IMG/VR virus record: IMGVR_UViG_3300037247_001116
Span: 38,659-102,658 of that record
From: a virus
Length of the DNA: 64,000 nucleotides
Strand: one strand, 5' to 3'
The notes under the pieces are model-generated. The model was not told where the DNA came from and did not search any database. It saw only the letters and a program-made list of their open reading frames with translations. Below, in pieces: positions 1 to 64,000 of the stretch. Numbering within the stretch: the stretch's first letter is position 1; every line of letters begins with the position of its first letter. The position numbers and the translations under genes are program-made.

Positions 1-124
1 TAAAAAATGGAACAGTATTAGAGAAGCAAGCCGAACATTGAATGTAGATAATGCTGATATCACAAAATGTGCAAAAGGTAGAGTAAAATCCGCAGGTGGT
101 TATATTTGGAGGTATTTTAAATGA
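1..124 (+). CDS. 3' end of NUMOD1-domain protein (homing-endonuclease type), partial
   Basis: Frame 2 reads KKWNSIREASRTLNVDNADITKCAKGRVKSAGGYIWRYFK*, a NUMOD1 HTH signature. Confidence 0.8.
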   Translation, partial: KKWNSIREASRTLNVDNADITKCAKGRVKSAGGYIWRYFK

Positions 125-267
125 TTAAATTATTAATTTTAATAGCACTTTGTTACCCTCTTTACCATATGGCTCGTATTTGGTGGATAATAAATAAATG
201 GATTATACCAATTGTTTTAAGTATGTGGCTTATTACTCTATTTTCATGGGTTTTAATAATGAGTTAA
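121..267 (+). CDS. Small hydrophobic membrane protein
   Basis: Manually read 48-aa ORF MIKLLILIALCYPLYHMARIWW...; ATGA overlap with upstream stop. Confidence 0.55.
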   Translation: MIKLLILIALCYPLYHMARIWWIINKWIIPIVLSMWLITLFSWVLIMS

Positions 268-282
268 AATAGGAGATCTAAA

Positions 283-435
283 ATGGATGAGTATGTAAGA
301 ATAATTCAATTAGAAGAAAATATCCTAAGTTTAAATAAACAGTTAGAGAATTTAACAAAAATTAATGGTAAACTATTTAATTACTTTAACGATAAATATC
401 CAGATGAAATGAGAACTTTTTTATTGGAGGAATAA
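283..435 (+). CDS. Hypothetical protein
   Basis: AGGAG RBS at 271; MDEYVRIIQLEENILSLNKQLENL... Confidence 0.6.
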   Translation: MDEYVRIIQLEENILSLNKQLENLTKINGKLFNYFNDKYPDEMRTFLLEE

Positions 436-436
436 A

Positions 437-595
437 ATGACAAGAGAAGATGCTGAAGAAATTATTTATAATTATGAAGAATATGAAGATAAATCTTGCT
501 CATGTCATATGGGCAATCCTCCTTGTTCCAAATGCGTAAATTGTCCTTCAGAAGAAGACTATAGAGAAGCGATCCTTTTTGATTGGAGTAAATAA
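437..595 (+). CDS. Small Cys-rich putative metal-binding protein
   Basis: GGAGG upstream; CSCHMGNPPCSKCVNCP motif. Confidence 0.65.
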   Translation: MTREDAEEIIYNYEEYEDKSCSCHMGNPPCSKCVNCPSEEDYREAILFDWSK

Positions 596-817
596 TCTAT
601 GTTATCCCCACCTTTCTACAATTTATTTCACTATCTTATGACAGGATCGTTCTTTATCCTCTCTATCAACCAAACAACAATGAGAATGAAAGCTATCGGC
701 GTATTGATCACTGTGGTCAATTATTTATTGTTTTTGAAATAGGAGAAAAGCTAATATTCCCTAATTGTATACACTTATTTATATCTATACAAGTTAGGGA
801 AAATAAAAGGAGTGATT

Positions 818-1009
818 ATGGAATATGTCTATTTACAAGGATCTGAGGATGTGCAAAGAGCAGGGAATAATATTGCTAGTTCTGCAAGTCTTATGCAATC
901 GGCTTCAAATAATATTATGGGCGCATTAGAACAGAATCAGCGATTTATGACTGAGTGGCTAGATCGATTTGAAACGGTCTTAAAAGAAAATAAAAGGAGT
1001 CAACTATGA
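818..1009 (+). CDS. Hypothetical protein
   Basis: ORF track; AGGAG RBS before ATG 818. Confidence 0.7.
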   Translation: MEYVYLQGSEDVQRAGNNIASSASLMQSASNNIMGALEQNQRFMTEWLDRFETVLKENKRSQL

Positions 1010-1155
1010 TTAAGGAAGAAAAAGCGAGTATTAATGCTCAATTGATGCTCATTGCTGGCAGAGTAAGCGATCTTGCCAATGAAACGAGCCAAGATGAGGT
1101 ATACGCGATAGTTGAGGAACTACAAGCGGTATATGATAAGATTTTTAATTTGTAA
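1006..1155 (+). CDS. Hypothetical protein
   Basis: AGGAG RBS and ATGA overlap; MIKEEKASINAQLMLIAGRVSDL... Confidence 0.6.
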   Translation: MIKEEKASINAQLMLIAGRVSDLANETSQDEVYAIVEELQAVYDKIFNL

Positions 1156-1254
1156 TTGATTTTGAAATTAATTTCATTTATTTTCAATCGAAATAAAGAA
1201 TTGTAACTCTTACTCTCCCAACTACTTCGATTTTGAATCGGTTTTTCTCCCTCG

Positions 1255-1279
1255 TAAGTCATTGATATAACACGACTTA
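1255..1279. promoter_or_regulatory. 25-bp imperfect palindrome containing an IHF consensus site
   Basis: TAAGTCATTGATA matches YAANNNNTTGATW; TAAGTC...GACTTA inverted ends; sister box at 1368-1392. Confidence 0.55.
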
Positions 1280-1285
1280 AAAAAC

Positions 1286-1314
1286 TTGACACAACCTCTA
1301 AAATATGTTATACT
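1286..1314 (+). promoter_or_regulatory. sigma70-type promoter with extended -10
   Basis: TTGACA-N17-TATACT preceded by TGn. Confidence 0.85.
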
Positions 1315-1425
1315 TAACCGTAAGGCTAAAATAGGGCTTACTCTGTTTTATGTATTTTTATAATTCGTAAACTATTGTAATTAAAGAAGTTAGTGTTTTA
1401 AATTAAATAATTAAAATGGAATCCC

Positions 1426-1473
1426 TAGAGATAAAGCTAATAAAAAGTGATTTATCTCTATATATTTTTTTTT
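1426..1473 (+). terminator. Putative intrinsic terminator
   Basis: TAGAGATAAA...TTTATCTCTA stem followed by TATA and a T run. Confidence 0.5.
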
Positions 1474-1514
1474 ACACTAATAATCAAATTATATGTATAT
1501 TCCGCGTCATTACA

Positions 1515-1543
1515 AGTATAACATATATTTTTAACAATGTCAA
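1515..1543 (-). promoter_or_regulatory. sigma70-type promoter facing the promoter at 1286
   Basis: Reverse complement reads TTGACA-ttgttaaaaatatatgt-TATACT. Confidence 0.8.
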
Positions 1544-1565
1544 GGGGCAACCATAAGGATCATTT

Positions 1566-2357
1566 ATGTGGACTGAAGCAGATTTAAACAAAGAAATAAA
1601 GAGAATCAGCCATTTGGTTCAAAACAAGGATAGGTCTGAAGAAGATCTTTTTCCTTTAGCCAAGATAAATATGATGGTTAGAGATTTTAAGTCCAATTCT
1701 CTTTTCACTGATGCTTCGGAACAAGATCTGGCAATAGAAAAGTTTCGTAGCTATTTGACCAATAATGAAATTGAGTCCAATTCTGATCTTGATACATTGA
1801 GATCTCTTATTTTTAACGAAGTGCTTGAATCAAGAATTCAGAAACAATTTAATAAATTAGCAGAAGAAAAGAAATACCCAACCGATAAACTTATCAAATC
1901 ACTTGTTGACATTCAGGATCAAAAAAGTGCGCTAAAAATAAAACTTGGTATTGATAAGAAAGCAGATGAAGTCGATGATTTAAGTGCTTATCAACTTTTA
2001 CATAAAAGAGTAGATAAATATGTGAATGACCACAAAGATGAGTTCACTATAGGTTTGGGCTTTGAATGCGAAAAATGCTCCCACCAAAATTGGGAAACAT
2101 TTCTGCTTTATAAAAGAGTCAAAGATTTTAAGATGATCAAGCATGGTTGGTTTGCAGGTCGTTTTCTTTTCAACTATGAACTAATGCTAGATGTCAAAAA
2201 CAAAAAGATTTCGAAAGAACAGGCGACACGCTATTTAATGTGTAGCGGTCAGGGTAAATTTTATCGACCTCAAGCCGAAGACAAAAAATGGTGCAACGAC
2301 TACGTTGATTATTTATTAGAAAATTGGCTTGAAATAACAGAATTGTTACCGAAATAA
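1566..2357 (+). CDS. Probable terminase small subunit
   Basis: Helical 263-aa ORF first in the packaging block; CEKC motif; call by synteny. Confidence 0.5.
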   Translation: MWTEADLNKEIKRISHLVQNKDRSEEDLFPLAKINMMVRDFKSNSLFTDASEQDLAIEKFRSYLTNNEIESNSDLDTLRSLIFNEVLESRIQKQFNKLAEEKKYPTDKLIKSLVDIQDQKSALKIKLGIDKKADEVDDLSAYQLLHKRVDKYVNDHKDEFTIGLGFECEKCSHQNWETFLLYKRVKDFKMIKHGWFAGRFLFNYELMLDVKNKKISKEQATRYLMCSGQGKFYRPQAEDKKWCNDYVDYLLENWLEITELLPK

Positions 2358-3118
2358 TGCAAAATAAAACTTGTACAAAATGTAATGATGAAAAAGAGAT
2401 TTCTGAATTCAACAAACAATGTTCTCACAAAGACGGTCATAGGTCTGCTTGCAAAAAGTGTATGAGAGAATATAGAGATAACAATAAAGAAAAAATCAAA
2501 AAGCAACAACAAACCTATCATATAAATAACAAAGAATATGTGTCACAAAAACAGAGTCGGTATAGAGAAATAAACAAAGAAAAAATTTCTAAACAGAAAC
2601 AATTGTTTTCTAAAAATAATTCTGAAAAAATAAAAATTCGTGGGCAAAATTATTATTTAAAAAATAAATCTATAATTAATAAAAAATCCAAAGATTATTA
2701 TTTAAAAAATAAAGGAAAACTTTTAGATTATCAATCGAATTATAACAAGAATAATCGAGAAACAATTTCGCAATATCAGAAACATTGGCAAAAATTAAAA
2801 AGAGATACTGATATTTCTTTTAAACTCAAATCAAATTTAAGAACTAGAATTCATCATGCGATTGAGGGCAACATCAAATCTCTCAGAACAATGTTTCTTA
2901 TTGGTTGTGAGGTTGATTATCTCATGTATCATCTTCAAGAACAATTTCAACCTGGCATGTCTTGGGATAATTATGGCGATTGGCATGTAGACCACATCAA
3001 ACCATGTGCAAGATTTGATTTAAGCAAACCCGAAGAACAACTAAAATGTTTTCGCTACACAAATCTTCAGCCCCTGTGGTCTGAAGATAATTTAAGAAAA
3101 GGCTCAAAATATGCGTGA
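2357..3118 (+). CDS. HNH-type homing endonuclease
   Basis: N-terminal CxxC...CxxC, Lys/Tyr/Asn repeats, C-terminal WHVDHIKP...TNLQPLWSEDNLRKG. Confidence 0.85.
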   Translation: MQNKTCTKCNDEKEISEFNKQCSHKDGHRSACKKCMREYRDNNKEKIKKQQQTYHINNKEYVSQKQSRYREINKEKISKQKQLFSKNNSEKIKIRGQNYYLKNKSIINKKSKDYYLKNKGKLLDYQSNYNKNNRETISQYQKHWQKLKRDTDISFKLKSNLRTRIHHAIEGNIKSLRTMFLIGCEVDYLMYHLQEQFQPGMSWDNYGDWHVDHIKPCARFDLSKPEEQLKCFRYTNLQPLWSEDNLRKGSKYA

Positions 3119-4754
3119 GAACATTACAGAGAGTCAAATTTCGTTTATCTGCGGTCTTCATGATCCAGTGTGCGTGAAGGAGAGCTTGTACCCTGAGAAC
3201 CTGAAGGCATGTCATACTTGGATTGAACCTGATTGCAAGCTTTTCACGATAAGGAATTACCAGCGCGCATGGCAACCTTATAATTGGCTACTTTGTGATG
3301 ACACTTCTTTAAGGAAAGAACAAAACTTAAAGAAAAAAATATTAGCTGGTAAATGCTATAATTTAGGGGCAAGAGATATAGGAAAGTCATATGACTTTGT
3401 TCAAGCAGATTTTCCGTTACATATTGTTTTAAATCCAGGCAAAGAGAGTTGTTTGATTTCTGCAACTTCAGGATTTTTACAAAAAGTAGCAAGTCCTATT
3501 TTAAACATTTTCCGTGACCATGCCTTCTTCAAACTATTTCAGAAGAAAGGCAAGTCTCAAGGTATTAAAGCTGGCGAAAATATGGAGATACAAGCCAGGA
3601 CAGGTCATACTTGGTATGGTCGAAATGAAAAAATCAGTGACCCCGAACCAGGACAAAAAGTACAGGGTCTTCATTACGAGATACTTGGATATGAAGAATA
3701 TTCATATGCTACATCAAAGGGCGAAGAAAAAAGGATTGACTCTGGAACTTCGGTTGGCGAAATAGAAAGATTTAGTGGCATCCCTGATATTCGTATTGAT
3801 TCTCCCCTTGGCGATGTCTTTAACGATGAACAGAATAAAAAATTTATTTGTCGTCTTCCTCAATACGTACGCGAGGATTGGAGCGAAGCACAAAAAAAGA
3901 AAAGAGCCGATAAATATAAAGGCGAATCTTCTCTTGCCTTCAAATTAAATGTTATTGGCGAAAAACAAGAAGGTGCATTCGGGTTTTGGGATATTCCAAA
4001 AATCAAAGAAGCTTGTCTTGTAAAATCGAAACTAATAAAACAATTTGATATTGACGAAAAAAGATTCAAGAATTTTGAGAAGTATTTAGTTATTGACAGA
4101 TTGCCAGCCCAACAAATTTATATGTGTGCTGATATTGGTGCTGGTGCAAGACCAACAGAAATAGCGATTTTATTCTTTAACGGCACTCATTATGAATTGA
4201 CTTACAACGTCACATTGAATATCAAATCAAGTCAAGCACAAGCAGAGGTTTTTGCTTATATTTATAAACAATTGGGTGGAGCTTTTGTTGGTATTGATGC
4301 TACGACAGATTACGGTATTGCTGAAAGATTAAAGAATGATTACGATTTTATAAAACCTGAACATATTTTTGCTATTGATTTGCGGAAAAATATTCCAGTC
4401 GCATACGAAAGACATCCTGATAAAAAAGATGGCACACCTGGATTAATAAAAAGAAACCGTGATGGTTCTCCGATTATCAAATATATGATCGCGATAGATT
4501 TTGCAATGACACAGTTAGAAGATTTGTTGTACAATGGAAAAATAAAAGTTCCTTTAGATAATAAATTTTTCAAAGAGTTTTCGGATTTTCTTGTATTACA
4601 ATCAAAGATAAGAAAAACATACGATACATCAAGCACAGACGATTATCACCAAGCATTTCAGATTTTTGCCATCGTAAGACACGAATATGAGTGGCAACAG
4701 TTAATTAATATGAATAACACAGACACAAGCTCTGGTTGTTTAGGCTCAATTTAA
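3111..4754 (+). CDS. Terminase large subunit
   Basis: Walker A-like GARDIGKS, Walker B-like LGYEE, nuclease MCADIG and TDD; upstream of portal. Confidence 0.8.
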   Translation: MRENITESQISFICGLHDPVCVKESLYPENLKACHTWIEPDCKLFTIRNYQRAWQPYNWLLCDDTSLRKEQNLKKKILAGKCYNLGARDIGKSYDFVQADFPLHIVLNPGKESCLISATSGFLQKVASPILNIFRDHAFFKLFQKKGKSQGIKAGENMEIQARTGHTWYGRNEKISDPEPGQKVQGLHYEILGYEEYSYATSKGEEKRIDSGTSVGEIERFSGIPDIRIDSPLGDVFNDEQNKKFICRLPQYVREDWSEAQKKKRADKYKGESSLAFKLNVIGEKQEGAFGFWDIPKIKEACLVKSKLIKQFDIDEKRFKNFEKYLVIDRLPAQQIYMCADIGAGARPTEIAILFFNGTHYELTYNVTLNIKSSQAQAEVFAYIYKQLGGAFVGIDATTDYGIAERLKNDYDFIKPEHIFAIDLRKNIPVAYERHPDKKDGTPGLIKRNRDGSPIIKYMIAIDFAMTQLEDLLYNGKIKVPLDNKFFKEFSDFLVLQSKIRKTYDTSSTDDYHQAFQIFAIVRHEYEWQQLINMNNTDTSSGCLGSI

Positions 4755-4766
4755 TAAGGAGAAAGA

Positions 4767-6758
4767 ATGTCACTTCCAATCACATCATTTTCAGAAATAT
4801 TTAATTCATTGAGAAAACTTCGATCTAATATAAAAGTTGCTTGTGGATTTTCTAATCAAGTGACTCAGGTTGATACTATTTTAGACAATGACAAAACAGG
4901 AATGGTATCGCCTATTTATAATTTCATGGTTCAGGCGGCAACGGTTCCAATGAAGATAGAAACAGGCAATGAAACACTGAATGAAGTTTTACATATTTGG
5001 CAAACCAAAGTTTTAAACCGCAATACTAACATAGCTATTCAAAGCGGATTAAGAGCATTATCTACAGAAAATTTTAGGGAACGATGGCGCAGTTCTTTGC
5101 TGGGTTTGAATGTTCAGTGGGGCGAAGAGGATTTTGGCGGGAACACAGGCAAATGGATTGTTCCAAAACGGATGTGGTTTTTTAATGGCGGAGCAATCAG
5201 GACAGAAGAAGGTAAATCATTAGATGTTCGCAAATTTTATTTAAAGGTTAGTAAAAAGAAAGATGAAGACATAGAATTAAGGTCTGTCTTAAACAAATCG
5301 ATATATATTCGCAGACCATTCACGGCGTTGCATAAAGATGAGGTTGTTCCTTATTTTACTCAAAGAGGAACAGTTTTTAATGCATTATATAAAAGTTCTA
5401 TTACTCAAAAACAATCCGATGTAATCGAAAGTTTAATTCCTCTTATCTTAAAATTACAGGCTGGCAGTGATGATTTGATGAAACAAGGGATTAAACCTTC
5501 CAAAGAGGATTTTGATGATTTAAAGAAACAACTCACCGATGCATATGATAACTATCGGGAAACAGGAAACGTAAGTGATTTAATTGCTTCATTAAGACAT
5601 GATGTAAATTTAGATTATTTAATTCCTGATTTAACAAAGATTTTTAGTGACGGAATTAGTAAATCTGTTAATAGAGATTTAATGTCTTCTTTGGGCATGA
5701 TTGAACTTCAGGGGTTTGGTACGCGCCAGGAAGCAATGTTGAATCCAAAAGTAATGATTGAAGAAGTAGTTGATGCGGTAAAAGATTGGTCAGATTTACT
5801 TCACGAAGTCATGCTTGATATGCTTCAGAGAAATGAAGCGACACATCCTACTTTGGCTAATGCCGACGTTCAGATTATCCCTGGTATTATTCAGGCGTTC
5901 CTCACAGACGAAATGAGAGCAATGATTCGCTCAATGTATGATAGAGGCGACATTTCGCGTCAAAGCGGCGTAGAAGAAACCACAGGTCTTGATTTTGAAA
6001 CACAGGTTCAGCGCATTATTAAAGAGAAGGAAAGGGGCTTAGACAAGATTTGCAAGCCGCCTGTTATACAGAATCTTGAGCAATATTTAGATCCTATTGT
6101 TGATAATACCAACTTGGAAGACCAGGGGAAAAAACCTGGAACGCCCGAAGCCGATAATTTCAACAAGGCTATTTTAGAAAATTACAAAAGTATTTTGGAA
6201 CAAAAGAAAAAGGCTAAGTCAGATGAAATAAAAGCAACAAAAGAACCTGAAGTGGAAACCTCTCCTTTTGAGAATATTGACTCTTTACCGAAAGAATTAA
6301 AGGATGCTTTGCCTGTCGGCGCAAGACTTATTTGGACAAAAGAATTCAACGATGCATTTAAGTTATCTGCGGATAAAGAACTTGCATGTCAATCTGCTTG
6401 GTCAAAAGTAGATGAGAAGTATGAAAAAACTCCTGATGAAGAAAAATGGGTAAAAAAGGCTAGTATCGAATCGCACAAAGATTATATGTCTTCCGCAACA
6501 TTCAAGTTTTTTGAAGAAATTTATAAATCAGCATTGATCAACAGTAAATCAACAGAAAATGCTATAGAAACTGCATTGGCGATCACAGAAAAGGTTTCTA
6601 ATAAAAACAAAAATGGTATTTTGGTTAAAGATAAAAAAATTACGAAGGCTCAACTTAAAAAATTAGATGATTCCAATGTAATTGATGCCCTTTTGAACCT
6701 TGAGTTACGAGAGAAAAAACTTGACTTGCTCAATAAACTCTTAAAATCGGAAGAATAA
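4767..6758 (+). CDS. Portal protein with C-terminal ChaB-like domains
   Basis: Follows TerL; C-terminus LPKELKDALPVGARLIWTKEFNDAF...AWSKVDEKYEK resembles ChaB. Confidence 0.7.
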   Translation: MSLPITSFSEIFNSLRKLRSNIKVACGFSNQVTQVDTILDNDKTGMVSPIYNFMVQAATVPMKIETGNETLNEVLHIWQTKVLNRNTNIAIQSGLRALSTENFRERWRSSLLGLNVQWGEEDFGGNTGKWIVPKRMWFFNGGAIRTEEGKSLDVRKFYLKVSKKKDEDIELRSVLNKSIYIRRPFTALHKDEVVPYFTQRGTVFNALYKSSITQKQSDVIESLIPLILKLQAGSDDLMKQGIKPSKEDFDDLKKQLTDAYDNYRETGNVSDLIASLRHDVNLDYLIPDLTKIFSDGISKSVNRDLMSSLGMIELQGFGTRQEAMLNPKVMIEEVVDAVKDWSDLLHEVMLDMLQRNEATHPTLANADVQIIPGIIQAFLTDEMRAMIRSMYDRGDISRQSGVEETTGLDFETQVQRIIKEKERGLDKICKPPVIQNLEQYLDPIVDNTNLEDQGKKPGTPEADNFNKAILENYKSILEQKKKAKSDEIKATKEPEVETSPFENIDSLPKELKDALPVGARLIWTKEFNDAFKLSADKELACQSAWSKVDEKYEKTPDEEKWVKKASIESHKDYMSSATFKFFEEIYKSALINSKSTENAIETALAITEKVSNKNKNGILVKDKKITKAQLKKLDDSNVIDALLNLELREKKLDLLNKLLKSEE

Positions 6759-6761
6759 ACT

Positions 6762-7070
6762 ATGAAAGATTTCAAGCTGTATTTAGACAAGACACTACAA
6801 ATCCCTGCTGGCGACCCTATTGAATTAGGGAAACTCAAAGCTGGGGAAACCAAGAAATATAAATATTATATTTATAATTCAAGCGTCTTCCCTTATGAAG
6901 AAATCAAGTATGAGTTTGATGCCAACGATGTAAAAGTTTTAAAAGCACCATCTGAATTATCCGAGAAGGGAAGCACAGAATTCGTTATTGAATGGAAGCC
7001 AAAAGTTGATGTTGAAAAGGGTTTAAAAACAACTTTAGAAATTGACGGCTACCGCGTTATAAAGGGATAA
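6762..7070 (+). CDS. Ig-like beta-sandwich virion protein
   Basis: IELGKLKAGET...YIYN...APSEL...FVIEWKP pattern. Confidence 0.5.
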   Translation: MKDFKLYLDKTLQIPAGDPIELGKLKAGETKKYKYYIYNSSVFPYEEIKYEFDANDVKVLKAPSELSEKGSTEFVIEWKPKVDVEKGLKTTLEIDGYRVIKG

Positions 7071-7071
7071 A

Positions 7072-8418
7072 ATGCCATTTCTTAAAAAAAGCAATAATGC
7101 TCAATCAACTATCAATCAAGTGGGTGGTCTTACCCTTTTAGACACAGAGTTAATTGTAACAGATGCTTCCAGTTTTCCAGCAACAGGTGACTTTTTACTG
7201 ACGGTTTGGAATAGTGAAACACATCCTGACCCAACTGATGATGTCGGCAGAGAAATTATTTTAGTAACTGCTGTGGCTGGAAACACATTTACAATAGTAC
7301 GTGGTCAAGAAGACACAGTTGCCAGTTTACATGCTAACGGCACAATTGTTGCAATGCTTATTACAGCAGGTACATTTGAGGAAATTGAACAAGCAATACC
7401 AGCTAGTAGTCATGATCAAAATACTGATACGATTTTACAAACAGCAGGACTCATACTAGACCAGAGCCAATTACTTTTTGATACAGATGCAAAGTTCTAT
7501 AACACTAATACAGGCGTTCAAATCGCTCAATCTTTCATACCTGCTAACTCTGGAAATTTATCAAGGATTATTGTAAAGGTATTTAGAGCAAGTGGTGGCG
7601 CAAACGATCTTATTGTAGAATTAAGAGGAACTTCGGCTGGTCTGCCTACGGCGGGAGTTTTGGCGACAGAAACAATTCTAGCATCATCGTTAGAACAAGG
7701 CGAATGGGTAGATTTAACGATAGATTTTTCTTCCCCATTTTCGGTGACGACTGGAACTACTTACGCTGTTGTTTTTAGACAAGAAGGAAGTGAACAATAT
7801 TATTTTGAAAATGAGCCGTTTGTAAACCCTTATCCTAATGGATCAGCTCAAGTAAAAACTGGTGCAGGTGCTTGGATACCCGATGTGGCAGATGATCTTT
7901 ATTTTCAGATTTTTACCTTTATTGATGCCACCGATTTAATCAACAATGGAACTTTAAAAAGTGATTTAGATGCTGATGGAGGAATTCTAGTTGATGGTCG
8001 TGACCTATCAGTTGATGGCGCGGCACAAGATTCGCATATTGCTGATCAAAACAACCCTCATAATGTTAGCAAAACAAATGTCGGGTTAAGCAATGTTCCA
8101 GATTTAGACACAACTGATGCTGTCAACCATGTTTCTGATACAAATAATCCACATGGCGTTGAGGCTGACCAGATAGCGACTGATGATAGCGGTGTTACAG
8201 TTCAAGAAGCCTTAGATGCTTTAGAGGCTGGCGGAGGACAACTTGAAAGTTTGATGGCACAAGATATAGATGGAGATTTAAGACCGATTGATGATTATAT
8301 TCTTCAAGGCGGAAGCTTTGAATTAGATTCAAACTATGCTTTACAACCAAAAACTACTATTGAAGAAGATTTGTTTTTTGAATATGATATTAATAACGAT
8401 TTAATACCAAAGGAATAA
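7072..8418 (+). CDS. Fibre/appendage structural protein
   Basis: Acidic Thr/Gly-rich; VRGQEDT N-terminal motif; AQSF carbohydrate-binding-like domain; NPHxV repeats. Confidence 0.65.
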   Translation: MPFLKKSNNAQSTINQVGGLTLLDTELIVTDASSFPATGDFLLTVWNSETHPDPTDDVGREIILVTAVAGNTFTIVRGQEDTVASLHANGTIVAMLITAGTFEEIEQAIPASSHDQNTDTILQTAGLILDQSQLLFDTDAKFYNTNTGVQIAQSFIPANSGNLSRIIVKVFRASGGANDLIVELRGTSAGLPTAGVLATETILASSLEQGEWVDLTIDFSSPFSVTTGTTYAVVFRQEGSEQYYFENEPFVNPYPNGSAQVKTGAGAWIPDVADDLYFQIFTFIDATDLINNGTLKSDLDADGGILVDGRDLSVDGAAQDSHIADQNNPHNVSKTNVGLSNVPDLDTTDAVNHVSDTNNPHGVEADQIATDDSGVTVQEALDALEAGGGQLESLMAQDIDGDLRPIDDYILQGGSFELDSNYALQPKTTIEEDLFFEYDINNDLIPKE

Positions 8419-8420
8419 AA

Positions 8421-10931
8421 ATGGGCACTCGGAATATAGTTCCACGCGAAAATAACGAAGGAAATATCGGTACATCTGTAAAAAAATGGCTTAAAGGCTG
8501 GTTTGCTTCTGTTTTTGTCAATGGCAATATTACAGATGGTGTAAACAATGTCACTGTTGCTGAGTTGAGAAACCAACTTGATAATCCATCCACTCCTGAT
8601 GCAGACCAAATCGCAACAACTGATTCGGGCGAAACAGTCCAATCGAAAATTGACGATGCAGACGCACATGCGGTAAACACATCAAACCCACATTCTGTAA
8701 CACCAGCCCAGGTTGCTACTGCACATACTGATTTAACTGACATGCCAAGCGCGAGCAATTCTGACCATGACGAAAGATATACTTCAAGGTCACTTGTTAA
8801 TGGATCATTTAAAGAAACATTTAACTCTTTGGCTTCCTCTGATGGCGCAACTGTTTTGGCTGATTTAGAGCAATCAGGTGGTGGAGATTTAACGATGCAG
8901 TTTAGTGATGGAGATACAATTTTAGATACCACTCCTTCTCCTATAACAATCGAACTTACTGCGGGAACAGACACTAATCCTCAATCAAATTATATTTATA
9001 TCCCTCAATCAACAAAAATACTTACTAAATCTATTTCTGGATTTCCTACAGATACAGAACACATTAAGGTAGCATATTTCTTGGTTCCAAGCGCACCATA
9101 TGTAGCGGCAGATGGAGTTTATATCAATCAGAACTGGAACGACCATTTAATCGGCGGAGATAATCAAGGACATCTTTCTCATATGTCTGAAAGACAAAGG
9201 CGAATGGGAGCCTCTTATTTTAGCGGATTAGACCCTGCTGGAACAGATGATTCGGTAGCTACATCATATTTTGATTATGTCGGCGCGTCAGAGAGTTATT
9301 TTAAATGTTCTTCGGGTGTTATTTACCAGTTACACACCCATCCTGTATTAGCAACTGATAGCAGAACTGACATCATTCATGTTATAAACTGGAATGGAAA
9401 TTCTTACAACGATATAAACAACCTTGCTGATATTATTTCTGATTCGGAGGGCGTTTCATTAGGAAATAAATATTTCAATTTATTTTTCTTTGAAGTTGGA
9501 AATAAAACAGGCGCGTATTCTCCAATAATGTGTATGTTGCCTAGTGGATCATATAATTCGGAAATAAGTGCTTTAAACGATAGTTCTGGTTATGGAAATC
9601 TTAACATGCCTAGAGAGTTTGGTTTAGAGTCCTCTACTGGTATTCCTATATGCAAATTGACTTTGAAGTGGTCTGGTGGAACAACAACATTAACTCATAT
9701 ATCCACAGTAGATCTAAGACAAGGCGCTGGCTTGAGTGGTGGCGATGGAGGAGTAACAGATCACGGAGCATTGACAGGCTTGGCTGACGACGACCATTCT
9801 CAATATCACAATGATTCAAGGGGCGACACAAGATATTTATATAAAGAGAACACAACACCGTTTACGCCAGATGCGGATCACGAACCATCAACAAAGAAAT
9901 ACACTGATGATACAGTAAGCACTCATGCTACCAACACAAGCAACCCCCATTCAGTAACAAAAACACAGGTGGGTTTAACAAACGTCGATGATGTTCAGCA
10001 AATGCCTTTATCTTATTTAGATACTGACCCTGCACTCGCCGCAGATTCAGATACAAAGGTTGCTTCTCAAAAAGCTGGAAAAGCATATATTAATGCTCTC
10101 TTAGAAGCCAACGATGCAATGGTTTACAAAGGAGTTATTGATTGTGGTGGAAATCCTGATTATCCCGCCGCAGAAGCAGGTCATACTTATAGAATTAGTG
10201 TGGCTGGAAAACTCGGTGGAGCCTCTGGTGAAAACGTAGAAGTTGGTGATATGGCTATTTGTGTTGCTGATAGTACAGCATCGGGCGACCAAGCGGCTGT
10301 AGGTGAATTTTGGAATATCATTCAAGTAAACATTGACGGAAATGTTGTAGCATTAAGTCCATTTATTTCTGTTGATGATAACATACCAAAATATAGCGGA
10401 ACATCTGGAAGAATTCTTGAAGATAGCGGAGTAGCCATTTCTGATGTCACAGGTCACATTGCTGATACAGCCAACCCTCACAGCGTTGTCGCGGATCAAG
10501 TAGGAACCGATGATAGTGGTGTTACAGTCCAGTCGGCTTTAGATGCAGTTGAATCCGATGTCGTTGATTTAAAAGAATCCGTTCTTACCTTTGTTATTGA
10601 TGGTGGCGGAAGTGAAATTTCGACAGGTGTTAAAGGTGATTTATTAGTTCCTTTCGGATGTACGATTACCAAAGTCACTTTATTAGCAGACCAAACAGGA
10701 AGTGTGGTTATAGATATTTGGAAAGATACTTATGCTAATTTCGATCCTACGGTTGCTGATTCAATTACGGCAAGTGCTAAACCGACGATTACAACAGCAA
10801 AAAAATCGCAAGATGCAACATTAACTGGTTGGACAACTGCGATAACTGCGGAAGATATTTTAAGATTTAATGTTGACAGTATTACTGACATTCAAAGAGT
10901 TTCAATTATTTTATCGATAACGAGGAATTAA
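8421..10931 (+). CDS. Long fibre/appendage structural protein
   Basis: NTSNPHSVT repeats, DHGALTGLADDDHSQY, YKGVIDC module, C-terminal FVIDGGG...IDIWK domain. Confidence 0.7.
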   Translation: MGTRNIVPRENNEGNIGTSVKKWLKGWFASVFVNGNITDGVNNVTVAELRNQLDNPSTPDADQIATTDSGETVQSKIDDADAHAVNTSNPHSVTPAQVATAHTDLTDMPSASNSDHDERYTSRSLVNGSFKETFNSLASSDGATVLADLEQSGGGDLTMQFSDGDTILDTTPSPITIELTAGTDTNPQSNYIYIPQSTKILTKSISGFPTDTEHIKVAYFLVPSAPYVAADGVYINQNWNDHLIGGDNQGHLSHMSERQRRMGASYFSGLDPAGTDDSVATSYFDYVGASESYFKCSSGVIYQLHTHPVLATDSRTDIIHVINWNGNSYNDINNLADIISDSEGVSLGNKYFNLFFFEVGNKTGAYSPIMCMLPSGSYNSEISALNDSSGYGNLNMPREFGLESSTGIPICKLTLKWSGGTTTLTHISTVDLRQGAGLSGGDGGVTDHGALTGLADDDHSQYHNDSRGDTRYLYKENTTPFTPDADHEPSTKKYTDDTVSTHATNTSNPHSVTKTQVGLTNVDDVQQMPLSYLDTDPALAADSDTKVASQKAGKAYINALLEANDAMVYKGVIDCGGNPDYPAAEAGHTYRISVAGKLGGASGENVEVGDMAICVADSTASGDQAAVGEFWNIIQVNIDGNVVALSPFISVDDNIPKYSGTSGRILEDSGVAISDVTGHIADTANPHSVVADQVGTDDSGVTVQSALDAVESDVVDLKESVLTFVIDGGGSEISTGVKGDLLVPFGCTITKVTLLADQTGSVVIDIWKDTYANFDPTVADSITASAKPTITTAKKSQDATLTGWTTAITAEDILRFNVDSITDIQRVSIILSITRN

Positions 10932-10932
10932 A

Positions 10933-11670
10933 ATGGCTGGTAATAACGTAGACACAAAATTGCTTTTACATATGAACGGTGCTGATGAATCTATTACATT
11001 TATTGATTCAAGAGCAACAGGAACTCCGCATACCGTAACTGCCGTGGGCAATGCTCAGATAGATACGGCACAGTCAGTTTTTGGTGGAGCAAGCGGTTTA
11101 TTCGACGGCGCGGGGGATTATTTATCTATGCCCGATTCGCCTGATTGGGATGTATTCGCGAGTAGCATTGATGATTGGACTTTGGATGCACATATTAGAA
11201 GGATTGGCGATGGAGGCAATACATCAGAGCCTATATTTTCTCAAGCAAATACAACCGCTTCTATGTATTGGCGTTTTGAACATCACAGATCTAGGGGGCT
11301 TCGCATTGTGGTATATGATTCAGGACAGATTATTGTCACTGCTGATCTTACTCCTTTATCCAATGATACTTGGTATCACATTGCTATGTGTAAAGTGGGT
11401 AGTTTATATGGAATATACATCGACGGAACACAAGTATCTTTTGTTGATGATAGTTCTACACTTAGTATAGCGGGATTATTCGCTATCGGAACACGACCAC
11501 AATCTTCACCTGTTGCTTTTTTTAATGGAAACATAGACGAGGCAAGAGTTCAAAAGAGCAATTATTTTACCGCATCGCCAAATGTGGGTTTATCTGATAC
11601 AATTGTTGTTCCTACAGAAGAATATTCGCTTGCAGGGTTTCCACATAGTCAAGGATATATTGTTTCTTAA
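10933..11670 (+). CDS. LamG/ConA-like lectin domain virion protein
   Basis: KLLLHMNG, FGGASGLFDG, WYHIA, FNGNIDEARV motifs. Confidence 0.85.
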   Translation: MAGNNVDTKLLLHMNGADESITFIDSRATGTPHTVTAVGNAQIDTAQSVFGGASGLFDGAGDYLSMPDSPDWDVFASSIDDWTLDAHIRRIGDGGNTSEPIFSQANTTASMYWRFEHHRSRGLRIVVYDSGQIIVTADLTPLSNDTWYHIAMCKVGSLYGIYIDGTQVSFVDDSSTLSIAGLFAIGTRPQSSPVAFFNGNIDEARVQKSNYFTASPNVGLSDTIVVPTEEYSLAGFPHSQGYIVS

Positions 11671-11679
11671 AGGAGTTAT

Positions 11680-12219
11680 ATGTTTAATTCGTGCAAATTT
11701 AATACTGTTAAATATAACTCTGTTTGTGTAGCAGAAGTGGTCACACCAGTTATTCCAGGCAAAGTTCAAATAACCAAAAGAAGACGCAGAAGACAACATG
11801 TTTTACAACATTTTCAATTCGTTGGTACTAAATTAATTCCTAAAGTTCATAGGCTTGATTTTATAGGAACAGTTCTTGTCAACAACACAGAAACAATCAC
11901 ATTTATAGCTCAACTTTTAAACAAGAAGGTTTCAACGATAGAATTAAATGGCGCGTTATGTTTCCCATTTAATGCGACACAACAAGTTAATGGAAGAGTC
12001 AAAATTTTAACAAAAGATAATATCGAGATAACTGCATCGACTTTATTTTTAGGAAAACATCAGTATAGAATTCAGGGAACCAAATCCCTTCATTTTAGAA
12101 ACATACAAAAAGTAAACGGAAAAGTTAAATTTCCTTATAGACAAAAGCAATTGATCAAAGGCAAAAAAGACATTACAAACATATTCGAAGCATTAGACCT
12201 CTTCGATATTGGAGATTAA
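11680..12219 (+). CDS. Basic hypothetical virion protein
   Basis: AGGAG RBS; MFNSCKFNTVKYN start; KRRRRR tract. Confidence 0.6.
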   Translation: MFNSCKFNTVKYNSVCVAEVVTPVIPGKVQITKRRRRRQHVLQHFQFVGTKLIPKVHRLDFIGTVLVNNTETITFIAQLLNKKVSTIELNGALCFPFNATQQVNGRVKILTKDNIEITASTLFLGKHQYRIQGTKSLHFRNIQKVNGKVKFPYRQKQLIKGKKDITNIFEALDLFDIGD

Positions 12220-12220
12220 A

Positions 12221-13726
12221 ATGAAACAAAAAATTTATTCAAAATCAGTAACTGTAGCTAAAGAAACAGAACACATCAAAGCCGTTGCAGAAAAGTTAGG
12301 TATTGTTTTGCCTTCCACTCATACTGCTTTATTCCAAAGCGTTTTTGCCCCTCTTGATGAGGCGAACTTAAACGGTCATCGTCTTGACAGTAAAATTGTT
12401 GATGTTGAAATTAAAAAAATGATTGGCGCACAAGCTAATCTTGAACACATGGGTTATGGATGGATTGTTGGTGTTATATTAGATGCTTGGGTAAATGATT
12501 CAAACGAAATAGAAATCATTTATTCTTTTGCTAAAAATATTTATAAAGATGAATATGTATTGGCATTAGAAGCAATGGCTAACGGTGACCTCGCAGTTTC
12601 ATTTGAACTTGATGCTGAAATTGCAGGACAGGAAAAATTAGCTGACGGAACACTTTTACTTCATGATTACAGTTTTACAGGCGTTGGAGTATTGATCCAG
12701 AACCCCCCTGCATATGCAAATGCAAAAACATATGAATTTGCAAACGCGATTAAAGACAGATTGCAAGAATCAACAAATAAAGAATTTGTCTTTGCTTCAC
12801 AATTGGAAAAAACATGTGATAATGTTCTTTCTAATACCAATGAAAAAACAGAAACCCCCGCTTTGACTGAATCGAAGATTGATTCAGATAAAAATGATAT
12901 AAAAGACAAAGATTTAGAAAACAAAACAAGTAAAGAGGGAGGAAACACAAAAATGGAATTAACAAAAGAACAAAAAGCCGAAATCGAGAACCTTAGAGCA
13001 GAGCTTGGTGATTTAGCAAAAGATGTTTCTGATGAAGAATTGCTTGACGAAACTATCGTTGCCGAACTTCGCACTAAAGCCGAAGAAGCAAGAGTTACAC
13101 AGTTAGCTTATCAGGTAGACGTTGTAGAAGTCCGTACATATTCGTTGGTTGAAAAAGACGGAGTTGACACTATCAAAGAAACAGTTGAAATTGTCAAAAG
13201 AATCGACTACAATTCTCAGCTTGCCGCAGTTGCTAAAGTTGAAGAACTTGAAGCAACATTGTCCGCTAAAGATTCAGAAATTGAATCTGTTAGGGAAAAT
13301 GCGGAAAAGGTTGGCAAAGCAAAAGTAGAGTTGAAAGACAATACATTTGCCGCTGATTTTACTGATGAGGATTATCTTGATGATGTCAAGGTTGCAAAGG
13401 CTATTCAGGATAAAACTGATGCCGAGGTTATTGCCACTCGCAAAGAAGAATTGAAAGACAATAAATATGCCACTGACTTTTCAGATGAAGATTATCTGGA
13501 TGAAACGAAAGTTGAGTTAGCGGTTGTTAAAGCGGAAAAAGACGAATTAGTTGCTAAAGTTCCAGCAGAAGAAGTAGTTGCAACAACCGTTGTTGAAAAA
13601 CCAACACCGATGAATGCTGGCGTAAAGACTGAAACTACTGATGAGAATAAATCAGTGGAAGTTATGGCTTCAATTCGAAAAGCAAATAAAGATGGAAGAG
13701 AAGCAATCAAAGTTTATACAAAATAA
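12221..13726 (+). CDS. Prohead protease/scaffold fusion
   Basis: Upstream of MCP; NLEH, VSFE, PPAY protease-like motifs; acidic coiled C-terminus. Confidence 0.75.
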   Translation: MKQKIYSKSVTVAKETEHIKAVAEKLGIVLPSTHTALFQSVFAPLDEANLNGHRLDSKIVDVEIKKMIGAQANLEHMGYGWIVGVILDAWVNDSNEIEIIYSFAKNIYKDEYVLALEAMANGDLAVSFELDAEIAGQEKLADGTLLLHDYSFTGVGVLIQNPPAYANAKTYEFANAIKDRLQESTNKEFVFASQLEKTCDNVLSNTNEKTETPALTESKIDSDKNDIKDKDLENKTSKEGGNTKMELTKEQKAEIENLRAELGDLAKDVSDEELLDETIVAELRTKAEEARVTQLAYQVDVVEVRTYSLVEKDGVDTIKETVEIVKRIDYNSQLAAVAKVEELEATLSAKDSEIESVRENAEKVGKAKVELKDNTFAADFTDEDYLDDVKVAKAIQDKTDAEVIATRKEELKDNKYATDFSDEDYLDETKVELAVVKAEKDELVAKVPAEEVVATTVVEKPTPMNAGVKTETTDENKSVEVMASIRKANKDGREAIKVYTK

Positions 13727-13758
13727 CAATATTGGAAAAAAACAGGAGGAAGTAAATA

Positions 13759-14736
13759 ATGAAAGTTAAATTAACTGCTGAACAAAAATCAGCACTAAAA
13801 GAAGAAATGCAGAAAGCAGGAGCAATGTCTGCGGCTGATAGAGAAATTTTTATCGCCAAGACGATAGGTGAGGTCTATGATTTAGAACTCCCTATTCCTG
13901 AAGTTATTTCTGCAATTGCTCGTTTCGAGCGCGTTGCTGTTGGAGAGCATTTGTTTTATAATGTTCCTGCCGCAATTACAAAAGCCGTTAGAACGATTAC
14001 ATCAGGTTGTGTTTTAACGCAAACCAAAGTTAGCCCGAACACTCGTACAGAGGTTTCTTGGACTGACTTGGTTTCTGAACAAGTATATGTTTGTTTGCAT
14101 GATTGGGTCAAAGGCGATCACGACGTGCTTACATTCAATGCTGACGCGATTCAGGAAGCAATGGATCGTAAGGAAATCTATCTTGTATTAGCTTTGGCTC
14201 TTGCAGGAGCAGTTTCCGAAAGTAATGTGTATACACTTCGCAGTGGTGAAGATAAGTTCGTTTATCCTGACCTTGTTGATATGGCTCGTTCTATCGCAAG
14301 ATATGGTAAAGATCTTGTGCTTATTACTGGTGGAGAAATCACGACTGACATTCAGTTGTTGAATTATGATGCTGATAAAAATAGTTCGGTTTCTATTTTT
14401 GACGTTGTTCAGAAGCATATTCCAATTGAAGAGTTAAGCGTTACGATTAATGGCACACCTACGGTTGTGCTTGCGGCTGATGTAGCCATTTTGGTTGCTG
14501 TATCTGATGCCAAAAAGAATCGTTCCCTGCTTGTCGCTCGTCGTCAGATGGGTCAAGTTGTACAGAAAAGCGATACGGAATACATGGATCAAGCGGCTGA
14601 ACGTATTGTTATTTCTACTGGCAACACGGTAGGTGTTGGAACTGACATGTTGTTAGCAAAGGGTTTTGTCGGTTTTGAAGAGTTTAGTGGCACGTCTTTG
14701 AATGACAAGACGTATGCTAAGTTCACGCGAGAATAA
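13759..14736 (+). CDS. Major capsid protein
   Basis: 325 aa after the scaffold; strong AGGAGG RBS; followed by a hairpin. Confidence 0.75.
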   Translation: MKVKLTAEQKSALKEEMQKAGAMSAADREIFIAKTIGEVYDLELPIPEVISAIARFERVAVGEHLFYNVPAAITKAVRTITSGCVLTQTKVSPNTRTEVSWTDLVSEQVYVCLHDWVKGDHDVLTFNADAIQEAMDRKEIYLVLALALAGAVSESNVYTLRSGEDKFVYPDLVDMARSIARYGKDLVLITGGEITTDIQLLNYDADKNSSVSIFDVVQKHIPIEELSVTINGTPTVVLAADVAILVAVSDAKKNRSLLVARRQMGQVVQKSDTEYMDQAAERIVISTGNTVGVGTDMLLAKGFVGFEEFSGTSLNDKTYAKFTRE

Positions 14737-14750
14737 ACCTCGTTTAGTAA

Positions 14751-14783
14751 AGAGAAGGGGAGAACAAGATTCTCCTCTTCTCT
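14751..14783 (+). terminator. Stem-loop after MCP (terminator or mRNA stabiliser)
   Basis: AGAGAAGGGGAGAA-caaga-TTCTCCTCTTCTCT; weak U-tract. Confidence 0.65.
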
Positions 14784-14810
14784 CCGATTAATATTTAACA
14801 GGAAATAAAA

Positions 14811-15329
14811 ATGCTAAGACAAATTACTCCAAAAGATAGATCTAATTTCATTCATTTCTGTCAATTTCGTGATCCTTATTCAGATTTTTTTATCACAAAG
14901 AATAATAAACGATTATATTTGACCAATATCAAAAATGCATCACTAGCATTCGATGACTGTTTAAAGCGAGGAAATAAATGCTTTATTAAAGAAGAAAACG
15001 GTGAAATAAAAGCTGTTCTTTTGGTAGTCGGTTTCAAAGATAAATTTGAAAGAAAATATATAAAAGTTTTAGCAAAATCAAAGAGAGACATCTTAGATTT
15101 ATTTTCGTTTCTTCAATGGCAGGACTTGACCGATTTATTCATGAAAGTCAAAGTGTCAAACACAAATTTTGTTCGATATGATGAAAGAATTAAGCGTTAC
15201 AAACCATCATATGTTCTTAGGAAAAACGGTTTTTCAGTCATCTCAATAAGAGATAGAGAAGCCCTTCTTAAAAAAGAAGAGATGAAATTCAAATATAACA
15301 AAATAAAATTTAACAAAGATGAGGAATAA
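14811..15329 (+). CDS. Hypothetical protein, possible GNAT-like fold
   Basis: MLRQIT start, CFIKEENGEIKAVLLV and LRKNGF resemble acetyltransferase elements. Confidence 0.4.
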   Translation: MLRQITPKDRSNFIHFCQFRDPYSDFFITKNNKRLYLTNIKNASLAFDDCLKRGNKCFIKEENGEIKAVLLVVGFKDKFERKYIKVLAKSKRDILDLFSFLQWQDLTDLFMKVKVSNTNFVRYDERIKRYKPSYVLRKNGFSVISIRDREALLKKEEMKFKYNKIKFNKDEE

Positions 15330-15331
15330 TT

Positions 15332-15934
15332 ATGGCTATCGTCAATACAATAACCAGTGTAACCTCAATTATCAGGGGATTGATTCAAGATCCTTTAAGA
15401 ACTGATGGTCGTATTGCCTACACTTATAAAACATCTAACGTCTTTACATTGCCTGACCCGTATTTATCGTCTGCAACAATAGTGGTTTTTCACAACGGTG
15501 CAGAACTTGTATTAAACACGGATTATACTTATAATTCGGATAATAATCAAATCACCATCACAGCCTCTTTAACAGCTAACGATAGTATTGTTGTCACATA
15601 TTCTTATTATAAGAAATATTCTGATAACGAAATCGAAGGTTATTTAGCAAGTTCTTTCGTGTATTTTGTGCAGTATAAATACAAGAAAACATTTTTACTT
15701 AATGATGACGATGAAATTGTTGCTGAAAATGACTATGATCCATCAACAGACGAGTTATACTTTATTGCTATTATTGCGTCAATTTTGATTGATCCACAGA
15801 ACATTAAAATTTCTATTCCAGATTTGGCTATTGATGCTAAAAGGGATAAATCAGACCAAGAACAGATAAAAGATGCATTTAATAATTTTCAAAGTTATCT
15901 TGGCTCAATTGATTTTACAAAATATATTAATTAA
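15332..15934 (+). CDS. Putative head-tail adaptor with beta-repeat insertion
   Basis: Position; VFHNGAEL...DYTY...IVVTYSY repeat within a helical frame. Confidence 0.5.
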   Translation: MAIVNTITSVTSIIRGLIQDPLRTDGRIAYTYKTSNVFTLPDPYLSSATIVVFHNGAELVLNTDYTYNSDNNQITITASLTANDSIVVTYSYYKKYSDNEIEGYLASSFVYFVQYKYKKTFLLNDDDEIVAENDYDPSTDELYFIAIIASILIDPQNIKISIPDLAIDAKRDKSDQEQIKDAFNNFQSYLGSIDFTKYIN

Positions 15935-15945
15935 AAGAGGTAATT

Positions 15946-16206
15946 ATGGCTGGTAGATGTTATGAAATTAAAATATCAAATGAAATTATAACCAATGAAA
16001 TTCCTGACGGTTCTGTTAATTCGTCAAATAAAGATTTTGAGTTATTAAATACGCCTGTTATTGGAACTGTTGAGGTATATTTGGGCGGTTTAATACAATC
16101 TCCTGGTGCTGGTCTGGATTATACGATAAGTGGCAAAACCATCTTGTTTATCAAAGCTCCTAGAAATAACAGTGAACTTTTGGTTAGTTATATTAAAGAC
16201 AATTAA
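15946..16206 (+). CDS. Small virion beta-repeat protein
   Basis: NEIPDGSVNSSN...VEVYLGG...GAGLDY...KAPR; paralogous to the C-terminus of 16519..17199. Confidence 0.65.
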   Translation: MAGRCYEIKISNEIITNEIPDGSVNSSNKDFELLNTPVIGTVEVYLGGLIQSPGAGLDYTISGKTILFIKAPRNNSELLVSYIKDN

Positions 16207-16228
16207 TAATTTAAAAAGGAGAAATAAA

Positions 16229-16477
16229 ATGGCTTCTTCAAGACCAAAAAAAACTATAGCGAAGAAAAGAGTAACTAAGAAAAAAGTTATAAACACAGAT
16301 ATTAAAAAAGAAATCATTGAAAAACTGTTGAGTGAAAAAAGAGCAGAAATTCAAAAAAAACTTGAACTTGTTAATAAAGTCAAACAATCTTTACAAAATG
16401 AAGCTAAAAAATTATCCGAACTTGAAGGAGCAATTATCGTTCTTCATGAATTATTAACAGGCGAAAAGGTAGAGTAA
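16229..16477 (+). CDS. Basic coiled-coil protein
   Basis: AGGAG RBS before ATG 16229. Confidence 0.65.
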   Translation: MASSRPKKTIAKKRVTKKKVINTDIKKEIIEKLLSEKRAEIQKKLELVNKVKQSLQNEAKKLSELEGAIIVLHELLTGEKVE

Positions 16478-16518
16478 AAGAGTAGAGGAAATAGAAAGAG
16501 TACAAGGAGGATTTAAAA

Positions 16519-17199
16519 ATGGGAAATAGAAATACAGTTATATATGGTGATCAAATTGATGATACAGTCCTGGGTGCTGGTTTAGTCAAGAATGTTTCTG
16601 ATGATTTCACACATAAGCTCGATGTTAATGTCGATGATTCATCTATTGAAATTGACACAAACATAGTTAGAGTTAAAGCATCAGGTGTAACCAATGATAT
16701 GTTAGCTGGTTCAATTGCTGATGGAAAATTGTTACAGGATTATATCCAAACTTCTGAAGTTGATGATAGCACAATCGAATTTGGTGGAGGAAGTCTTAAT
16801 GTTAAAGCATTAGGAATTAATACTGCTGAATTGGCTAATGAGGCTGTCACTGAAGGAAAAATTGCAATCTTTAATAGCCCGACCATTGGAGAGTATTTAA
16901 AATTTACTTCTAATGGAATGGAATGGATTGCTCTTTCTACTGAGTTTGTTGAAATAACAGATGTTGTTACTAATGAAATTCCAACTGGCTTAATTAATTC
17001 TAGCAATACAGATTATGACTTAGCTAATACACCTGTCGAGGCTACAGTAGAAGTATATTTAAATGGTATATTTCAAGCTCAAGGAGCAGGTTTAGATTAT
17101 GAACTTAATCCTTCATCTGGTCAAACAGAAACTATTGTTTTCTCTAAAGCACCGAGAACTAATAGTGACATTTATGTGAGTTATATAATCAATAATTAA
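16519..17199 (+). CDS. Virion fibre-like protein
   Basis: VDDSSIEI and VDDSTIEF repeats; C-terminal NEIPTGLINSSN repeat. Confidence 0.7.
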   Translation: MGNRNTVIYGDQIDDTVLGAGLVKNVSDDFTHKLDVNVDDSSIEIDTNIVRVKASGVTNDMLAGSIADGKLLQDYIQTSEVDDSTIEFGGGSLNVKALGINTAELANEAVTEGKIAIFNSPTIGEYLKFTSNGMEWIALSTEFVEITDVVTNEIPTGLINSSNTDYDLANTPVEATVEVYLNGIFQAQGAGLDYELNPSSGQTETIVFSKAPRTNSDIYVSYIINN

Positions 17200-17211
17200 C
17201 AATAATATTTT

Positions 17212-17251
17212 CAGGGGCAGTTAGAAATAACTGCCCTTGTTAATACTTTTT
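17212..17251 (+). terminator. Intrinsic terminator-like hairpin
   Basis: CAGGGGCAGTTA-GAAA-TAACTGCCCTTG followed by a T-rich run. Confidence 0.7.
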
Positions 17252-17263
17252 AAAGGCTAAATC

Positions 17264-18742
17264 ATGGCAGATGATGATAGAAGAACGACAATAGATGGCG
17301 ATCAAATCACTCAGCACACAGTAAGTCCAGAGGAATTAAGAGAAACTGGTACTCCACAAGTAGGTCAAACACCAGTTTACAAAGAAAATCCTTCAGGTAC
17401 ACCTGATGAATTTAAATGGGTAGGCTGTGATTTTGCACAAACTGTTACTGTAGCAAAAGAAGGCGGTGATTATACTACTATTCAAGATGCAATAGATTCT
17501 ATCACCGATGCTTCTATTGCTAAATTATATGTTATTTTAGTATATCCAGGTACTTATACAGAAAATATTATATTAAAATCTTTTGTATCTCTTATAGGAA
17601 CCAGTGGCACTCATACCTCTATTGCTGGAACAATAGTTTTTCCTGACGATGCATTAAATCTTGCAGAAATAAGAAATATAGATATTCAGTGGACTTATTC
17701 TACCGCAGGTAGTCTTGAAACAGTTATATCTATTCCTAACTGTGCATTGATAATCTTTGATGCTGTAAGATTAGCTATAGATTCTACTACTAATGATAGT
17801 CAAGTATGTATGCTTAATATACAAGGAGGAACTGTTTTATTTATATCAAGCAGGATTTTATTAGATCATACTGGCACAAGTGCCTCATCAAACACAATTA
17901 ATTTAATAAATATTAATGGATCTGGAACAATAGAATTTAATAATAATAGTATAAATGTTAATTATGATGATGAAGTTGATAATGTTAGATTTATTAATGA
18001 GAATAGTAGTGCAGATATATCTGCAACTTTTAGAAGTAATGTTATTTTTATGACTTTAGGACATGATTCTTATTCTGGATTAGCGAGAATTTTTAGAATT
18101 AGAGGAACAGCATCTGATAAAATTTTTCATAATAATTTTTTTAGTCTTAAAGCAACTGGTGGATCTGTAACGGGAACTGCTGATTGTATTTCTACCAATA
18201 CTGATGCTGGTGGTGCTGTAATAAGACTATTCGCCAATCAATTAGAAGTAGATGGATTTACCGATAACGATGGTTTCCACATTGCTTCGGGAGATACAGT
18301 TATTAATAGAAATACTGCTGTACATGCGACATCGCCCTTTGTGGGAAGTGGTAATAAAGATTATTTACCTCGGAATGAATATGATTCCAGTGAATCATCA
18401 TCCACTACAACATCGACTTCTTTACAGGATAAAATATCTTTAACAATTGTACCAGGCGCTTCTTCTGAAGTTTGGAGAATTCATGCGTCTTTTGAAGTTA
18501 GAGGTAATACTGCTGATATGTATGTAAGAGCAAGATTAAGAGACACCACAAACAATGATACTTTATTTGAAAATTGGGAACACATTCATTCAGTTGTTGT
18601 TGATGAAGAAATTCAAATAAGTGGATTTGAACAATTAACAATCACAGAAGATACCACATTTGTTATACAGTGGCAATCAAATAATGGAGCGAATACTGCT
18701 TCTATAAGAAAAGCCCGAATTTGGGCTGAAAGAGTATCATAA
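17264..18742 (+). CDS. Beta-helix (pectinesterase-like) spike/fibre protein
   Basis: VTVAKEGGDYTTIQDAIDSI...VYPGTYTENI motif; Asn/Ile-rich repeats. Confidence 0.75.
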   Translation: MADDDRRTTIDGDQITQHTVSPEELRETGTPQVGQTPVYKENPSGTPDEFKWVGCDFAQTVTVAKEGGDYTTIQDAIDSITDASIAKLYVILVYPGTYTENIILKSFVSLIGTSGTHTSIAGTIVFPDDALNLAEIRNIDIQWTYSTAGSLETVISIPNCALIIFDAVRLAIDSTTNDSQVCMLNIQGGTVLFISSRILLDHTGTSASSNTINLININGSGTIEFNNNSINVNYDDEVDNVRFINENSSADISATFRSNVIFMTLGHDSYSGLARIFRIRGTASDKIFHNNFFSLKATGGSVTGTADCISTNTDAGGAVIRLFANQLEVDGFTDNDGFHIASGDTVINRNTAVHATSPFVGSGNKDYLPRNEYDSSESSSTTTSTSLQDKISLTIVPGASSEVWRIHASFEVRGNTADMYVRARLRDTTNNDTLFENWEHIHSVVVDEEIQISGFEQLTITEDTTFVIQWQSNNGANTASIRKARIWAERVS

Positions 18743-18957
18743 TGGATTATTTGTATACAAATATTTCAAATCCTAATTTACAAAATATAGAATCGGCAAT
18801 AATAAATTCTGATATGTTTGATAAAACTATAGAATTTAGTCGATGGGATGAAGATCCTGAAGAATTAACTGTAGGTATTTTAAATTTAATATTTACCAAT
18901 ATATTATCTGATGATGACAAAAGTAAACTTGACATCATTGTGAATGATAATACATAA
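18742..18957 (+). CDS. Small acidic protein, possible fibre partner
   Basis: Overlaps the spike gene stop. Confidence 0.55.
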   Translation: MDYLYTNISNPNLQNIESAIINSDMFDKTIEFSRWDEDPEELTVGILNLIFTNILSDDDKSKLDIIVNDNT

Positions 18958-18974
18958 ATAGGGCATAGCCGATT

Positions 18975-19475
18975 ATGGCAAAAATAGATATAGGAACAAC
19001 TTTTTATTTAGAAACATTAGTATTAGATTCTAATGGCGATCCTATCACAAGTTTATCTGTGAGCTATAAGGTCATTCGAAGTTCTGATAATACTCTTTTA
19101 GATTCTGGAAGTCTTACTCATATAGCCGATGGTGTCTATCAAAGCTCATATGTTTTTAGTGCAACAGGTCAATATAGAGTTTTATATATAACACCAACAC
19201 AATATACTGATGATATTGAAACAATTTTAGTAGAAGCAATTTCCAATAGTGATATCTATGATTTATGCAAGAGAATTTTAGGGTTATCTCAAGAAAATTA
19301 TAGATTCACCAATCAAGTGTATGATGGCGAAGGATGTTTAACATCTGGAAAAATATCTATTTATTCTAGTGTTTCTGATACAGATAATGAAATTAACCCT
19401 ATTACTGAATACGCTATAGTTGCTGTCTACAATGCAAACAAAGAATTAATAGACTATAAGGTAACGGAGATTTAA
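18975..19475 (+). CDS. Ig-like virion protein
   Basis: GVYQSSY...GQYRVLY beta-sandwich pattern. Confidence 0.55.
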   Translation: MAKIDIGTTFYLETLVLDSNGDPITSLSVSYKVIRSSDNTLLDSGSLTHIADGVYQSSYVFSATGQYRVLYITPTQYTDDIETILVEAISNSDIYDLCKRILGLSQENYRFTNQVYDGEGCLTSGKISIYSSVSDTDNEINPITEYAIVAVYNANKELIDYKVTEI

Positions 19476-19478
19476 TTT

Positions 19479-19733
19479 ATGTCAGGTCAATCAATTGCGT
19501 TAGCTACTAAAGGAATTATTTGCATGGGAGGGGATCGAATTATCCGAAGAGTTCTTCCATTACATATGAATCTATTAAATACTACTATTAAATTAAATTT
19601 AAAATATTTAGAAACGATTAAATTAAATACATTTTTAGACCAGAAGAAATTAAGTTTGAAATTAGATGATTTAAAATTAAGCCAAAAATTTACAAATAAT
19701 TTGAAATTAAATTTGAAAAAATGCGAGGAATAA
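19479..19733 (+). CDS. Basic low-complexity protein
   Basis: SIALATKGII start; repeated IKLNLK motifs. Confidence 0.5.
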   Translation: MSGQSIALATKGIICMGGDRIIRRVLPLHMNLLNTTIKLNLKYLETIKLNTFLDQKKLSLKLDDLKLSQKFTNNLKLNLKKCEE

Positions 19734-19734
19734 T

Positions 19735-20097
19735 ATGAAGCGAAAATATAAACCAATCACCAATATTATAAAAGGCGACTCTTTTAATTTAGAAGGGGAT
19801 TTAGACACATCCATAGTTGATTGGAAACTTCGGTGTGAAATCTATGATGGTTGTAATTCTATTAAATTAGCTACTGAAAATAGTGGCGGTTCTGATGATG
19901 AAATTGAAATCGCCGACGCGGCAAATGGACAATTTATTATTAACGTCGGAAAAAACCTAACAACATGTTTTGATAATAAAAGTTATATTGAAATAGAAGG
20001 CGAAACAGCAGATACACCGACAAAGATTTTTACAATTCACCAAGGCGAAATTTACTTTGAAGATGAAAAAATAATCTGGACTGACCCAAATGCTTAA
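19735..20097 (+). CDS. BppU-N-like virion protein
   Basis: IIKGDSF...EIADAANGQFII...QGEI pattern. Confidence 0.5.
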   Translation: MKRKYKPITNIIKGDSFNLEGDLDTSIVDWKLRCEIYDGCNSIKLATENSGGSDDEIEIADAANGQFIINVGKNLTTCFDNKSYIEIEGETADTPTKIFTIHQGEIYFEDEKIIWTDPNA

Positions 20098-20139
20098 AGG
20101 TTATTTAGGTAATATAAACATAGATTGGACAGAAAAACA

Positions 20140-20559
20140 ATGAGTTTCGAACATATTGACCAAAAGATATTTGATGATATTTTTCGTAGAACAGCAGTAA
20201 GAGCAATGGTTACTTTGCGAAGTTCTAAGACTAAAGGTGCTAATTTCGATCCTAGCAGAAATACGGGGTACGACCACACAAATCAGAACCCATTTGCTGT
20301 CAATGTTATTACAAGAACGGTCACAGCAGGTTCTTTGATGTATAATCAAATCGGCTTAGTAAAGGCTGGCGCAATTCAAATTATATGCAGTAATAATGAT
20401 GTTTCGTTGATTGAAAACAGTGAAGTAATTACGATTAATGATGTCAATTATTACACCAGAGATGATGCTGTAGGGAACAAATTTTTAATATTTCCTACCC
20501 AATTTGCTAAGTATAGTAAAATAATTATATTCAGAAAAGAAGTGGGCGAAATTGGCTAA
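20140..20559 (+). CDS. Putative head-closure protein
   Basis: Size and position in the neck module. Confidence 0.5.
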   Translation: MSFEHIDQKIFDDIFRRTAVRAMVTLRSSKTKGANFDPSRNTGYDHTNQNPFAVNVITRTVTAGSLMYNQIGLVKAGAIQIICSNNDVSLIENSEVITINDVNYYTRDDAVGNKFLIFPTQFAKYSKIIIFRKEVGEIG

Positions 20560-21040
20560 CGGAAAAGTAACAATTACAGGTCTTGGCGCAAAATTTGTAC
20601 AAAATCAGGTAACAGCTATTGTCGCAATATCTGAAAGACAGATGGAAGCGATGGCTAGAGAGACTGAGTTGGTTATTCAAACCAAGATCCAAGAGCGCAT
20701 TAAAAGAGATGGTTCCACAGGTAAATTAGCGAAATCTTTTTATACAATTAAAACTCCTGGTGGTTGGGGTGTTGGCGACATAGACTACTTAAACGCGAAT
20801 GCAAAACAATGGTATTGGTTGAATTTCGGAATTGCACAGTCTGGAAGAACAATCCCGCCTGGTACAAATGAAAATAGTAGAATTAGAGGTCATTTTTCAC
20901 CAGCTACCAAGGGGCGGTTCGTAAAAGGTTCACCCAGTTTTCCAATGAATCCAACTAAACCAATCGAAGCTATTAATTATATTCAGGCAACACTTAATGA
21001 AGTAAACAGTATCATTGCAAAGGTACTGGCGAGAGGATAA
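20552..21040 (+). CDS. Putative tail-completion (HK97 gp10-like) protein
   Basis: STGKLAKS, WLNFG, PIEAINYI motifs; TTG start. Confidence 0.55.
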   Translation: MANGKVTITGLGAKFVQNQVTAIVAISERQMEAMARETELVIQTKIQERIKRDGSTGKLAKSFYTIKTPGGWGVGDIDYLNANAKQWYWLNFGIAQSGRTIPPGTNENSRIRGHFSPATKGRFVKGSPSFPMNPTKPIEAINYIQATLNEVNSIIAKVLARG

Positions 21041-21042
21041 AC

Positions 21043-21537
21043 ATGGCAAATATTCCTTGGAGTATTGAAAGAAATTTAGAAACTTCTTTAGAAGAATTTT
21101 TAAACACTGAAGTTTCTGGAACAACTGTTTTTTATAAAGGCGTGGCGCAACCTATTAATATTCGTGTAGGCAATGCTTACAAAGATAATTGGTCTATGCC
21201 CGTCATCTCTGTTTATGCTGATAGCAAAACTTCTGAGCGCGGATTTATTGGAAGTAATAAACGATTAAAATCATATTTAATGATTATTGATGTGCGCGCC
21301 CTAGATTTTGGAATGCGTTCTGATTTAACAGATTGGGTAGAAACCACAATTAATGATGGCTTTCCAGTCTATACATATACACCATCCGTGTCAACGCCTG
21401 ACACTCCTGACAAAGTTCTTTTTGGTAAAGCGTCAATAGATTTTCTATCCAACGCTCCAACGCGCGACACACAGGACTTAAATTTTTATGAGAAGTTCAG
21501 ACAGAATTTGAGTATTTCTGTCACAATATCTTTATAA
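21043..21537 (+). CDS. Putative tail terminator protein
   Basis: Position before tail tube; PVISV and MIIDV strands. Confidence 0.55.
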   Translation: MANIPWSIERNLETSLEEFLNTEVSGTTVFYKGVAQPINIRVGNAYKDNWSMPVISVYADSKTSERGFIGSNKRLKSYLMIIDVRALDFGMRSDLTDWVETTINDGFPVYTYTPSVSTPDTPDKVLFGKASIDFLSNAPTRDTQDLNFYEKFRQNLSISVTISL

Positions 21538-21547
21538 GGAGATTAAT

Positions 21548-21781
21548 ATGGTAATTTTTTCAGATTGGAAATTTTGGTTATTTGTAGTTGGTATATCTCA
21601 GATTGCCTTGACGACATATGGCTTTGCAATTATTAAATTTAATGATTTAAAACATCTTTCTAAAGATGTTGGTGATATTAAAACGAATGTAAATGTATTA
21701 ACAAGTAAGGTGGTTAAAATAGATAAAGGATTGGCAGTGCAGAAACAAAGAATAAACGATTTAGCGAAATCTAGTAATTAA
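21548..21781 (+). CDS. Single-TM coiled-coil protein, possible holin-like
   Basis: N-terminal TM helix, IIKFNDLKHL, then coiled coil. Confidence 0.45.
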   Translation: MVIFSDWKFWLFVVGISQIALTTYGFAIIKFNDLKHLSKDVGDIKTNVNVLTSKVVKIDKGLAVQKQRINDLAKSSN

Positions 21782-21796
21782 GAGGAGAAATAAATC

Positions 21797-23029
21797 ATGG
21801 CAGATGAAATTTTACATGGGAGAGCAATTAGTCCTTGGATCATCCCAAACAAGGGTGGAAGTCCTGACGACTTTCATGGATTGACAAATGTTGGAGCAGA
21901 CCCAAGTGTTGCTTCAGAAAAAGTTTATGTTATTGGAAAAACGGCGGCATGTGGTACAGATAAAGAAACACCAGTGGTAACGGTTCCGTTACCGATGTTA
22001 GAAAGAGGAGAAATTGATTCGTATCTTACGCTTGCAAATTTAGATGCCGAACCTGCTGGTGGTTTTGACCTGCTTGATTTCAGTTCCTCTTTGGTTGATG
22101 TAGTTTATTATATTAGAGATGCAAATGCTGGTAATGTTTTAGCGTCCATGTGGATGCCGAAATGTGCATTAAACAGTTTAGCGATCAATTTCGACGACCC
22201 CAAGGGTAGGATTACAAGGGATTTAGAAGTTGGAAGCGACGATAGACGAGTTTTCTTAGGTGGAAATAAATATCTTATCCATCTTGAAGACACTGCGCCA
22301 TCTGGAACTTCTGGTTCTTATGAAATAGATGTTTCTGATCCTGCACCTGTTGTTGACCCAAATGTTGCATTGTCATATATTCTTCGTATTGATAGAACAA
22401 GAGCTGGTGTAACAACCTCTTTGGCTATCACAACGGATTATACATATACACATGGAACTTTTACGATTGATGTCCTAGCCGCATTAGCTGATGATGTTTA
22501 TAATGTTTATTATAGTGCCGCGTCTTTTGGTACGCCAGCAGATCCGACAAGTATTGATTCGGATTCGATTTGTTATTTGAAGGCAGAAAACATCACGGTT
22601 CTTATTGACGACGGATCTACAGAAGTAGAGATGGACAGGTTAAGTTCATTATCAATTTCTGTAACGATTAATCGTATTGATGAGAATGTTCTTGGAGATG
22701 ACGAAACAATTCTTCGTGAAATTACGGACACACCAGTTACAGTAGCATTTTCTGGTCGTGTTAAAAATTATAACGGAGAAAAGGCATGGATGGCTCAGTT
22801 AGGCGACACAGAAGTTATTTCAAGTGTCAAACTTTTTAGCGATGCTGTTAAAATCTCTGTTAAAATCCACGACAATGCAGATAAAGACACCTTTTTGATT
22901 GGTTATCAGGTTGATAATCTGTCTTACACAGACGGAAGCTTTTCAACTGATGCTAATGAATTTGGTACGATGGATGTGACCGCCGAAGGCGATAATCTTT
23001 TGATTACCACTACTGAAGGCGATCTGTAA
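21797..23029 (+). CDS. Major tail tube protein
   Basis: 410-aa acidic beta-rich ORF with strong RBS, between the neck genes and chaperones/tape measure. Confidence 0.7.
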   Translation: MADEILHGRAISPWIIPNKGGSPDDFHGLTNVGADPSVASEKVYVIGKTAACGTDKETPVVTVPLPMLERGEIDSYLTLANLDAEPAGGFDLLDFSSSLVDVVYYIRDANAGNVLASMWMPKCALNSLAINFDDPKGRITRDLEVGSDDRRVFLGGNKYLIHLEDTAPSGTSGSYEIDVSDPAPVVDPNVALSYILRIDRTRAGVTTSLAITTDYTYTHGTFTIDVLAALADDVYNVYYSAASFGTPADPTSIDSDSICYLKAENITVLIDDGSTEVEMDRLSSLSISVTINRIDENVLGDDETILREITDTPVTVAFSGRVKNYNGEKAWMAQLGDTEVISSVKLFSDAVKISVKIHDNADKDTFLIGYQVDNLSYTDGSFSTDANEFGTMDVTAEGDNLLITTTEGDL

Positions 23030-23035
23030 TCTACT

Positions 23036-23269
23036 CTGAAATCATTGCCGTAAGGCTTGATTGTCAGTTATGTCTAAATCCACATAGGTATAAAGGCTGA
23101 GAATTTTATATTTGATATGTGGAGAATGGAATTTGGTGACACCTTCTCAGAGGTAAAACACCATTTTCCGATATATGAATGGTAGATAATTGTTGGGTTT
23201 CCCGAAGGTTATCTATAAAATGTTTTGAGAAGGAGTGGGATACATGAGCGTCCTACCCTTCTCTTACAT
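23036..23269 (+). ncRNA. Candidate structured non-coding RNA (five hairpins, possible kissing loop)
   Basis: Five consecutive stems fill the 256-bp intergenic gap; loop CTGAGAA complements loop TTCTCAG; strand inferred from G-U pairs and operon direction. Confidence 0.6.
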
Positions 23270-23285
23270 AAAAAGTGAGGAACGT

Positions 23286-23555
23286 ATGGATAAGAAATTG
23301 AAAGAATTTATAAATAAACTCTGTAAAGATCAGAGCCGAACCCTTGTAGGAAGAATTTGCAAACAAATAGAAATTCTTCAGGATCAACCTAATCTTTCTA
23401 TTGAAACAAAACAGACTTTAGACCTTTTAAAATCTCTTAACAAAGAACTCATTTATGAGGAATTTAGGGATTTGAAGAATGCTGTTGTTTTTTATTCAGA
23501 AGGTCGCGAATACGAAAAATATCCAATCTACACCCCCACTAAAGAAACAAAATAG
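23286..23555 (+). CDS. Hypothetical helical protein downstream of the structured RNA
   Basis: GAGG RBS before ATG 23286; MDKKLKEF...KELIYEEFRDL. Confidence 0.75.
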   Translation: MDKKLKEFINKLCKDQSRTLVGRICKQIEILQDQPNLSIETKQTLDLLKSLNKELIYEEFRDLKNAVVFYSEGREYEKYPIYTPTKETK

Positions 23556-23572
23556 GTGGGGTCTTTTTATTT
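23532..23572 (+). terminator. Intrinsic terminator
   Basis: ACCCCCACTA...TAGGTGGGGT then CTTTTTATTT. Confidence 0.6.
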
Positions 23573-23587
23573 ACCGAAAGGCTTATT

Positions 23588-23728
23588 ATGGAAGAACGAA
23601 TGAAGGCATTAGAAGTTGAGATTTCCTATTTGAGAAAAGTTATCGAAGAGTTAAAAGAAATGCGTACTGTCGAAATTCACACCCATTTTACAAGTCAATA
23701 TTTACAATGCCCTGGAAACAAGGAATAA
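23588..23728 (+). CDS. Small hypothetical protein
   Basis: Manually read 46-aa ORF MEERMKALEVEISYLRKVIEELKE... Confidence 0.55.
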   Translation: MEERMKALEVEISYLRKVIEELKEMRTVEIHTHFTSQYLQCPGNKE

Positions 23729-23745
23729 TCGTAAGGAGTAAAAGC

Positions 23746-24384
23746 ATGGATATTTTATCACCCGAAAAAATAGCGCAACTCAAAGCCGTTTTGAAAGAGA
23801 TGGATGTGAGTTCTGCAAACGAATCATTGATTCAAGATAATAAAATTGTGTTCCCTTATAAGGATAAAATTTATCGCGTCCGAATGCCTAACCAAATCGA
23901 ACAGACACTTGCCGAAGAAGCACAGAACAAAGTCAAGCTCCGTTTAACCCAAGAGAAGGGCAATCGTTCAAGAAACCAGCTAATAAGAGATTTGAAAGAG
24001 AACAACGGTCTTGATGTGAAAGCTCTTGAAGCCGAAAAAGATGGAATTAAAGAAGAGTTGCAGTATGTTTATTTAGAATTGGCAGTTGTTCCTTCTGAGT
24101 TTCCTGATAAGATTGAAGCACTTATTAAAAAGAAGGAAGAAATCGAACTGCGTTTCATGGAAATTTTTGTCGAGCTTGCAGAAGTTCTTGAGCCTTGTAT
24201 TCAAGAACAAGCAAAAATCGAATTTTATAGATTTTTAGCTTTTACATGTGCAGAAGTCAAAACAGGAAAAGAAGATTTCACTTCTGTGTGGGAAACTTAT
24301 GATGATTGTAAAAAAGATGGTAGTGGATTATCAACACTTTTCTTAAATAATCTTCAAAGTTTATTGCTAAAGATTAAGGAATAA
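23746..24384 (+). CDS. Putative tail assembly chaperone
   Basis: AAGGAG RBS; position before tape measure. Confidence 0.55.
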   Translation: MDILSPEKIAQLKAVLKEMDVSSANESLIQDNKIVFPYKDKIYRVRMPNQIEQTLAEEAQNKVKLRLTQEKGNRSRNQLIRDLKENNGLDVKALEAEKDGIKEELQYVYLELAVVPSEFPDKIEALIKKKEEIELRFMEIFVELAEVLEPCIQEQAKIEFYRFLAFTCAEVKTGKEDFTSVWETYDDCKKDGSGLSTLFLNNLQSLLLKIKE

Positions 24385-24385
24385 A

Positions 24386-24769
24386 ATGTTATTAGAAGCC
24401 CATATCAGAAAACTTGCGAGAAGCAATTACTGGCAAGAAATTTATAATTCTTCTAAAACTTGTTCTGGAATTTATTTATTCGAAAATCAAACAAAATTTA
24501 GCGGAATCCAATACCTCTTTTTATATTGGTTGAGAGTATATGCAATGATATATTCTGAACTTGCTCAATTAGAGTGGACAAATTTGGATGAGGAAGTTAT
24601 TGAAAACAATGATAGATTCGATGCTTTTATGTATTGGCGGTCAAAGCATATAGAAAAACAGATAAGAAAATCGAAGTCAGAAGAGAAAAAACATAAAGAG
24701 AAACCAGGAATGTTAAATGTTCCGATTTATACTGGTAATAAAAATAAAGATAAAGAAGGTGACAAATAA
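24386..24769 (+). CDS. Putative second tail assembly chaperone
   Basis: Directly upstream of tape measure. Confidence 0.5.
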   Translation: MLLEAHIRKLARSNYWQEIYNSSKTCSGIYLFENQTKFSGIQYLFLYWLRVYAMIYSELAQLEWTNLDEEVIENNDRFDAFMYWRSKHIEKQIRKSKSEEKKHKEKPGMLNVPIYTGNKNKDKEGDK

Positions 24770-27504
24770 TGGCTGAAGGATTAGGAGCAACAGCAGTTAT
24801 CAATTACAGATTAAATGTTGAGGATGTCAAACGTCAGGTGAAACAGTTACAGCGCCTCAATTCGATTATGGCAAAAAACCTTGGTAAAGATTTTACCAAA
24901 GGAGCAATTATTGTTAGAAAAGAACTGACAAAAATTTCAGAATCAGTTAAACCCATCACATTAAAATCTGGTAAAACAACCAAAGAAATAAGAACTTTTA
25001 CAACCGTTGTTCGCGCCGCTAATGGACAATTAGCTACAATCACGCAGAGAACTGCTGGGCTTGGTAAAAATTTCAAAGTTTTAAACACCACTATTAAATC
25101 TGGTGCGGCTGGTATGCGAACATTTGGTCAAAACCTTGCCACTCTTGCCAAAAGAGCCGCTTTGACTATTCCATTATGGTTTGTTTTAAGACAAGGCATA
25201 GGTTCTGTTTTTCGAACCATCAAAGAAGGTTTATCAAGTATTGTTGCCTTTGATGCGGCATTGCAAAAAGCAAAACGAAATCTTCAAGGAACTACTGCTA
25301 GTATTGCACAAAATTTTGCCACATTAAAAACGGAAGTCACTAAATTATCTATCGAAACAGGAAGAAGTGTTGAAGACATCACGAATGCTTTTCAAAAATT
25401 CGCCACAGTTGGTTTTGATTTTGAAACATCAATGGCTGGCGCACAGAACGCGACGAAATTATCTATTCTATTGTTTGGTGATGCTACTGAAACGGCTAAT
25501 GCCTTTGCAAGAACCATGAGAGTTTTGATTGATGAAACAAATGGAGCCAAACCAGCAAGTGAGCAGTTAGCAGATGTCATGGCTTTAACAGCCGAATTGT
25601 GGGAAACAAATGCTTTCGAATTAAATGAAATGACCGCATCATTAGAAAGATTTGCCCCAGCCGCAAAGGTTGCTGGTTTCTCTGCTGATGAAGCTGTAAA
25701 ACTTATGGCTGGATTAAGCACCGCAGGACTTCGCGGAAGCAAAGCTGGGCGGTTGTTATCAACTTCATTGGTTCGTTTGTTAGTAAATACTGATAAATTA
25801 GCTGAAAGTTTAGGAGTTAAAGTAAATCCTGAAATGGACAGAACATTTGATGTGTTTTTAAGAACATTAGATGCCTTAAATAAAACAAGAAATGCGGCAG
25901 GTAAGGTTTCCCCTGCATTTGAAAAGATTACCAAGTCAATATTCGGCTTGCGCTCTGGTTTAGCTGTTAAAGGACTTATTGCTTTAAGAAAAAATTTACA
26001 AGAAGTTCTTAATGTTAAAGGCGATGTTTCTGACTTTAATAATAAATTTGAAGAAATAAACAAAACGACATTTCAATTGGACGCACAGGTTAAAAATTTA
26101 AATGTAACATTGGGTAGGGCTTTTGCTACTGGTATTGTTGGCGGTGAGGATTATGATGACGTACTACAAACTATTATAAATACGCAATTGAAATTGAGTG
26201 AAGGAATGGAACAGTTTGGCACAGTCGCCAGAAATGCTATCATATCTGGTGGTGTCGGGTCATTATTAATCTTCCGCGCCCAAATATTAAAAACGCTTGC
26301 TTTTGTAGCGGCAAACCCCATTGTTTTAGGAACAATAGCTACTTTTACAACATTAAATCTTATAGAGGACGTTATCAGGTTAAGAAAAGAATCAGATAAG
26401 GCTTCTATATCCCTTGCGGATGTTGCTATCGACTTTGCGAAAGAAATAGATAAAGCTCTATTGGGCGATTTAAATTTTGATGAAATAGATTTACTTATTG
26501 CTAGATTAGAAACCTTTGGAGCAAAACAAATCGGATTTGATGAAGTCAATTTTAATAATACTTTAAAAGTATTAAAAGAAATTCGGGCAGAAGAGGAAAA
26601 AATCAGCAAAGAAAAACAAAACCAAATTGATGCTGGTGAAAAAGCGACTATTCTTGAAGGAAAACGCACAAAGATTGCGAAGATTGTGTTAGAACATGAG
26701 TTAAAAATTTTAGAAGCAAGAGGGGCTAGTACGTCAGAATTGTTAAAGGCTGAAGGACTTATCAGAAACCAATTAAATATTGAAAAAAGTGCGAATGATC
26801 AATATAAAGATCGTTTGGAATTACAACGTGCAATAAATCAGGAAAAAGAACTCGAATCCACTTTATCTTCTAGGACACAAAAATTAGCCAAAATCGGAAG
26901 AGAAGAAGGCGTTCAAACAGCCAGACGATTAAGCGAGGTTTTATCAGGCGATTTCGACTTTGATTTGTTTGAAAGAATAGGCGGAAAGAATTTAGAAATA
27001 TTTAAAAAGGAATTTGCCAATATTTTTCAAGAACAACAAGATCTTAAATTTTTAAGAGGAAAAGGTTTTGATATCACTCCTGCTCAACGAGATATAGCTA
27101 AAATTAGTGGAGTATCTGTTGACCCAAGGGCAACATCGTTATCTCAAAGACAAGCCCAATTAGATATACGCAGGTTAGAAAAAACACCATTACTTATAGC
27201 AGGATTGAACGCAAACACAAATGCTAATATTGCCAACACACAATCATTATCTAGCTTATTAGCCGTTTTTGAGTCAACAGGATTTGTTAGGGGAGCCGAT
27301 ATTGTATCAGCTAAAAAAGCGGAAGCACAAAAAATAGATTTTAATATAACAATAGATGGTAAAAACTTAGATTTGAAATTTGGTTCTGAAAAAGAAGCTA
27401 GAGATATACTCACAAGTTTGCTTTCTGATAGAAGCACCATTGACAGAATAGTAAATAGTATACCATTTAAAAAAGCAACGGATGAAAGAATAGATAAATT
27501 TTAA
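24769..27504 (+). CDS. Tail tape measure protein
   Basis: 911-aa Ala-rich helical ORF; AGFSADEAVKLMAGLSTAGLRGSKAG core. Confidence 0.9.
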   Translation: MAEGLGATAVINYRLNVEDVKRQVKQLQRLNSIMAKNLGKDFTKGAIIVRKELTKISESVKPITLKSGKTTKEIRTFTTVVRAANGQLATITQRTAGLGKNFKVLNTTIKSGAAGMRTFGQNLATLAKRAALTIPLWFVLRQGIGSVFRTIKEGLSSIVAFDAALQKAKRNLQGTTASIAQNFATLKTEVTKLSIETGRSVEDITNAFQKFATVGFDFETSMAGAQNATKLSILLFGDATETANAFARTMRVLIDETNGAKPASEQLADVMALTAELWETNAFELNEMTASLERFAPAAKVAGFSADEAVKLMAGLSTAGLRGSKAGRLLSTSLVRLLVNTDKLAESLGVKVNPEMDRTFDVFLRTLDALNKTRNAAGKVSPAFEKITKSIFGLRSGLAVKGLIALRKNLQEVLNVKGDVSDFNNKFEEINKTTFQLDAQVKNLNVTLGRAFATGIVGGEDYDDVLQTIINTQLKLSEGMEQFGTVARNAIISGGVGSLLIFRAQILKTLAFVAANPIVLGTIATFTTLNLIEDVIRLRKESDKASISLADVAIDFAKEIDKALLGDLNFDEIDLLIARLETFGAKQIGFDEVNFNNTLKVLKEIRAEEEKISKEKQNQIDAGEKATILEGKRTKIAKIVLEHELKILEARGASTSELLKAEGLIRNQLNIEKSANDQYKDRLELQRAINQEKELESTLSSRTQKLAKIGREEGVQTARRLSEVLSGDFDFDLFERIGGKNLEIFKKEFANIFQEQQDLKFLRGKGFDITPAQRDIAKISGVSVDPRATSLSQRQAQLDIRRLEKTPLLIAGLNANTNANIANTQSLSSLLAVFESTGFVRGADIVSAKKAEAQKIDFNITIDGKNLDLKFGSEKEARDILTSLLSDRSTIDRIVNSIPFKKATDERIDKF

Positions 27505-27515
27505 GGAGATAAATC

Positions 27516-27944
27516 ATGGCAGGTACATTTCCACGTTTTAGATTATATGAATCAGACGGGTCAACTCCCGTTTATGAATTCGACAGTGTTGTAGATTGGG
27601 GCGATTCACCCTTTGAAGATCCAATCACATTTGCTGAACATACATCTTTAAGAGGTCAAGGATCAATCATTTCTGATGGAGCAGACCAATCATGGGATCT
27701 ACCATTGCAATTTGTTCTTATCGAGGCTGATTATGAAGCTCTTGTTGCACTTCAGAATGTCTTACCATCAACAATTGTAAAGAATAAAAAATATATATTA
27801 AAAATAGACTTGACTGATTCAACAACGAAAGATTTAAAGGTAAAACGACTTACCCCGATTAGATTTCCGTCAGGAACAAGGAGAAAGAAATTAGTCACTT
27901 TCGCAGATTGTTTTATCACATTGCGAGTAGGAACATGGGCTTAA
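27516..27944 (+). CDS. Putative distal tail (Dit-like) protein
   Basis: Immediately after tape measure; 142 aa. Confidence 0.55.
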   Translation: MAGTFPRFRLYESDGSTPVYEFDSVVDWGDSPFEDPITFAEHTSLRGQGSIISDGADQSWDLPLQFVLIEADYEALVALQNVLPSTIVKNKKYILKIDLTDSTTKDLKVKRLTPIRFPSGTRRKKLVTFADCFITLRVGTWA

Positions 27945-27945
27945 A

Positions 27946-28116
27946 ATGAATAATCATGAAATAAAATCAGTTATTAGAGATGGAACCCCAATATTAAAAT
28001 TTAAATGTCCTAGTTGTAAGATTTGGGGCGCAATAGATAATGATCAGTTTAATGGAAAAATATCTATTTTTTGTGATTGTGGATTTCATAAGACTATTAA
28101 TTTAAAGGAGAAATAA
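27946..28116 (+). CDS. Small zinc-ribbon protein
   Basis: Manually read 56-aa ORF with CPSC...CDCGFH. Confidence 0.6.
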   Translation: MNNHEIKSVIRDGTPILKFKCPSCKIWGAIDNDQFNGKISIFCDCGFHKTINLKEK

Positions 28117-28117
28117 G

Positions 28118-28750
28118 ATGGCTCTAAATGTATATGTAAATGCAGACACTCAAGATTTGGCTCTTAACTCAAGCGGAGTTGATTGGGTCGAATTTTCAGA
28201 AGGCAATGATCAGTTCATTTTCACTAATGGCAACACAGAAGTTGCGGATGGTGCAGATATTCCTACACAGGCTGAATTGATTTCGGCAGGGATTAGATTA
28301 GATGGCATACAGATTGTTATGGACACCTATTTGCTTCAGGACACCGATGTGAATGAATTAAAAGATATTGTGAACATGGGTAACATAAATAAAAGGTATG
28401 TAGTTGCCTTTGATTTTGATGGTGTAACCGCCTCAGAACCCGTTTATGAGGTATATGATGACACTAATTTGAACACTGCCACAGGAACCATGTTAGGTGG
28501 AGGAACGCCATCCTCAAGCTTCATAAGGGGTATTACGACCACTGCTGGCTTGCCTGGTGTTAATTGGATCACAGGAGCGACTAGGATGGCTGGAAGCGGT
28601 GATGGAAATTTCCTCTATCTTAATGATCAGAGTGGTTTTCTCACAGAAGCGACGACGCTTTATTGTAATCTCTGTGTTGTTGTTCCTGCAAGTCAAACAA
28701 CAGGTTTTTCCGCTAATCCAGTATTTGTTGTTAAATGGTTGGAGAACTAA
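28118..28750 (+). CDS. Tail-tip structural protein
   Basis: AGGAG RBS; acidic beta-rich; position. Confidence 0.6.
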   Translation: MALNVYVNADTQDLALNSSGVDWVEFSEGNDQFIFTNGNTEVADGADIPTQAELISAGIRLDGIQIVMDTYLLQDTDVNELKDIVNMGNINKRYVVAFDFDGVTASEPVYEVYDDTNLNTATGTMLGGGTPSSSFIRGITTTAGLPGVNWITGATRMAGSGDGNFLYLNDQSGFLTEATTLYCNLCVVVPASQTTGFSANPVFVVKWLEN

Positions 28751-28752
28751 TC

Positions 28753-28917
28753 ATGGCAGATAAGAACATAGCAAAATTCACAGTTCGTTTCTGGGATTAT
28801 TGGGTTGATGATCCTATTGATAGAGGATCAAACCCTATGATTCTAAATATGATATATGAAATAGAAAATACTAGAAAATTATATTTTATACAGAAGGAAC
28901 TAAATGACGACAATTAA
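28753..28917 (+). CDS. Small hypothetical protein
   Basis: GGAG RBS before ATG 28753. Confidence 0.5.
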   Translation: MADKNIAKFTVRFWDYWVDDPIDRGSNPMILNMIYEIENTRKLYFIQKELNDDN

Positions 28918-29500
28918 TCGATTCACTTATTCTAGGAAACAAATAACAGCGCAGAAAGCTGATAACTTCAATGATTATTTATGGATAGCTTTTGCACAAA
29001 ATTCCTCTGGTGTTTGTTTTTTAGAGAAGAAAGCCAAATTTAAACCAGACCAAACATATTATTCTTTGGAAAGAGAAGTCACAGAAATAAACGCACTTGA
29101 TATAGACTCATCAAATCTTTATGTGTCTTATACTGATTCAATACTTCTAGGTGAAATTATTTCTACAACAACTCCTTTATCTATTACTACAGAGATTAGT
29201 CGTGATTCTATTGTTGAATCTCCCGTCGCTGTTGTGATAAATGATACAGAACTATGGTTTTTATTGCCTGGCGATATAAGTGGCAGTAATGCTCAATTAT
29301 TAAAATACAACACATCAGGTGTTTTACAAGACACGATTGATTTAACAAAAAGTGGAATATCCGTTGTTAATGCTAAAAGCATGGCTATCGATGATAACGA
29401 TGATATATGGATTGTAACAAATACTAATCCAGTTCAACTCATAAGAGTTTTTGGACTTTCAGGCGGAATATACGATTTTGCAGTTACAGAAATTAGTTAA
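28904..29500 (+). CDS. Beta-propeller-like tail protein
   Basis: Repeated blade-like strands (LDIDSSNLYV, MAIDDNDDIWI). Confidence 0.55.
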   Translation: MTTINRFTYSRKQITAQKADNFNDYLWIAFAQNSSGVCFLEKKAKFKPDQTYYSLEREVTEINALDIDSSNLYVSYTDSILLGEIISTTTPLSITTEISRDSIVESPVAVVINDTELWFLLPGDISGSNAQLLKYNTSGVLQDTIDLTKSGISVVNAKSMAIDDNDDIWIVTNTNPVQLIRVFGLSGGIYDFAVTEIS

Positions 29501-29520
29501 TAATTAAGGAGAATTTTAAA

Positions 29521-29964
29521 ATGAATAACAAATTAAAAATAAGAGTCAATGCAATCATTCAAACAATCAATCAAAAGACGGGCAAGGTTACTAAAGAAAC
29601 TAAATGTCACAATTTGGTTGTGAATACAGGTCTTGAAGAGGTTATCGATAACGGCTTGGCAAATATTGATTATGTAGCTATCGGAACTGATAATACGGCG
29701 GTTCAAGCAACTGATACAGAACTTGGCGTAGAAGTCACAAGAGAGACAGACGCTCCAAGCAATGAAGGAACTGGAATCAGATTGTATGATAAAACATTCA
29801 CGTTTTCATCTGGTGAGTCATATACGATTGTAGAAGCTGGTTTATTTGTTGGCGCGACAGTTTCGGGATCTACAATGTTTAACAGATTGATATTTTCTGG
29901 ACATGAAGTTGATGTGGACAATGGAGTAAGAGTCCGAATAACACTTACATTATCGGCTGTTTAA
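29521..29964 (+). CDS. Tail-fibre-base/baseplate protein
   Basis: HNLVVNTG, YVAIGT, DTELGVE, EAGLF motifs. Confidence 0.7.
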   Translation: MNNKLKIRVNAIIQTINQKTGKVTKETKCHNLVVNTGLEEVIDNGLANIDYVAIGTDNTAVQATDTELGVEVTRETDAPSNEGTGIRLYDKTFTFSSGESYTIVEAGLFVGATVSGSTMFNRLIFSGHEVDVDNGVRVRITLTLSAV

Positions 29965-29974
29965 GGGGTGATAC

Positions 29975-32665
29975 ATGTCTGGAATAGATAATTTTACAAA
30001 ATTAATGTTACATTGTAATGGTTCGGATGAATCAACAACTTTTACGGATGATTCTGCTTCCGCACATATCCCTTCTGTTATAGGATCTGCTCAAATAGAT
30101 ACTGCACAGTCTGTTTTTGGTGGCGCAAGTGGTTTATTCGAAGGTTCTAGTGATTATTTGAGTATTCCTACTTCCACAGATTTCAACCCTGGCGCTGGCG
30201 ATTTTACATATGATTTTCGTGTAAGATTTAATACATTATCAGGAAGTCAAGGGTTCTTTGGAATAGAAACTGCCCCTGGCAGTAGTTATCTATATTGTGC
30301 TTGGGAAGGCGGAAACAAAATACGATTCAGAGATTTTGGTGGTTCTGGCGGCGATTTCTCATTTGCTTGGAGTCCTGTTGTAGATACTTTCTATCATATT
30401 GCTATAGTTAAAAGTTCAGGAACAGTAACTTGCTATGTTAATGGAGTTGCATTATCAGGCAGTGGTGCATCAGGTACTTATTTAGATAGAACAGTTCCTT
30501 TATTTGTAGCCTCGTCTTTTGGCGGAGCTTATGATCTTAATGGTTGGATAGATGAATTTAGATGGTCTAAGGGCGTTGCAAGATGGACTGTAAATTTCAC
30601 GCCCCCTATATCTGAATATTCTAGCGGAACAGACCAGGAATCATCTGATGATTTACAAATTACTGATTCAATTCTTGTAACAGACACGATGATCATAGAA
30701 TCAGAAGCATTACAAATATCTGATTCGATCACTGTTATAGATACTGCGATAATGGAATCTGATAATATACAAATTTCTGATAGTATTATTGTGACAGACA
30801 CAAATCAAGATGCGAACTTTGCTTATAAAATACTCTCTATTAATCCTTTAATTTTTGTCACCAATACTTCTCCTCTTGAAATAGTAAAGGTTGATACGAC
30901 TGATCCAATAAATCCGTCTTGGCAAGTTAAGACTGTAAGTGGAGTTAATTCTGCAAAGGACGTTGCTCTTAATAAAGATGGTACTTATATGTACATTGCT
31001 GGTGATGCAGGACAGGTCATCAAAGTAGAAGTCGCCGATTTAGCGAACCAAACAATTATTGATGTTAGCGATGCTGATGATATTTTAACGATTGAACATA
31101 ATGAAGCTTTTGGTATTACATATGCTGGCACTGATAATGCCGTCGGAGAACTATATTTAATTGATGAACGTACTACGTTTGAAATTGATTCTGATTTCAC
31201 ATGTCTTGCTCCGCAAACTTTTAAGTTAGAGACTGATTTTAATATCGTATCTGCTTTTGAAATTGATTCAGCTTTTACTGCTTTATCATATTCTTTTTTC
31301 AAAATGGGTAGTGCTTTTAATTGTTTTGATTATCAACCTGCATCACCAATAACTACTGTTGATGATGTCACCCCTATTGATTTACAGGATTGTCATATTT
31401 TTATTGACGATGTTGAATTAGAGGACACAGATGTTGTTTTAAGTTCGGTCACAATTACTCTTGGTGTTGGGGAAGAATCTAACGCTACATTTCAATTAAC
31501 AAGGAAACACGATCAACTTGATACCACTTTAGAGGGAGTTGGATCTGTAATAACAAATCAAAACACTGTTAAAATCACTTGTAAAGGCAAGACTCTCTTC
31601 CCTTATAATGATATTGGTACTGGTAGAATTTCTGATTTAGATTGTCAGTATCAAAATGAAACAGAATTTATTACGGTCACTGCTTTTGCTGAAGAGGCTT
31701 TTAATAAATTGAACGGCATTACCATGTCTTTGCCAGGGCTTACATCAAGGCTTTCTCTTTATGATGTTCTTATTCAGAATCCTTTAATTGTAAACCCATT
31801 TGTTGATCCTCTTAATGAAGATGATCCAAAAAAATACAAGGGTATTAGGGTTGATTTAGGAACAAAGATCCAACAGAGCGTATCTAATTGGGATATTTTT
31901 GATAATAATGGAAGTATCGCGGATGCCATACAAGACGGAACATTTAATGCTATGCAAAACTGGACTTATTTTTGGAGTCCTACCGTTACTAAATTTGGTA
32001 ATTTGGATTTAGGCGAAATAAATTCTATTAGATTTTTATATATTGGAACGTCTTTATCTCCTGTATCTGAAGATTTATGGGATCTAAATTTTGCGAGGCA
32101 TTGGCGACAGAGAACATTTGATGATATCGAAACTGCTTTGGGAACATACGAAGTTGGTGAAGCCCCATTTAAAAATGTAAGTGTTCGCAATGGAGAAAAA
32201 ATAACCAAACCAAAATTGACGGATGAAACAAATGGTCTTTACTCTATAAAAGATGCTGGATATAATTTTATCGAATATGCTAAAGATGTTGCTGATTTAG
32301 AGTATGAATTATTAAAAAATATTAATGGAGATATATTACCCGACACTTCTTGTGTATTTGGTTTGACTCTTGATTCCTATTTGTATTATGATATAGGCTT
32401 ATTAACGAGAATTAATGTGGACAACACAACCACAAATAGTATTTATAATAAAACCAACGGGTTTCCAGTAAGTGTCAAATCAATCACTATTTCTTTAAGC
32501 GATAGGAAGGTGTCTATTGATGCTGATAATACGAAGTCTGAAGCTGAGTTGGAAATTATTAACTCTCAATATCCAGACGAAGATTCTGATGAATATAATG
32601 AAGAAGAAACGAGAACTCTGATTGCTGTAAAAACCGATATGAAAACACGATTAGAGGTCGAATAA
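29975..32665 (+). CDS. Multidomain tail-tip protein (LamG, repeats, propeller, hub-like)
   Basis: N-terminal LamG paralogous to 10933; ESDxLQI(T/S)DSI repeats. Confidence 0.7.
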   Translation: MSGIDNFTKLMLHCNGSDESTTFTDDSASAHIPSVIGSAQIDTAQSVFGGASGLFEGSSDYLSIPTSTDFNPGAGDFTYDFRVRFNTLSGSQGFFGIETAPGSSYLYCAWEGGNKIRFRDFGGSGGDFSFAWSPVVDTFYHIAIVKSSGTVTCYVNGVALSGSGASGTYLDRTVPLFVASSFGGAYDLNGWIDEFRWSKGVARWTVNFTPPISEYSSGTDQESSDDLQITDSILVTDTMIIESEALQISDSITVIDTAIMESDNIQISDSIIVTDTNQDANFAYKILSINPLIFVTNTSPLEIVKVDTTDPINPSWQVKTVSGVNSAKDVALNKDGTYMYIAGDAGQVIKVEVADLANQTIIDVSDADDILTIEHNEAFGITYAGTDNAVGELYLIDERTTFEIDSDFTCLAPQTFKLETDFNIVSAFEIDSAFTALSYSFFKMGSAFNCFDYQPASPITTVDDVTPIDLQDCHIFIDDVELEDTDVVLSSVTITLGVGEESNATFQLTRKHDQLDTTLEGVGSVITNQNTVKITCKGKTLFPYNDIGTGRISDLDCQYQNETEFITVTAFAEEAFNKLNGITMSLPGLTSRLSLYDVLIQNPLIVNPFVDPLNEDDPKKYKGIRVDLGTKIQQSVSNWDIFDNNGSIADAIQDGTFNAMQNWTYFWSPTVTKFGNLDLGEINSIRFLYIGTSLSPVSEDLWDLNFARHWRQRTFDDIETALGTYEVGEAPFKNVSVRNGEKITKPKLTDETNGLYSIKDAGYNFIEYAKDVADLEYELLKNINGDILPDTSCVFGLTLDSYLYYDIGLLTRINVDNTTTNSIYNKTNGFPVSVKSITISLSDRKVSIDADNTKSEAELEIINSQYPDEDSDEYNEEETRTLIAVKTDMKTRLEVE

Positions 32666-33186
32666 TGGGTTATGAATCTTTCATAAATTCTAAGAATAAA
32701 TTTAGCAAAATTTGGGAAAAATACCAAGCCAATTCTAATGAAATAGAGAATTCGTTAGACTCACTTCAGGTCGATTTCAGTTCAGTGAGTTTTTCTAAAA
32801 AAATAACAACTATTCCAATAATAGAAAATCATGAAATAGATGTGTTTTTTCAAGAGACTATCACGGTACAGTTAAATAATATACCTGAGTGGATAATAAA
32901 CCATATAAATGTATTCTCTTTAGTAACTCCTATAGGCGATGTCAATACCGATGTTGTTACGTTGGACACAACAAATTTAAAGGTAGGCGATATTATACCC
33001 ATTTCCAGAGCTAAATATTGGTATACAAGTCTATCAAATAATAACTATTTATTAAAAATAGAAATATTTGTTAATCCTAGAATCGTAACATCTGTTGTTG
33101 ATGAGAGTTTTATAACAGCACCCCTAGCATCAACCTTGGATTTATCCCTAAAAATTATAAACCCTAGAATGTATGGTAAAAAATAA
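32665..33186 (+). CDS. Tail protein, paralog 1
   Basis: N-terminal KNKFSKIW motif shared with the next two genes. Confidence 0.6.
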   Translation: MGYESFINSKNKFSKIWEKYQANSNEIENSLDSLQVDFSSVSFSKKITTIPIIENHEIDVFFQETITVQLNNIPEWIINHINVFSLVTPIGDVNTDVVTLDTTNLKVGDIIPISRAKYWYTSLSNNNYLLKIEIFVNPRIVTSVVDESFITAPLASTLDLSLKIINPRMYGKK

Positions 33187-34715
33187 TGTCTAAATTTTCT
33201 ACATTAAAACAAAAATTTCGAAAAATTTGGGAAGATGTTTCTCAAAATACTAACGATTTAAAAATAAAAGATAATTCGTCGCAAATAGCTATTACAACTG
33301 ATATATCTAAACAATTAACAAACAAAGCTATTATTAAATTATCTGATTCCGATTTTAATATCGCCACTGTTTCATCCCCTGTTGATGCCTCTTTTAAAAC
33401 CACTAATGAAAATGGTGATATTTTAACTACTTCTGTAAATAAAAACACTGCCTTACCTCAACGATATTCTTATCAACAAAATTTTAATTTAAAAATTCCA
33501 GAACATTACTTGCCCTTCCTTAAAACTGTGCCACAAGTTAAAAATATTCCTAGTCATAGTCTTGTTTTAGGAAAACAATATCAATCTAGTCGATTTGGTG
33601 AAGACAATGATATTATATCTATTAGTGGCGATGGAAGCATTCTATATCAAGGATCTCCTGAAGATATCAATGCAAGTGTTGTTAGAATCAACACTTTATT
33701 AAGCGCGTTTACATTGGAAGAATTAACCACCAATTCAATACCTTTAGTAAATACTAAAAAAATTTTTGAGGGCGATATTGTTTATACAAGAGGCGGAGAA
33801 CAATTTCAAATAACAGGCAATGTCACACACCTAACAGCTCACTTTGATCAGGGAGCATCCTGCAATCCTACTAATAATGAAGATATCCATCAAGCATTAG
33901 CGTTTCAAGAAGGAACAGGCTCAGAAAGACATACAGATCAGTTTTTGGCGTTGACACCAACAACATTTTCGATGAATGCTAGAAAAACAGAGTCGAGATG
34001 GGTTAATATACCGCCATGCACACAACAAGTGACTGTTACGCAAGGCGTTCTTATTAATGCTACATTCGCTTCAACATCCAAATATAATATTCGCATAATA
34101 GGAAGTCATAGAAATTTAACCACAAACACATTCCTTGGCAATAATCAAACAGTCACAGTTTTTTCAGATGTTGACATAATTGATAGTCAAGATTTTACTC
34201 ATACTGGATATCGAGCTTATTATGATAGTTTAAAACAAGGGGTTTTATCTGTTATAGAAGGATCTGCCGATGGGAATTTTTTAAATTCTTTTGCATTATT
34301 CGCGAATAATTTGCCAAATACCGCAGACGGTCATACACTGACTTATAATAATATTTTTTATACAAGAAATTCCGAGTTTGATGGAACTATATTTGAAACC
34401 GATAATTATATACAACATAGCGAATCAGAACTGCCAGTATTTTTTAAAAAAGGCACAGATGATTATTATGTCAATTATAATCAAGATTTTTTATTGGAGA
34501 GCGAAGCAAAAGTAATAGATATTAATTCAAGACACTTCCCTAAATATAATGATATTTATGGCAAAACTGCTACGACATATACCATTTCTCAGGAAGAACA
34601 TTCGTTTGCTGATACCCCGATTTATACCCCTGAATTGGTAGATGCAGAAATAAAAATCGACTTGTATTTACAAAATACATTGGTTTGGAAAGAAGATAGA
34701 AACTATAATGTTTAA
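33186..34715 (+). CDS. Tail protein, paralog 2 (possible receptor-binding insert)
   Basis: KQKFRKIW N-terminus; long Thr/Asn-rich insert. Confidence 0.6.
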   Translation: MSKFSTLKQKFRKIWEDVSQNTNDLKIKDNSSQIAITTDISKQLTNKAIIKLSDSDFNIATVSSPVDASFKTTNENGDILTTSVNKNTALPQRYSYQQNFNLKIPEHYLPFLKTVPQVKNIPSHSLVLGKQYQSSRFGEDNDIISISGDGSILYQGSPEDINASVVRINTLLSAFTLEELTTNSIPLVNTKKIFEGDIVYTRGGEQFQITGNVTHLTAHFDQGASCNPTNNEDIHQALAFQEGTGSERHTDQFLALTPTTFSMNARKTESRWVNIPPCTQQVTVTQGVLINATFASTSKYNIRIIGSHRNLTTNTFLGNNQTVTVFSDVDIIDSQDFTHTGYRAYYDSLKQGVLSVIEGSADGNFLNSFALFANNLPNTADGHTLTYNNIFYTRNSEFDGTIFETDNYIQHSESELPVFFKKGTDDYYVNYNQDFLLESEAKVIDINSRHFPKYNDIYGKTATTYTISQEEHSFADTPIYTPELVDAEIKIDLYLQNTLVWKEDRNYNV

Positions 34716-35256
34716 TACTGATAAAAATAAATTAGAAAAATTATGGAATATAGTTGATGATAATAGCAATATTATTATTACTCAAAAAAATACCAATGAT
34801 CTTATAATTGACGGTGTAAATAAATTAAATAATGTGAATACTTCTATGGCAGTATTGACCAATTTTGGCACAGATTGGTTTATTCCAAATGTCTTGGAAA
34901 CAACTGAGGATAGCGAGACAATTATTGATGGGAATTACACCGAATTTAAATTAACATTCAATGATATAGATGCTACGTTTATACCGTATATTCATTGTGA
35001 GATTTTATATCGCGCGGGAGAGAGTGGGTTTATACCGATGGTAGATGATCCTTCTGATGGTAATAAAGAGTTGCCATTCGATGAAGTTTTGGGCTTGAGT
35101 AATCGGCTGGTTACTAATGAAATATTTCAGATAACCGATAGTAGCGTTGAATATATTGCTTTTATAAGAATGGATTTTAACACCGTTGATCCGCAAGAAA
35201 TAGAATATAAAATTGTGTGTTATATTCAAAACCCGCATTATTACCGAGCCACCTAA
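34708..35256 (+). CDS. Tail protein, paralog 3
   Basis: KNKLEKLW N-terminus; last + strand gene. Confidence 0.6.
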   Translation: MFNTDKNKLEKLWNIVDDNSNIIITQKNTNDLIIDGVNKLNNVNTSMAVLTNFGTDWFIPNVLETTEDSETIIDGNYTEFKLTFNDIDATFIPYIHCEILYRAGESGFIPMVDDPSDGNKELPFDEVLGLSNRLVTNEIFQITDSSVEYIAFIRMDFNTVDPQEIEYKIVCYIQNPHYYRAT

Positions 35257-35573
35257 GACATCCATTTATTCTTTCCTTCGTTCCAAACACTTCCATTTTT
35301 TTCGTGAATATAGAACATGATCCAAAGGTCATTCAGTGACTGTTTGGCTAAATAGGAATCACAACACATCTTACCAAGACCTACCCTAAAATGACTTAAT
35401 AATTGAAGGTAGGTCTTTTTTCTATATTTGGGAAGATTTTTACACATTTCTACTAAATCATCTTGGGTAAGAGGGAACATACAGAGAGCGTCACACTTTT
35501 TGATATAAGATTTACTATACATTTTTAGGCATCCAAGCTGTTTGTTGAATCGGGAATTTTTAACATTGACCAT
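35253..35573 (-). CDS. Hypothetical protein
   Basis: ORF track; stop overlaps the convergent gene. Confidence 0.55.
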   Translation of the reverse strand: MVNVKNSRFNKQLGCLKMYSKSYIKKCDALCMFPLTQDDLVEMCKNLPKYRKKTYLQLLSHFRVGLGKMCCDSYLAKQSLNDLWIMFYIHEKNGSVWNEGKNKWMS

Positions 35574-35785
35574 CTTCCGTCTTCATGTTGAGAATACATT
35601 CTTTGCTCTTTTAGTGTGCATTCTGTAATTATATTGCTCTCAACTAAATACATAGGTTTTCCCATGAAAAATTCTGGCAGTTTGATTGGTTCTTCTAACG
35701 GAGAACATTCTGTTCTATAACATTTCGGATCACCAATAAAATGATTATCCCCTCCCCTTCCACATCCACATTTTAATCTATCCAT
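35525..35785 (-). CDS. Hypothetical Cys-containing protein
   Basis: AGGAG RBS before MDRLKCGCG. Confidence 0.6.
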   Translation of the reverse strand: MDRLKCGCGRGGDNHFIGDPKCYRTECSPLEEPIKLPEFFMGKPMYLVESNIITECTLKEQRMYSQHEDGRWSMLKIPDSTNSLDA

Positions 35786-35795
35786 AATTCTCCTT

Positions 35796-37001
35796 TTAAA
35801 CAATTATCTTTTTCAAAATATTTTTATATGTATACTCTTGCAAAACCATTTGTTGTAATTCTGCAACTGATATGTTGTTTTTTAATTTTAAAGTGTTATA
35901 ATTAATTTTATCTTTAGGATAATAATGATCAAAAAATTGTTTTAAAACTTCTTTATTAACATAATTTAATTCTAAAAGTAAATCAAATCTCCCTGGTCGA
36001 ATTAAAGCTTTATCTAATGTTTTAATATGATTCGTTGTTCCTATTAAAATTCTTCCATGAACATTTGCCAATCCATCTAAACTATTTAAAATATCTGATA
36101 AATTTAATAGAGAAAATCCTTCAAAAATATCGGTTTGTTCTTTAGATTTCCCTTTCTTTGTTCGTTTAGAAACAATACTGTTTGTATCTATATCTTCGAT
36201 AACAATGATTGATTTTTCTGATATTGTACTGAATGCTTTCTCTATCGATCCTAATTTTGAAGGTGATAAATAATAAATAGCATAGTTTAAATGACTGGCT
36301 AAACATTTAATAAGGCTTGTCTTCCCTGTACCTGGCGAACCATACAATAAAATTCCGAGTTGATAAGGAATTCCAGAATTAATATACCATTGTTCTTTAT
36401 TGGTAAATTTATTTAATGAATTTAAAATTAAATCCTTCTTTTGTTTTTCAATAAAAAGAGTCTTAAAAGGTCTTTTTTTCAAATCTCTAATAAAACACCA
36501 ACAATCTTCGCCCATCTTATGAAAAGCTATTGTGTCTTTTTTCTGTTTTCTGGTATCTTTTATTCCTTGAATCATGTCATCAAATAATTTTCTTGAACGA
36601 CCCAATTTTGTCAAAACAATTATTTCTTTAAGATTACTAGATAACGACTCTTTTTCTTTAGTATAATTTATAAATAAAAATGATCTTTTATACCAAATTA
36701 GATGAGTACCATATCCCAAACTTAAATCAAAGTCAACATTGCTACCCCATCGCCCATTATTTAATTTAAATGTTCTAAATTTCCTATTACGATTATATTG
36801 TTGTATAAATTTTAATAGTTCATAAAATACTTCATCACTATTTGCAATAATTAAATCTGTCGTGAGTTGTCTTTTTAAAAACCCAAAAAGTTTTAAAGGA
36901 ACATCTTTAATCCAAAAAGAAAGTAAGCCGAACCCACCAACTCCTATTCCAGCCATTAACCACTCATTTTCTTGAATAAAACTGAAAAGATTTTCTAACA
37001 T
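35796..37001 (-). CDS. BCS1-like membrane-anchored AAA+ ATPase
   Basis: N-terminal TM; GIPYQLGILLYGSPGTGKTS, IEDID, LNSLDG, TTNH, LIRPGRFD. Confidence 0.9.
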   Translation of the reverse strand: MLENLFSFIQENEWLMAGIGVGGFGLLSFWIKDVPLKLFGFLKRQLTTDLIIANSDEVFYELLKFIQQYNRNRKFRTFKLNNGRWGSNVDFDLSLGYGTHLIWYKRSFLFINYTKEKESLSSNLKEIIVLTKLGRSRKLFDDMIQGIKDTRKQKKDTIAFHKMGEDCWCFIRDLKKRPFKTLFIEKQKKDLILNSLNKFTNKEQWYINSGIPYQLGILLYGSPGTGKTSLIKCLASHLNYAIYYLSPSKLGSIEKAFSTISEKSIIVIEDIDTNSIVSKRTKKGKSKEQTDIFEGFSLLNLSDILNSLDGLANVHGRILIGTTNHIKTLDKALIRPGRFDLLLELNYVNKEVLKQFFDHYYPKDKINYNTLKLKNNISVAELQQMVLQEYTYKNILKKIIV

Positions 37002-37009
37002 AATATCCT

Positions 37010-37390
37010 TTAATTTATCTTTTTAAATGCCGCTTTTGGTGTGCCTAATTTTCCTTTTTGCCAGCCGTTTAAAATTTGATCGCCATACTCTCTATAAGCT
37101 GGTTTATAATCTTTATAACACTTATTGTTTGCCAAGTCCAAAATAATAAGTTCTGATTCTTCGTTTGTCCTTCCCATCAACAAAATTCTTTGTAGCCCCT
37201 TTTTCCCTGTATATGCATGTTCTAAAGCGTGGTTATATTGTTTATAACCTTCCATCATTACACCAACATTATTGAAATAATATTCTAATTTGACAATGCT
37301 TTTTGTTTCATCTATTTTATTCCAATCGCGTGCTAAAGGATCGCCTTCAAACTTTGTTCCGTCTTCATAAAAAACTGTGAATTTATTCAT
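37010..37390 (-). CDS. Hypothetical protein
   Basis: ORF track; AGGAGG RBS. Confidence 0.65.
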   Translation of the reverse strand: MNKFTVFYEDGTKFEGDPLARDWNKIDETKSIVKLEYYFNNVGVMMEGYKQYNHALEHAYTGKKGLQRILLMGRTNEESELIILDLANNKCYKDYKPAYREYGDQILNGWQKGKLGTPKAAFKKIN

Positions 37391-37674
37391 TTCGCCTCCT
37401 TATGGCTACAACATCCGTCACACCCATGAATCCCAGCCCATTTCTCTCCATTCCCATGAAAATATGCAACACTGTCTGGATCATCATGTCCAACACCATG
37501 CTTGCATATCCTCTCGACCAAACCGCCCTTATCTATTCTTATATTAATAGGTGCATCTTTTAGTGGATGGTCTGATGGGTCATGAAATGGACAATACTCT
37601 CCCTTACATAAATCTCTGTGATGAATATTCCATTCAACACCTGCACTATCTCTCCATTTTTCAGTATCTGACAT
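37387..37674 (-). CDS. His/Cys-rich putative metal-binding protein
   Basis: CPFH, ERICKHGVGHDDPD, HGCDGCC. Confidence 0.65.
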   Translation of the reverse strand: MSDTEKWRDSAGVEWNIHHRDLCKGEYCPFHDPSDHPLKDAPINIRIDKGGLVERICKHGVGHDDPDSVAYFHGNGEKWAGIHGCDGCCSHKEAK

Positions 37675-37686
37675 TATTTCTCCTCC

Positions 37687-38385
37687 TTATTTAAAATATA
37701 TCCAGTATATTACAAATATTTGAATTCCCATAACAAAAATCCATCCACTCACATGAATAAACTTTTTAAACCCTTTTGACAATTTCTTCTCTATCATATA
37801 ATACCAAATCAATCCCCCATCAAGAGGAACAATAGGTATTAAATTCGAAAGACCACAGAACAAATTCAGTATAGACAATTGCAATAAAAATATGTTTATC
37901 GGTATATATCTAAAAATACCTTCTACCACAGTGTAATCTTGAGTAAACATCGCCTTTAACATTATCCAATCTATTTTTAATCCTAACGAAACAGATCCGT
38001 AATGAACCATATATATCCCTAAAGCCAATAAAATATTAACTGTTACGCCCGCCACCAAAACAGCAAATTTATGCGCGTACCTGTGGGCTAAAAAATCATC
38101 TTTATCCTTCCTTGTATTCATGCCCTTTAAATTGCAATATCCACCCAATAGGACAGGACTTAGCCTATAATCGATACCTTTGATGGTTTTATGCAAATAC
38201 GGCTTGCCAAAGCCTATTGAGAAGGCTTTTACCCCTATTCCACAGCGTAAAGCAACCAATAAATGCGCTAATTCATGAAGTGAGACAGTAATTAGCAAAC
38301 AGATCAAAAAAGTGCCTAATCCTTGATAATTTTCGACAAGCCAGCTACCTATATTTAAGAACATTTCGACCATTTTAGACCCCAA
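37687..38385 (-). CDS. Site-2 (M50, RseP-like) intramembrane metalloprotease without PDZ
   Basis: HELAH, FSIGFG, LGGYC, NLIPIVPLDGG. Confidence 0.9.
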   Translation of the reverse strand: MGSKMVEMFLNIGSWLVENYQGLGTFLICLLITVSLHELAHLLVALRCGIGVKAFSIGFGKPYLHKTIKGIDYRLSPVLLGGYCNLKGMNTRKDKDDFLAHRYAHKFAVLVAGVTVNILLALGIYMVHYGSVSLGLKIDWIMLKAMFTQDYTVVEGIFRYIPINIFLLQLSILNLFCGLSNLIPIVPLDGGLIWYYMIEKKLSKGFKKFIHVSGWIFVMGIQIFVIYWIYFK

Positions 38386-38419
38386 TCAATTCAGGATTTT
38401 CGTGTATGTTTCCGTTATC

Positions 38420-38809
38420 TTACCAATCTATATCTATAATATAATCTCCTGCATCTATTAAACCTTTTTTATGTAGGTCGTTAGCAACTTCATGAACATC
38501 AGGATAAAAATTTCTATCCCAAAACAAACTGATAGAACAAGCACCATTCTCATGTCCTATTGCTTTTTTAGGGTCACGTTTTAACCATGCTTTAAAATTA
38601 ACACCCATTCCATCACCATTAATCTTTTCTGGTATAGAATCAGGCATATCTATATCTTCAGAACAATCTGAAGGAATAGTCATTCCAAACGTGCCTCTAT
38701 CTTTACACCCATCTTGCTGTTGAAAATTGTAAGGTCTACCATAAGTATCAGAAACTAATTGATCCCAATCGCTTACATCTATCATTTTTATATTTCTTAT
38801 TTTTATCAT
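38420..38809 (-). CDS. Hypothetical protein
   Basis: ORF track. Confidence 0.65.
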   Translation of the reverse strand: MIKIRNIKMIDVSDWDQLVSDTYGRPYNFQQQDGCKDRGTFGMTIPSDCSEDIDMPDSIPEKINGDGMGVNFKAWLKRDPKKAIGHENGACSISLFWDRNFYPDVHEVANDLHKKGLIDAGDYIIDIDW

Positions 38810-39705
38810 TATTTTCCCTTAATTTTTGTGCGTTCTAAATGTATATATTTTACCCAACTTTTTAATTCCCACTTTAGTTTAAGGTACTCTTTCCCCATTC
38901 GCATATTCTTATTTCGTAACTGTTTGTATTTATTGTCTATACAAGGTGCGTATTCTCCTTCACAATAATTTGTCCAACCGACTTTATACCCCTCTTGTTT
39001 GTATCTCCAAAAGAAATCTTCATGTTCAGCCATTTTTAAATTATCATCCCACCTAACGTCCAAAAGCGATTTAGTTGATGCTAAAAAGAAATTGCGAACA
39101 ATATCACAATGAAAAATATTTATAACTCTTCCAACCATCGGCGATGTTCCATCACCACATATCCAGTCTTCTGATGGCTTCATATTATCCAGCATTGCGT
39201 ATTCTTCATCGGGTCGTTCAGTTTTATCAATAAAATCTAATATAAATGAATTTTTTAAATCTAATTTTGCTTCCCAACCTATTCTGTCTTTTAATTCAAA
39301 ACCCAACAAATCAATTCCAAATCCGCGATTGTAACTTAAAAACCTTGTTAAACAACTCACCTGTTGCATGGATTCTGTAAACTTAATTGAGTCAGCCCCG
39401 ATCAGGCAATAATTAACACCTAATTCATGTGCCTTTTCAACTAATTTATTTCTTGCATAAGACAATCCACAATCAAAGGGTAATTGCACAACTTTGATAT
39501 GGTCGTCATTTAGAGTTCTGGTATGAGCATAGGCACATGCTGTTTCGTAAAATACGTGTTTTTCAACACTATAATCATCCAGATGGTTTTGATCGCCTAT
39601 CAAAACAACGAAATCATCACTCCAATTATCAATGATGGAATTTAATACTTCCATTAATATGTCGTCTTTTAGAATTGTGGGTATGAGTATAGCTATTTTA
39701 TTCAT
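38809..39705 (-). CDS. GT-A glycosyltransferase-like protein (GT2/GT12-like, degenerate DXD)
   Basis: IAILIPT, LPFDCGLSYARN, CDIVRNFFLA, AEHEDFF; GADS at the DXD position. Confidence 0.8.
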   Translation of the reverse strand: MNKIAILIPTILKDDILMEVLNSIIDNWSDDFVVLIGDQNHLDDYSVEKHVFYETACAYAHTRTLNDDHIKVVQLPFDCGLSYARNKLVEKAHELGVNYCLIGADSIKFTESMQQVSCLTRFLSYNRGFGIDLLGFELKDRIGWEAKLDLKNSFILDFIDKTERPDEEYAMLDNMKPSEDWICGDGTSPMVGRVINIFHCDIVRNFFLASTKSLLDVRWDDNLKMAEHEDFFWRYKQEGYKVGWTNYCEGEYAPCIDNKYKQLRNKNMRMGKEYLKLKWELKSWVKYIHLERTKIKGK

Positions 39706-39898
39706 CTTCACCCCTGTTTGGTCTTAGATAATAACATGCTTGTTCTACAGCTATTCCGTATTCCAACGAATCATCCATTCCATTCATAACTAAATCAATT
39801 GAATCCCATCTCCTTAATAGCTCATAAATAACTTTATGAGAATACGGATAATGCTTTGCTAAAACTTTTGCCAATTCTTGTTTTAATGATTCTCTCAT
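39698..39898 (-). CDS. Hypothetical protein, paralog of 62984..63184
   Basis: LAKHYPYS...SIDLV vs MAKYCPFS...SYDLL. Confidence 0.6.
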   Translation of the reverse strand: MRESLKQELAKVLAKHYPYSHKVIYELLRRWDSIDLVMNGMDDSLEYGIAVEQACYYLRPNRGEDE

Positions 39899-39916
39899 TA
39901 TTCACCTTTTGTTATA

Positions 39917-39945
39917 AGTATACCATAATTAATCTTCTGTGTCAA
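39917..39945 (-). promoter_or_regulatory. sigma70-type promoter
   Basis: Reverse complement TTGACA-cagaagattaattatgg-TATACT. Confidence 0.85.
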
Positions 39946-42676
39946 GTCCAAACACCCTCCACTTTTGTCCAGATCCGTACAGATTACTTAAATAAGGAAG
40001 GCTTGGGAATGGAATATTCCTAGCAACTCCAAAAAAGCCTATCTGTTTTGTTTGTGCAGGATAAGACCCACAAATATTAACTTTCAATTTTAAATTTAAT
40101 TGTTTAATGATCTCAGATGCCTTTTTTAAATCTTTCACAGCAAGATATAATTCGTCTGGTTTAATTTTTAATTCACCAAACCGCACAGCATCTAAACAAG
40201 TTGTTTTTATTAAACAATATTCAACCTTTTCTCTTTGGAAATAAGAATCTAACAATCTGAATTCTTCCTTGATTGATGAATTTTGCGGATTAATATTTGG
40301 GTCTTTATTTGCGACCACTTTAAAAATCGGGTTCTTTTCGCCTAGCTCCTCTTTGTAAAGTGTTTCATAAATTTGTAATAAATTTTGTGGTGTGTAAACT
40401 TCTATTCTCCAAGTTTTTAAAATATTCTTTCTCCAATCATCAATATTTTCAGGATGCAGTATAGAATCAAGAAGGGTGGATTCTAATGAATTTATGTCTG
40501 TTTTTAAAGCTGGGAACCATTGTCCACTATAGTTTGTTAATGGAACAGCATTTAATAATGCCGCCTCTATAGTTGTGTTATGAGCTTTTTCATAATTATC
40601 ATCCACATCATCAATCAAGATATCACAAAGTGCTTTTTCCTGTAAATTTTCTTCATAAGGCAAGCCCTCAATCAATTTAAAATTAAAACAAATATCACTT
40701 CTCAATTTCAATTTTTTAATAATATTCATTACATCGTCATATCGCTTACTTCCTATCCCAACATTTTCATGATTCGTAGGTGAAAACCCTATCGTAATGG
40801 GAGATTCAGCTTTCTTTATAAAATTTAATCCGAATAACATCTTGACTAAAGGCACATATGTCGTCGAGATATCGTTAAACATTTTCTTCTGCAACGGTTG
40901 ATCAGCAACAGTCACTGTACCAAATGATTTTAACTTATCTAAATAATTCCTATTGAATTCACTATCTTTATATTGCAAAGAATTCGTCAGATTATATACT
41001 GTGCTTATCACTCTCTTCCCTTTTAAATAGGGTTCGATCTCTTTCCAAGAATCGTGGTGAATATGTACAATATCTGCTTCTTGAATTGCTTTAATACATT
41101 CTGCTTCCTCATCTTCCCAAAATAAGTCATGTGGAAATGCACGATATGGTATTGAACCTATTTTTTTGCTATATCCATGTCCTAAAATATAACGCGATTC
41201 AAATTTGCCCGAATATGCATTGAGGAGTTTTGACAGTTCATATCCACTATTGGCACATGGAATCCTTGCTATTTGCACAACCTTGATTTTCTTATAGTCA
41301 GGTTCTTTACAAGCAATATCATTGATATTTTTTTCATATACTCTTATAAAATGTGCTTCGTCTTTCAATCCCCATTTATCTAAAAACATCTTTGTATATT
41401 CAGGATTGCTTCTAAAAGATTTGTATTCTTTTGAAACACTAGATGTGATATGTTTACATGTGGTATTTGGATAATGGCACACTTTCCATTTATTTGATTG
41501 TTTAATTCTTAAAAAATGATCCGTATGTTCTACTAATTTAAGATCGTTATCCAATGGTATTTCTTCCAAAACCTCTCGTTTTGCTAAAAAGAAATTTAAA
41601 ACAATATCTGTATAAAAATATATGAGTTCTTTATGTTTTTTTGTTGTATTATATACATGAACCTTCTGCGCCTCATTTAATTTTTGAATTCTAAATAAAT
41701 AACGTCCGCGCTCTTTTTCTTCAAAAACCAAATCAGCATGATAGGGAGGTCTGTTCTCTATATTACCACCAACAATCCCATTGTTTTCTCTGTGATTTAA
41801 TATTTCAAGAAAAGCACCAAGATCTGTATTGGCTGTAAATTCGAAATCGTCGTCAACAATCATCACATATGGCTCAACACTTTTCTCAACCAAATAATTC
41901 CTATTATATGAAAGTCCAGAGTTAAAAGGAGTCTTATATACTTTATGACCACCTTTTTCCAGTTTTTTATAAAATTCAGTCTTTGTTTCAGACCATTCTT
42001 TGTGACCTTGATCGGCAACATAAATCCTAACCCATTTCCTAAATGTATTATCACGATCACATCTTTTTAAAATAGAATCAACCGATTTCATTAACCGTTC
42101 ATCTCTTAAAAAAGTTGGAATCAAAATAGCGATGGTTCGATGGTCTTCATCAAATGATTGTAGTTTTGTATGACTCCATTTTGTGTCTGGTGTTTTCCAA
42201 TCACCATAATTTTCTGTAAGATGAGATTCTGGTTTACCAGGGATAGTAAACTTATGTTTTAAAAATTTAACTGTTTTTAGTGGATAGATATTCTCTTTTG
42301 CGAATTTCATTCCAGATTCGATATTGATACCGCTTTGTGCTTTATTGCCCAAGTATGCGGATGAATACATTATATTATTTTTTTCTGTATAAAAGAATAA
42401 ATCAATATGTGCTTTATCATTTTCATATAATGCGATCTCTGTCCTCCAAAGTCTTTTGATTTTTAAAACATCTTGAGATTCTAAAAGATTCCTAACTTTC
42501 CAATAATCTTTCTGATTCAGACCTATATCAATGTCATGAGTATCATGTTCTAAGAAGTTCTGTTCTCTTATCGCCCCCAATAAAGTACCATATGCTAACC
42601 AATATTCAATATTGTTATCAGTCAGTAGTGTTTTGAGTTTCATTAAAAGTTTTAATTGTGCTGTCATTATCGCCAT
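39929..42676 (-). CDS. LicD + GT-A (B4GALNT-like) + GT-B-like + degenerate LicD fusion protein
   Basis: YWLAYGTLLGAIRE...DIDIG; PTFLR...VDDDFEFT...NFFLA...VEH; ADIVHIH...CDILID; C-terminal YCLIKTTCLDAVR...YLSNLYG. Confidence 0.85.
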   Translation of the reverse strand: MAIMTAQLKLLMKLKTLLTDNNIEYWLAYGTLLGAIREQNFLEHDTHDIDIGLNQKDYWKVRNLLESQDVLKIKRLWRTEIALYENDKAHIDLFFYTEKNNIMYSSAYLGNKAQSGINIESGMKFAKENIYPLKTVKFLKHKFTIPGKPESHLTENYGDWKTPDTKWSHTKLQSFDEDHRTIAILIPTFLRDERLMKSVDSILKRCDRDNTFRKWVRIYVADQGHKEWSETKTEFYKKLEKGGHKVYKTPFNSGLSYNRNYLVEKSVEPYVMIVDDDFEFTANTDLGAFLEILNHRENNGIVGGNIENRPPYHADLVFEEKERGRYLFRIQKLNEAQKVHVYNTTKKHKELIYFYTDIVLNFFLAKREVLEEIPLDNDLKLVEHTDHFLRIKQSNKWKVCHYPNTTCKHITSSVSKEYKSFRSNPEYTKMFLDKWGLKDEAHFIRVYEKNINDIACKEPDYKKIKVVQIARIPCANSGYELSKLLNAYSGKFESRYILGHGYSKKIGSIPYRAFPHDLFWEDEEAECIKAIQEADIVHIHHDSWKEIEPYLKGKRVISTVYNLTNSLQYKDSEFNRNYLDKLKSFGTVTVADQPLQKKMFNDISTTYVPLVKMLFGLNFIKKAESPITIGFSPTNHENVGIGSKRYDDVMNIIKKLKLRSDICFNFKLIEGLPYEENLQEKALCDILIDDVDDNYEKAHNTTIEAALLNAVPLTNYSGQWFPALKTDINSLESTLLDSILHPENIDDWRKNILKTWRIEVYTPQNLLQIYETLYKEELGEKNPIFKVVANKDPNINPQNSSIKEEFRLLDSYFQREKVEYCLIKTTCLDAVRFGELKIKPDELYLAVKDLKKASEIIKQLNLKLKVNICGSYPAQTKQIGFFGVARNIPFPSLPYLSNLYGSGQKWRVFGLDTED

Positions 42677-42677
42677 C

Positions 42678-43286
42678 CTATTTATAGTTATGCATCCATT
42701 TTTTCACTTTAAATGATTTTGTTTTTGGCTTAGATGTTATCCACTCTTTTCCATAAAGATGTTTTAAAAGTAATTTGGAATTTTTAGGAGCAACCATATC
42801 AATATCCCTTATTTTTTCTGAAGTAAAAGGAACAATTTCTGACTTGTCTATTTCCCCATATAAGTGAGGGGCTAAATAGAATCCATTGTTTATTACCCAT
42901 GAGCTAAATACATCAACATAAAGCAAGTCATCGGGGGTTCTTACATGCATTTGCCCTGCGAAATTTAGATCTAAATCTTTTACTGTAGGATGTAATATTC
43001 CCTTTCTGTTTATCCAAATCTTCCCTAACAGCCCATGTTTGATCAATACAGCCGCGATATAATATAGCTCTTGTCTAATTTCAGGCATTGTTGAATATTT
43101 AGAAATGTACGCGATATCAATGTCATTATCATGCCCAATAACATTGTTCTCTCTTATCGCCCCCAGGAGCGTTCCGTAGCACATATATGCGTGTACACCA
43201 CACTTGGTCTTGAAGAATTTAATCAATTCTTTCGTAGCCAAGAGATGTTTATAGATAGTTTCTGGTTTTCGATGCGAAAAAGCCAT
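42678..43286 (-). CDS. LicD/fukutin-family phosphotransferase
   Basis: YGTLLGAIRENNVIGHDNDIDIAY, VDVF, LKHLYG. Confidence 0.9.
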   Translation of the reverse strand: MAFSHRKPETIYKHLLATKELIKFFKTKCGVHAYMCYGTLLGAIRENNVIGHDNDIDIAYISKYSTMPEIRQELYYIAAVLIKHGLLGKIWINRKGILHPTVKDLDLNFAGQMHVRTPDDLLYVDVFSSWVINNGFYLAPHLYGEIDKSEIVPFTSEKIRDIDMVAPKNSKLLLKHLYGKEWITSKPKTKSFKVKKWMHNYK

Positions 43287-43288
43287 AC

Positions 43289-43741
43289 TTACCTCTCGTT
43301 TCTTTTATTTAGATTCTCAGTGATTTTATCAGACATTTCTATGATATCTTTTTTGATTTTCGAAGTTGAAAGTCTTTTTGTGTATGGAATCCACACCATT
43401 TTGTTATTATCTCTTAACCAATTAATATCATCATTCTCATAATTGTTTTCCCAATCATTACCTAAAGCAAATAAAGCGTTGTCGGTATCTTTAAAAAGTC
43501 TTAAATCTACTAAACTTATCTGTTTATAAACAACATCTACACATCTAAGTTCTTTGATAATCGCGGCTCTATCTTCAAGACAAACCACAGGTTTTATACC
43601 CTTATATGATTCGATGAGTTCATCTGTAGACACACCAACGACTAAAACACTGCCTAATTTTTTTGCTTCTAAAAGAATATTCAGATGACCAAAATGAAAT
43701 AGGTCAAAACATCCGCTTGTGAAAATAATTTTTCTATTCAA
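43289..43741 (-). CDS. TagD-like (polyol-phosphate) cytidylyltransferase
   Basis: GCFDLFHFGH, LVVGVSTD, GNDW, YTKRLSTS. Confidence 0.9.
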   Translation of the reverse strand: MNRKIIFTSGCFDLFHFGHLNILLEAKKLGSVLVVGVSTDELIESYKGIKPVVCLEDRAAIIKELRCVDVVYKQISLVDLRLFKDTDNALFALGNDWENNYENDDINWLRDNNKMVWIPYTKRLSTSKIKKDIIEMSDKITENLNKRNER

Positions 43742-44456
43742 GGTGGAATCCTCCGTCTACACAAATTGTTTGACCGTTCACATAATCGTTTTCGATAATG
43801 AATTGACAGGCTTTTGCGACTTCCTCTTTTGTGCCTAACCTTCTCATCGTGATCTGTTTCTTAATTCTATCTATTTGTTCTTTGCTTTTATCTACATGCC
43901 ACTTTGTTGCTATAAATCCTGGTGCGACGGTATTGACAGTTATCTTCCTTTTTCCCAAATCTCGCGCCAAATATTTAGTTAAAATTTCTAAACTTCCTTT
44001 AGACACTCCGTAAGGGATAGATACCGAGTTTGCTACATGTCCAGTAACACTTCCTATAAAAATAATTCTTTTCTTAATAAGAGGTAAAAGTTTCTGTATT
44101 AAAAAGAATGGATGTGTTAAATTCATATTCATAACATCATTCCACTCCTTCATAGAAATTTCTTCCAAAGGTTTTCTACATGTAGCACCGACATTCAAAA
44201 TAAGATTATCAACTTCTAAATTATTTAGAATCAAGAAATCATATAGTGTGGTTATATTTGTAACAACAGATAGATCTATATTGTGCAATATTTCAAACTG
44301 AGAATAATCTTTAGAAACTTCGTTATATAATTTCTTGCATTTCTTTTTATCCCTGCCTGTAAAAATGACCTTATGCCCTTTCATAAGACAAGTCATTCCT
44401 ATTTGTTTGCCTATCCCACTTGTAGAGCCTGTGATTAATGTGGTTTCTTTAATCAT
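43734..44456 (-). CDS. SDR family oxidoreductase
   Basis: TGSTSGIG, YGVSK, VNTVAPG, VDGG. Confidence 0.92.
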   Translation of the reverse strand: MIKETTLITGSTSGIGKQIGMTCLMKGHKVIFTGRDKKKCKKLYNEVSKDYSQFEILHNIDLSVVTNITTLYDFLILNNLEVDNLILNVGATCRKPLEEISMKEWNDVMNMNLTHPFFLIQKLLPLIKKRIIFIGSVTGHVANSVSIPYGVSKGSLEILTKYLARDLGKRKITVNTVAPGFIATKWHVDKSKEQIDRIKKQITMRRLGTKEEVAKACQFIIENDYVNGQTICVDGGFHLE

Positions 44457-44940
44457 ATAATACCAATCCTATTCTGTAAATATTGTTTTTAACTGGAAAT
44501 GTAACATCGACATTATATTGTTTCATTAATTTAACCACGTTCACTCCTGTGGCTTCCAATGGCACGATAGCATTTTGTGGTTGTCTACAAGGAAACGCGC
44601 AATCTTTTGGACACAATTTGCATGAGCCAGCACCAAATAGGGCTATCAAAAAATGTCCGTCAGCAAATAACATTTCTCTTTCCTTTAATAAATGGTGATG
44701 TATTGCTAAACTGCTCTCTTTACCAACTATTTTCCAATCCGCTAAATCTGCACATTCAAATGTGTCATACCAAATAACACCGTGCTTATATTGTCTTAAT
44801 AGTTTTTCATAATATTCGACAGATTCGGTGTGTGGTGGACAAGTCGCTTTGAAGTCATAACGCTTACAACTTTTGCACATCTCTATGACTTTATTATCAA
44901 ATGCGAGAATCTTTGGATTTATAACTATGCTTTTCATCAT
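44449..44940 (-). CDS. DUF2284-like Cys-rich metal-binding protein
   Basis: CKSC...TCPP, GAGSCKLC...C...PCRQP, LEATGVNV. Confidence 0.8.
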   Translation of the reverse strand: MMKSIVINPKILAFDNKVIEMCKSCKRYDFKATCPPHTESVEYYEKLLRQYKHGVIWYDTFECADLADWKIVGKESSLAIHHHLLKEREMLFADGHFLIALFGAGSCKLCPKDCAFPCRQPQNAIVPLEATGVNVVKLMKQYNVDVTFPVKNNIYRIGLVLYD

Positions 44941-45185
44941 TATTCAACCCCATTTAAAAGTTCTATGATTTGATTTTCAAATATGTGAAAATTTTCATGT
45001 GGAAAACTGAATTTACCACTTTCCAATCTTATCAATTTATAATATGATGATAACCTCGCATCGCCACTTTTATATACTGTTAAACAAAGTTTCTCCTTTG
45101 AATATGATGCACTACTTTTATCTCCGCTATGTGAGTATAAACTATAGCCTAATTTTTTAGCTTCTTCTTCGCCTGGAAAATTCAT
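44940..45185 (-). CDS. Hypothetical protein
   Basis: ORF track. Confidence 0.55.
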   Translation of the reverse strand: MNFPGEEEAKKLGYSLYSHSGDKSSASYSKEKLCLTVYKSGDARLSSYYKLIRLESGKFSFPHENFHIFENQIIELLNGVE

Positions 45186-45187
45186 AA

Positions 45188-45610
45188 TTACCTTATGTAA
45201 ATATCTATTGGAATTTTTTTAGTTATTGCTAACGAAATTGAATGCTTAGTGCCTACACTCGTTCCGTTCCAAAAAGCTATTACTTTATCTGCTTCATCAA
45301 TAATTAATTGATTCCTAATAAACCCTGCCCTTTTACCATATCTATCCCAATCAGGTAATAAAATGATTTTCTTAAATTGTTTTGGTGTTGTAGAATAACT
45401 ATATGCAATTTTATTCCATTCATCAATAGTTTTTTCTGCAAAAATATCAACACCCTTTGCTCCACCACTTATTAAAATATCTCCACCTGAAAATCCATCG
45501 ATTAGAATATAATGAGCAAATCTTTCTTTGTCTTTATCAACAATATATTTTCCACTTTTATAATCATAAATTAAAAAGAAATCTCTACTTCCGACAACGG
45601 CTATTTTCAT
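45188..45610 (-). CDS. SLOG family (YspA/DUF2493-like) protein
   Basis: IAVVGSRDF, ISGGAKGVD, AGFIRN, AFWNGTSVGT. Confidence 0.85.
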   Translation of the reverse strand: MKIAVVGSRDFFLIYDYKSGKYIVDKDKERFAHYILIDGFSGGDILISGGAKGVDIFAEKTIDEWNKIAYSYSTTPKQFKKIILLPDWDRYGKRAGFIRNQLIIDEADKVIAFWNGTSVGTKHSISLAITKKIPIDIYIR

Positions 45611-46526
45611 ATTCTGTTCTCCCTAATATCTGAAATTCTGCCATTTATTTTCATAATTTCGCATAAAAGCATTTCTGGACATACAGTTCCAACCATAGAT
45701 TGTATTAATTTATATCTAATTTTAGTTTGTTGGATTAATTTATCCTTATCTTTGAGAATTAGACATTTATCTAATGATATCATTTTCATAAGTTTATCCT
45801 TGTAAAATTTTGAATGTCTGGAACATGAACTATTAAAACCTTGCCCTGAATTAATTCATTGCTAAAAAGATTGCAAAGAGCTTCTTGTTTTTCTTTAGCA
45901 GTATACGCTATGCGTGACGAATCAAATTCAAGTCGGGGGTCCTCTTTTAAAACCATTATAAGCACTCGTTTATTGCAATCTAATTGTAGCCTGATGGCAT
46001 CAATTAATTCTTGATGAATAGGTATTTCCCTAAAATATGCAGAAATTGTTTCCCAAGTTCTATGATCTCTACTCATTTTCCACCTCGCAATTTAAAAAGT
46101 TTAGGATAGCCTCATGATATTTATCTGTAATAACCCCTTTCAGTTCTTTTTCAATTGATAAATCACCGTTCCTCTTGTATATATCATTTAATTGATTATC
46201 CATGCTCATTAATAGCCCTTTTACACAATCTAGCCTTTGAAATTTATCCATTATTTTTCTCCTTTATAATTTTCATTTTATTCCTCTATTATTAATGTGG
46301 CTCTTTTACATTCGCCTGGTTTTAACCCCATATGTTTTCCTTCGGGCAGTGGTAGAGGTTGATTTGGGTATTCTCCACTCCATCCAATACCACCTTCACC
46401 ATTAACTATTTCATCGCAAAATTCTATTTCATATTGTTCTGGTTTATGTACATGTATACAAGTTTCAGAAAAAGAAGGATACGCGGGTCGAGACGTTCTT
46501 GTTATCCATATTCTTAATTTTTTCAT
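45607..46526 (-). CDS. Run of four small hypothetical ORFs (45607-45789, 45786-46076, 46069-46251, 46278-46526)
   Basis: ORF track; overlapping starts and stops. Confidence 0.55.
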
Positions 46527-46795
46527 TGTTTCTCCTTCGGTAATTTGCCTACCCAAATCCATTCGTCTTTTTTATTAGACCACTTTTTTAATCCATAATA
46601 ATTAATAACAATTAATAGCACTGATAATGCAAATAAACTAATACCTTCAAAACCCATTAATATCGCGAACACAACATAACAAGCATTTCCAGCCACCTGA
46701 CAATGCCAACCTAATATTGATTTCTTGGCTAAAAGCAATGCTCCTAAGAGAAAAGCCACATTGCCTAACCAGCCAAATATAGATAATATAGTCAT
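46523..46795 (-). CDS. Small multi-TM membrane protein (PnuC-like fragment)
   Basis: GWLGN...ILGW...INYYGLKKW. Confidence 0.55.
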   Translation of the reverse strand: MTILSIFGWLGNVAFLLGALLLAKKSILGWHCQVAGNACYVVFAILMGFEGISLFALSVLLIVINYYGLKKWSNKKDEWIWVGKLPKEKQ

Positions 46796-46797
46796 TA

Positions 46798-47130
46798 TTA
46801 ACCTGCCTTTTTACTATCTAAGTTTTCTAGTTGTTTATTCAATTTTGTTAATCTATCACAAGAAGATATTTTCATCATTTCTTGTGCTGTATTGCAATGA
46901 TCGCAATCAATTCTATGTTCTTCTATCCTAGCCCCCAACAACTCGTTTTGATGTTGCTTGTCCTCTATTACCCCTTGCCTCCACATTATAACCCTATATT
47001 CCTTCTCCACCCTCTCTAGTGAGGATTTGAGGAAGGCTTTGATTTCACAAGCAAACGGTGGGTGATATACCCAATCCCCATTCACTCTTGGAAACTTCTC
47101 ATCAAACTCTTTCATGATTTTATTTATCAT
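46798..47130 (-). CDS. Hypothetical protein of an 'ARI(D/E)E' paralog family
   Basis: AGGAG RBS before MINKIMKEFDEKF; GARIEE motif. Confidence 0.6.
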   Translation of the reverse strand: MINKIMKEFDEKFPRVNGDWVYHPPFACEIKAFLKSSLERVEKEYRVIMWRQGVIEDKQHQNELLGARIEEHRIDCDHCNTAQEMMKISSCDRLTKLNKQLENLDSKKAG

Positions 47131-47377
47131 TTTTATCTCCTTTTCTAAGAAGGTAAAACACATACGCTGGGATCAAAAAAATTACAATCGCGATACATAG
47201 CATTGCTATTATTAAACTTTTCATTCTCTAAAATCACTTTCGAATTCTGGTTCCCATATCTTTTGAATTGATTCTGTAAATCCTGGGAATCGTTTATCTA
47301 GTTTAGTTAATAAATCTGACGCACAACAACCACCATCGGCTGTCATCATAATTTTTGCTATTTGAATGATTTCTTTT

Positions 47378-48196
47378 TTAGTCATTAGTTTTCTCCGTTA
47401 TAAACTTTCTAATTTCTTCTCTTGCCTCATTTTGGTCGATATGATTATTCCAAACTCTCAAATAAAAGGAGTCGTAATCGATTTTTTCAAAAAGGTCTAT
47501 CTTTGATTCTGATGATACATTATAAATTTTAATATCTTTCAAATCTTTAAACGGCTTGAACCATTGGTTGTTTAAATTCTCTGTTCTATTATATGTTGAT
47601 GTTGAATATCTTTCGCCCTTCTTTGTTTGCTTTTTCCCAAGTCCTCTATGCATCAATTCCTCCCCAACCTTCTTCCCGTTCACATATAATTCTCTCTTTT
47701 TGTTTAAATCAATCACTCCTTGATAAAAATGTGTTTTGCCGTTAATTTCACAACAATCATAGCCCAATAAATAAATCTCTTTAAATCCTAATGCTATTGC
47801 CACCGTTAATGCCCAAATTCCTACAAGCTGATTGGAATATACCCCTTCTGAAAATGAATCCTTCCCTTTATATCCGCTAGACTTTTTAAGCAAAATAGTG
47901 TTTGGATGTGTAATATCATGTTGATGTCTTTTTAATACAGGACTTGTCTTCCCTATTAATAAAGGCACATGTTTCAAATTTTCATAATTATCTTCATAAA
48001 ATTCGGAATCAACAAATGATAAAAAAGTGGTTGCAGATCCATATTTAAAAAAGTGGTTTAATCCAATAGAATAATTGGTTTTAATAATGGTTTCTAATTT
48101 TATAGGAAGCCCATGATGATTTCTATAATATAAAGAATTCAAAAAAGGAATCGATGCACCTGCACCACAAATTATAATTGGTTTTGTAGTATCCAT
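47378..48196 (-). CDS. Maf/MptE-like (sialyltransferase-like fold) transferase
   Basis: IIICGAGASI, IGLN, AIALGFKEIYLLGYDC...HFY, IYNVS. Confidence 0.7.
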   Translation of the reverse strand: MDTTKPIIICGAGASIPFLNSLYYRNHHGLPIKLETIIKTNYSIGLNHFFKYGSATTFLSFVDSEFYEDNYENLKHVPLLIGKTSPVLKRHQHDITHPNTILLKKSSGYKGKDSFSEGVYSNQLVGIWALTVAIALGFKEIYLLGYDCCEINGKTHFYQGVIDLNKKRELYVNGKKVGEELMHRGLGKKQTKKGERYSTSTYNRTENLNNQWFKPFKDLKDIKIYNVSSESKIDLFEKIDYDSFYLRVWNNHIDQNEAREEIRKFITEKTND

Positions 48197-48390
48197 TATT
48201 CTTTCCTATTTATAAGTTTCATTGACCTGTCTTTATTTCCTATCCCAACAACCTCGTTATCAACCCAAAAGAACTCAATAGTCTCCCCTAACTCCTTCTT
48301 CATTTCTTTTTCCAAATCATCTACCTCAGAGTAATAAGAGTTCTCAATGCTTGTCAGTTTAACGAAATATTTTTGATATTTTTTATTCAT
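48196..48390 (-). CDS. Hypothetical protein
   Basis: ORF track. Confidence 0.5.
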   Translation of the reverse strand: MNKKYQKYFVKLTSIENSYYSEVDDLEKEMKKELGETIEFFWVDNEVVGIGNKDRSMKLINRKE

Positions 48391-49001
48391 TATTTTACCT
48401 CTATTAGTTTATCAGCCATGTCCATCATCTTAGGTTGATGGCTTATAGCGATAATTTGTCTTCCAAGTTTTGTGTTGATTTCTTTCAAAAATTGTCTTGC
48501 TTTATCAACATGGTCTTCAGAAAGATTTGCAAAGCTTTCATCGCTTAGAATAAACCCGTTTACTTTCGGAGTTGCCACTTCCATTAAAACAACCCTCAAG
48601 GCAAATGAAATAATATTTAATACTCCGCCAGCATCAGTGGTCATAGGATCAAGAGGCTCATTTTTATCAGGGGTTTGCACCGCGAAGCTGAGTTCCTGTA
48701 GATTACCCCTTCTACTAAATACTAGATGAAATGAATATTTATCACTTTCAAAAATATAATTTAATGCATGAGTCACAATATTTTCGAATGAATCCTTTAT
48801 TTTATCCCTCGTAACTTTTTGTACTAATGAAAGAAGTTCTACCGCTTTGACATAAGTTTCTTCATCCACTTTTAGTTTCTCAATAAGAATCTCGCTCTTT
48901 TCCTGTTGGTCTTTAAGAGTAGAAAACTCTCCCTGTAAGCGCCCAACTCTCTGAGTAAATTCTTGAAATTGGCTTTCTAATTGTTTAATTTCAGATTGCA
49001 T
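48390..49001 (-). CDS. Rad50/SbcC-like ATPase, C-terminal half
   Basis: Coiled coil, signature-like DAGG, Walker B FILSDESF, H-loop IAISH. Confidence 0.85.
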   Translation of the reverse strand: MQSEIKQLESQFQEFTQRVGRLQGEFSTLKDQQEKSEILIEKLKVDEETYVKAVELLSLVQKVTRDKIKDSFENIVTHALNYIFESDKYSFHLVFSRRGNLQELSFAVQTPDKNEPLDPMTTDAGGVLNIISFALRVVLMEVATPKVNGFILSDESFANLSEDHVDKARQFLKEINTKLGRQIIAISHQPKMMDMADKLIEVK

Positions 49002-49394
49002 TTTTACCTTCTCTTGTTATTTGATAATATCCGTCAGGAACATAACTTTTCCTGAACATAAATTTCATTAAACCTTTATCGCATAAATTTGACATGTCTT
49101 CGCTATCACCGCAATAAATACGGTTTCTTAAAGTGTGTTCCAATATTGCTATTTGCTCTTTGTTTAATTTATTTTTCATTAGATATAGTTCTTTTTCAAA
49201 GCTTTATACATATCATTAAGTTCTTTCATCCAGTTTTTGTGAGGATTTTCACAATGTTCGTTGGCAATATGTGAATATCTGTAAATTTCATCAAGAATGC
49301 GTTCTGCGTCTTTCAATGATCTTTTGCCATCTTGATAAAGCATTGTTAAACCTTCAATGGTTTTTAACGCTTTTAGCTTAATGTCTTTTGGCAT
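48991..49394 (-). CDS. Two small hypothetical ORFs (48991-49179, 49179-49394)
   Basis: ORF track. Confidence 0.55.
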
Positions 49395-49603
49395 TTCTCT
49401 AACTCTCCTTTTATCTCTTCCTCTAATTTAGAAATGACATCTTCTAATTCATCAGAAGTCACACCCAATTCTTTCAAATCTTCATGAATCTGTTTTTGTT
49501 CTTTTAAAAGATTTTCTTGGCGTTCTTCGAGTTTCGCCTTTTCTAATTTCTTATTATTTATTGTTTCTTGAATCTCATCAAATTGTTTTTTGTAATCTGA
49601 CAT
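49373..49603 (-). CDS. Coiled-coil protein, possible Rad50 accessory segment
   Basis: Heptad E/K/L pattern; GGAG RBS. Confidence 0.6.
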   Translation of the reverse strand: MSDYKKQFDEIQETINNKKLEKAKLEERQENLLKEQKQIHEDLKELGVTSDELEDVISKLEEEIKGELEKCQKTLS

Positions 49604-49721
49604 AATTATTCTCCCTCCGATTCAATATCTCGAAGCCTACTATTATATTCATGAATATCAATGTTTCCGCTTGCAAAATCTTCTTCTAATATGTTCAACT
49701 CATCTGTATATGCACTCATGA

Positions 49722-51063
49722 CTACTCCTCTAATAAATAAATTGTATTTAGTGTTTCTGCTTCCATTTTCACAAAATCTATATTTAATAATTTAGACGTT
49801 GAAACATAAAGCGTTTTTAGTCTTGGATGGTCTATTGCATCCCCTTCTAAATGGAAATAACCATATTCATCCGTGATTATGAAATTTTCTAATTTTACTC
49901 TTGGCTTGTTCATTTCCTTGACTCCTTCTTTAAAATTTCTAAAGATCTTCTTACCCCTTCTTGTATATCGAGTTCAGAACCGTCTTTTTTCAAATATTTT
50001 AATTCATCTTCTAAAAGATTTATATATCCAAACCGTTGCTCGACTATCGTTTTTGTATGGATTGCTTTTGGAATATAACTTGTATCAACAAATTCCTGTA
50101 TTTGTTTTGAAATAAAATGTAATTCTTGTTGAAAACTCCTCTCGGTTCGCCTCGCAAAAATCCTAATCAATGCATCGCTGATAATCCTTACGATTATTTT
50201 GTATTCTTTATTCCTTGCTTTTCTTACCTTCTTTGGCGACTTCTTTTTATTTTTCATTTTTTTCCTTTTCTTGAAAGAATTCGACCTTGACAGAAAATCC
50301 TTTCACAAACCCGATTGATAATTCAAGAAGTTTTAACAACTTCAATTTTAATAATTTATCTAATATTTTAACAAATAGTGCATCTTTCTTCTTCTTTGGT
50401 TTCTTATTCATTATAACCCCCATTTTACTAATTTTTCCCATTCATCACAAATTTTATCCATTTCTTTTTCATTATCCCAACAACCTATTCTTTCTGCTTC
50501 TTTAAAAAGTTTATTGATTTTTTCTTTTAATTTTTCATCCCCAGCCAAAACCAACTGAGGTTGAACAGTTCCATGATCTCCTAAAATTAACAACACTGCC
50601 TTTGGAGATATCTTCTTCCAGATTTTTTTAGCTTCTTTTATAATATCTTCTTCTGTATTAAATCTATCTGAAAAATCTCCTTGCTTATAATTACCAAAAG
50701 TATCTTTTTTATTTAAATATCTTATTTCCTTTAAAGATAATTTTCTTTTAATTCTAATAGCATGATCATATTCATACTCGCATTTTATAGATTCATTATA
50801 TAATTTGCCATAGCAATGTTCAGCATCAATACTAATCCCTGCCCAACTACTGATTTCAATATAAGAAACATCTATCATTTTATCTCCTCCATAAATTTAT
50901 AAATCTGTTTTAAACAATCTTTACAAAATATCGTATCTTCTTTCGGTTCAAAAATTAAACATTTCCAGTCATCATCATAGATAATATCTCCAAGCTCTAT
51001 CTCGCCATTATAGACACCCCACCAACCGTCAAGTTTTACAAACTCAAGTTTCTTCTTTCTCAT
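49722..51063 (-). CDS. Run of small hypothetical ORFs (49722-49913, 49910-50257, 50247-50411, 50411-50878, 50875-51063)
   Basis: ORF track; overlapping starts and stops. Confidence 0.55.
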
Positions 51064-51710
51064 TTAATTTCCTCATAGTATTTGTCAAATGTAATTTGAA
51101 ATTGATCAATCAATCTTAAATTTATTAAATAATCAATGGGAGATACCATTCCTTTTCTCAACCCCGTGGCTAAGTATGCGTGAATCTCATCTTTCATTAC
51201 TTGTTTACAATACCCGCGCTTCTTTAAATTTGCTTCGAATTTCTCCGCCATTGTCTTAGGTAATTGTTTTAAAAGGTGGTTCATCTCTTTTTTATATTCT
51301 TTATTTAAATAATAAAAACCATGTGCTATTTCATGTTTCATAGCTTCTTCTTTGCCTTCTACACAACCGATAATATAAAAATTATCAGAAATATCTAATG
51401 TAGAAACGGGTAAATCTCCTAATAATTTCGTTTCTTTATTCGTACATTTATTCAAAAATTTTATTTCAAATTGATGAACAACATTGCCTGGCACATTAAA
51501 CCCATCCCAGTCCTCAAAATAAGTAAATTTATTATCTTTTTGATCTTTAGCATACCTATCCATATATTTTTCTAAAGTAAAATATTTTCCTTTAATGTCT
51601 TTATATGGACTTTCATAAAATTCCTGTAGTCTAATGAAAGAACTTGCCAAATCATATTGATTAGGAAAAGTGTATAAAAATAATCCTTTAGAAATTTCTT
51701 TAACCTTCAT
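51060..51710 (-). CDS. HExxH putative zinc metallopeptidase-like protein
   Basis: KHEIAHG and DEIHAY motifs. Confidence 0.6.
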   Translation of the reverse strand: MKVKEISKGLFLYTFPNQYDLASSFIRLQEFYESPYKDIKGKYFTLEKYMDRYAKDQKDNKFTYFEDWDGFNVPGNVVHQFEIKFLNKCTNKETKLLGDLPVSTLDISDNFYIIGCVEGKEEAMKHEIAHGFYYLNKEYKKEMNHLLKQLPKTMAEKFEANLKKRGYCKQVMKDEIHAYLATGLRKGMVSPIDYLINLRLIDQFQITFDKYYEEIK

Positions 51711-51954
51711 GTTTTACCTCGCATATTAAATCCATTAATGTATCAAATTTTCCTTGATAGTATGATGTGGCAAATCCAGTTATTGCTGAATCGTTAATAG
51801 CGTCGTCAGATGGTATTTTAGATAATAAATATTTAAAATATTCTTTATATTCATCATGAGTTTTGTTACTAGCAGAATAACAATCATTTTGATGAAGTTT
51901 TGTTATCTCTGTTGCTCCTGGGTATGGTATATCTTTCCTCTTTGGTTTATCCAT
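51700..51954 (-). CDS. Hypothetical protein
   Basis: ORF track. Confidence 0.55.
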   Translation of the reverse strand: MDKPKRKDIPYPGATEITKLHQNDCYSASNKTHDEYKEYFKYLLSKIPSDDAINDSAITGFATSYYQGKFDTLMDLICEVKHEG

Positions 51955-52889
51955 TATTCTAATTCCTTTATTTTATCAATTATTAAGTCAATCACTTTTT
52001 TCTCAACCTTCTTCTCTTTTCCAATAAATTTGATGTTATCTTCAATATTTGTTGCTTGAAAGTCTGCTGATTCGATGCTTTTAATAAATTTATCTATGCC
52101 TTGGTCAAATACTTTTTTCTCATCCACTTTTGTGAGGTCAAACACTTCTTTTCCAGGTCTTGCAGATTTTAATTTAATTACTTCAACGCTTCTCTTCTCT
52201 GTATCTAATAAAACGATTGAAGGCTCCACTTTGTGTTCTGTAATACTGGTTCTTCCTAAACAACCGATGTCCAAGAAGCGAGTATTCCCAATTGTTTTTT
52301 CCCATTGGGCATGATAATGCGCGCAAAGCACCAAATGAGCATTTGTTTTTATATCGTCACAAACAACATGCGAAGCGTAAGGAAATTTCTTAGGGCAAAT
52401 AAATGCATGAACTATCGCAATTTTCCAACAATCATCAAATTTTTCATCGAACATTATCCCGTCTTCTTGGATTTTTTCTTCAACATCATGAGAATATTCT
52501 ATTCCTTTGATTGAAAACCCGCGTTGTTTCCCGTTTTTTAAATACGGATGATCCAAATATCTAAAATATTCACTTCTCTTAATAAGGTGAGCCAACCCTG
52601 TGTATTTAGAATAATCGACTGAATGGTATCTTGTACAATGATTGCCAAATAAAGAATACATAGGGATTTTTCCTTTTTCAAAGCGGTCAGCTATCTCATC
52701 TAAAATTCGGTAAGATGGTTCGGGTGCATCAAAGAAATCCCCGCCGTCTAAAATTGCTTCGGCTTTATTTTCTTTCGCAATAGATAAAATTTCATCTAGC
52801 ATTAACAGGCAATCTTGAAAATAATTACCTATATAATTGACGGAATTTCTTCCAATAATTTGCGCGTCTTGTAAATAAATAAATTTCAT
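51954..52889 (-). CDS. Mre11/SbcD-like nuclease
   Basis: DAQ, GGDFFD, GNH, IVHAF, AHYH motifs; lies between the SbcC halves. Confidence 0.85.
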   Translation of the reverse strand: MKFIYLQDAQIIGRNSVNYIGNYFQDCLLMLDEILSIAKENKAEAILDGGDFFDAPEPSYRILDEIADRFEKGKIPMYSLFGNHCTRYHSVDYSKYTGLAHLIKRSEYFRYLDHPYLKNGKQRGFSIKGIEYSHDVEEKIQEDGIMFDEKFDDCWKIAIVHAFICPKKFPYASHVVCDDIKTNAHLVLCAHYHAQWEKTIGNTRFLDIGCLGRTSITEHKVEPSIVLLDTEKRSVEVIKLKSARPGKEVFDLTKVDEKKVFDQGIDKFIKSIESADFQATNIEDNIKFIGKEKKVEKKVIDLIIDKIKELE

Positions 52890-53051
52890 AATATCTTCCA
52901 TTTAAAACCACCAGCAGAGTTTCGATGATTATTGATTAATAAATCCCATTATTTGCCAATCATTTGAAAATCTAAAATACCAATGATGTGTTTTTGGAAT
53001 AGCCCCTTCTGAATATGCAATCCTACATAATGGTTTTTTCGGTTTCATAAT

Positions 53052-54173
53052 TTATCTCCTTAAACAATCCTCTGTTATGTCGTGTTTGCAATTAGGACAC
53101 AAAATTTTAGCCTCTTTTAAAAGATCCTTATACTCTTGGATTTTATCAGCCAAATCTAAACAAACATGGTGAACTTTTTGTTCAATTTTAAGCTGTGTGT
53201 CTCTTTTCTCTTGATATTTCCCACTGTATGTATTGAGAGCGTCAAGACGTTCTATTTTGCCCCCCAGCTTCTCAATATCAAGGCTCACAGGCTTTAAATC
53301 GCTCAATTGAGCGTTGACCTTCTTTAAACTAAGAGAAACCTTCTCATAGCTGTTTTTTACCGATTTTAGCTGATCAAAATGTTCTATTTTTACTTTAAGT
53401 CCTTGCACTAATTGTACTTCTGGAACTTTTAAATTCTTTAATTTAAGTTTTGTTTCTTCCAAACTGCTCGCTGTTTCTTCTTGTAAAGTCTTTATTTCCA
53501 CTAACTTAGAATATTTTTTGTACAAAAACTGCACATTCAATATGCGCTTTTTCAATCTTCCATAGACCGCTTCTGCCTTCTCTTTCTCGATTTGTTTCTT
53601 TTTCAAATCAATTGCTCTTTCCTCAAATCTTTCAACTTCCTCTCTTAGCCCTCTTTTGATCCGCAATATATCTGTATTGAATTGTCCAAAAAGCTTATCG
53701 AGTACATCGTTTCCAGTCAATTTGTTGAAAAGCTTCATTCTAAAGCTAGGTGACTTATCGAAAAGGAAAGGCAACGCTATTTGAGGTTGCGAGTTTAAAT
53801 AAATACTCTCTCCACCAACTTCGATTGGATAAATTGTAAGCTTCTCTTTTATCTCATCGGGAATGGTTTTTCCAACCGCATTAAAAACAGACTCTTTTCC
53901 ATCTTCTCTTAATATGTAGCGGTTAATACTCGTAGATCTCACTTTCTCAATTTCTATTCCGTTGTCTAAAACGATTGTAACCGATGTTTGTTTAGTTCCA
54001 ATTTTTCTAATACCATCAATACTCTCGTTCTGAACAATCCATTCCATAGCCCTTCGTATACAAGACTTCCCAGCATCAGAAGAACCATGAAGAATATTCA
54101 CACCTTTACAAAAATCAATTTGTAAATCAGCGTGTTTCTGGAAGTTAATTAGATGTAATGATTTTATGTACAT
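53052..54173 (-). CDS. Rad50/SbcC-like ATPase, N-terminal half with zinc hook
   Basis: INFQKH, Walker A GSSDAGKS, Q-loop, coiled coil, terminal CPNC. Confidence 0.88.
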   Translation of the reverse strand: MYIKSLHLINFQKHADLQIDFCKGVNILHGSSDAGKSCIRRAMEWIVQNESIDGIRKIGTKQTSVTIVLDNGIEIEKVRSTSINRYILREDGKESVFNAVGKTIPDEIKEKLTIYPIEVGGESIYLNSQPQIALPFLFDKSPSFRMKLFNKLTGNDVLDKLFGQFNTDILRIKRGLREEVERFEERAIDLKKKQIEKEKAEAVYGRLKKRILNVQFLYKKYSKLVEIKTLQEETASSLEETKLKLKNLKVPEVQLVQGLKVKIEHFDQLKSVKNSYEKVSLSLKKVNAQLSDLKPVSLDIEKLGGKIERLDALNTYSGKYQEKRDTQLKIEQKVHHVCLDLADKIQEYKDLLKEAKILCPNCKHDITEDCLRR

Positions 54174-54318
54174 TATCTCTTTTCAGTTGTTTTCAAAACA
54201 AAAATTGGCAAAATCCATAAAGAAAATATATATTATAATATGTGATTTTTCGACTCACGCCCAACACGTTCTGAACCTGTGTCTGAGTTTTAAAAATATG
54301 TTTCGTTATCCAAATCAT
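54173..54318 (-). pseudogene. Small gene with a 1-nt frameshift
   Basis: RBS, ATG and a TAATG-coupled stop 146 bp apart; adding one base restores ...FLLWILPIFVLKTTEKR*. Confidence 0.5.
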
Positions 54319-54329
54319 CTTATTCTCCT

Positions 54330-54572
54330 TTATTCTGTAGCCTTTTCATATGCATAATTCTTTTTAATATTTTTGTGAAAAAACACCCCTTGGCTGTCTG
54401 CTTTTAAAAAGTCATCATAAACTTCTTTTGGAACGCGATAATAATCATATGCGCCTCCATGAGAAAAAATAACCCTCATTCGGGTTATAGCTCTACTCCC
54501 CATACTGATTCTATAATCTTCTTCAAAACCGACCATATCAATGTTATTACTTTTAACTTTTACAATTTTCAT
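54330..54572 (-). CDS. KTSC domain protein
   Basis: VKSNNIDMVGF, YDYYRVP, ADSQGVFFHKNIK. Confidence 0.9.
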   Translation of the reverse strand: MKIVKVKSNNIDMVGFEEDYRISMGSRAITRMRVIFSHGGAYDYYRVPKEVYDDFLKADSQGVFFHKNIKKNYAYEKATE

Positions 54573-54789
54573 TTACTTAATCCTTTTTCTAGTTCTGCTA
54601 TGCGTTGCTCTATAAACCAATTATCTAATTTCTTGGAGTTATTCAATTCATCTATCCTAGCCTTTGTTATATAGTCCTCTATGGCTTCAATTAACTTATT
54701 TACAGCCAATCCTCCATGAAGAAAGGATGAACACTAACAAAAACTGAATATATACTGCTATCTTTTATTAATCGTTCGATATCTGTCAT
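54569..54789 (-). pseudogene. Frameshifted 'ARIDE'-family gene
   Basis: 221 bp between coupled start and stop; second frame KARIDELNN...RIAELEK. Confidence 0.55.
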
Positions 54790-55052
54790 TCTAAAATCCC
54801 CTCATGAAATTCAGGTTTGTCGTTTAAGATTCGATATCTCATTTCACAACAATATTTCTCTAGTCTCTTCAATGATTCTCTTTGTGCATCTTTTAAGTCT
54901 TCAAACAAATCTGGCTCTCTTAAATATGCATTTGTTGAGTCTATATAATAAAGTTCTTCCCCTTCTATATAAGCCATGTCTATTTTTACTAATTCTATAT
55001 TAAACACAACTGGATTGATATAATATAATATGTCGTCTTCTTTAAATTTCAT
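54786..55052 (-). CDS. Hypothetical protein
   Basis: ORF track. Confidence 0.6.
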   Translation of the reverse strand: MKFKEDDILYYINPVVFNIELVKIDMAYIEGEELYYIDSTNAYLREPDLFEDLKDAQRESLKRLEKYCCEMRYRILNDKPEFHEGILE

Positions 55053-55053
55053 C

Positions 55054-55341
55054 TTATGTTACTTTCATTAATGTGATTAAAATTAAATCGTTTGCTCTGC
55101 CTTTATAAAACATATTCATTAAATCGAACAATTCTTGGCTTCCACAATCTGCATCTCGAAAAGCAATGGTAGATGTTATATCTTTTTGAGTCAAATATCT
55201 TATACCAACAATCTCTGCATGAAACTGTTGTTTGGGTGTTGTAACACAAATCTTCTGTCCTTCTTTATAATAACCACCATTATGTCTGATGGTTGTAAAA
55301 ATAGGATAAGCTAATTTAGAATATTCTTTTGAAAATTTCAT
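55054..55341 (-). CDS. ASCH/PUA-like protein
   Basis: FTTIR...YKEGQ...AFRDAD pattern. Confidence 0.5.
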   Translation of the reverse strand: MKFSKEYSKLAYPIFTTIRHNGGYYKEGQKICVTTPKQQFHAEIVGIRYLTQKDITSTIAFRDADCGSQELFDLMNMFYKGRANDLILITLMKVT

Positions 55342-55485
55342 TATTCCCCTTTAGATGTGTTACAGCCGTATTTATTATCGCTGGCTTGTTGATTTTGTAG
55401 TAGACACTCCGTTATGCAAACAATGTGCCGAACAATCTTTGCAACCTTTATGTATCTCAAGCGGTATGGGTTTTGGTTTTCTCAT
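55341..55485 (-). pseudogene. Small Cys-rich gene with a 1-nt frameshift
   Basis: 145 bp from AGGAG-ATG to a TAATG-coupled stop; removing one base gives CKDC...ITECLLQ...YGC. Confidence 0.45.
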
Positions 55486-55732
55486 AGTTTCTCCTTTTCT
55501 TTCCTAAGCATTATTAATCTATGATCTAAATGATCTTGTAAATATGGTGCAATATCACACAGTTCTGATATAGAAATCTTCCGTTTTACTTCATCTATCC
55601 TGGCATCTATTAAGGCTTGTTGTAAGAAGGATTCAATATTCTTATTGTTGCTTCTTTTGTTAGGAAATCCTCTCTCGTTAATCCGTTATGTAACACAAAC
55701 TTTTCCCGAAACTCTTTAATCACTTTGTTCAT
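55482..55732 (-). pseudogene. Frameshifted paralog of 46798..47130
   Basis: MNKVIKEFREKF... in one frame, KNIESFLQQALIDARIDEV... in the next; 251 bp. Confidence 0.6.
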
Positions 55733-55852
55733 CTTGAACCTCATCATCGTTAATCATATCTTTTTTTAATTTATTAAAATCCCTCATCACCTGTTTTGTT
55801 TTCTTATCCAATTTCAATGTTCTATAAAACTTATCCTTGCCGTTTCTGGTCA

Positions 55853-56038
55853 TTATTCGCTCCATTGATCATCTTTATCCCAAGGTTTAAAAGCGGGTTT
55901 CTTTATAGGAATATTCCCTCTTCCTTTACAAAAAGGACAGTTTTCATCTTTATCTTCTATAAAATCGAGTCTACTTTTTAATATAGAAAGTTTTCCAGCC
56001 CCATCACATAAAAAACATTTCCGCCACACAATAGCCAT
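55853..56038 (-). CDS. Small zinc-finger (CxxCxGxG) protein
   Basis: CFLCDGAG...CPFCKGRG. Confidence 0.65.
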   Translation of the reverse strand: MAIVWRKCFLCDGAGKLSILKSRLDFIEDKDENCPFCKGRGNIPIKKPAFKPWDKDDQWSE

Positions 56039-56051
56039 GATTCTCTTTCTA

Positions 56052-57104
56052 TTATTTATTACCATCATAAATTTTATTATTATGAATAAAACGACCTTTG
56101 ACAATTCTTTTAAGATCAACAAAAAAGTCGCCTGTTTTCTTATCTACATAAAGAATGGCAAACCCATGAGTCCATTTATGCGGTCTTCCTCTCATAAAAT
56201 CTGGAGCCATATCACAAAGGCAACCCAAATTATATCCACCAAATGCTAATAGCCTTGCTTCGGACGAAGCATATTTTTCGGCTTGAGTATGGGTATGACC
56301 AAACATAACATTTACTTTTAGTTCATCCAAATGTTTCTTAGTTGAGTCGGCGCAAGCATAAATACCATGTGTGATCGTTAATTTCCCAAACTTCTCCTGG
56401 TGATTGTATGGGAAAACCTTGTAACCTCTTTCAATTAGTTTTAATTCTTTAGTGGGATCGGCAAATCCTTCCAGGGCTGGAAGTTCTTCAATAAATTGGT
56501 TATACCAATCTTCATGATTTCCCCAAAAATAATATTTTGGTGCATTTTTTGGTAAGCGTTTATCAAACTCATCCAATAATATATTTCCTACAACATAATC
56601 TTCATACAATCTTCGCCCTTCAAGTGTTTTCCTTTTATTTTTAGTCCAATGGCTTATAGGTTCCATATCCATATAATCACCTAAATTAATTAATGCATCA
56701 AAATTCTCATCGTCCATTAGTTTTAAAACAGCTTTGATGCACGGCTCATTATGTTTAGGAATGTGAACATCGGCAACAACCAAATATTTAGTGAAACCCT
56801 TATATTTATTTTTCTCAATTCCCGTTCTCCCTTTAGGAATCTTCCAATTTAATGAACATTCCTTTTTTAATTTCTCAAATTCTTTTGGATCTATACCTTC
56901 AAGCATTTTCTGAGTTGTACTAGAAGAAGCTTTATCCTTTGTAACCTTTCTATAATGAGTCAAATTATACCTTCGTAGCGCGTGTTTGACAGCATCATAA
57001 GACGTTTTCAGTTCTGTTGCTATGTCAGATACAGAATATGAGGGATTAACCCATAAATCTCTCAACACACTGACTTTATCTTGTGTCCAAAATTTTTTAT
57101 TCAT
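56052..57104 (-). CDS. HTH + calcineurin-like metallophosphoesterase
   Basis: N-terminal HTH; DVH, GDYMD, GNHE, THG, GHTH. Confidence 0.88.
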   Translation of the reverse strand: MNKKFWTQDKVSVLRDLWVNPSYSVSDIATELKTSYDAVKHALRRYNLTHYRKVTKDKASSSTTQKMLEGIDPKEFEKLKKECSLNWKIPKGRTGIEKNKYKGFTKYLVVADVHIPKHNEPCIKAVLKLMDDENFDALINLGDYMDMEPISHWTKNKRKTLEGRRLYEDYVVGNILLDEFDKRLPKNAPKYYFWGNHEDWYNQFIEELPALEGFADPTKELKLIERGYKVFPYNHQEKFGKLTITHGIYACADSTKKHLDELKVNVMFGHTHTQAEKYASSEARLLAFGGYNLGCLCDMAPDFMRGRPHKWTHGFAILYVDKKTGDFFVDLKRIVKGRFIHNNKIYDGNK

Positions 57105-57525
57105 TAGGATCTCCTGTCCAGTTTTTGATTTCTAAAACAATGTATGTTATAACACTCGCTGTGATACCTAAAAAATAATAACCTAATCCAATGGAAATTC
57201 CTATCGGCACGATTGCAAATAATGATCCAGCCGTTGTTAATCCTTCTACACTTCCTTTATTATGCACAATAATTCCAGAGCCTAAAAAACCCATAGAAAC
57301 AATTGTATAACTGATCATTCTTGTAAAGTTAATAACGACCCCTGCTGGCAGGGGCATTTTTAATAATTCCAATGATATTAAGGCGGTTAGTGCAGAACCT
57401 AAACAAACAAGGGCAAAAGTCCTAGATCCGCCTGGCTTATCGTTTTTCTTACGTTCTCTTCCTATAAGAAACCCGACCATGCCAGCTATTAGTAATTTTG
57501 CAATTATAATAAATTCGTTATACAT
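57097..57525 (-). CDS. MgtC/SapB family membrane protein
   Basis: IGRER...PGGSRTFALVCLGS, MGFLGSGII, EGLTTA. Confidence 0.9.
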   Translation of the reverse strand: MYNEFIIIAKLLIAGMVGFLIGRERKKNDKPGGSRTFALVCLGSALTALISLELLKMPLPAGVVINFTRMISYTIVSMGFLGSGIIVHNKGSVEGLTTAGSLFAIVPIGISIGLGYYFLGITASVITYIVLEIKNWTGDPNE

Positions 57526-57533
57526 AATTTCAC

Positions 57534-58319
57534 CTAGATTCTTAATCCAATTTGATACAAGAAAATTCTTACATCTTTTAAAGGTTCAGCTATTGTTTTT
57601 AATGGCGATTCTGGTTTCACCCGATCAAACCCACCCCACAGAACAGAAACTAATTCACCATCAGAGTTAAATATGCCACCACCAGAACATCCACCAATAG
57701 CTTTAAAATCTAAATATTGATGGTCTTTAGTATATCTTGTGACTTTACCAGATGTTTTATATGTAATTCCGCTAGGATACGAATAATGATATACATCTTC
57801 ATCTATATATGCTTCCCAATCCGAAATAACAGCTACCTTTTTATTTGGTATTTTACCGTCGGTCACTAAAACAGCCAAATCATCATCAACAGAGGTTATA
57901 ATATATAAAACATTAGTGTGTTCTACATACATTTCTTCTGTCAGATTAATACAGTGTTTTGCCGTTAATACATAATGATTGCCATCCTTTTCATCAATAA
58001 CTGTTCCACTACAACTTCCTACTCCTCGACCAAACATCATAATCGAAACTGTTTGATTATTTAATTTCTTATCTAATTCTTTTGATGCAGTATATTTAGG
58101 TTTTTTAACGGCTGTTGGGAAAAGAACGCCAATAACATTCTGTTTATTTTGATGTTCTAAAATAGCACCAACGCTACTAAATTTAACAGGTGAACTGTTA
58201 AAGACTTCATGATCATTATCTGTTGTGATTGTTATATTGCCAAATAACAATGACATTATAATAAACGCTGTAACAAAGGCTCCAATCACAGTAAATATTC
58301 TTTCAATTATTTTAATCAT
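57534..58319 (-). CDS. Membrane-anchored trypsin-like serine protease
   Basis: N-terminal TM; LTAKHC, DLAVL, GCSGGG. Confidence 0.88.
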   Translation of the reverse strand: MIKIIERIFTVIGAFVTAFIIMSLLFGNITITTDNDHEVFNSSPVKFSSVGAILEHQNKQNVIGVLFPTAVKKPKYTASKELDKKLNNQTVSIMMFGRGVGSCSGTVIDEKDGNHYVLTAKHCINLTEEMYVEHTNVLYIITSVDDDLAVLVTDGKIPNKKVAVISDWEAYIDEDVYHYSYPSGITYKTSGKVTRYTKDHQYLDFKAIGGCSGGGIFNSDGELVSVLWGGFDRVKPESPLKTIAEPLKDVRIFLYQIGLRI

Positions 58320-58627
58320 TTTTTCTCCTTCTTTATTTGACAGCGAAGCACATAGTTGTGTGTTTTGTTTGCAGGGATTGTTAAAACCAAAGTTGCTAAG
58401 TTTTTCAATTTCCCAGCTTTGTTATAAATACTTTGTATAAGTTGTTGTGTGATTCTAAAAGAGGATTGCCCCTTTTTCACAGATTTATATACGATAGATG
58501 TTTTAAAATTCGGTAATACGTTTTTGATTAGAACTTTTGACAGTGATTTCATCCCTCTTTTACAATAACAATCACCTTCTTCATTAATTATATAACCACA
58601 GCCAAGACATTTATATTCTTTTTTCAT
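58316..58627 (-). CDS. Hypothetical protein (Zn motif; weak resolvase-like C-terminus)
   Basis: CLGC...CYC; SSFRIT. Confidence 0.5.
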   Translation of the reverse strand: MKKEYKCLGCGYIINEEGDCYCKRGMKSLSKVLIKNVLPNFKTSIVYKSVKKGQSSFRITQQLIQSIYNKAGKLKNLATLVLTIPANKTHNYVLRCQIKKEKK

Positions 58628-58775
58628 AAACAGGCTCCTTCAAACATATCGTAAACTTCATAAGCAATATCACAATCACATGCGTCTTGAAGGTTGCGTA
58701 ATTCGCTTTTTGCAATATCAACTTCTCCCATTTTTACATCCAATAAATCTTTTATAACTAATCTAATATCATATT

Positions 58776-59102
58776 TCATAAGAATTTCTCCAAGTATTTC
58801 ATTTTTTCATTATCAGATAAAACAACCATTTGTTGAATGTGATATTCCCAAGCTGGTATTTTTAAACTAATATAAACAATGTCGTCATCGCAATAAAGAT
58901 ATTTGTAATGAACATCGTCACCAAAATCATTTAATACTATCTCAATTTCCTCTTCTCCCCAAAAAGCTTTTGCGAAATCATGGGAGAAAATAATTCCTCG
59001 ATAATCACATGGATTCGATTTATAAGTAGAAATACATTCTGCTGTTTCTTTATTTGCCCCTGTTTCTAATATTGCTTTATATAATATCTCTTTATCTGTC
59101 AT
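58776..59102 (-). CDS. Hypothetical protein
   Basis: IIFSHDFAKAFWG and AWEYHIQQMV; first gene after a promoter. Confidence 0.7.
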   Translation of the reverse strand: MTDKEILYKAILETGANKETAECISTYKSNPCDYRGIIFSHDFAKAFWGEEEIEIVLNDFGDDVHYKYLYCDDDIVYISLKIPAWEYHIQQMVVLSDNEKMKYLEKFL

Positions 59103-59122
59103 TTCTCAATCCTTTCGCTCTA

Positions 59123-59151
59123 AGTATACCACAATTAAGTGTTTGTGTCAA
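59123..59151 (-). promoter_or_regulatory. sigma70-type promoter
   Basis: Reverse complement TTGACA-caaacacttaattgtgg-TATACT. Confidence 0.85.
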
Positions 59152-59614
59152 GCTTATATTTCCATTTATAGCCATACATTGTTTTATATATCCCACTACA
59201 ACATTTGCCTATGGCACTCTTATACTTGTTCAGTTTTATTTCAGCTTCTCTAATACTCACAAAATCTCTTATAAAATTGCCATCTAAATCATATTGGATA
59301 ACTGGTTTTAATTTTATTCCTTGATTAGCAATACTGCTATTTTCGCTTAATTCCATATATCTACAGTTATCAAAGACATAATCACCATCATTATCTTCTC
59401 TGTCAATACTTGCTTGATTTAACAACCAAGCCTTATCTCTAAACCACAATTCTTTTAATTCAGATTCGCTAATTCTACATTTAATTCCTCTCCCACCATA
59501 TCTATCATATCTAATATGATTTTTATTATTACATCTGGTTTTTATATCGACCAATGTTCTCTTCCAAGGATATTTTTTATAATATTCCTTGTTTTTTTGA
59601 GATTGATTACTCAT
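59135..59614 (-). CDS. HNH-like + NUMOD1 homing endonuclease
   Basis: RC...YGGRGIK, SIDRED...YVFDNCR, VIQYDLDG...SIREA...YGYKWKY. Confidence 0.85.
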   Translation of the reverse strand: MSNQSQKNKEYYKKYPWKRTLVDIKTRCNNKNHIRYDRYGGRGIKCRISESELKELWFRDKAWLLNQASIDREDNDGDYVFDNCRYMELSENSSIANQGIKLKPVIQYDLDGNFIRDFVSIREAEIKLNKYKSAIGKCCSGIYKTMYGYKWKYKLDTNT

Positions 59615-61652
59615 GTATTATAAAAACCTCTAGTTCGTTATTTACTTTTTCAAGGTCAAGATCTTTTAATGTTAATTTAGCATCAATAGCCTCTTGAACA
59701 CTGCAATACTTATCGCCCTTACCTGCCTTGCCTATTTTATAGTTTTTGATAAGGCTTATAACACCAGCGCCCTTATTAAAATAGCCCTCGCTTATTTGGG
59801 CATAAATAGTCGTTGGTTCTTTTCCTTCTTTTAGGCATTTTGCAGTACGATATGATTCATACGGTTTTATCTTAAATTCTCTTGAAAGCAAGTCTAAAAT
59901 CTCTTTCTTTTTCAAGTAAGATTCTAAGTGTCCATCGATAAATTCTTTTGAGAACTTCGCTGTCTTCTCTTTTAATATCTTAGGTTCTAAAATCTCTTTG
60001 TAAATCTTGATCCCTAATTGAGTAGCCCCAGCTTTCTTAATGGGTAGTCCGACCAATTTGACTTTTAATTTATCATTGTCTTTGTATATGTATAAATAAT
60101 TCTTTTTTCTCCCTCTACGACTCTTAACCCAGCTTCTACCAACCTTAACAACCTCGTTTGTACTTGTATCTATAATAACATTTTTCTTCTCCCGTTCTTC
60201 TATGATATATTGTTCGACTTTTTGTTCTTCCTTCTCGGTCATATTTTTCTGAGAAAATTTAGATGTAAGAAGTTTTCTTGTATCTTCCTCAACAAGTTCT
60301 TGTTCCGAAAAAGGAAACAGCATGTATTCGACGAATGTTTCAATAGCAATATCAAATGTTTCGACAGGAAACGGTACATTCTTTAAAATCTTTTTAATGA
60401 TTTGTTTTAAACATGTCTTTAGATAATCTCTGTCGAGATGTTTTTTAGACACTGCCAATATCATTCGGGAATCTGTATCTCCATAGATTGACTCGAATCC
60501 ATATTTTTTTAATTCGCTTTGAGCAAAATCAGTTATTTGTTGACCCAAAAAACATGTATCATAGCCACCATTAGGCGTGTGAACTTTTTCAAAAAGAGCG
60601 CTTCTAAGAACCCCATATAAACCATTCAACCAAATCTTTAAGGTCTGAACAAAAGGATCGTCTTTATCTTTCGCTTTCAAATCAAGTCGCTGTTTTATTT
60701 TTTTAGCAACTTCTACTGCTAGTTTATGTTTGTAAGAAACATCATAATAGCCTTTTACCTTAAACATCTCATTGCCATGCCAAGCCCCTTCAGTTCCTTC
60801 CTCGACTTCGGCAAATAAATTAAACATACACATGATATGAGGGTACAGACTTGAAAAGTCTACATACCATACGTCTTTTGCCTCTTCGTATTTTGGTAAT
60901 AAAACCTTTCCTCCCATTTCTTCTTTTTTGCTTGGGTGTTCAGAATAAGTCGGTTCCACTCCCATAGAGAAACAAGCAGATTTATAAATCAACGCGGCAA
61001 TAGAGCTTCTTATCCATGAAAAATTTAATACATCTTTCCAATCGATAAGATCTGTAAACGGCATCCAATACGTCCATAATTTATCAAACATTCCTTTGTT
61101 AGCCATCACATCATTTCTTAAATATTTTATGATTTCTGTGCTTTCTGCTTCTGTATATTTATCTTTATAAAAAATCTTGTAATCTATTTTGCTTTTTTGA
61201 AACTCTAATTTCATTGTTTCCGCCATGCACTCTAATGTGTTCTTTTTAAATTTAAATTTCATTAAATCGCCTCTGCCTTTAAATGCAAATCCTCTTTTGT
61301 CTTTGAAAGTTGGCGATCCAAGAATTTTCATACAATCAATATGAGTAATGTATTGTTTTTTTTCAATCAATCTGTTATTTACAAGGATGGGATAGTCAAA
61401 TTCTTCACAATTAAATCCGATTAAAATATTATGTTCAGATAATAACTGTAGTATTAATCTTCTATCCTTAGATATATCTAAATAATATTCTTTTTTATGT
61501 TTATATGAATAAATACCAACCCATTTGACTTTGGCATACAAAACATAATCATCAAAATTGGATCGAATATCCACGGCTCTCCCATCTGGATAATGAGAAC
61601 TCGTTTCCAAATCATATACAAGTGCGTTATTTAAAAGTGATTCAATATTCAT
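59607..61652 (-). CDS. Family B DNA polymerase with 3'-5' exonuclease
   Basis: YDLET, GFN...FD, YLRND; DFSSLYP, KIWLNGLYG, YGDTDS, KKNY. Confidence 0.93.
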   Translation of the reverse strand: MNIESLLNNALVYDLETSSHYPDGRAVDIRSNFDDYVLYAKVKWVGIYSYKHKKEYYLDISKDRRLILQLLSEHNILIGFNCEEFDYPILVNNRLIEKKQYITHIDCMKILGSPTFKDKRGFAFKGRGDLMKFKFKKNTLECMAETMKLEFQKSKIDYKIFYKDKYTEAESTEIIKYLRNDVMANKGMFDKLWTYWMPFTDLIDWKDVLNFSWIRSSIAALIYKSACFSMGVEPTYSEHPSKKEEMGGKVLLPKYEEAKDVWYVDFSSLYPHIMCMFNLFAEVEEGTEGAWHGNEMFKVKGYYDVSYKHKLAVEVAKKIKQRLDLKAKDKDDPFVQTLKIWLNGLYGVLRSALFEKVHTPNGGYDTCFLGQQITDFAQSELKKYGFESIYGDTDSRMILAVSKKHLDRDYLKTCLKQIIKKILKNVPFPVETFDIAIETFVEYMLFPFSEQELVEEDTRKLLTSKFSQKNMTEKEEQKVEQYIIEEREKKNVIIDTSTNEVVKVGRSWVKSRRGRKKNYLYIYKDNDKLKVKLVGLPIKKAGATQLGIKIYKEILEPKILKEKTAKFSKEFIDGHLESYLKKKEILDLLSREFKIKPYESYRTAKCLKEGKEPTTIYAQISEGYFNKGAGVISLIKNYKIGKAGKGDKYCSVQEAIDAKLTLKDLDLEKVNNELEVFIIHE

Positions 61653-61954
61653 TTTATAATTCCTTCATGTCGTAGTTCTTCTAAAGTCTCTTTAAACCCT
61701 TTTGTTGTATGAAACCAAGATTTTTCAAAACATCCTTGACATTCATATACTAACGCTAGAGGTCTTGCTAACTTCTTAGTCAATCCACCAACCCAGGGAG
61801 CTTTACAAACAGCAACAATCTTCAGTTTGTTCCAATTTGTTTTCCAGTCTTTTTCTTCCCCAAAACCACACTTAGGACATCCATCTAATCCACAGCCTCT
61901 GTCCATGTTCATAACTGTTAATTCGCATGGTTGCTTTGTAGAAAATCTTTTCAT
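61649..61954 (-). CDS. Zinc-ribbon protein
   Basis: CPKC...ECQGC...WFH. Confidence 0.65.
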   Translation of the reverse strand: MKRFSTKQPCELTVMNMDRGCGLDGCPKCGFGEEKDWKTNWNKLKIVAVCKAPWVGGLTKKLARPLALVYECQGCFEKSWFHTTKGFKETLEELRHEGIIK

Positions 61955-62478
61955 GTCTTTTTCCTTAATCTTGAAGATAGTTCAAACGCTCTGCAATTAG
62001 ATAATCTTCTAGCTATTTTATATAAATATTTTTTAGGGTCGTAATTCTTGTGTAAAAACCCTGCTCTTTTGTAAGTTATAATTCCATATGTTTGTGTGGG
62101 TTCTTCTGTATAAACATACAAACCATATTTTGTATTTGTTTTGTCAATCCATTCTTCAGCCACTTCTTTCAATGATACTGGAACACACAGCGCGAATTTA
62201 TTTGTTCTTGATTCTCGCCATAAATCATGTTTGTTTCTGACTTTTCTTACACGATTTTCATAAAAATAAACATTTTTCTTGGCTTCTCCTTGAACCAAAT
62301 CGCTTTTAGAAGTCTTGATCTCTACTTCCATTGTGTATTTCCCTGTATCTACAATAATATCGCCGATAAACGCACCGCTTTTTACTTCATCAGCACAGAT
62401 CCAACCTCTTTTAAGGCGGAAATAATGCATTAAACCTGTTTTAATATGACCCGAATGGATTTCCACTTTACCATCCAT
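61951..62478 (-). CDS. PD-(D/E)XK nuclease-like protein (MmcB-like)
   Basis: GDII...EVEIKTSKSDL, FALCVP, YGL. Confidence 0.75.
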   Translation of the reverse strand: MDGKVEIHSGHIKTGLMHYFRLKRGWICADEVKSGAFIGDIIVDTGKYTMEVEIKTSKSDLVQGEAKKNVYFYENRVRKVRNKHDLWRESRTNKFALCVPVSLKEVAEEWIDKTNTKYGLYVYTEEPTQTYGIITYKRAGFLHKNYDPKKYLYKIARRLSNCRAFELSSRLRKKT

Positions 62479-62980
62479 TTTTTGCCCCATTCTTTGAGCC
62501 AGTATCATTTTTCTCTTCTTGAGGAACCTCACCAGTATAATCGACCCCTTTGTTCGCCTTCTCTACAGAAAGCCTTTTTAAACGGCTTTGCGCGACTGTC
62601 ACAGTGTTTTGGCATGAATAAGTATATCTAGTGAAGTCAGACGCATACCTACGAAGATCCGAAGCCTTTTCTCTTGCCTTTGCCTTACAACTGTTTTGAT
62701 CTTGAATCCTATCTTTTTCACAATCACTTTCCTCTTTGACCATATAACGATTTTCATACTCAACCACCATCGCCTCAAGACAGCCAGCAATTGGATTTAA
62801 CTTGCTTTGACAACCGTTCAACTGCTCCATACACTGGCTCAATTCGTATTCATCTAATAAATTACCACCAATTAATTTCTCAGCCCATTCATCAATTAAT
62901 TCAAAATATTTAAGATTCTTTTTATAAATGATGTCGATTTGTCCATCATCATACAATTTTTTTATTTCTTTTGATAACAT
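62468..62980 (-). CDS. Helical protein, possible recombination mediator
   Basis: All-helical ORF downstream of recA; function inferred. Confidence 0.4.
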   Translation of the reverse strand: MLSKEIKKLYDDGQIDIIYKKNLKYFELIDEWAEKLIGGNLLDEYELSQCMEQLNGCQSKLNPIAGCLEAMVVEYENRYMVKEESDCEKDRIQDQNSCKAKAREKASDLRRYASDFTRYTYSCQNTVTVAQSRLKRLSVEKANKGVDYTGEVPQEEKNDTGSKNGAKNGW

Positions 62981-62983
62981 TTT

Positions 62984-63184
62984 TTAACCTCCATTATATA
63001 ATTGTTTTATTGTGGTGCATTCTTCCAATAAATGCGTGTTATGTTGTAGAGATAAATTTACCGATACCATTAATAAATCATAAGATTTAGTTATTGCCAA
63101 ACCAGATAATAATTCTTTAGAAGAAAAAGGACAATATTTTGCCATTGCGTCACAGATAGATTTATTGACTCCTAGTTTTTTCAT
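62984..63184 (-). CDS. Hypothetical protein, paralog of 39698..39898
   Basis: ORF track and shared motif. Confidence 0.6.
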   Translation of the reverse strand: MKKLGVNKSICDAMAKYCPFSSKELLSGLAITKSYDLLMVSVNLSLQHNTHLLEECTTIKQLYNGG

Positions 63185-63999
63185 TTCTTCTCCTTCTTTG
63201 GTCTACCTCTTCCGCGTTTCTTAGGTTTTCCTTCTTTTGCTAATTTTTTCAATTCTTTTTTAGCTTCTTTTACATCAATACCTGCCTCTTCAAGATCATC
63301 AATTGATTCTTTCACCATGTCAATCACTTTACTTTTCTTTTCTCCCGTACCAATTAAAGTAGGCTCGCCTCGTGCAGATGGTTGAGGCTCTTTGAACCCT
63401 GTTTCAAAATAAAAGGGAAGATGGATGTCTTCGCCCTCTCTTACCGAATCGCTGATATGACTCTTAACCATTTTTAAAACACAATCAAACCCTAAAACTG
63501 TTGTGACTGTTTTCTTGTGTTTTGTGCCATCAGGAGCAATTATTTCTTTCTTCTCTTTCTTAGTAGGTGCATCAGCTTTTTGTCCTTTTCTTGAAAACGT
63601 ACAAATACTCATCCAATGTTTTAAAGCATTACCACCACTTAGATCTGCAAAGGCAAAGAACCCACCTAAATTCTGTCTTACCTGTCCGATAAGATATACA
63701 GCCATCTTAGCATTGAATACATCGGCAGAAGTAACTCTAAAGAACTTTCCTAATTTTCTAGCCAACAATGCCATCTCATCATTCTCAATCGATTTCTTTT
63801 TGCCCTTCTTCGTTTCTTGTTCCCCTTTAGGACTCATTGCCTGAATACTATCAACGACAACCAGATCGGCGACTTTATCAACAGCCATCTTTTTTATCGA
63901 ATCCATCGCCTCCTCCGCCGTCACAATAGTTTGTGACAAAACCAGTTCATCCAGATTTACTCCCATAGATTTTGCCCGTTCCTTATCAAACTTTCTTTC
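63181..63999 (-). CDS. recA: RecA/UvsX-like recombinase, 5' part outside the window
   Basis: ERKFDKERAKSMGV, VVVDSIQAM, LARKL, IGQVR, SGGNALKH; frame open to the window edge. Confidence 0.9.
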   Translation of the reverse strand, partial: ERKFDKERAKSMGVNLDELVLSQTIVTAEEAMDSIKKMAVDKVADLVVVDSIQAMSPKGEQETKKGKKKSIENDEMALLARKLGKFFRVTSADVFNAKMAVYLIGQVRQNLGGFFAFADLSGGNALKHWMSICTFSRKGQKADAPTKKEKKEIIAPDGTKHKKTVTTVLGFDCVLKMVKSHISDSVREGEDIHLPFYFETGFKEPQPSARGEPTLIGTGEKKSKVIDMVKESIDDLEEAGIDVKEAKKELKKLAKEGKPKKRGRGRPKKEKK

Positions 64000-64000
64000 C

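Follow-up and report, generated by a model that had tools for sequence, protein, structure and literature searches.

Comparison of related sequences points to a real, conserved and uncatalogued RNA module in the gap that follows the tail tube gene of the phage analysed here. In this module, known from four sequences, two adjacent hairpins (H2 and H3) are predicted to pair through their apical loops as a kissing-loop helix. We propose, tentatively, that the RNA of the gap is a cis-acting intercistronic mRNA domain that would act as a decay or processing barrier, and the kissing module most likely tunes mRNA stability or expression within the tail operon.

The window, that is the whole stretch of 64,000 nucleotides that was analysed, corresponds to positions 38659-102658 of the 102.6-kb IMG/VR virus record IMGVR_UViG_3300037247_001116 (about 57% complete by CheckV, 33% G+C), and the whole stretch is contained in one sequencing run only, that of a marine-sediment metagenome. 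The + strand block that carries the module is a virion-gene operon whose genes nearly abut, as the sequence-only reading had described it, and the 256 nt at 23030-23285 that this reading had singled out after the tube gene are by far the largest intergenic gap of the block. The 410-aa protein encoded upstream of the gap has no match in Pfam or PHROGs. Its AlphaFold2 model (alignment A1, pLDDT 85.4), compared with the PDB by Foldseek, matched 8xan, 8ed0 and 9iny with E values of 6e-10 to 1e-8, the matches being the tail tubes of SH-Ab15497, P74-26 and T5 pb6. As the model finds tube proteins, the name "tail tube gene" given to it from the letters alone is borne out, and the predicted structure indicates a phage that is T5-like in tail architecture. 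The tape-measure gene lies further downstream, at 24769-27504. An extension of the tube protein into the gap by frameshifting or readthrough was rejected, as the gap holds stop codons (TGA within CTGAAATCA at 23036, TAA within GCCGTAAGGC at 23047), and the window's ORF list contains no extended tube frame. The features of the region are the following.

21797..23029, + strand: tail tube gene, 410 aa, a T5 pb6 / P74-26-like double-domain tube protein (AlphaFold2, Foldseek, protein search)
23036..23067, + strand: H1, a 32-nt hairpin with a C(GUAA)G tetraloop, an optional module (z = -3.6)
23070..23078, + strand: conserved single-stranded 5' flank UGUCUAAAU (UCUAAA), 94% pairwise identity in four sequences
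23079..23123, + strand: H2, 8 + 9 bp with a 3-nt 3' bulge and the apical loop GCUGAGAA (23096-23103), which holds a YUNR motif (z = -3.9)
23124..23127, + strand: conserved H2/H3 linker GAAU, 87.5% identity
23128..23169, + strand: H3, made of an outer stem, an asymmetric internal loop, an inner stem of 3-4 bp and the 6-nt loop UCUCAG (23145-23150) (alignment A2)
23183..23215, + strand: H4, a hairpin seen in no relative examined (z = -3.9)
23227..23263, + strand: H5, a G-rich hairpin next to the ribosome-binding site (RBS), without a U-tract (z = -4.1)
23275..23555, + strand: Shine-Dalgarno (SD) sequence GUGAGGAAC and an 89-aa ORF (ORF89) for a conserved helical-hairpin protein, 21 homologues aligned
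23533..23572, + strand: intrinsic terminator across the stop codon of ORF89, a stem and then UCUUUUUAUUU, at the same place in 17/17 relatives listed

Five hairpins had been drawn in the gap from the letters, and every sub-sequence named for H1 to H5 is present in its place, the arms of H5, for instance, as GAGAAGG at 23227 and CCTTCTC at 23257. The comparison with dinucleotide shuffles, which had been put forward as a check, showed that the gap folds far better than its shuffled versions: on the + strand the region 23030-23290 has a minimum free energy (MFE) of -84.6 kcal/mol against -58.5 +/- 4.8 in 200 dinucleotide shuffles, none of which folded as well (0/200, z = -5.46), and the fold of the minus strand is weaker (z = -4.45). 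The five hairpins folded singly have z values of -3.3 to -4.1 each, and in a genome-wide 150-nt fold scan of the + strand (about 2000 windows) those of the gap come 4th and 8th.

The evidence for the module itself comes from alignment A2 of four sequences, namely the window and the loci L004, L005 and L006, the H2-H3 core being known from these four only. RNAalifold applied to this alignment recovered both hairpins with 19/33 pairs compensated. When the loop-loop helix is included in the structure, 94.6% of the cells are paired and 20 of the 37 pairs are changed on both sides; none of 500 shuffles reached the observed pairing, and controls in which the sequences were slid were 38-55% paired. 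Helix 1 of H2 is 100% paired with four of its seven pairs covarying and helix 2 is 87% paired, and in H3 10/11 of the outer pairs and all three inner pairs covary. Column identity is 54% in the stems, 89% in the kissing-loop columns, 94% in the flank UCUAAA and 87.5% in the linker GAAU. That 20 of the 37 pairs are compensated at this stem identity argues for selection on the pairing of the RNA.

The complementarity between the two loops, noticed before any relative was at hand, concerns the words CTGAGAA in the loop of H2 (23097-23103) and TTCTCAG in H3 (23144-23150). Both are in place, the H3 loop UCUCAG being complementary to CUGAGA of the H2 loop, and the comparative data uphold their pairing. 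The kissing helix joins columns 30-35 with 80-85 of the alignment, six base pairs between CURAGA and UCUYAG, and is 100% paired in 4/4 sequences. One pair of the helix varies: the window and L005 have G:C at this position, L004 and L006 have A:U, the H2 loop of the latter two reading CUAAGAA as against CUGAGAA. The tree of the tube proteins places L005 next to L006 as its sister (88% identical, support 0.99) and unites the window with L004 (support 0.999), and the core sequences agree with this tree, L005 and L006 being the closest pair (68%). Each sister pair thus has one member with G:C and one with A:U, which requires no fewer than two independent double substitutions in the helix. In addition, the G-U pairs in H2 and H3 fit the + strand only, which together with the better fold of the + strand indicates that the RNA is of + strand polarity. 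The alignment of the upstream regions of relatives, a covariation check suggested in the sequence-only reading, thus upheld H2, H3 and the loop-loop pair alike.

The search with the tube protein gave 171 homologues of 42-94% identity, and alignment-guided scans for the tube gave 2 distant IMG/VR loci and 40 metagenome loci; the DNA comparison leaves out the tube homologues P0001-P0040 (73-94% identical), which is the main limit on the size of our sample. Synteny is constant, the tube gene being followed by an ORF of about 83-102 aa, sometimes by a small coiled-coil ORF, then by proteins of about 212 and about 127 aa and by the tape measure. A strong hairpin of -13 to -24 kcal/mol, followed by a T-poor 9-nt tail, separates the tube gene from the small ORF in 20 of 22 loci. 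As judged from these loci, the layout of the family is a tube gene, one or more hairpins without a U-tract, a small ORF and a terminator.

Among more than 40 metagenomic relatives the hairpins between the tube gene and ORF89 differ from phage to phage. The five hairpins of the window had been presented as a single unit, and this did not hold, as H1, H2-H3, H4 and H5 are each distributed differently and do not make one conserved entity. L004, L005 and L006, with tube proteins at 70-72% identity to that of the window, also carry H2-H3, which lie there directly after the tube stop codon or after an H1-like hairpin. H1 has in L005 the same 32-nt dot-bracket architecture as in the window, with 6 of 12 pairs compensated between the two, and is also found in one relative from run X2 (record 3). 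The run relatives are contigs of four DNA runs at 80% likeness, most of which do not span the gap. In the X2 relative H1 (to 23071) runs straight into an H5-like "AATGTTGAGAAGGCG...", skipping 23072 to about 23219, and from this direct passage it follows that the H2-H4 block is an indel between near relatives. For H4 no counterpart was found in L004-L006 or in any relative examined. H5, on the other hand, is the counterpart of the single hairpin that precedes the ribosome-binding site in most relatives; it resembles the RBS-proximal hairpin of L007-L011 and L029, and its 5' arm is like the hairpin of the L007/L008 type and the loose end of the X2 relative. H2-H3 are missing from L007, L002 and L008-L010, which belong to the same tube clade, and from the X2 relative, and as close relatives do without it the module is dispensable for the function of the tail operon.

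Further copies were sought widely. Covariance model R1, run over 43 sources, retrieved the four training sequences alone, and three pattern scans of IMG/VR for the motif gave chance matches only, which were rejected by inspection and by the covariance model. Neither the GenBank phage collection (blastn and tblastn), nor IMG/VR, queried with ORF89 and with the tube protein as a single sequence, nor the GTDB genome contigs gave a match. Within the 102.6-kb record no other copy was found, the motif words being unique, and the 10-, 11- and 12-mers shared within the genome are near chance (89, 18 and 2 observed versus about 48, 12 and 3 expected). A REP/BIME-like or MITE-like repeat was rejected on the same two counts, unique motif words and k-mer sharing near chance.

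The gene downstream of the gap, ORF89 (23286-23555, ATG at 23286), is preceded by a strong SD, GTGAGGAAC at 23275, and has homologues in all relatives, 21 of which were aligned, always directly after the tube gene; with such an SD and homologues throughout the relatives, the 89-aa ORF called from its reading frame is genuine. The AlphaFold2 model of its product (pLDDT 89) consists of two helices that form a helical hairpin, and the protein has no match in Pfam, in PHROGs, in a PDB fold search or in a protein atlas. The terminator stem pairs CCCCAC (23534-23539) with GTGGGG (23556-23561) and is followed by TCTTTTTATTT; in the window seven of the nine nucleotides of its tail are T, which places it within the definition of an intrinsic terminator. 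A hairpin spanning the ORF89 stop codon is seen in 17/17 relatives listed, and the T-run in nearly every relative. The terminator expected after the ORF is therefore present, and it is conserved across the tube-gene family. What did not stand is the grouping of ORF and terminator with the structured RNA, as both are core elements of the family, and the comparison of loci shows that ORF89 and the terminator are core family genes and not a cassette that travels together with the RNA.

The RNA of the gap had been described as structured and of a type that was not recognised, and the searches agree: it is a + strand RNA that matches no Rfam family. A cmscan of 22000-25000 against Rfam 15 (E <= 10) gave eight chance-level matches, none of them within 23030-23285. 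No Rfam riboswitch or ribozyme matches in the gap, and a phi29-type pRNA was rejected as RF00044 gave no match. Membership of the purine or lysine riboswitch class was likewise rejected, there being no Rfam match and a P1 helix that is predicted in the window only and is absent from the consensus fold. A hammerhead or other small ribozyme, considered by eye and with Rfam, was discarded as the CUGAGAA loop covaries with H3, and since L004 and L006 read CUAAGAA the G required by the hammerhead core is not kept. Mimicry of an anticodon loop by the H2 loop was dismissed as well, this loop being 8 nt long with a variable base that tracks H3 and not a tRNA. A target-site duplication around H2-H4 came down to a weak GTTAT-TCTA repeat found in the window only. 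No sigma-70-like promoter was found in 23030-23285 on either strand, phage-specific promoters being outside the scope of the scan. Nor are the gap hairpins intrinsic terminators: their 9-nt tails hold 1-5 T, that of full H5 holds a single T, and the one "terminator-like" call made in the gap by a consensus scan is inner H5, whose supposed tail is really the 3' arm of H5. As the T-rich tail at the ORF89 stop codon indicates that the host uses canonical terminators, the hairpins of the gap must be something else. No family membership can be claimed for this RNA.

Based on these data we favour, as the best-supported reading but still tentatively, the following mechanism. The gap would be transcribed within the late tail mRNA, which would comprise the tube gene, the gap, ORF89 and the terminator, and would carry a string of autonomous hairpin modules. 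In the core (23070-23169), composed of the UCUAAA flank, H2, the GAAU linker and H3, two hairpins of roughly equal length would join their apical loops in the 6-bp kissing helix and thereby form a compact tertiary domain. This domain, together with the other hairpins that lack a U-tract, would provide a cis-acting decay or processing barrier and a structured spacer resistant to Rho and RNases. Upon endonucleolytic cleavage or 3'-exonucleolytic attack from downstream, the domain would protect the very abundant tube message, and this protection would uncouple the expression of the tube from that of ORF89 and of the chaperone and tape-measure genes. The effect on mRNA stability and on gene stoichiometry is the part of the model that we infer. 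A similar hairpin without a U-tract, at 14750-14785, follows the probable major capsid gene (13759-14736), an assignment based on a feature score of 0.98 to YonB-type capsid clusters in the protein atlas; both of the most abundant virion genes would therefore have a hairpin of this kind downstream.

REP hairpins between malE and malF of E. coli stabilise upstream cistrons, and the same is true of the 3' hairpins left by RNase III on T7 mRNAs. Like both, the hairpins described here are stable, lack a U-tract and stand, within an operon, directly after an abundant cistron and before genes that are needed in lower amounts. Unlike both, the element is not repeated in the genome and has conserved loops, a covarying kissing helix and conserved single-stranded segments. 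As to a T7-type RNase III site, a duplex of about 20 bp with an internal loop, H2 with its 17 bp and bulge appears compatible in size only. By analogy, intercistronic stabiliser hairpins would be the nearest functional relatives of the gap RNA, and kissing-loop domains (lysine and purine riboswitch L2-L3, pRNA) the nearest structural ones. In their placement the hairpins would, again by analogy, follow the classical design by which an upstream cistron is shielded against 3' decay and a long untranslated spacer stays folded. In the MFE folds computed for the window and for L004 the ORF89 SD is left unpaired, which argues for constitutive access to the ribosome-binding site and not for its sequestration. 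As a true terminator follows ORF89, the gap hairpins would be internal to the primary transcript and would have to be exposed by processing before they could serve as a 3' barrier. Conserved loops, a kissing helix, and single-stranded UCUAAA and GAAU segments conserved to about 90% are more than a simple decay barrier requires. The conserved loops and unpaired segments point to a specific partner or a tertiary pocket, and the barrier reading leaves the conserved unpaired segments and the patchy distribution unexplained.

It is unlikely, in our estimate, that the module is instead a translational or conformational switch for ORF89, in which the tip of H3 would pair either with the H2 loop or with part of the RBS-proximal hairpin (or the SD), but not with both at once, the choice between them, perhaps set by a protein or by co-transcriptional folding, altering the initiation of ORF89. 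Two exclusive folds of H3, with H2 or with H5, had been suggested in the sequence-only reading, and the alternative pair is real in the window, where CCTTCTCA (23142, in H3) can pair with TGAGAAGG (23226, in the 5' arm of H5). There the 5' arm of H5 (UUUUGAGAAGGA) is even the strongest partner of the H3 tip, with -14.7 kcal/mol versus -9.5 for the H2 loop, and L006, the only other long gap, offers a parallel, the strongest partner of H3 being the 7-nt UCCUAAG in the last hairpin before the ribosome-binding site (-10.6 versus -6.6 for the H2 loop). The suggestion does not hold in general, however, as in L004 and L005 H2-H3 stand directly before the ribosome-binding site, with no H5 and no second partner, and a switch between H3 and H5 is therefore not a conserved function of H2-H3. 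Opening H5 (about -17 to -22 kcal/mol) for a duplex of -14.7 would, moreover, be unfavourable at equilibrium. With regard to the SD as the second partner, the H2 loop CUGAGAA resembles it (GUGAGGAA), and the purine of the SD matches the pyrimidine of H3 in 3/4 sequences. Yet the pairing of the H3 tip with the SD is weak (4-6 bp including G-U), as a partner of the H3 tip the SD ranks 4th in L004 (-5.1 kcal/mol) and below sixth place in the other three sequences, and in MFE folds it is unpaired.

Somewhat less likely again is a stable non-coding RNA, processed from the late transcript and active either in trans or as an oligomer, the two forms being judged jointly. In the oligomer the loops of H2 and H3 would pair between molecules to give dimers or rings, as in phi29 pRNA or the cages of ROOL and GOLLD, whereas in the trans-acting form the YUNR loop of H2 would target another RNA or serve as a decoy against host defence. 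Loops that are about 89% conserved while the stems drift would be expected of such an RNA, and the H2 loop carries a YUNR motif (CUGA/CUAA), which Franch et al. in 1999 reportedly described as typical of fast-pairing antisense loops. The patchy, accessory-like spread among close relatives would fit an optional function such as counter-defence. Against it, the RNA is without a promoter of its own (by the sigma-70-like scan) or a terminator and matches neither pRNA nor any Rfam family, and hairpins of similar length joined by 4 nt are compatible with intramolecular kissing; the lysine riboswitch L2-L3 is such an intramolecular kissing of neighbouring hairpins.

Covariation by itself cannot separate intramolecular from intermolecular pairing, and in ROOL and GOLLD kissing loops initially taken for tertiary contacts turned out to bridge separate molecules (PMC12286853). 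ROOL, GOLLD and OLE are often phage-associated and share with the module conserved hairpin loops with covarying kissing pairs, which in their case are intermolecular (PMC12286853), but they are stand-alone transcripts of 500-800 nt, whereas the core described here is about 100 nt long and lies within an mRNA. In the phi29 family, pRNA (RF00044) is likewise a phage RNA of about 100 nt with two mutually complementary loops that covary between relatives. Here, in contrast, there is no match to its model and no sigma-70-like promoter, and the complementarity spans 6 bp and not 4; the module lies in the tail operon of a T5-like siphovirus, whereas pRNA lies beside podovirus packaging genes, and intermolecular pairing is in the present case hypothetical. 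It is conceivable, though improbable, that H2-H3 (with H1) is an optional, horizontally shuffled RNA gene within the late mRNA which, once released, self-associates through its YUNR kissing loops into dimers or rings or captures host or defence RNA. If true, a small phage RNA would here have a quaternary or trans-acting role, comparable in principle to the assemblies of pRNA and of ROOL/GOLLD.

We consider quite improbable a ligand- or protein-binding, aptamer-like domain, in which a weak P1 (UAUGUC 23069-23074 with GAUAUA 23170-23175) would close a three-way junction, UCUAAA and GAAU would form a pocket, and the loop-loop helix would keep H2 and H3 parallel, in the manner of purine or lysine riboswitches; the tube protein and ORF89 are conceivable partners. 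In the MFE fold of the window the six bases that precede H2 do pair with the six that follow H3, the junction strands are the most conserved positions (94% and 87.5%), and the kissing loops are conserved. This P1 is AU-rich, however, and by inspection amounts to just 3-4 bp in L004-L006; RNAalifold does not predict it, no riboswitch family matches, ORF89 is a plain helical hairpin without a recognisable RNA-binding fold, and the stems are far longer than those of known junction aptamers. Similarly, the module shares with the L2-L3 of lysine and purine riboswitches adjacent hairpins of similar length, a short conserved linker, loop-loop pairs and conserved joining strands, yet it has no Rfam match, stems of about 17 bp, no convincing P1, and a patchy distribution that marks it as dispensable.

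Very improbable, finally, is a DNA-level or neutral feature (protein half-sites, recombination-prone palindromes, or hairpins piling up in a permissive gap), for although the gap is a hot spot of module gain, loss and replacement among phages that are otherwise 70-95% similar, and the CTGAGAA/TTCTCAG inverted repeat would also covary if bound by a dimeric protein, the G-U pairs would be A-C mismatches on the other strand, the complementary hexamers lie exactly in the apical loops of two independently covarying hairpins, 20/37 pairs are compensated at 54% stem identity, and the genome holds no other copies.

A cis-acting mRNA domain after the tube gene is thus the reading that we carry forward, at the tentative strength given above. 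Tail operons must supply hundreds of tube subunits for every few molecules of chaperone and tape measure. In this family of phages the layout is clear: the tube gene is followed by structured RNA lacking a U-tract, and the next gene by a canonical terminator. To this arrangement one clade adds the uncatalogued two-hairpin kissing-loop domain, for which the covariation is strong. The module, about 100 nt long and well defined, is suited to submission as a new RNA motif.

The gap between the tail tube gene and the 89-aa gene that follows it is 275 nt long in one relative, L006, and within it (L006:1893-2054) the pentamer CTAAG occurs three times, in the loop of hairpin H2, at mid-gap and in the loop of the last hairpin, while a copy of CTCTCTTGG resembling that of hairpin H3 sits within a third hairpin. 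Judged from these repeated motifs, parts of the module may have been internally duplicated in this relative, as the three pentamers and the H3-like copy suggest.

Other hairpins are found between structural genes of the window. Directly 3' of a 325-aa ORF (13759-14736), whose product is scored as a major capsid protein of the YonB type, lies a strong hairpin lacking a U-tract (14737-14810; AGAGAAGGGGAGAA...TTCTCCTCTTCTCT). The purine-rich 5' arm of this hairpin begins like that of H5 (GAGAAGG), the RBS-proximal hairpin of the tube-gene gap. A terminator-like hairpin followed by a T-rich tail (17200-17263; CAGGGGCAGTTA...TAACTGCCCTTG) comes after a 226-aa ORF (16519-17199), and a hairpin that is long but imperfectly paired (GGGATTATTGGGTTGATGATCC...GGATCAAACCCTATGATTCT) occupies part of the second-largest gap of the structural block, 153 nt at 28751-28903. 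Within the head-gene region, ahead of the capsid gene, two large proteins of 448 and 836 aa (7072-10931) have tail-fibre or collar-fibre PHROG matches. Outside the window, the strongest-folding 150-nt window of the whole viral record on both strands (G000:C1, about 16100-16300, record numbering; z about -4.6 at 20% G+C) is probably an AT-rich palindrome.

The 89-aa gene itself ends in the following element:

Window 23533-23572: intrinsic terminator, spanning the 89-aa gene's final codons together with its stop

Immediately 3' of it begins a 46-aa coiled-coil ORF (23588-23728; MEERMKALEVEI...), which overlaps the start of a 225-aa gene and whose N-terminus is kept in the relatives L004-L006, L008 and L009.

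The position of the terminator at the end of the 89-aa gene is kept in the relatives' loci L002-L039, despite tube proteins that are only ~40% identical. A terminator conserved in position over this stop codon argues that the highly transcribed unit consists of the tube gene plus the small ORF, after which come the chaperone and tape-measure genes.
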